Origin: Macrostomum lignano
Lineage: Eukaryota
Assembly (NCBI GenBank): GCA_002269645.1
Contig: NIVC01000948.1
Coordinates: forward strand, 62,001-126,000
Direction: 5' to 3'
Length of the DNA: 64,000 bases
Shown: positions 1 through 64,000 of the stretch, in pieces
Layout: each line of letters begins with the position of its first letter
Position numbering within the stretch: position 1 is the first letter of the stretch
The notes under the pieces: generated by a model
The model's input: only the letters and a program-made list of their open reading frames with translations
Told to the model about the DNA's origin: nothing
Databases searched by the model: none
Made by a program: the position numbers and the translations under genes

Positions 1-184
1 AATGTATAATGAAACAATTAAAAAGTCACATAATCAGTAAGCTATTTTGCTAAGCTAACTAGTGGGTACCTGATCGACAATCTGAAATGGGGAGAATTAT
101 CGATGATAAAAATGGATACTTTCGTGATGAATTCTTCATGAAAAACCTGCATTTTCAAATTTCTATTTGTTTTGTCTAAATTAC

Positions 185-18682
<18,498 letters not shown>

Positions 18683-18696
18683 CTGGGAAGCGATGA

Positions 18697-18830
18697 AGTG
18701 ATTCTCATGAGGTGCAGGGCGATTCTCATGAGGTGATGTGAGATTCTCCTCAAGTGATGTGAGATTCTCATGAGGTGATATGAGACGCTCGTGAGTTCAT
18801 GTGTGATTCTCATGGTGAAGGAGCAATTCA
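18697..18830. repeat. Degenerate ~21-bp repeat (GATTCTCATGAGGTGATGTGA) just upstream of the ferlin ATG exon
   Basis: 5-6 degenerate units. Confidence 0.65.
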
Positions 18831-19829
18831 CGTGAAATGATACAGGTAGTAATAACCACAGACTAATTTAGAATTTAAAAAATCAAAAACACATCTTTCT
18901 GCAGAGCAATATTTTAAGAATCAAGAGTCCCTCAGTCAAGCGCCTTTTTGATTTCTTTTTTGAAGTAACTTTTTGTTTCACGCTTTTGAATTTCGACTGT
19001 GGGCGTTAAACTCCTGCTTTGCGCTGCACAGCTACATCTAGGAGCTACTGATTCCTTAGTTTTGAATGTCCTTCACCTTCTCTCTAATTGCTCTTCTGTC
19101 TCTTCCCTTTCGCTTGTGCACTATAGTATTCTCTCTGTGATCTTTAGCCTCTCTGCCTCTCCCTCTTCCTCGCTCTCCCTCTCCCCATCTCTCTCTGTCT
19201 CTCTCACTCATCTCTTACTCCTCTCACTCCCTCTCACTCCCTCTCACTCATCTCTCACTCCCTCCCGATCGACAGCCGCAAATATACAAAAACTATAGTA
19301 ATCTTAAGCATGTAATGGTGGACTCAGCACGCCTGTGTAGCATGAGACAGACCAGCCTACGAGTCAAGGTCTCAATCCAACACACCTGCATCCCCTCAAT
19401 TCTGGTGCAGGAATGGCAGGAGAACTCTCCAAGTTGACTCACAAGCCGACCCAGGGGTTCACGTCCCGCATGTGCTCAAGGCAGCTCTAGGGCTGCTGGA
19501 CTGACTGGGCTTCGGCGGTGCAACCCATCCGTGGCTTTGGCTTCTGTCTTTGTGCCGCTTTGGGTACGGGCTTCACCCGGAAGTGAACCTGTGAAGTGAA
19601 TCAGGTACCTCTGGCCACGGCTCTAAGGAACAGGTATCACCCTCTGACCTTAACAGGGTATGCGGCCAGTCCGCATGCTCCGGGGACAGCCTTTTGTCCC
19701 TTCAAGGGCCCAGCGTAGTACCGAGCTGATAGCCCTTTGGCTCTTAGCCGGTGAGTTTCTCGGTTGCTAGCGGTCGGGCCGGTAAAGGCCTAAGCCACCC
19801 CGGTCGCCATCTTTTGGCTGGCTGTTGGC

Positions 19830-21054
19830 TGTTACGGCCCAGCAGCTTCTCACCTCCAGTCCCCAATCGACTTTCAGCGACTCATTGAGTATTCATTTAC
19901 CTCCGACGCGTCCGAGGCCAACCGAGATTGGTACCGCGGCCCAGCCGGACATTCGCAACACCGGAACCAGTGACTCTCGTCAGCCCCTGCCGCCACTCAG
20001 AACACTGCCGAAGTGGCTGGACAAAACGTCGGCGGACCTCAGACCTCTACGGCGAAAGGACGGCGGACAACTGGAAACCCCGTGAAATCCACTGCTTCAC
20101 TGACGAGTCCCAAATCAACTCCGCCTCTGGCTACGGCTACTGCATCGTGTCTGGAGGGAGAACCGTGGTGACCTTCAGCACACCGGCACCTGCTCCACCG
20201 TCTTCTAGAACGAAGTTCTCGCCATCAGCTCCTGCGCCATGGAGCTGTATAATCAGCGCGTCTGGGGGAAGGAGACTATCCTCCATTCGGACAGTCAAGC
20301 GGCGATCCGCGCCCTTGAGCGCACCACCACCTGCTCGCGTACAGTTCTCGACTGCCTCGGGCAGCTCAACCGCTTAGGCGCTTCTAACAAGGTGTGCTTA
20401 AGGTGGATCCCCGGGCATTCGGGCCACCCCAGCAACGAGCTGGCCAATCGCCTGGCCAAGGCTGGCTCGACCGGTTTTTTTACTGATCCCCTGCCCGTGG
20501 CCCCCAACCCCACCGCCGTTGTCACCACTCGAACCAACCAGTGGGTGGCTTCAAAGGGAGAGGTGGGCTAACGCCCCGACTGCCGGCAATCCCGCGACGC
20601 TGTCCCCTGTCCTTCCTCTGCTTGGACTCAACCGCAGGGACATCAGGGCTGTGACCATCGCCCTCTCAGGTCACGGCTGTTTTGCCAGGCATCGTCACCT
20701 CCAAGGAAAAATCCGTAGTTAGGAATGCTCTTCTGCCTCTCCGGTGTCGAGAATCCAGAGCACTTCATCTGTGAATGCCCCGCCTTTACTCAGGACAGGC
20801 TCACATACCTCGGCCCAAACCCGGACCTATCCGACGTTTTCAGGCCCGAGAGTCTTTGCCAGCACGTCCGCTACCTAAGGGCTACCGGGCAAGCGACCAT
20901 CCACTTCTTGGACTCTCCCGGAGGGGGACCGCGCTGCGGACACCGCAGCACCGGCTGCCCGTGGTCGCCAGGGGTTAGTGAAATTGGCGGCAACGCCTCC
21001 ACGCTGCATACGGATGCACGGAGCCCCCTGAAACTAAGTCAAGTCAAGTAAGTC
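19830..21054 (+). mobile_element. Degenerate 3' part of an RNase H-containing non-LTR retrotransposon (R1/LOA/I-group-like)
   Basis: Frameshifted RNase H motifs HCFTDES, ILHSDSQAAIRAL, LRWIPGHSGHPSNELANRLAK, then LSGHGCFARHRH and a Cys/His knuckle [13 protein letters not shown]. Ends in an (AAGTC)n-like tail at 21035-21054. Confidence 0.8.
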
Positions 21055-24000
21055 ATTGTAATCCTAAAGTCACTTACATGAATTAATTGCTGTCAGTTGT
21101 CTACAGGTATTAAAAACCTGATTGAGAATCAAAGTTGGCGGCAAGTGACCGGCAAGTCAGAAATGCACTGACGGCACTGGTCTGGTCAACAGTTGTTTCA
21201 CCAAAAAAATTTAGCGCCTAATAAAAATAAAAACAACTCATTTTCTCTCACTGGTCTGCTTTTTCTGAAAAAAATAGAAATGGCGACATAATTTCTGCTC
21301 TTATCTATTTTGTCAGAGAAATCTTCTCCAATGACAGTTGGAGGAATGGCTGAGCGTGACATTCCAGCCAGGCTGGTAGATTACAGTCAGCTCTTGCATT
21401 GGTTGAGCTGATTTCGAATAGCATGCACATTAATGCAAGACCAATGCACCCCGAAGTTATGAAGCGTCGAGTCTTTTTACCAGATTAAAGAAAGACTTCT
21501 CGAATTAATGGCTGAGTGTACTGGGCTATCTTGTCTTGCCATTGGATCAGTAAAATATGCATTTAGTCATCGACAATGGCGAACTTGACGGGCCGTTTGA
21601 ACTCCTGTCTAGCAATTGAAATGATTTGTGTGGAATGGAATTTATTATGGTCGAGTTTAGCTGGATGTTGCGGTAGATGGGATCATCACAGTTATATTTG
21701 ACTAAACACCCGTTTAAGTATAGACATGCGACCTGGATGCATGACCACCAGTAAGCCAATGGGTGATGCAATTAATGACAAAGGATGAAGTACATTTATT
21801 ACTTGATACTTTAGCGCGGTCTACCTAAACTATAGGTATATACTGAGGGTTTGTTTTTTACTTTTTTCATTGGAAATCAATTGTTTTTTCGAATTAATAT
21901 TATGTTTACAGATAGCTATAACTAAAACTTTTGGTATACAGACATAAGAGAGAAGAATCCGGTATAAGTACTTGCACCCATTCTCCCACAGCGAAATTCT
22001 AGGGCAGAGGCAAAGTCAAAGAACGAGGGGATCGCGAATTTACACAGTTCAATTTTTTAAAATCAAGTATCTGTTTTTTACTTGATTTCATCTGTTTAAT
22101 CTAGCATTAAAATGTGGAGCATAAATATTATTACTATAATTTAAATACAATTGGTCTTTTTCACCTCTATGAAAGACAATAAAAAATGTATATTTGTTTT
22201 TTCCTCAGCGAAAATTCAACTACTGTTCAGGTGTGCACGTGCAAATAAATCTGCGTAAATTTACAAAGTAAAGCAACTTAATTAGAGTAAAAATACATGT
22301 GAATATTGGACAAGTTGAGCTATTTTGCATTAAAAGCACTATGACTATGAGTAAGGATTTTGTTGTATAAACCCTTACTTCTTGGACATTTGAATATCAT
22401 TCGTTTGCGTAGAAAACATTGATTACGAATCATAACATCCCACCCTATGCTGATATGGGAATAGGAAACACTTATATAAATTGAAATACTCAATCACATT
22501 ATTCATTTTTTATTACATAGCATTGTTCAACCTCGAGGGCTTTTGGTTCAAATCAAATAAATACTAGGCCTAGCTCGAACTCGTGATGCATCCTATTCAA
22601 ATTCGTGCCAAAATGCAGCATTTTAAAATAGCATTTAAAGTATCTGCAAAATCACAATCTTTTATAAAGCGTCTGTTAACCTCTTAAAATAGGCTTTTAC
22701 TCATGCTAAAGGTATTTTCATAGATTTTAATGTTGTTTAAAATTTGTAGTGTCGAGCGTATTTAAGTTGCATTTATTTATGGCCTTAATATTTTTTAAGG
22801 TTAAGGTTTTAACTCTCTACTAGGCTCTTCTTAATCTTGATTTTCGTTGTTCTTGTTAACATGTTGAATGATTGATAACAAAAATTTTGGGCCAAAGCTG
22901 GGTGGGTTTATGAACACGCATTCAGTAATCAGCTTCCTCTCTGACATTTTATAAACTATTTCTTTAACATTTGCTGGGTCTGGGTGGCACATGATAGGTG
23001 GCCTTACTTATGCCTTTCTTATTCATTATTGTTGTTTTGTCTATCATAGGCCTATATAGACTGTCGATAAAAATTCAATCTTTTTAGGCCTTGGTGTTGA
23101 CCTACATTTGATACTGATACTGATACATTGTGAAATATGACAGATATATATATTTGATTTGATCTAGATGCAAGCCAATTATGGCCCAAGCACTGCACTA
23201 GTAGCCTAATAAAATAAGCTATGCCTATCTTTGACTCTGTTGCCAAACTAGGTTAAAATTTTATAACATAGGCCTATAGTTAAAAATTGAGCTAAAAGTT
23301 TATATGCCTAATATCTACAATTCTAGCTCGTATATATATCAAGTTGAAGGCAAATATATATATAATGGTACACAAAATTCCCTTTTAAAAAGTCTTCTTG
23401 AGTCTCTTAAAAGCTATTAAGGGATATTTATACTATAATATAAATGTAATAAATGAGACCAGAATACATGGTAGGCCTAGTACATTGCTTTTTAGACTAT
23501 TCATTTAAGCATCATACAAATTTGTATAAAAATTCATTTGAATAATAATATAAATGAGCTTTAAAGGCAAGCTTCAATAGAAATTGTTTGAAAATGATTT
23601 ACAATTAATGGTCATTGCTCTCAAAGGCAAAGCCAATAAATAGACAGCGAGAAGTTGCTTGCTTTTGCTTGTCAATGACTTTGCTAATGTTATAATTGTT
23701 TATATAAGTTAACTATAAAGGACACCTTTTTATAACAGATAGAGTTACTAACAAAGTATTTCTTATAGTGGCATCAAAATATTACTCACATGTAAGGCTA
23801 CATCTAGCAGAGCTTGGCTCATTGCCATAGTTTTTTGTTAATAAATGGAATAAATAAAAGCTTTCTATTATGGACTTTGAGCAAAACAAAGGGAAAAAGA
23901 TTTTGAGTTTTTTATACATTGGTATATTATGTTGAAACTATTATAAAGGTATTGCAATTTTAGCAAGTGAACATATGGCTTATTAGTGCCTTTGCAATAG

Positions 24001-24511
24001 AGAGTAAAATCTAAAAGTGAGCATGCTTACTTTCTTGCATGTTCATAGACTTGTGTTTGTGAGTCTGCATAAAATGAGTAGTAAATAGCAGATCATCAAG
24101 TATAGCAATAAAGTTGATGCCTAAATATATCATCATACCACTCAACCACAGACTAGGTTTTTTGCTGACACTGATATGAAATTATATCCAAGGTCCATTT
24201 TCAAGATGCAATTCGGAAATTTAAGATATTATATAGCATCCCTATTGCATAAAAAACCTAGCAACCTAAGGTTTTTTTTCTAGTGACTAGTGCTTGGGTG
24301 CAAAATTATACTATCTTGCCTTCAACTATAAGATATAGCTAGTTTTTAGAACAACCATTACTTGTTAGAAGCACTTGAAGATAGGTTATTAAGGTGATAT
24401 TTAACTTTGTTGTTGGTGTATGAGAAAATATTGGTCCTCATGATTAAATATGTAAATATAAATATAAATTTTTGAAATTGATAGCCAGGTATTAATTATC
24501 TTATTTATTGC

Positions 24512-24613
24512 ACTACCTAGTGGTTAGTGTCATACTCAGGACTCAAAAGGTTTGATTCCAAATCCCAACTGGAACAATTTGTGTCCTTGAGCAAGACACC
24601 TAACTCTGCATTG
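24512..24613 (+). mobile_element. Truncated copy of the same SINE, just upstream of Dbf4
   Basis: CCTAGTGGTTAG..GGTTTGATTCC..TGTGTCCTTGAGCAAGACACCTAACTCTGCATTG matches the 5' half of copies 1 and 2. Confidence 0.7.
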
Positions 24614-24667
24614 GTATAATCAATTAAATTATGAATATTAAAAAGCTAAAATGCTGACTGATTGCAG

Positions 24668-27077
24668 TTGCAAAGTGGCGCAGAGAAGCTGCAGTTGCAG
24701 CCAACGCCGCCATTGCCTTCCCCTTCGCCATTGGAGCTGTCTGGCAAGCGAGTGTTCTTCTTTTATGAGCCTGCAGGGACTCGGCGCGATCGGCAGTGCG
24801 AAGCTGGCGTGCAGCTTTGCGGCGGCATTGTGGAACCCTTCTTTTCCAAACAGGTTGGTGTTGTTCCAGATTTATGGTATGAGGAATTGCTGACTGTTTG
24901 AGCATCATGAGATGGGTGCTGACTGTTTGAGCATCATGGGGTGAGTGCTGACTGTTTGAGCATCATGAGGTGAGTGCTGACTGTTTGAGCATCATGAGGT
25001 GAGTGCTGACTGTTTGAGCATCATGAGATGGGTGCTGACTGTTTGAGCATCATGGGGTGAGTGCTGACTGTTTGAGCATCATGAGGTGAGTGCTGACTGT
25101 TTGAGCATCATGAGGTGAGTGCTGACTGTTTGAGCATCATGAGGTGAGTGCTGACTGTTTGAGCATCATGAGGTGAATGCTGACTGTTTGAGCATCATGA
25201 GGTGAATGCTGACTGTTTGAGCATCATGAGGTGAGTGCTGACTGTTTGAGCATCATGAGGTGAGTGCTGACTGTTTGAGCATCATGAGGTGAATGCTGAC
25301 TGTTTGAGCATCATGAGATGGGTGCTGACTGTTTGAGCATCATGAGGTGAATGCTGACTGTTTGAGCATCATGAGGTGAGTGCTGACTGTTTGAGCATCA
25401 TGAGGTGAGTGCTGACTGAGCATGACGCCATGATGAACCTAACACAAACCTGTCCCCCAGGTGGACTGTCTCATCACTAATGCGGACCTGTCCAACAAGC
25501 CTGTCGCAGAGGTGTTAGGATTCGGTGCCGTTGCTGCCTCCACCCCGCCGCCCAGGGTCCATGGCGCCTCATCACGCGGCCTCCTGCTGCAGCGCCTGGC
25601 CGCGGCTGCCAAAGGCGTTGCTGACCCAGCAGCTGCCATCGTTCATCAAGCTTCCACAGCCGCTGCCGCCGGAGACGACACCCTGGCTAAGGCGCGGTCT
25701 CTCGGGCTAAGAATCTTCAAGCTGACCGATGTCCGGGACTGCCTCCGGGCCAGCGGCCATCTGCCGCCAGAGCCCGCCGATGCGGCCGGTGCAGCAACCG
25801 GGGCAGCAGCAGCAGCCTCCTCAGCGTCGGTCACACCGCAGTTCTATTCTGGCGACCGAGTGCTCAGCCTGCCAGCCCTGGTGATTGCGGATCCCAGGCG
25901 TCAGCGAGGTCCAATTGTCAGCGAGAAACTCGACGTTGTCGACTGTTTCAACGCCGCTGCCGGCTCCGTCAAGGAGAACCGCCGGCCGCCGAAAATTGTC
26001 TCGCCCTGTCGGGGTCGGCAGCGACGTCGGAATCCGGAGCCGCCGCCGCCGACCCAGCCGCCGCCTCAGAAGCGACGATGCGAGAACTGCCACGGCGCTT
26101 ATTTAGACTTCAACAGTCACGTGACTGGGCCGCGGCATCGCCAATTCGTTGCCACGCCGGCTAATTTTGTGGAGATTGACAAAGTGCTGTCGGACTTGAC
26201 TCCGCTAGCTGAAGCTCTCGCCGTTGCGGTGCCCGCGCCAGCAGCGCCCGCAGTCGCTGATGCCGCCGACACCGCAGCTGCCGAGGCCGCTGTCGCTGTG
26301 CCCGACGAAGCAACCTCGGCGAAACTGGTCGCTGACTTGAACTGGCTGGCCGCCAGCCCTCGAGCCGCCGGCAAGCAGCGGTCGAACTCGGCTGCGGCAG
26401 TCGCCAGCCAATGCCGGGGGCGCAGTCATTCGCAGGACATTCGATTCCTAACCGGCCGTCGGGTTAGCGCCGGCGCCGCTACGGCCGCGGCTCCGCTGTC
26501 TTCTCGCCGCCAGCTGATTCCCAAGCAGCACCGGAAATCGGCTCCGCAGGTGTTGCTGCCGACGGTGGTGCAGAAGAAGACCGGCGGTGATGCCGCTGTT
26601 GCTATGGTTGACAATGCCTCAGCAGCTGATCCTCAACAGCCGCGGGCTAAGCGACCCAGGCTGGATGCTGAGGCAGGTCAACAGCTGAAGTCCTCTGGAG
26701 CGGCAGTTAGCGAAGCCACCGAGCACATGGCCATGTCCAACTGCGACTTGCCGGCATTCAAATATCCCAGCACCGCCAGTTTTGGCCGGCTTAGTCGGCA
26801 AAGCGACGAAGCGGCTGCGCCTGTTGGACAACGCGTCGAGGCTGCCGCGTCGAGTAATTTGGACAATGACGTCACCGTGCCGATGTCGGATCCTGCCTGG
26901 TCGGATCCGACCGATCCATTGCAGCAGCAGCAGCTATCCGCATCTCGGTCTGCATCGTCGCAGGCTGGCCGCTCCAATGCTGCGACCGCCGCTTCGGGTG
27001 TCAATTCGTCAAACGATAATTGCGGCTTGTCGTCTCCTTCGGCTTGTCATCGGCGGCATAAGCGACAATTGAGTTAA
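24668..27077 (+). CDS. DBF4: Dbf4/ASK-like regulatory subunit of Cdc7 kinase
   Basis: Exons 24668-24853 (LSGKRVFFFY..CGGIVEPFFSKQ, BRCT-like motif N; CAG|GTTGGT) and 25461-27077 (cccag|VDCLIT; motif M LSLPALVIADPRRQRGP; motif C zinc finger CENCHGAYLDFNSHVTGPRHRQF). About 600 aa with a long Ala-rich tail. No in-frame ATG, so the 5' end is open. Confidence 0.85.
24884..25418. repeat. 29-bp minisatellite GTGAGTGCTGACTGTTTGAGCATCATGAG
   Basis: About 18 units filling the Dbf4 intron. Confidence 0.96.
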
Positions 27078-27104
27078 CAGCGAGTTGATCGAGTCTAATA
27101 GGCT

Positions 27105-27570
27105 CAGTGTGATTTCTCGTTGCTATGCGGTTGCTGTGGTACCGGATAGTACAATTTCCCGTTGCTACGCGGTTGTTAGGGTATTAGATAGCAGAACTCC
27201 CCGTTGCTATGCGGTCGTTAGGGTATTAGATAGCAGAACTCCCCGTTGCTATGCGGTCGTTAGGGTATTAGATAGCAGAACTCCCCGTTGCTATGCGGTC
27301 GTTAGGGTATTAGATAGCAGAACTCCCCGTTGCTATGCGGTCGTTAGGGTATTAGATAGCAGAACTCCCCGTTGCTATGATGTTGTTAGGGTATTGGATA
27401 GCAGAACTCCCCGTTTCTATGCGGTCGTTAGGGTATTAGATAGCAGAACTCCCCGTTGCTATGCGGTTGTTAGGGTATTGGATAGCAGAATTCCCCGTTG
27501 CTATGCGGTCGTTAGGGTATTGGATAGCAGAATTCCCCGTTGCTATGCGGTTGTCGGGGTATCAGAATAA
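27105..27570. repeat. 42-bp minisatellite immediately after the Dbf4 stop codon
   Basis: About 10 units of GTTGCTATGCGGTCGTTAGGGTATTAGATAGCAGAACTCCCC. Confidence 0.94.
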
Positions 27571-27949
27571 TCTAATTCCCTCCTAACATGAGTCAGTATG
27601 TATCCAAGATAAGTGAGGCTTTCTACGAGCAGCATTTTTCCGGTGCACGCGAATTTCTCTTGTCCAAGTCTGTGACGATATTTTGCGCACTTTTATTTCA
27701 CTTGTCAATCATTTTTCTTATTATATTATGAGGTGCGCCTGTTGCTGTGCCATGCGAGCCGAAGTGTTTATATCTAAAATTGTACTTGAGGTTAGCTGCT
27801 CAATCAAGTCATGAATTTGCATTCAATATTGGCTTTTGTTAAATATATATACACGCTTTACTCACCAAATTTATTATTGAATATTGCTTACTGTTCGTAT
27901 GTTATGCTTTTCATTTCTGTTAATTAAGCAACTGATAGGGTAAGTGGGG

Positions 27950-28665
27950 ATACATGAACTTCGATAGGGTAGTGCAGATCCCTGAGGAACTTTGAGAGGG
28001 TAGTGCAGATCCCTGAGCAACTTTGAGAGGGTAGTGCAGATTCCTGAGCAACTTTGAGAGGGTAGTGCAGATCCCTGAGCAACTTTGAGAGGGTAGCTCA
28101 GATCCCTGAGCAACTTTGAGAGGGTAGCTCAGATCCCTGAGCAACTTTGAGAGGGTAGTGCAGATCCCTGAGCAACTTTGAGAGGGTAGCTCAGATCCCT
28201 GAGCAACTTTGAGAAGGTAGTGCAGATCCCTGAGCAACTTTGAGAGGGTAGTGCAGATCCCTGAGCAACTTTGAGAGGGTAGTGCAGATCCCTGAGCAAC
28301 TTTGAGAGGGTAGCTCAGATCCCTGAGCAACTTTGAGAGGGTAGTGCAGATCCCTGAGCAACTTTGAGAGGGTAGCTCAGATCCCTGAACAACTTTGAGA
28401 GGGTAGCTCAGATCCCTGAGCAACTTTGAGAGGGTAGCTCAGATCCCTGAGCAACTTTGAGAGGGTAGCTCAGATCCCTGAGCAACTTTGAGAGGGTAGT
28501 GCAGATCCCTGAGCAACTTTGAGAGGGTAGCTCAGATCCCTGAGCAACTTTGAGAGGGTAGCTCAGATCCCTGAGCAACTTTGAGAGGGTAGCTCAGATC
28601 CCTGAGCAACTTTGAGAGGGTAGTGCAGATTCCTGAGCAACTTTGAGAGGGTAGCTCAGATCCTT
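27950..28665. repeat. 29-bp minisatellite GAGGGTAGTGCAGATCCCTGAGCAACTTT
   Basis: About 24 units between Dbf4 and ARIH1. Confidence 0.96.
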
Positions 28666-28832
28666 GAAGATTTTACTTCCCTGTAACTCAATACTAAATT
28701 TGACCCTTTGAGCTTCTTATCGTCTGATTAATCTATTTGCATGCTCTCAGCCGTGTGCTTGGCCAATAAGAATAGGACAGAATTACCATTAGATTAATCT
28801 ATATATAAATAACAATAGAATAGACGGTAAAT

Positions 28833-31476
28833 ATGCTATCGTCTATGGCCAGACCTGGCGGCAGCGGTCGTCGCAGGCGGAACAGCCAGGGGGAGCCATC
28901 GGCGGGAGATCAACAGCAGCCGCAGCAGCAGCGGACGGTTCTCAGCGCCAAGCAGAGCAGGCTGTCCCCGGTGGTGCAGGCTAGCAACTGCAACAGCAAA
29001 GCCATGGTGCTGCAGAAGACGCCTGTCCAGCAGCAGCAGCATCCGGCGGCTCAGCTGCATCACCTGGGCCATCAGATTCGAACTGATACTGGGCGAAACG
29101 ATTACTACACAGTCCTAACCCCGGAGGACCTCTGGGACTCCATGCAGCGAGTCATTGACAGTGCCGCTGAGGTGCTGCACTTGCCCAGACAGTACATCCG
29201 GCTTCTGCTGAGGGCCTTTCGCTGGGACAAGGACCGACTGCTGGACAGGTGAGTGGGCCGCTGCAACTCTCAGGGTCCTTTAGAGGGCCGCTGCAACTCT
29301 CAGGGTCCTTTGGAGGGCCGCTGCAACTCTCAGGGTCCTGTGGGGGCCGCTGCAACTCTCAGGGTCCTTTGGAGGGCCGCTGCAATTCTCAGGATCCTTT
29401 GGAGGGCCGCTGCAACTCTCAGGGTCCTTTGGAGGGCCGCTGCAATTCTTAGGATCCTTTAGAGGGCCGCTGCAACTCTCAGGGTCCTTTGGAGGGCCGC
29501 TGCGACTCTCGGGGTCCTTTGGAAGGCCGCTGCGACTCTCGGGGTCCTTTGGAGGGCCGCTGCAATTCTTAGGATCCTTTGGAGGGCCGCTGCAACTCTC
29601 AAGGTCCTTTGGAGGGCCGCTGCATCTCCCAATTAGAGTCTCAGGTTATCCAACCGATCTGTGCTTTGCCAACCCGCAGCTATTATGAAGCAGACCCAGA
29701 CGAGTTCCTAGCCAAGTACCACATACCGCAGCAGCAGCAGCAGCAGCAACAAGAAAAGCAGCCGCACAGCTCAGCAGAAATGTGCGAAATCTGCCTGGCC
29801 GAATCTCCGAGTTTAAGCGGAGCCGGCTGCGGGCACAGGTTCTGCTCGGACTGCTGGACCGCCTACCTGGAAGAGAAGATGGCATCCAATGGCCAGTTCG
29901 ATGCGTTCCAATGCCCGGCGCACAGGTGCCCAGCCCAGGCGGACGACTTCTTGGTGGATCAGCACCTGATTAATGGCCGGCTGCGCTCCCAGTACCGCCG
30001 ATCCATTCTCCAGACCTACGTGTCAAACACTCGCCGTCTGGCCCCGTGCCCCGGCCTCGACTGCGACATGGCCGTCAGCTTGACCGACGACACTGGCGGC
30101 CTGGTCTGCCGCGTCACCTGCCGCTGCGGCAAGTCGTTCTGTTTTGCCTGCGGCAACGACTGGCACGAGCCGATTGGCTGCGAGATGCTGCGCAGATGGT
30201 TACAGAAGAATGAAGGAGAGTCCATGAATACTCAGTGGTTTCTGGTGCACACTAAGGTAAGTGCGACCGGTGCACAGGTGTGGGCTTCTACTCTTGTTCT
30301 GAGGATAATTCCCTTTTTTGTATGCAATAAACTGTGAACTGTCAATGGGATAATTCTCCCCGTTTAGTATGGGATTAACTGTCAATAGGATAATTCTCCC
30401 CCTTTTAGTATGGGATAATTCTCCCCCTTTTAGTATGTGATATAAACTGTCAATGGGATAATTCTCCCCCTTTTAGTGTGGGATAAACTGTTAATGGGAC
30501 AATTCTCCCCCTTTTGTATGGAATGAACTACCAATGGGATAATTCTCCCCCTTTTGTATGGAATGAACTACCAATGGCATAATTCTCCCCTTTTCTATTG
30601 GATAAACTGTCAATGGGATAATTCTCCCCTATAAAAGAAGTGACTTGTTCCATTGACAGCTTATCCCCTGTAAAAGAGGAGAATTATCCCATTGACCGTT
30701 TATCCCATACAAAAGGGGATACATGTAAACTGTAATTAGGATAATTATATGGGATGAGCTATATAATTAATCTCCTGTTTACCGGCCGCCACCAGCCCTG
30801 CCCCAAGTGCCACGCCACCATCGAGAAGGACGGCGGCTGCAACCACATGGTGTGCCGCAACGTGAGCTGTCGCTACGAGTTCTGCTGGGTGTGCATGGGC
30901 GAGTGGCAGCCCCATGGCAACCAGTGGTACAATTGCAACAGATTTGACAAGGACCGAGCTGACAAGCTCAAGCAGGCGCAGGCGGTCTCTAGGGACTACC
31001 TGGTTCGCTACCTGCACTATTACGATTTGTACATGAATCATCGCCGCTCCATGGAGCTGGAGTCGCGCCTCATTGGCATCATCAGCGCCAAGATGACGGA
31101 GATTCAGCAGGCTGGCCTGTCCTGGGTGGAGTGCCGGTTCCTACGCGACGCGGTGGACGCGCTGTGCAAATGCCGCCGGGTGCTCATGTACACCTACGTG
31201 TTCGCCTATTACCTGAAGCCCAGCAATCAGCAGAGAATATTTGAGGACAATCAACGCAATCTGCAGCTGACTACCGAGGCACTCAGCGAGGTGCTGGAAC
31301 GCGAGCTGGACCTCGCTAATCTTCAGCGCCTGAAGCAGAATGTGCAGGATCGCTACCGTTATTGCACTAGCCGGGCGGCTGCACTCCTGCAGCACGTCTA
31401 CGAGGGCTATCAGGGCGACTGGTGGACCTTCGATATGAATGGCGGCCAGCCTTCGCCTGGAAATCCGAGCGGTTGA
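28833..31476 (+). CDS. ARIH1: Ariadne-1-type RBR E3 ubiquitin ligase
   Basis: Exons 28833-29248, 29680-30256, 30796-31476 (557 aa, frame-consistent). UBA-like segment, RING1 ([13 protein letters not shown]), IBR ([27 protein letters not shown]), RING2 with catalytic GGCNHM, Ariadne domain ([20 protein letters not shown]). The RING2 sequence is closer to ARIH1 than to ARIH2. Confidence 0.93.
29254..29630. repeat. 30-bp minisatellite GGAGGGCCGCTGCAACTCTCAGGGTCCTTT
   Basis: About 12 units filling ARIH1 intron 1. Confidence 0.95.
30337..30720. mobile_element. Foldback-like element with asymmetric tandem-repeat arms in ARIH1 intron 2
   Basis: Tandem CTGTCAATGGGATAATTCTCCCCCTTTTGTATG units (30337-30630), then inverted copies (30655-30720). 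Confidence 0.6.
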
Positions 31477-31574
31477 CCGACTATCTCACTTGGTCGAGCT
31501 TAACTATATGACTGTTAATGTGATCGCTCTTGAAGTATTCCATTGCAGAATCCACTCTCAAAAGTAGCTCTCCT

Positions 31575-31985
31575 TGAAAGCGCCGCTTTAAACTTGCCGC
31601 ACTTTAAAGTAGTCACTTTGAAGTTGCCGCTTTTTGAAGTTGCCTCTTATTTGAAAAAGCCGCTCTTTGAACTGCCGCTCCTTTGAAGTTGCCGCTCCTT
31701 TGAAGTTGCCGCTCTTTGAAGTTGCCGCTCTTTGAAGTTGCCGCTCCTTTGAAGTTGCCGCTCCTTTGAAGTTGCCGCTCCTTTGAAGTTGCCGCTCTTT
31801 GAAGTTGCCACTCCTTTGAAGTTGCCGCTCCTTTGAAGTTGCCGCTCTTTGAAGTTGCCACTCCTTTGAAGTTGCCGCTCTTTGAAGTTGCCACTCCTTT
31901 GAAGTTGCCGCTCTTTGAAGTTGCCACTCCTTTGAAGTTGCCGCTCCTTTGAAGTTGCCACTCTTTTGAATTTTCCGCTCATTTG
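31575..31985. repeat. 16/17-bp minisatellite TTGAAGTTGCCGCTC(C)T
   Basis: About 22 units downstream of the ARIH1 stop. Confidence 0.93.
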
Positions 31986-32699
31986 AAACAGCCGCTCTTT
32001 TGAATATACCGCTGCTCTCTGCGTCTCTCCCTCCTATTTCAACATTTATTAATATTGTCCCGTCTTTTCGGCCAGTGCTCCCCCAATACAGTTGGCCTTT
32101 GGTCAGGCCTTACCCCCTCTCACTTTGTCTTCATTCGAGTCTTCAGCTCATTTATTTATTTATTTATTTATTTATTTTACCTGCGTCGGATTTTGGTAAA
32201 TCATCACTAACACGGTGGGTTCTTCATGAGAGATTTTAGCTGGTCTCGCGCTCGCTCTGTCTGCAGTTTGTTGTTTTAAATAACTGCAAATTATCCTTTG
32301 CGCTCGCACCTGTGCGGCTTTATAAAACCAAACAAGTGAGTTATTATTTTCGTCATTTGCCCAACGAAGCAAAGTCTTAAGGATCAGTTATGGATTTGAA
32401 ATGATACATTTTTAGTTTAAAACAAGACAAAAGGAATTTTATTTGAAACGAAAATAGCACTGGGCATTTTGGCGCATATTAAGTTTCGCTTGTTATAAAT
32501 GGCGCTTACTTTTTTTACTTGCTTGGTCGAACTAGTTCATTGCGGCACAGTCTGATTTGAGGCTGTATAAAAATGGTCGTTTAAAAACTTTCATTTTCAT
32601 ATGAAAATATACTTATGCAGAGTCTGATTTAGTCTTGCGAATTTGCCAATTCTTTCAAAAACTTATACAATCTATTTTCTTATGTTTTTGTCCGTTCTG

Positions 32700-33120
32700 G
32701 TGCCAGCCAATCAGCGATGAGCGTCACAGTTTGCTGTTCACTGTAAAATTGTACTCGGCATTGGCTACTTCCTTAGCCAGTTATCGACGAGCGCTACACA
32801 CAGTTGGCTGTTCACTGTACAATTGGCTACTTCCTTAGCGAATCAGCGATGAGCGCCACACACAGTTGGCTGTTCACTGTACAATTGGCTACTTCCTTAG
32901 CCAATCAGCGATGAGCGCCACACACAGTTGGCTGTTCACTGTACAATTGGCTACTTCCTTAGCGAATCAGCGATGAGCGCCACACACAGTTGGCTGTTCA
33001 CTGTACAATTGACTACTTCCTTAGCCAATCAGCGATGAGCGCCACACACAGTTGGCTGTTCACTCTACACTGTTCACTGTACAATTGTACTCGGCATTGG
33101 CTACTTCCAATCCTTAGCCA
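32700..33120. repeat. 62-bp tandem repeat
   Basis: About 5-6 units, AGCGATGAGCGCCACACACAGTTGGCTGTTCACTGTACAATTGGCTACTTCCTTAGC. Confidence 0.9.
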
Positions 33121-34134
33121 ATTAGTAATGTCAGTCAAGGTAATATTTGAAAAAAATGTTTAATATAGCCGGGCCATCAATGCGATCAAATAGCAAAAGA
33201 ATGGTGCCACGTTGTATTTATTATTATATAGACATTTTGGCAAATCAAACGCAGACAGTCGCTAAGAGACAAAAAAGCACAAGCTATTCTGTGTAAAATA
33301 GTATGCTCTTATATAATTAGCTAAAATGAAGTTCAAATGACTCATCATGACGTTATAAGCAGTTCAAATGCAGCGTGAAAGCAAAGCGGAAATTTTTTTT
33401 CGCAAAAATCAGGTAAGTTTGTTTATTGATCGGGTTGCTGACAGTAGTATATGGGTATAAAAAGCAAAATATATATATTCGCTGAAATCTAAAGATATAA
33501 AACTGATGTAGGAGGCATTTTTGGAGTGACGGTATCGCCTCATCCCTGCCAGTCATAAATAGCGTGTGAGAAGGGGTTTGATAAGAAGATAAGTACCCCT
33601 GTGTGCAAGTAGAACGCTGCACTCTCGCTTTTAATATGCATTTTAGAGAAAATAATTTTCCAGTCTTTGAGCGCTTGTAAGTTCGAGTAATTCTGTAGGC
33701 CTTTTTGTGCTTGATGCTGCAAAAACGTTTCACGATTCACGGCTCGTTGAATTGTGAAGTAAACGAAAGCAAATTCAAATTCGCGCCAGAAGGAGGGCGT
33801 TGTTAAACAAAACTTCAATGCCAACAAAATATCTTGTGAAACACACTAAAGAGAAAAATTCTGAAAAGTCACTGTTAAGCTGAAATTCTGAGTTTATGGT
33901 GAGTTTTTTAAACAGTGTTTCATTTTTATTAACTAATGCCCGTGTCTTTGTTGAAAATTCGAACTCACGGAACGAAATTGTAAAGGAAATTTATCCAAGG
34001 GCACAGGTTGATGAAAATACAGAACAGCCAAGCAAGCAGAGATAATATCGGAAACTGATTTACTGAATGCTATAAAAATGCAAAAAAATATTTTGAAGAT
34101 AAATTTTCCCTGATGAAATACTATAAAGATGTTC

Positions 34135-34140
34135 TTTATT
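34135..34140 (-). promoter_or_regulatory. Candidate polyadenylation signal of the furin gene
   Basis: AATAAA on the minus strand, about 37 nt after the TGA. Confidence 0.55.
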
Positions 34141-34176
34141 CGGCCTTCAAAAAGCCCTTTTCTTTGCTTCCTAGCC

Positions 34177-48013
<13,837 letters not shown>

Positions 48014-48253
48014 TGAAATTGCACAAAAGTTAACCAATACTGAAGGCTGGATTTTTCAACAGCTTTTCCAGATGCTCCATCATGAAAGGCATTTAAGGTC
48101 GTCAGCGATATGCATCTTCATTTGACACTGTCTGTGATTGGCTGACGACACTCGTCATCTTGAAGACCACGCAAAACTCCTGACTCTCTACTGTATAAAG
48201 TAGCATTGTGTGCAAACATTGCTTTTGGTAATCGTTTTGTTTACTTTGTGGTA

Positions 48254-49017
48254 CTGGCGCCTCTGGTGCTGGCGCCTCTGGTGCTGGCGCCTCTGGTGCT
48301 GGCGCCTCTGGTGCTGGCGCCTCTGGTGCTGGCGCCTCTGGTGCTGGCGCCTCTGGTGCTGGCGCCTCTGGTGCTGGCGCCTCTGGTGCTGGCGCCTCTG
48401 GTGCTGGCGCCTCTGGTGCTGGCGCCTCTGGTGCTGGCGCCTCTGGTGCTGGCGCCTCTGGTGCTGGCGCCTCTGGTGCTGGCGCCTCTGGTGCTGGCGC
48501 CTCTGGTGCTGGCGCCTCTGGTGCTGGCGCCTCTGGTGCTGGCGCCTCTGGTGCTGGCGCCTCTGGTGCTGGCGCCTCTGGTGCTGGCGCCTCTGGTGCT
48601 GGCGCCTCTGGTGCTGGCGCCTCTGGTGCTGGCGCCTCTGGTGCTGGCGCCTCTGGTGCTGGCGCCTCTGGTGCTGGCGCCTCTGGTGCTGGCGCCTCTG
48701 GTGCTGGCGCCTCTGGTGCTGGCGCCTCTGGTGCTGGCGCCTCTGGTGCTGGCGCCTCTGGTGCTGGCGCCTCTGGTGCTGGCGCCTCTGGTGCTGGCGC
48801 CTCTGGTGCTGGCGCCTCTGGTGCTGGCGCCTCTGGTGCTGGCGCCTCTGGTGCTGGCGCCTCTGGTGCTGGCGCCTCTGGTGCTGGCGCCTCTGGTGCT
48901 GGCGCCTCTGGTGCTGGCGCCTCTGGTGCTGGCGCCTCTGGTGCTGGCGCCTCTGGTGCTGGCGCCTCTGGTGCTGGCGCCTCTGGTGCTGGCGCCTCTG
49001 GTGCTGGCGCCTCTGGT
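48254..49017. repeat. Perfect 15-bp array CTGGCGCCTCTGGTG between furin and LOXL
   Basis: About 51 identical units. Confidence 0.98.
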
Positions 49018-49394
49018 ACATCCAATAAAAAGCCTGTCTATACCCCTGAAGAGCCCTAAACCTTAAAGAATTCTTAATAAATTCATTCACCCTTGAGGCG
49101 CTCTCTGTCTTGTCTGCTTTCTCTCGAACGGCGGGAATTTCAACTAACTTTTCTATGCTCTTTCGGACTCGTCTTTAACTAAGCGCTTTTCAACGCCACA
49201 CTTTGCCTTTCCCCATATGCGTACTTCAGCCTATTGCAAACCAGAGCCAATTGTCTGACTGGAGTGGACAGGCAGACAGACCCATAGGCAACTGAAAGCG
49301 CACAGATTCCACAGCATGCTCTTTAAAAGCGAGCCCTCAATGAGAGAAGGCGAGAGCATATGAAGAGACAGCAGCGTTAGAAGATTCATACCAA

Positions 49395-52300
49395 ATGCCG
49401 ATAAGCTGCGAGCAAAGGGTACGTTTCAAAATACCCGACGGCTTGGTCTGCCAGGTGATCAAATTCGTGTGGCTATGCATCCTGTTAGCGTCATCGAATG
49501 CCGCTGGAGACGCGCCAGCAACCGCCGTCAAACTGGTGGACGGATTCAGCAGCAACGAGGGCACCGTTATGCTCCTGTTCAACTCTACTTGGGGCCCGGT
49601 CTGCGACGACGGATGGAATCTGGATGCCGCATCAGTGGCCTGCCGGCAGGCTGGCTTTGGACCGGCCATGACCTACACTACTGGGAACCGCTACCGTACC
49701 CGGCTCAGGGGTGAGTGGCTGGTCAAGGAGGCTCTGGCGGGTGACGATTGTGAAAAAATGTATGGTATTTATGTGAAACCGAGAGAGTGCTTATTATGGA
49801 CACTACTGGGTTGATGGGGTGCTTGCTCGCTGCATGGGCCCTAGACTAATAGGGTGGTTCGCTGCATGGACCCTGGATTGATAGGGGTGGGTGCTGCATG
49901 GACCCTGGATTGATAGGGGTCGGTGCTGCATGGACCCTGGATTGATAGGGGTGGGTGCTGCATGGACCCTGGATTGATAGGGGTGGGTGCTGGATGGACC
50001 CTGGATTGATAGGGGTGGATGCTGGATGGACCCTGGATTGATAGGGGTGTGTACTGCATGTACCCTGGATTGATAAGGGTGGGTGCTGCATGGACCCTAG
50101 GTTGATAGGGGTGGGTGCTGCATGTACCCTGGATTGATAGGGGTGTGTGCTGCATGTACCCTGGATTGATAAGGGTGGGTGCTGCATGGACCCTAGGTTG
50201 ATAGGGGTGGGTGCTGCATGTACCCTGGATTGATAGGGTGTGTGCTATCGATTTCTAGGAGTCAAACTACTATAGCATTAAAAAACGGTCCAACGCAGCC
50301 GATGTGATGCACCTGGACGACGTCAGGTGCACTGGTACCGAGACTGCCCTCACTGACTGCCGCAGCCGGCCCCTTGGGCAGCACGATTGTCGGGCAAATT
50401 TTGAGGCAGCCGGTGCTCGCTGCTCGGTGCTGGGACCGTCGAGGACCCCGGCGCCTGATTGGAATCCCTTGCGACTTGAAGGGGCCAGCCGGGAGTGGCT
50501 TGCCAACATGTCTCGGGTGAGCATCAAACCGGGTGTCTTAAAAAATAACCTAAAGTGCTCAAGTTGAAAGAGTTCTCGAATTGAAAAAGAGCTCAGCGCT
50601 GAGATGAATAGTCCTTAGAAATGTTGACAAGCCCCTCCCCCCGCAGTCAACTTTCCGCCTTCAAGGAGTGAGCTACGGTCACGGCAGCAGCCTTGCAGTC
50701 ATCGCTGAAGTGTCCAACGGTCCAGCAGGTGCCGTTTGCGTCGACGATGTCACTCTCCGAGAGGCCAACGTCATCTGCCGACAGCTGGGCGCCGGTCAAT
50801 ACGGCAGGTTTCTGCACTCGGTGGGTTGGAATGTCAAACATTTGCGCTCTGTCTTAGCCATAAAAAGTGATCAACTTCAAAGTTCCGCTTTTTCAACAGT
50901 TCCAAATTTCTGATCTCACGCTCGACGGTCTGACGAACTCGAGCCGACCGGTTCTGTTGCTGGGCAACTGCTTGGGAAATGAGACTCTGACACGACAGTG
51001 CGTTGTCTATGGAAGCAACCGGGGAGTGCCGTGCAAATCTTCGGCGCTAGCTTTGGGTGTCACCTGTACATCAGGTAACTGTTAGATGAGGTGAGGTGAG
51101 GTGAGGTGAGGTAAATTGAGGTGAGTTGAGGAAGGATGAGATGTGGTGAGGTGAGATGACGTGAGTTGAGGTGAGGTCGAATGAGACTTAATATCACTTA
51201 AAATCATTCGCAGGCCAATAGTTCTGATAGGCTGAATCTTGATTCTCATCCTTTAGACCTACCGGATCTCGTGCCAGACACCCAGGCGCTTCAGACTTCT
51301 GTCTACCTGGCCAAGGTTCCCTTGTACTACATGGCCTGCGCTCTGGAGGAAAATTGCGCATCGCCGATGGCCTTCGAGTTGCAGAAAAATGACCCGCGTT
51401 AGTACAATATGTTCTTTTAAAGATATGTTTAAAGTTTGCAAACGGATGAATCATACGGGGGTTGGAGAATCGAGGGTCCAGTACGGCAGCGAGTGAGGTG
51501 GCTGGGGAATCGAGGGTCCAGTATGACAGGGAGTGAGGTGGCTGGGGAATCGAGGGTCCAGTATGACAGGGAGTGAGGTGGCTGGGGAATCGAGGGTCCA
51601 GTATGACAGGGAGTGAGGTGGCTGGGGAATCGAGGGTCCAGTATTACAGGGAGTGAGGTGGCTGGGGAATCGAGGGTCCAGTATGACAGGGAGTGAGGTG
51701 GCTGGGGAATCGAGGGTCCAGTATGACAGGGAGTGAGGTGGCTGGAGAATCAAAGGTCCAATAGGGCAGGGAGTGAGGTGGCTGGAGAATCAAAGGTCCA
51801 ATAGGGCAGGGAGTGAGGTGGCTGGAGAATTAAAGGTCCAATAGGGCAGGGGTGGCTGGAGAATTAATGGTCCAGTAGGGCAGGGAGCGAGGTTACTGGA
51901 TATTGGAGCGTTTTATTTGGATCTGAATTTTGGAGTGGGAGCTAAATTTACCATAATTATAAGAGCAAGCTCGTATTTTAACCCTTCAGACTGGCCATTT
52001 GCCAACCGCAATCTGCTGAAGTTCTCCAGCATTGTGGCGAACGAGGGCACGCGGGATTTTCTTCCCCTGCGGGACACTGGCACCTGGGAGTGGCACCTTT
52101 GCCACATGCACTACCACAGTATGGAATACTTTGCTCACTACGAGGTCTATACAAGGTAATCACGCTAGATATTATTGCGAGTGTGATTTATGTAGAATTT
52201 GTGTAGAATTATGTAGAAAGACTATGGATAAGGACTGTGGATAAAGGCTATAGATAGACAATGGATAAAGACTATGGATAAAGACTATGTAAAAATACTA

Positions 52301-53128
52301 TGGTAAAGGCACTGGATAAATACTAAACTCCATCGCGGCCCCTCAGACACAATAGAACCCACCAGACCTTCGCCAGCGGTCACAAGGCCAGCTTCTGCCT
52401 GGAGGACAATGCCTGTCGTGATGGATCGCAACCCAGATTCCACTGCAGCCAAGACCCAACAGAGAGAGGAACGCAGGGAATCTCGCCTGGCTGCAAGGAC
52501 ATCTACCTGCACGATCTGGACTGTCAGTGGGTCGACGTCACCGAGCTGCCCTACGGCCGATACGCATTCCGAGTGGGTTGTTGGTAGTGCTCACAATGGT
52601 CACAGTGCTCACAATGGTCACAGTGCCCACAATGGTCACAGTGCTCACAATGGTCACAGTGCTCACAATGGCCACAGTGCTCACAATGGCCACAGTGCCC
52701 ACAATGGTCACAGTGCTCACAATGGTCACCGTGCCCACAATGGTCACAGTGCTCACAGTAATCACATTGTTTACAATTGTCACAATTACAAAAGTGCGAA
52801 ATTTTCAGAGTGGTTGCAGTCATCAACATGGTCGTCATGACTATAGTGGTCATGCTGGTCATATAGAATATGAATTAGTCATAGTGGTCATTGTGTGCAT
52901 GGTTAGTAGTCATAGCGCTGGTCTGTGATGTGTTAACAGTAAAAGTACTCAATTCTGACCAACCTCTATGATCCTGATTTCCGTCTCGCATTTCAGCTGG
53001 TGGTCAATCCCGAATACCTGGTTGCTGAGGCGAGTTACTCAAATAACGCAATCATATGCGATCTGTACTACTCAGTGAATCACGTGTCTCTGAGCGGCTG
53101 CAGACTGACGCACCCCTTCGAGTACTGA
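49395..53128 (+). CDS. LOXL: Lysyl oxidase-like protein (2 SRCR domains + LOX catalytic domain)
   Basis: Exons (49395 or 49455)-49710, 50299-50516, 50647-50820, 50900-51074, 51257-51397, 51990-52155, 52347-52572, 52997-53128. Signal peptide [20 protein letters not shown]1 [26 protein letters not shown], a degenerate SRCR2, copper site [16 protein letters not shown] Lys ([10 protein letters not shown]) and Tyr ([13 protein letters not shown]). Confidence 0.92.
49815..50245. repeat. 32-bp minisatellite GGATTGATAGGGGTGGGTGCTGCATGGACCCT
   Basis: About 13 units in LOXL intron 49711-50298. Confidence 0.94.
51086..51180. repeat. Degenerate (GAGGT)n
   Basis: In a LOXL intron; same motif as 373-660. 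Confidence 0.8.
51455..51900. repeat. 40-bp minisatellite GTATGACAGGGAGTGAGGTGGCTGGGGAATCGAGGGTCCA
   Basis: About 11 units in LOXL intron 51398-51989. Confidence 0.94.
52587..52760. repeat. 18-bp minisatellite AGTGCTCACAATGGTCAC
   Basis: About 9 units in the last LOXL intron. Confidence 0.92.
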
Positions 53129-53244
53129 CGGATAAAGAGCATCTATATGGGAATACTTATTGTATCTCAGCCAGGGCTGTCCGCAAGCCACAATCAAAAG
53201 AAGAATGCGTATTGCCTTGACGCTGCTGTGACTTTCAAATGGCA

Positions 53245-53250
53245 AATAAA
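53245..53250 (+). promoter_or_regulatory. Candidate polyadenylation signal of LOXL
   Basis: AATAAA about 117 nt after the stop, followed by a second near-copy and a T-rich stretch. Confidence 0.55.
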
Positions 53251-54060
53251 CAAATAAATTGGTGTATTTTCATACTAGTTTTCGTGTTCTTACGAACCTA
53301 TTCATTGAGAACTTTCTATTTTAAACCAACTGAAACGATTGCCCCCCCTTAGGCTGGAATGCCCCGTGGCCAATCACGGTCGAGGGGATGAGTGCTCGGG
53401 TGGCGCCTAAATAGGAAGGATGCTTGATCGAGACCGAGAGAAAGTGTCTCGCAGGCATTAAAAAATCCAGACGGTTCAGAGCAGTACTGCTTGACAAATG
53501 GATCTCGTGACTGGGGTGAGTTGCAAAATTAAAACAAAGGAGATCGATTTGCATGGGGGATTTTGGTAGCTGCTTTTGCTGTTGATTGAAGGCTCATCGA
53601 TCCGTACTCATACGAGCCGTAGATACTGCAACACCAGCACCGTGTTTATTTTTAGCTTTGAGAAATCCTTCCTTTCGTTCTTTGTCTACGTTATAATTGG
53701 AGTCGAACCGTACCCTTACTTTGTGTCTGCTCAGTTGCAGACAGGAAGCTTCCTCAAGCCAGTTAGTCATTTTCCGCTCTTGTGTAATAAATATTAAATT
53801 AGCTTCAACATTCAAACGAGTGATGAAGCCGGCCACTCCGTCCCTCTTCCCACTGTTCTCATCTCTCCCTGTCATGTCGTTAAGTCGAACTTTAATAATG
53901 TTTACAGCTAATGCCTGTGACTGGGTCTGGGCCCAACTGCACAGAATTCGTAATTTGATTGATCTTTGACCCGCTGACCTACTACTCCCGCTGAACCGGC
54001 ATCTACCGATGAGCTTTGCTACTCTGCCCGCCTCTGTTGAACCCAAAATATGAATTGCAG

Positions 54061-57000
54061 AACTTTTTCTACGCGAACGACACGAGCAGCCTGCCAGCCT
54101 ATCCGACGCTCGACCACCCGGGAGCCGTCAAGTCCGCCATCCTGATGCTCATCTTCACATTCTCCCTGGCCAGCAACCTGCGCGCACTCCGCCAGGCCGG
54201 CTCGCCGGCCCCGGGGACGCCTGACACCAGCCTCCGCCTGCTGCTGCTGAACCTCATCGTGGCCGACCTGATGGTCACAGGCTTCTGTCAGTTTGGTAGC
54301 GCGGCCTGGATGCTCAGCGTGGAGTTCCACGGCGGCAACGCGCTGTGCCGGCTGTTCAAGTTCAGCCAGGCGGCTTCGCTCAACTGCAGCACCTACATCA
54401 CGCTGGTAATTGCTGTCAGCCGGGCCGGCGGGCTCCTCCTGCCATGGCGCTGGCAGCGACGCCGACGCCGACGCCGTCTAGGAGGTCTCCTCGTCGCGGC
54501 GTGGACCGCCGGATTGGCTGTCAGCGTGCCTCAGGTAGGATATCGTCCAATTTGTTTGGCATTATCGACTGTCTAGTAACGTCACGTACTTTGAAATACG
54601 TCATCGATCGTGTTGGATGACGTCATAGGTCGTCGGTCGTCTCGGATTAAGGCATGGCGCAAAATTTTATGTGTGACTAATAGCTTTTTTGGCATCATCA
54701 AACGTTAAATGACGTCATTGACCACTTATTTTTGACATCTCTGAAAATTATGATACTTCATTGACTTTGCATACCAACTACGAATTTTACTATTCAATCG
54801 TTCAAGGTGCTTGGAGACAGGCGTAATTTGTCATTTGACATGAGACTTATGCTAAAAAACCTAAACCCTGTAGCTGTTCCTATTTGGCGTTGCTCGGGGT
54901 CCCTGGTCGCGGAGCTTCCACCAGTGCGTCTCCATTGAGTTGCGCCCGATGCCGCCACCCATAGCGGACCACGCGGACCAAATCGTGCTGGGCTGCATGC
55001 TGTTCAACCTGACCAGCCAGTTCCTACTGCCGGCCACCTGCATGTCCGTCTGCTACGCGCTCATTCTCATCCGCATCGTCAAGCACTCCAGGCAGCTGGG
55101 TAAGTCTCCATCACCCATGTACTGAGCCAAAGAGTTCTTGAAAGGGAATGCAGAGCATTATACCCTTAAATTCCATAGATTCTGACTGTAGACGAGTCTG
55201 ACTGCAGTTCTCAGTTCACGCACTGTGCTCACAAATTAGTCAGTGCTTATTTCACGAATTTTAACATTATCATAGCTCACGTGTCGTCGAACAAAGTGAA
55301 ATTGATGCAACAGGTGGCGCAACAGAGGTCGGTACGATCTTGAAGGCGGCGAGCAACACGGAGCAGGCCGTTTTGTTTTTCTGAAATCAATCACATGACT
55401 AGATAGATAGGGACAACTAATTTTTAGTATAGTGGATGTCACAATCGATGACGTCTTTCAAAGTTATGACGCAGTTGATAGTGCCAAACAAACTATACGA
55501 TGTCTTACCTGAGGCACGCTGACAGCAAATCCGGCGGTTTACGCCGCGACGTGGAGAAACTTGCCTATCTGCTTTGTGAGAAACTGAGAAACTGCAGTCA
55601 GCCTCATCATGTTCGAGGCCTGACTGGAAAGTGATAACAAATGTCATCAATATTCAACTGCTTGAAAGCTTGGGTGCCTGGAGGAAAAGAAACGGAGGCT
55701 CAATTGTTTGCAAAAAAAAGTAATTTCCTCTCGACTGAGACAACCCTTCGAAGTGAAATAGAAAAAAATCTGAAAATAAACATATCAGCAGCAGAAGCCC
55801 CCCCCCCCCTCCCAGCAATGAATTCCCTTTTAATCCCGGACGTTCAGTGCACTCCAATTTATTTTCAATCTGCCGTTGTAGCAGAGGTTGTAAGTCGAGA
55901 ACTCGCGGAAAGTCAGCCAAAATAAGTTTTTTTCCGAGTGGATTCCTTCTTTCTTCTGTGTGCCATTTCTCTGAAAGGAACGGATTATGCAAGTCCGAGC
56001 AGAGGTTCTGGCTATCGTATGAGTTACAATTGTGAGGTTTGCGTGTGAGGTTGGACCTTCGTGCTTGTGTTTGTTATTTTATTCCTTTATTTGGTCATGT
56101 GCTCTCTTAACGTGTGGCTCTGTATATTTTAACCTCTGCCCGTCGGGGGTGAGTCGTTTTTATTCTAATCGTTATTCTAAATAATTACTGCACTTAATGA
56201 GAAAGAGATTGTTGCGCTGGCTGAAAAAGATAATTTTAATTTGGGGTTGCTTGATATCTGGGGGGGGGGGGGGGCTATCTGGAGGATATTTGCTATCGTG
56301 GTATGCTTGCTCTCGGGGGGGGGGGGTGCTTGCTACCTGATGGGGGCAATGCTTACTATTAAGTGTTTGCTATCGGGGAGGGGAGAGGAGGTACTTGCTA
56401 TCTAGAGTTGCTTGCTATATGGGGGTTGCTTGCTGTCTTTGCGAAGGCTTTATTTTTTTGTCCCTCTGTTACTTTTTGAAAAAAGGGATTCATGGTCTGT
56501 GACAAGTTTACTCGAATAAACTGAAAAAGGAATTGGTTCTTAAGAAAATGTGCTTTTTAATGAATTTGGATGAATATTTTTTGCTCCTTGCTTATTGCAA
56601 GGGGGGCACTAGATTGCTAGTCGTTATTCTATTGCTGAAAATTCATAAATTTAATGCCATATCTATCATCAATGCCAAATATACTTCGTTTACTTTGTCC
56701 TTCATTCTCCGGCTCCACAGTGGTGGCAGCGAGAACCCAATGCTAGTGCACTAATGGCCCAGAACGCACTTTTTAGTGGCACGGACGGCACTGACGTGAG
56801 AATATGAGTATTGAAGTATCTTCGAAGAATGATGCGAAATGAGACGACGAGACTTCAGCGTCGAAATTGAAGTTTCTGCTTACTGGAGAGGCCCAGCTGG
56901 TCGTCTGAGACCTGGACGAGACAAGAAGAGCTTCAAGAGCATCAAAGAGGACCTCACAAAGTTTTATGGAGGCGAATCCGACAGCTTCAAGTCTATAAGT

Positions 57001-60000
57001 GACTTCTATTTGAGAAAGCCTGTAGACACCGAGACTCTTCGTGAGCTCTGTTTCAACCTTAAGCTGCTTCATCAGAAGGTGAGACCGAAGGATTCTGTAA
57101 ATAAGCGAGACCGAGACGTGCGCTTTCAGCTTGCGTAGCTACTCAAGACTGACATCCGTGATGTCCTACTCAAGGCAGAGGACGCAGAGACCTGCAGCTT
57201 AGGAGACTCTGCTGCAGCGGGCGTCTCGGCTCGAGGAGCTGTCGAGGCGACAGTCGGTTGCGGCAGTCGGTGCCATCAGCGCTACTTCAGCAGACAGACC
57301 GTCCGAAGATCGCTTCGACCGACTCAAGAGGCGCATGGAGGAACTCATCACAAGGGTCAGTGTGCAGCCAGGGACAGACACTAGACATCCCCGCCCGGAT
57401 CGAGGAGGCGCCTGCTTCAACTGCGGCCAACTCGGACACCGCGCAGCTCAATGTCAGCAGCGTCAGAAACAGCCGGACCCGATCATCTGCAACAAGTGCT
57501 CGGGGCGAAGGCACAAGGCCTCTGTCTGCCTATCCAAGGCTGAAACTTTTAAAGGTTGGTGCAATGGGTGCGGGACCTACACTAACCCCCAGGAGCAATA
57601 TCGTGCTTCACCTGATTTTTATCCCAGGAGAGGCAAATAGCAAGCCAGGTGGCTGCTGGACACTGGAGCGCAGACCTCGCTGATCAGCCAGCAACTCGAC
57701 TAGCAACCTGATGATCGTCAGAAAGAAAATAACGACATCCGTGAAGGACGTCCATCCGCTGCCGCATTTGCATCAGGGTTTCGATCCCTTGGCTGGCTGC
57801 TCTTGGTTCTCCACGAATGCGCCAAGGCTTCCTTCAAGTGGAGATCAGAGAGGAGGATCGGCCGTTGATGGCGTTCTACACACCGAGTGGCCTGATGCAA
57901 TTCTAAAAATGGGCTTCGGTATGTGAATGATGGAGCTCATCATGACCGGCCTGAGCTGGGAAGAAGTCATTGCGTACATGATGATCTGATCATTTTCAAT
58001 AAGGATTTTGAAAGCTACATTGAGTCAGCTCTGTGCACAGTTCCACAGGCGAGTCGCCATACAAGGTACTGCGAGGCTTGAAGCCCAGACTGCCGGTCGA
58101 TTTAGCGCGTTTGGTGAGCGAGGAGCGAGACCAGCGCGACCTGTCGCAGGACTGAGCGTATCTGCAGCGAGAATCCGGGTGGGTCTTCCAGATGGTGTGA
58201 GTGCTCTACTAGCACGCTGCTCAGTTACAGCACGAGTTTCACAACCAAGGAGCTGAAACGATCGAGTTCAAGATCGGCGACCGATAGTGATGCTGACGCA
58301 CCAGGCGATGAAGTGCGGACAGTGCAAGACGCTTTCGAACCGATGGTCCAGAAGGTCGGCCCAGTGAACTACCGGCTGCAAGCTGTGAACGGCAGGCATC
58401 GACTGCTGGCCCACAATAGCCGGATGAAGCCGTTTATCGACCGGCAAGGGCCGATCGGCGGGCCGACAACCGAGACAGAACCTGTCGGGGAACTACAAAG
58501 CGACGCGGGCACCGCAGTCCAGTCAGTGGGGCCGGACGCCTGGGAGCAGCTGCGCGATCCCGTCGCGATCGAACCGGACTGTTTGCTGAGGGTCGTCTTG
58601 ACTGAATTTTTTCTTGCTTCTAGACTTAAGAAAACTCATTCCGAATCTTTTTTGTTGCTTTTTTCTTTTTTCCCTTGTCCTTTTCTTGGGGAAGAGTAGT
58701 CTGAGGTTTACGTGTGAATATTGTGTTCATGCTCGTGTTTGTTACAAGACCACTAGAAGTTACCCTTCGAACTCGGCGTTATGTCGACTGTCTGCTGGCT
58801 GACGCCGGCGCCCCGGACACTGCCGGTGGCGCGGCCTTTGTTCGCGCCCAAGCCATGAAGCGCGCCCTGTGACGCTGACTTTTGCCATCCTGACAGGGTA
58901 TTTTGTTGTTGTTGTTTCTGTTTCTTGGTTTGTTATTTTATTCCTTTATTTGGTCACGTGCTCTTTGTACGAGTGGCTCTGTGCATTTTAACCTCTGCCA
59001 ACTATCGATAATTATTGCCAAATGTATTTCGTTTACTTTGACCTTCATTCTCAGGTCCTACACAATCTTAGCCGTGACCTTTCTGTGTACTTCAGTAAAA
59101 AAAGCTGCGTGATGGATTCACCAGAGAAAAAGAGAGCGGACAAGCAGCACTGGAAAAACCACTAATTTTCCGAGTCAGCACCCAGATCTTAAGTTGCTGG
59201 ACCAGCCTCCCAGATCCTCAGTTGCTGGACCAGCCTCCCAGATCCTCAGTTGCTGGACCAGCCTCCCAGATCCTCAGTTGCTGGACCAGCCTCCCAGATC
59301 CTCAGTTGCTGGACCGGCCTCCCAGATCCTCAGTTGCTGGACCAGCCTCCCAGATCCTCAGTTGCTGGACCAGCCTCCCAGATCCTCAGTTGCTGGACCA
59401 GCCTCCCAGATCCCCAGTTGCTGGGTCAGCCTCCCAGATTTTCAGTTGCTGGGCCAGGCTCCCAGATCCTCAGCCTCCCAGATCTTCAGTTGCTGGGCCT
59501 GGCTCCCAGATCCTCAGCCTCCCAGATCTTCAGTTGCTGAGCCAGGCTCCCAGATCCTCAGCCTCCCAGATCTTCAGTTGCTGGGCCTGGCTCCCAGATC
59601 CTTAGTTGCTGGGCCAGCCTCCTAGGTCCTCAGTTGCTGGACCAGTCTCCTGGTATTTTTATACTTTCTCCATTTTTTGATTTTTTATGCTGGATGCATT
59701 ACTTGTACTTAAACATGAGGTTTTCAGCCTTTCTATTTCTTATTACTATACTGACAATATCTCATATTCTGAGCTTTCGAATCGAAAGCGAAGCCAGCGC
59801 GCACTCTGTTCCAGGTTGATTCACCAGATTGTCCAGCTAATTTTCTAAACCCGCAACCGAAAAACAGTAAAAAAACTAATTTTTCAAGACTAAAATCCAT
59901 TTTTTTGCTTTTGTGTCTTTTCTAGAATGATTCTTCTGAGTAAAAGATTCTTTGTGAACCTCCCCGCAGACTCAGCCGTCGAGGTCGCTGGAAGGTCGTC

Positions 60001-60442
60001 TCAGCCGGGGGGCGCCGGGGCCAGCGACCCAGGCCAGACGCTCTGCCACTGCGCCCCCAGCCGCATGGCTCAGCAACGCTCGCTGCTGGCCCGCGCCCGG
60101 GTGTCAGCCAGCCGAATGTTCTCAACCATCGTGCTGGCGTTCGTCCTGCTGTGGCTGCCCTACTGGATTCTGTACGCCACCGCCTGCGCCAACCGGCTGA
60201 GCGGCGGGCAGCACGAGGCGGCCATGGATTTCATGTCGCACGGCATGTTCTTCTTCGGCATGTGCGTCAGCGCCATCAACCCCGTCATCTACGGCGCCTA
60301 CAGCAGGCGCGATGAAAGCAATCATTGGCAGTGGGCTCGTCGGGACCCTCGAAATCCACAGGAGCCCCAAATTCCTCTGGAGCCCCAGATGTTTCGCGAG
60401 CTTCAGGAACCTCAGGAGCCACATGAGCTTTTGGAGTCCTAA
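54061..60442 (+). CDS. Rhodopsin-class peptide GPCR, GnRH/AKH/corazonin receptor superfamily
   Basis: Exons 54061-54534, 54874-55099, 59970-60442 (390 aa from the acceptor). Seven hydrophobic segments: TM2 LLLNLIVADLMVT, ECL1 VEFHGGNALCRLFKF, VPQ|LFLF..FHQCVS, TM6 FVLLWLPYW, TM7 INPVIYGAY. Start codon unresolved. Confidence 0.85.
55440..55557 (-). pseudogene. Inverted partial duplicate of the GPCR exon 1 3' end, donor and start of intron 1
   Basis: Its reverse complement aligns to 54486-54612 (CGTCGCGGCGT..ACCGCCGGATT.GCTGTCAGCGTGCCTCAG|GTA.GA.ATCGT..TTTGTTTGGCA). The TGG codon is now TAA. Confidence 0.8.
56031..59062 (+). mobile_element. Internally deleted Ty3/Gypsy LTR retrotransposon in GPCR intron 2
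   Basis: LTRs 56031-56719 and ~58700-59062 (TGTGAGGTTT...CA). CAAT on both flanks (56027-30, 59063-66). PBS TGGTGGCAGCG at 56721-31, purine tract GGGGAAGAG before the 3' LTR. Gag zinc knuckles CFNCGQLGHRAAQC and CNKCSGRRHKASVC (57335-57640), frameshifted RT remnant (GLSWEEVIAY-DDLIIF), integrase C-terminal remnant (VGPVNYRL..HNSRMKPF). Confidence 0.9.
59190..59645 (+). repeat. 28-bp minisatellite AGTTGCTGGACCAGCCTCCCAGATCCTC
   Basis: About 16 units and part-units in GPCR intron 2. Confidence 0.94.
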
Positions 60443-60819
60443 TGCGACTCAGGTTCCTTAGGAGCTTTAGCAACTTTAGGAGTCTCAAGGCTTCTCATGT
60501 AACACAGAAGCCGCAGAAGCTTCAGGAGTCCTGAAGCGACTCAAGAACATCAGTAACCTCATGAAACTTCATGAGTCATCAAGATTTAATGTATGAAAAT
60601 CGATGTTGGAAGCTTGAGTTCGACGCTATAGAGCTTTTGGTGTGTTTGTACGTCTCCTCATGTTTTAAAAAACAATTTGATTGTCAGTGAGTGCTCGTGC
60701 AGACAGAATTGTCACAGTACATTGTTTTTGTAATTTCAAGTGTAGTTTTGTATTATTACATAGTTTTCTGTTTAAATTGCTTTTCAAGCATACTCTACAA
60801 TGATGATGAGCATTTATTG

Positions 60820-61490
60820 AAGATGGATCTGGGAGGCTGGCCCAGCAACTGAGGATCTGGGAGGCTGGCCCAGCGACTGAGGATCTGGGAGGCTGGCACA
60901 GCGACTGAGGATCTGGGAGGCTGGCCCAGCAACTGAGGATCTGGGAGGCTGGCCCAGCAACTGAGGATCTGGGAGGCTGGCCCAGCGACTGAGGATCTGG
61001 GAGGCTGGCCCAGCGACTGAGGATCTGGGAGGCTGGCCCAGCAACTGAGGATCTGGGAGGCTGGCCCAGTAACTGAGGATCTGGGAGGCTGGCCCAGCAA
61101 CTGAGGATCTGGGAGGCTGGCCCAGCAACTGAGGATCTGGGAGGCTGGCCCAGCAACTGAGGATCTGGGAGGCTGGCCCAGCAACTGAGGATCTGGGAGG
61201 CTGGCCCAGCAACTGAGGATCTGGGAGGCTGGCCCAGCAACTGAGGATCTGGGAGGCTGGCCCAGCAACTGAGGATCTGGGAGGCTGGCCCAGCAACTGA
61301 GGATCTGGGAGGCTGGCCCAGCAACTGAAGATCTGGGAGGCTGGCCCAGCGACTGAGGATCTGGGAGGCTGGCCCAGCGACTGAGGATCTGGGAGGCTGG
61401 CATAGCTGCTGAGGATCTGGGAGGCTAACCCAGCAAATGACACTCTGGGCGGCTGGCACAGTAACTGAAAATCTGGTAGGCTGGCCCAGC
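60820..61490 (-). repeat. Same 28-bp family in inverted orientation, downstream of the GPCR stop
   Basis: GAGGATCTGGGAGGCTGGCCCAGCAACT, about 23 units. Confidence 0.94.
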
Positions 61491-61861
61491 GGCTAGGGAT
61501 ATGCAAGGTGACAGAAAGTAATGAAAATATAACACGGGCTTTATTCTTTTTTGCTTGACAAAGGATCTGTTGATGAGTTAATTTGAGTGGCTTATATTTA
61601 CTTTCAATCTTCAACTGTCAGTTATTCCGTCTATAGAACGGATCTGATGGCAGATTCGGGGATCAATTCGAGAGATTACCGACTCTCCTTTGCCTGAAGC
61701 AGTCCGTCCGTGAATTTCAAGCAGCTTGCAGTCCAACATCGTGTCGGGTAGATCAAAAGCAGACAAAATAATTTTTCGAAATAACACCAAAGAGATTCAA
61801 TTTCTTTTCGAATGACGAGTAAATTTCTTCAACGAAGCGTGCAGATGCTTTTTTCCCAGGT

Positions 61862-61930
61862 GAGCCAAGCTCAGCGGTGCCGGTGAAAGCGTCTGGCACT
61901 CGCTTCATGACCCCTGGTTCGATTCCGTAC
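61862..61930 (+). mobile_element. tRNA-like (SINE head) sequence
   Basis: AGCTCAGCGGTG and GACCCCTGGTTCGATTCC pol III box-like motifs; not a canonical tRNA. Confidence 0.35.
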
Positions 61931-62592
61931 GCTTCCATTTGAGGCTTGTGCACGGAAATTGGATGAGGGTTGACGTGCGATTCACGCGCCAATGAGGGCC
62001 ACCCCTCCCCCCCCCCAAGGCACCGGGAGTGTACATTCCTGACGATCAGAAAGTCAGGGCCGTTGTGCACCCTGTTTGAGACTTTATTTGCAAGAGTCTT
62101 TCTCAAGATTTCGTCTTGAAAGTCATACAGACTTCTTGTCCCACCCAAGCCTCAGGACCATGAGCCTTACCTGTACACTATGCTGGATTTCCCTTTCTCG
62201 AACTCTTCAAACTGAGTCAGATGTTCAATCATCAAAATACACATATTCGAGCTCTAGTTCACTAGGTAACACTAAAATTTTGTCAAGTATATTAACTCAG
62301 TAATACAAGAATTAGCTGATCCTATTATATCTCGGTTGACTTTTGCATATCCTTGCTACTGCAAGTAAAATATATGCATATAGCTACATGTATATTTGTG
62401 CTTCACCTAAAAATCTGGGACCCTTTTTGGGACTTTTTGTATCTTAGAAATCCTTCGATGGCAGCAATCCTTCAGCGGACCTGCAAGCATTAGTCTATGG
62501 CAATAACTTATTTAATTTTTATATTATCCATTGCATCATATGGGCTTTAGCCTCAGAGTATTCTTAAAAAAAGTCGTCTGGAGAGCAATACG

Positions 62593-62955
62593 GCCTCTGG
62601 TGCTGGCGCCTCTGGTGCTGGCGCCTCTGGTGCTGGCGCCTCTGGTGCTGGCGCCTCTGGTGCTGGCGCCTCTGGTGCTGGCGCCTCTGGTGCTGGCGCC
62701 TCTGGTGCTGGCGCCTCTGGTGCTGGCGCCTCTGGTGCTGGCGCCTCTGGTGCTGGCGCCTCTGGTGCTGGCGCCTCTGGTGCTGGCGCCTCTGGTGCTG
62801 GCGCCTCTGGTGCTGGCGCCTCTGGTGCTGGCGCCTCTGGTGCTGGCGCCTCTGGTGCTGGCGCCTCTGGTGCTGGCGCCTCTGGTGCTGGCGCCTCTGG
62901 TGCTGGCGCCTCTGGTGCTGGCGCCTCTGGTGCTGGCGCCTCTGGTGCTGGCGCC
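62593..62955. repeat. Second perfect CTGGCGCCTCTGGTG array
   Basis: About 24 units identical to those at 48254-49017. Confidence 0.98.
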
Positions 62956-64000
62956 GTATGAAGCTTAACCTCTGTGCCGAATGAAGTTAGTCGAAGGGTA
63001 AATCTGCTGCAGTGTGAATATTCTGAATAAAGTTTGCTAAATTGAAATTCTTTATGTAGAATACAACAGCTAAATACGATCGAGTATACTGCTTCGTAAT
63101 ATCCCATTCAAGATGGAGTGCCATATTCAATTCTGGAAACATTGGATCTAGGTAGGCACATGAACCTCGCTTTGCATGACGCAGTTGGAGGGTCAGGGTC
63201 TGGTAAAGGTTAGCTTGACAAAAATTATCGAGTTAATTTATCTGAAAATCGATAAGTCTTCCAGCATCGTGAACTTTAACTGAGTCTTGTTACAGCCTGA
63301 ACGTTAGCACAAGCATAATTGGGCAAACAATTATCTTCGCTAGTAGGGCTGGATGGGTGCTGAGTCAGCCAGGTCATAAAATTCATATCGCTGCCCTGAT
63401 TTCGCACTTAGAATCGGGGTGGGGGTGCCTGGGTTTTTGATCTTTCAGTCGGCGCTACGACCGAGGGAGGGCTTTGATCACGTAATGACACACCTCACCC
63501 AGCCGCGGCGCCCTAATGGCGATGCACTTTAACTCTCGGTCTCTGGAATTCAATCGGAGCCATACAGCCCCGCAGTCTGCACGCACCTCTGAATGCGCAA
63601 CAGCTTTGAGACGCAATCAGGCTGATTGTATCATGCTTGCAGATCACAGCGCCAGGGGCGAGAAGCTCTACACATAGGTAGTCCCGCGTGCAGCCAATCA
63701 GAATTGAGCTGGCTGATTCAGAACCCCCGCTGTGCCGTGAGCCGATTAGATCACCGTGATTTACCTGGCCTCTCCTCAGGTGGGGTGGTTGGCTCATTTT
63801 GGCTATAAAAATAACTGAATTTTTGCAGTCGCGTTCTACTCTTAACAATTTCTACACAGATTGCAGAGGCCATCTTCACTGATATTCCGGTTGCCCCAGA
63901 GTTGCTCTCTTCTCTCTCTCTATCTCTCGCTCTCGCAGAGTTTATTCCCAATGGAGCTTCAACAGCAGGTGCATCAGCCGCAGGTGTCCGACTTTGCCGA

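What the first reader, a model, noticed from the sequence alone, without database searches (positions are those of the whole stretch)
24651..24701. Dbf4 has no start codon of its own; its ORF opens at a phase-0 acceptor (candidate spliced-leader AUG)
Seen: the BRCT-like frame is closed by TGA at 24659-61 and has no ATG. It opens at tgCTGACtgattgcAG|TTG CAA (24668), a branch-like CTGAC plus acceptor. Alternative in-frame acceptors lie at 24695 and 24701, and the upstream sequence is AT-rich. Established: flatworm spliced leaders end in AUG, which can act as initiator Met (shown in Schistosoma). Inference: SL trans-splicing supplies the Met in frame.
Basis: partly seen in the sequence, partly recalled or inferred. 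Interest (0 to 1): 0.7.

Follow-up and report, generated by a model that had tools for sequence, protein, structure and literature searches.

The report
Flatworm Dbf4 gene lacking a start codon
A cell-cycle gene (Dbf4) of the flatworm Macrostomum lignano has no start codon of its own and most likely borrows the AUG at the end of the spliced leader that this species adds to about a third of its mRNAs. The mechanism has been known in flatworms since 2006, so this is an ordinary new example, and no read-level evidence for it could be obtained here.

Summary
The window is Macrostomum lignano, identical in all five stretches compared to GenBank scaffold NIVC01000948.1.

**Gene structure**
- The gene is a two-exon Dbf4 homologue: 24668-24853 and 25461-27077.
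- It has a BRCT-like motif N from codon 24 and a significant zf-DBF hit at codons 269-308.
- Its frame is closed by TGA at 24659-61, and the first in-frame ATG is codon 444.

**Support for the spliced-leader (SL) reading**
- GenBank labels all three genomic copies "partial".
- The copies differ by 13 synonymous and 4 non-synonymous changes, so the gene is functional.
- M. lignano has one SL ending in ATG, and its published SL-acceptor motif is [T/C]TNCAG.
- TTGCAG at 24662-67 matches that motif and would place the SL AUG in frame, giving a 601-aa product.

**Caveats**
- No SL-bearing read could be examined here.
- The public CDS starts at 24677, 9 nt after the proposed acceptor. That fits an AAAG|T acceptor at 24675|24676, which would put the SL AUG out of frame.
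- An upstream ATG exon (for example 21346-21375) is not excluded.
- The "alternative in-frame acceptors" at 24695 and 24701 may simply be Leu-Gln codons.

The parts
22000..24667 (+). AT-rich stretch upstream of exon 1 (GC 0.31); presumed outron, or intron if an upstream exon exists
24654..24658 (+). CTGAC branch-point-like motif. Its A at 24657 lies 10 nt before the G of the first AG and 18 nt before the G of the second.
   Evidence: TGCTGACTGATTGCAG is conserved in L001, L002 and L003
24659..24661 (+). in-frame TGA that closes the Dbf4 frame upstream
24662..24667 (+). TTGCAG, a match to the M. lignano SL-acceptor motif [T/C]TNCAG. Proposed trans-splice acceptor; phase 0 with the ORF.
   Evidence: motif from PMC8629364
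24668..24853 (+). Exon 1 (62 codons, no ATG). Encodes a short unconserved N-terminus and BRCT-like motif N from codon 24 (24737).
24674..24675 (+). AG of a competing acceptor (CAAAG|T). SL-ATG joined at 24676 is out of frame (31-aa ORF). The GenBank CDS begins at 24677. Position 24676 is the only exon 1 difference between paralogues (T/C, synonymous).
24689..24700 (+). CTGCAG and TTGCAG: acceptor-like motifs in frame (24695, 24701) that also simply encode Leu-Gln-Leu-Gln
24854..25460 (+). Intron 1 (GT..AG), mostly a 29-nt tandem repeat at 24888-25418 (18.3 copies)
25461..27077 (+). Exon 2 through stop TAA at 27075-77. Contains zf-DBF (motif C) at 26079-26198 and the first in-frame ATG at 26604-06 (codon 444).
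21346..21375 (+). Candidate upstream ATG exon (MAERDIPARL). Phase 0, ggaATGg context, weak donor GTAGAT. Not excluded.
   Evidence: lies in a stretch 100% identical in L001
24023..24058 (+). Only upstream ATG segment in 18700-24650 that ends in phase 0 on a consensus GT[AG]AG donor. Rejected: in L001 the ATG is ATA and there is a 1-nt deletion.
21328..21760 (.). Cluster of five CCAAT/ATTGG boxes, flanked by two TTTAGCGC at 21210 and 21810. Possible promoter of the transcription unit (inference only).

Best explanation
The gene is the Macrostomum lignano Dbf4 homologue (GenBank BOX15_Mlig017237g2), the regulatory subunit of Cdc7 kinase. Its genomic reading frame has no AUG.

Proposed mechanism:
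1. The pre-mRNA starts somewhere in the AT-rich region upstream.
2. That outron is removed by spliced-leader trans-splicing at TTGCAG (24662-67).
3. The 35-nt SL ends in ...UUGCAUG, so its last three bases become the codon immediately before TTG at 24668, in phase 0.
4. Ribosomes initiate at this SL-derived AUG and make a 601-aa protein, M-LQSGAEKLQLQ..., with motif N starting 24 residues in.

Shown: the missing ATG, the closing stop, the consensus acceptor in phase 0, the species and its SL, the functional state of the gene, and the 5'-partial public models.

Inferred: that the SL is actually joined at 24668, and that its AUG is the one used.
For: - Species and gene: 99% identity to a Macrostomum lignano protein; L002 is identical to the window in all five stretches compared.
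- No ATG for 443 codons, and TGA three codons (9 nt) upstream of codon 1 (24668), with only TTG CAG between.
- zf-DBF, E 4.3e-12.
- Motif N is conserved from codon 24, and homologues carry only 11-43 residues before it.
- Purifying selection, 13 synonymous against 4 non-synonymous changes plus two in-frame indels versus paralogue L001.
- All three GenBank copies are 'partial' with no Met, and they derive from RNA-seq-based models cut at SL sites (method).
- The SL sequence ends in ATG followed by GTAAG, the SL-acceptor motif is [T/C]TNCAG, and 30% of genes are trans-spliced with enrichment among conserved and neoblast genes.
- SL-ATG joined at 24668 gives a 601-aa ORF.
- GC steps from 0.31 to 0.58 at this point.
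- The upstream neighbour is on the other strand. This is therefore outron removal, not operon resolution.
- The only consensus-donor upstream ATG exon is broken in L001.
- Use of the SL AUG as initiator is established in other flatworms (Cheng et al. 2006 as cited; 143 of 187 SL clusters in Echinococcus). It is presumed in Macrostomum.
Against: - No SL-exon junction sequence was available, and the protein collections held no transcript-derived copy.
- The GenBank CDS begins at 24677 in all three copies, 9 nt after the proposed acceptor. A model starting at 24668 should have given LQSGAEK..., not GAEK.... The simplest reading is a model 5' end at 24676, after AAAG, which is out of frame.
- If CTGAC is the branch point, the first AG is only 10 nt away and might be skipped in favour of the second.
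- The other branch-like motif, CTAAA at 24646-50, is not conserved in L001.
- The pyrimidine tract is poor.
- The SL AUG has U at -3, a weak initiation context.
- A phase-0 upstream exon at 21346-21375 cannot be excluded.
Confidence: 0.55

Rival explanations
1. The SL is added mainly at the next AG (CAAAG|T, 24675|24676), as the public gene model implies. The SL AUG is then out of frame and opens a 31-codon ORF ending at TGA 24764-66. Dbf4 protein would come only from a minority of mRNAs spliced at an in-frame AG (24668, 24686, 24689, 24695 or 24701), or from near-cognate initiation at CUG 24689 or UUG 24695.
For: - The GenBank CDS starts at 24677 in L001, L002 and L003. This equals the first full codon of a transcript starting at 24676.
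- The AG at 24674-75 lies 18 nt after the conserved CTGAC branch-like A, whereas the first AG is only 10 nt away.
Against: - CAAAG is a poor acceptor and does not match [T/C]TNCAG, while TTGCAG 8 nt upstream does.
- An essential gene under purifying selection would be left without an efficient start.
- The 9-nt offset may be an annotation artefact. The only paralogue difference in exon 1 sits exactly at 24676, where alignments of transcripts from the other copy could be clipped.
Confidence: 0.17
2. A conventional first exon with its own ATG lies upstream and is cis-spliced to the 24668 acceptor, for example ATG 21346 to donor GT 21376 in phase 0. The public pipeline cut it off because it truncates models at SL sites, or missed it.
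For: - 21346-21375 is in phase 0, has a ggaATGg context, and lies in a CCAAT-rich, fully conserved stretch.
- Flatworms often share acceptors between cis- and trans-splicing (PMC12582326).
- TBONE cuts transcriptional units at SL signals.
Against: - The donor GTAGAT does not match GT[G/A]AG.
- Only one consensus-donor phase-0 ATG segment exists in the 6 kb upstream, and it is disrupted in L001.
- RNA-seq-guided models of three copies show no such exon.
- The CCAAT boxes lie mostly downstream of this ATG, which fits a promoter better than an exon.
Confidence: 0.17
3. Non-AUG initiation on an mRNA that is not trans-spliced, at in-frame UUG 24662/24668/24695 or CUG 24689.
For: Several near-cognate codons lie in frame right after the stop.
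Against: - It is rare for this to be a gene's sole mode of initiation.
- An unspliced leader would carry ATG 24651 in another frame, open for about 90 codons.
- The 5'-partial model ends at the exon start rather than upstream.
Confidence: 0.04
4. Assembly indel error. One extra base anywhere in 24654-24700 would put ATG 24651 in frame, giving MLTDCSCKSGAEK...
For: One search shows the frame is restored by a single inserted base (modelled as an extra A in the AAA run at 24672-74). The assembly is long-read based.
Against: - Three separately assembled scaffolds, one 1-5% diverged, carry the same sequence.
- The run is only three As.
- A transcript starting upstream would not have been called 5'-partial.
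Confidence: 0.03
5. The locus is a non-functional copy (pseudogene) that has lost its start.
For: No ATG, and M. lignano carries many duplicated copies.
Against: - There are 13 synonymous against 4 non-synonymous differences.
- Both indels are in frame.
- The 600-codon ORF is intact in all three copies.
- No other copy with an ATG was found.
Confidence: 0.02

Closest known systems
Flatworm SL 3'-terminal AUG used as initiator methionine (Cheng, Cohen, Ndegwa and Davis 2006, Schistosoma; also reported for Echinococcus and Taenia; 'slORFs' in PMC9851317)
   Same: - The SL ends in AUG.
- The acceptor sits in phase 0 at the opening of an ORF that has no AUG of its own.
- The N-terminus matches orthologues only if the SL AUG is used.
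   Different: The species is a free-living macrostomorph, where this use is presumed (PMC10468722) but was not found documented gene by gene. Here the junction itself is not demonstrated, and a competing out-of-frame AG lies 8 nt downstream.
Ordinary SL trans-spliced genes of M. lignano (acceptor in the 5' UTR, own AUG downstream)
   Same: Consensus [T/C]TNCAG acceptor, an AT-rich outron, and a conserved cell-cycle gene, which is the class enriched for trans-splicing (PMC8629364).
   Different: There is no AUG of its own for 443 codons, so the SL cannot be a mere UTR replacement.
Dbf4/ASK/Drf1 family (Cdc7 regulatory subunit)
   Same: zf-DBF motif C is significant. BRCT-like motif N and the region between align with animal Dbf4-type proteins.
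   Different: - Very Ala/Pro-rich and Met-poor.
- Only about 24 residues precede motif N.
- Sequence identity to animal homologues is 24-28%.
- M. lignano has a second Dbf4-type protein (A0A1I8HXN8) that is 36% identical.

Membership tests
SL-AUG-initiated ORF (flatworm slORF) | Species has SL trans-splicing with an SL ending in AUG | tested here: met
   Species identified. SL sequence ...TTATTGCATG followed by GTAAG comes from PMC5173321 and PMC8629364. No SL RNA gene lies in the window itself.
SL-AUG-initiated ORF (flatworm slORF) | A trans-splice acceptor at the opening of the ORF, in phase 0 with it | tested here: inconclusive
   TTGCAG|24668 matches the published motif and is in phase 0. 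The public model's 5' end points to AAAG|24676, which is out of frame.
SL-AUG-initiated ORF (flatworm slORF) | SL-bearing transcripts joined at that acceptor | not testable with these tools
   No RNA-seq reads or transcript assemblies of M. lignano were reachable. Protein searches returned only genome-derived models.
SL-AUG-initiated ORF (flatworm slORF) | No alternative AUG able to give the conserved N-terminus | tested here: inconclusive
   There is none in exon 1 or before codon 444. One consensus-donor upstream exon was rejected. The weak-donor candidate 21346-21375 is not excluded.
SL-AUG-initiated ORF (flatworm slORF) | Translation actually starts at the SL AUG | not testable with these tools
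   Needs ribosome profiling, N-terminal proteomics or a reporter.
Dbf4 (Cdc7 activator) | Motif C: DBF4-type zinc finger | tested here: met
   Pfam PF07535, E 4.3e-12, 46.3 bits against a cut-off of 24.8, residues 269-308. Weak match to yeast DBF4 chains in the PDB.
Dbf4 (Cdc7 activator) | Motif N: BRCT-like domain near the N-terminus | tested here: met
   HMMER alignments span query residues 22-310 in several animal zf-DBF proteins. Those proteins show sub-threshold or threshold BRCT hits at the aligned place. Invariant residues are L24, K27, G52, G53, F58 and V63. The query itself has no Pfam BRCT hit.
Dbf4 (Cdc7 activator) | Binds and activates Cdc7 | not testable with these tools
   Biochemical.
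Downstream gene of an SL-resolved operon | Same-strand gene closely upstream (repeat-adjusted distance under 1 kb) | tested here: not met
   The upstream neighbour is a ferlin on the minus strand whose CDS starts at 18682. Only a retroelement RNase H remnant lies between. Dbf4 could at most be the first gene of a unit with the Ariadne gene downstream.

The most novel reading that the evidence does not exclude
Dbf4 translation is obligatorily coupled to trans-splicing, and the choice between two acceptors 8 nt apart acts as an on/off switch for Cdc7-Dbf4 activity in stem cells. TTGCAG|24668 is in frame and productive; CAAAG|24676 is out of frame and yields a 31-codon dead-end ORF. This would be a splice-site-level control of S-phase entry in a regenerating flatworm.
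Probability: 0.08. Interest if true: 0.6.

Novelty: new member of a known kind. Interest (0 to 1): 0.3.

Why it matters
**Annotation.** Three GenBank entries for this gene are labelled "partial", although the protein is probably complete once the SL AUG is counted. The same is likely to apply to many other M. lignano models. A pipeline that trims the whole SL, ATG included, will systematically produce start-less proteins.

**Biology.** If confirmed, an essential replication-initiation factor in a stem-cell model organism could only be made from trans-spliced mRNA. That would be a clean, testable case of trans-splicing being required for protein output, rather than for UTR trimming or operon resolution. 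The mechanism itself has been known since 2006, so the surprise for a specialist is small.

Tried and rejected
1. **Transcript-derived proteins carrying the SL peptide.** The SL read in frame has no stop (…SYCEDSIYCM). The search with SL peptide plus N-terminus found nothing, and did not even return the known GenBank protein. That negative result is therefore uninformative.
2. **Exact look-up of the second Dbf4-type paralogue's DNA.** I wanted to see whether it also opens at a phase-0 acceptor. It is not on record, and only UniRef entries without contigs exist.
3. **Look-up of the reconstructed spliced Ariadne protein,** to fetch more annotated neighbours and calibrate where 5'-partial models start.
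4. **Supplementary tables** of three M. lignano papers, searched for Mlig017237 or DBF4 and a trans-splicing flag. Nothing was held.
5. **Conservation between paralogous loci,** to find an upstream exon. The copies are too similar (94-100%) to discriminate.
6. **Upstream consensus-donor exon 24023-24058.** Rejected because its ATG and frame are lost in L001.
7. **SL RNA gene, other Rfam families and tRNAs** in the window. None found.
8. **PDB sequence search.** Only weak motif C matches.
9. **Branch-point reasoning.** CTAAA at -18 of the first AG is not conserved in L001, and cis introns here show no strict branch consensus. I judged it too weak to choose between the two AGs.

Full report
**What the window is.** The spliced translation of the flagged frame matches one protein cluster in the large protein collection: [quoted passage not shown], at 99% identity. 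A second member, BOX15_Mlig017237g2 (also "partial"), is identical to the window's product from residue 4 onward. Locus L002 (GenBank NIVC01000948.1, assembly GCA_002269645.1) is identical to the window in all five stretches compared, with window position = L002 position + 14676.

**Checking the observation.**
- TGA is at 24659-61, in the frame of TTG at 24668, with only TTG CAG between them.
- The frame runs 24668-24853, then a GT..AG intron, then 25461-27077, ending in TAA at 27075-77. The intron is filled by a 29-nt tandem repeat of 18.3 copies.
- The frame is 600 codons long, and the first in-frame ATG is codon 444 (26604-06).
- Pfam finds zf-DBF at residues 269-308 (E 4.3e-12).
- A full HMMER scan of 1.8 billion representatives finds animal zf-DBF proteins aligned over query residues about 22-310.
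- An alignment of N-termini shows the BRCT-like motif N starting at codon 24, with L24, K27, G52, G53, F58 and V63 invariant.

Any start codon must therefore lie upstream of 24737, and there is none between the stop and that point.
- GC is 0.31 upstream and 0.58 in exon 1.

One qualification applies. Four of the five YTNCAG motifs inside the CDS end on a codon boundary, because they encode Leu-Gln. Five of the seven AGs in the N-terminal stretch are in frame. The "alternative in-frame acceptors" are therefore what coding sequence would show anyway.

**Is the gene alive?** The paralogous locus L001 (NIVC01000723.1) differs from the window copy in the CDS by 13 synonymous and 4 non-synonymous substitutions and two in-frame indels. 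That is clear purifying selection, so the gene is translated and must acquire an AUG.

**Does the species have the required machinery?**
- M. lignano has a single spliced leader, CCGTAAAGACGGTCTCTTACTGCGAAGACTCAATTTATTGCATG (PMC5173321).
- The SL RNA gene has GTAAG directly after the ATG (PMC8629364).
- About 30-39% of genes are trans-spliced, with enrichment among conserved and neoblast genes.
- The top motif at SL acceptors is [T/C]TNCAG, positioned at the junction.
- TTGCAG|24668 fits that motif. Joining the SL there gives AUG-UUG-CAA…, a 601-aa ORF.
- Use of the SL AUG as initiator is established in parasitic flatworms. Cheng et al. 2006, as summarised in PMC9851317, found it in frame in 28% of trans-spliced S. 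mansoni mRNAs and required by more than 40 cDNAs. In Echinococcus, 143 of 187 SL clusters are full length only when the SL ATG is counted (PMC3510090).

**Context.**
- The upstream neighbour is a ferlin on the minus strand, whose CDS starts at 18682.
- Between the two genes lie a retroelement RNase H remnant at 20209-20568 and 2.7 kb of 31% GC sequence.
- Dbf4 is therefore not a downstream operon gene. If it is trans-spliced, an outron is removed.
- Downstream, on the same strand, is an Ariadne-type RBR E3 ligase (28833-31476) with its own ATG.

**What the public annotation adds, and the problem it raises.** The GenBank models come from RNA-seq-guided assembly, with transcript 5' ends cut at peaks of SL-trimmed reads and ORFs called by TransDecoder.
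- All three copies are 5'-partial. This argues against a well-expressed upstream ATG exon and for a transcript end at the start of exon 1.
- However, the CDS begins at GGC (24677), not at TTG (24668).
- A 5'-partial ORF starts at the first full codon of the transcript, so the model's 5' end is 24675-24677. A start at 24676 would follow AG at 24674-75.
- SL-AUG joined there is out of frame and gives a 31-codon ORF.
- Two further facts cut both ways. The conserved CTGAC lies 10 nt before the G of the first AG and 18 nt before the G of the second, which favours the second AG if CTGAC is the branch point. The only exon 1 difference among the paralogues is exactly at 24676 (T/C, synonymous in the Dbf4 frame), so the offset could be an alignment-clipping artefact.

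I could not resolve this. Function argues that at least some mRNAs use an in-frame AG.

**Upstream exon rival.**
- Scanning 18700-24650 for an ATG followed, in phase 0, by a consensus GT[AG]AG donor gives one hit (24023-24058). In L001 its ATG is ATA and a 1-nt deletion shifts the frame, so it is rejected.
Its donor is GTAGAT.
- That candidate sits in the only non-repeat cluster of CCAAT/ATTGG boxes in the window (five in 450 nt). This looks more like a promoter than an exon.
- Conservation between paralogues is too high to help, so the candidate remains open.

**Minor rivals.**
- Non-AUG initiation is possible but unlikely as a gene's sole mode of initiation.
- An assembly indel is a formal possibility, because one extra base would put ATG 24651 in frame. 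Three scaffolds agree, however.
- A pseudogene is contradicted by the substitution pattern.

**Verdict.** The most likely mechanism is SL trans-splicing at TTGCAG|24668, with the SL's terminal AUG as initiator (confidence about 0.55). The main alternatives are trans-splicing at the out-of-frame AG 8 nt downstream (0.17) and an unannotated cis-spliced ATG exon (0.17). In kind this is a known flatworm mechanism, so the case is a new, unproven member. Its practical value is mostly for annotation, since "partial" M. lignano proteins may be complete. It is also a neat reporter-testable example in a transgenic model.

No step had to be referred.

Noticed in passing
window 24888-25418 (intron 1) and 24652-24667: The 29-nt intron repeat unit TGCTGACTGTTTGAGCATCATGAGGTGAG carries a consensus donor (GTGAG) and a CTGAC branch-like motif in each of about 18 copies. 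The 16 nt just upstream of exon 1 (TGCTGACTGATTGCAG) resemble the start of this unit.
   Followed up: partly
window 27118-27566 and 27957-28667: Two long tandem arrays (42 nt x 10.7 copies, 31 nt x 22.9 copies) fill most of the 1.75 kb between the Dbf4 stop and the Ariadne ATG (28833). The repeat-adjusted distance is about 0.6 kb, under the 1-kb operon criterion of PMC8629364. Dbf4 and Ariadne could be one transcription unit.
   Followed up: no
window 18680-18690, minus strand: The ferlin CDS starts at an ATG immediately preceded by an acceptor-like cttcccAG. An SL added there would give AUG-AUG in frame.
   Followed up: no
window 28815-28835: Upstream of the Ariadne ATG, aatAG|ACGGTAAAT-ATG would also put an SL AUG in frame, 3 codons ahead. 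The neighbouring caatAG would not.
   Followed up: no
window 21210-21820: Five CCAAT/ATTGG boxes lie within 450 nt, the only such cluster outside tandem repeats. Two copies of TTTAGCGC (E2F-like) sit at 21210 and 21810. This is a possible cell-cycle promoter 3 kb upstream of exon 1.
   Followed up: partly
window 24668-26603: There are 443 consecutive codons without a single Met in a functional protein. Chance is about 1e-3 to 5e-5, and the protein is very Ala/Pro-rich. I did not test whether internal AUGs are selected against.
   Followed up: no
L001 versus window about 19750, 23485 and 24455-24578: The paralogous locus carries insertions of about 620, 300 and 815 bp relative to the window. 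The last lies only 90-200 bp upstream of the acceptor. Divergence drops from about 5% just upstream of 24668 to 0.5% in exon 1.
   Followed up: partly
P0003 / P0017 (UniRef A0A1I8HXN8, A0A1I8JFC0; M. lignano): A second Dbf4-type protein of M. lignano (36% identical) also begins without Met (GCLVEQFTLDSLRGKRVFF...), 11 residues before motif N. Its DNA could not be retrieved.
   Followed up: partly
window 20209-20568 (+): RNase H remnant of a retroelement (Pfam E 2.8e-6), in a GC-rich block between the ferlin and Dbf4 genes.
   Followed up: partly
window 49344-50564 and 54013-54573 (+): SRCR-domain exons and a rhodopsin-family GPCR exon. Much of the window is tandem repeats (for example 7.7-12.4 kb, 43-44.5 kb, 48.1-49.1 kb).
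   Followed up: no
(tool behaviour): A 100-aa query containing 83 residues identical to P0001 and P0002 returned no hit. Short queries can miss exact relatives in the word-indexed search, so negatives from it are weak.
   Followed up: no
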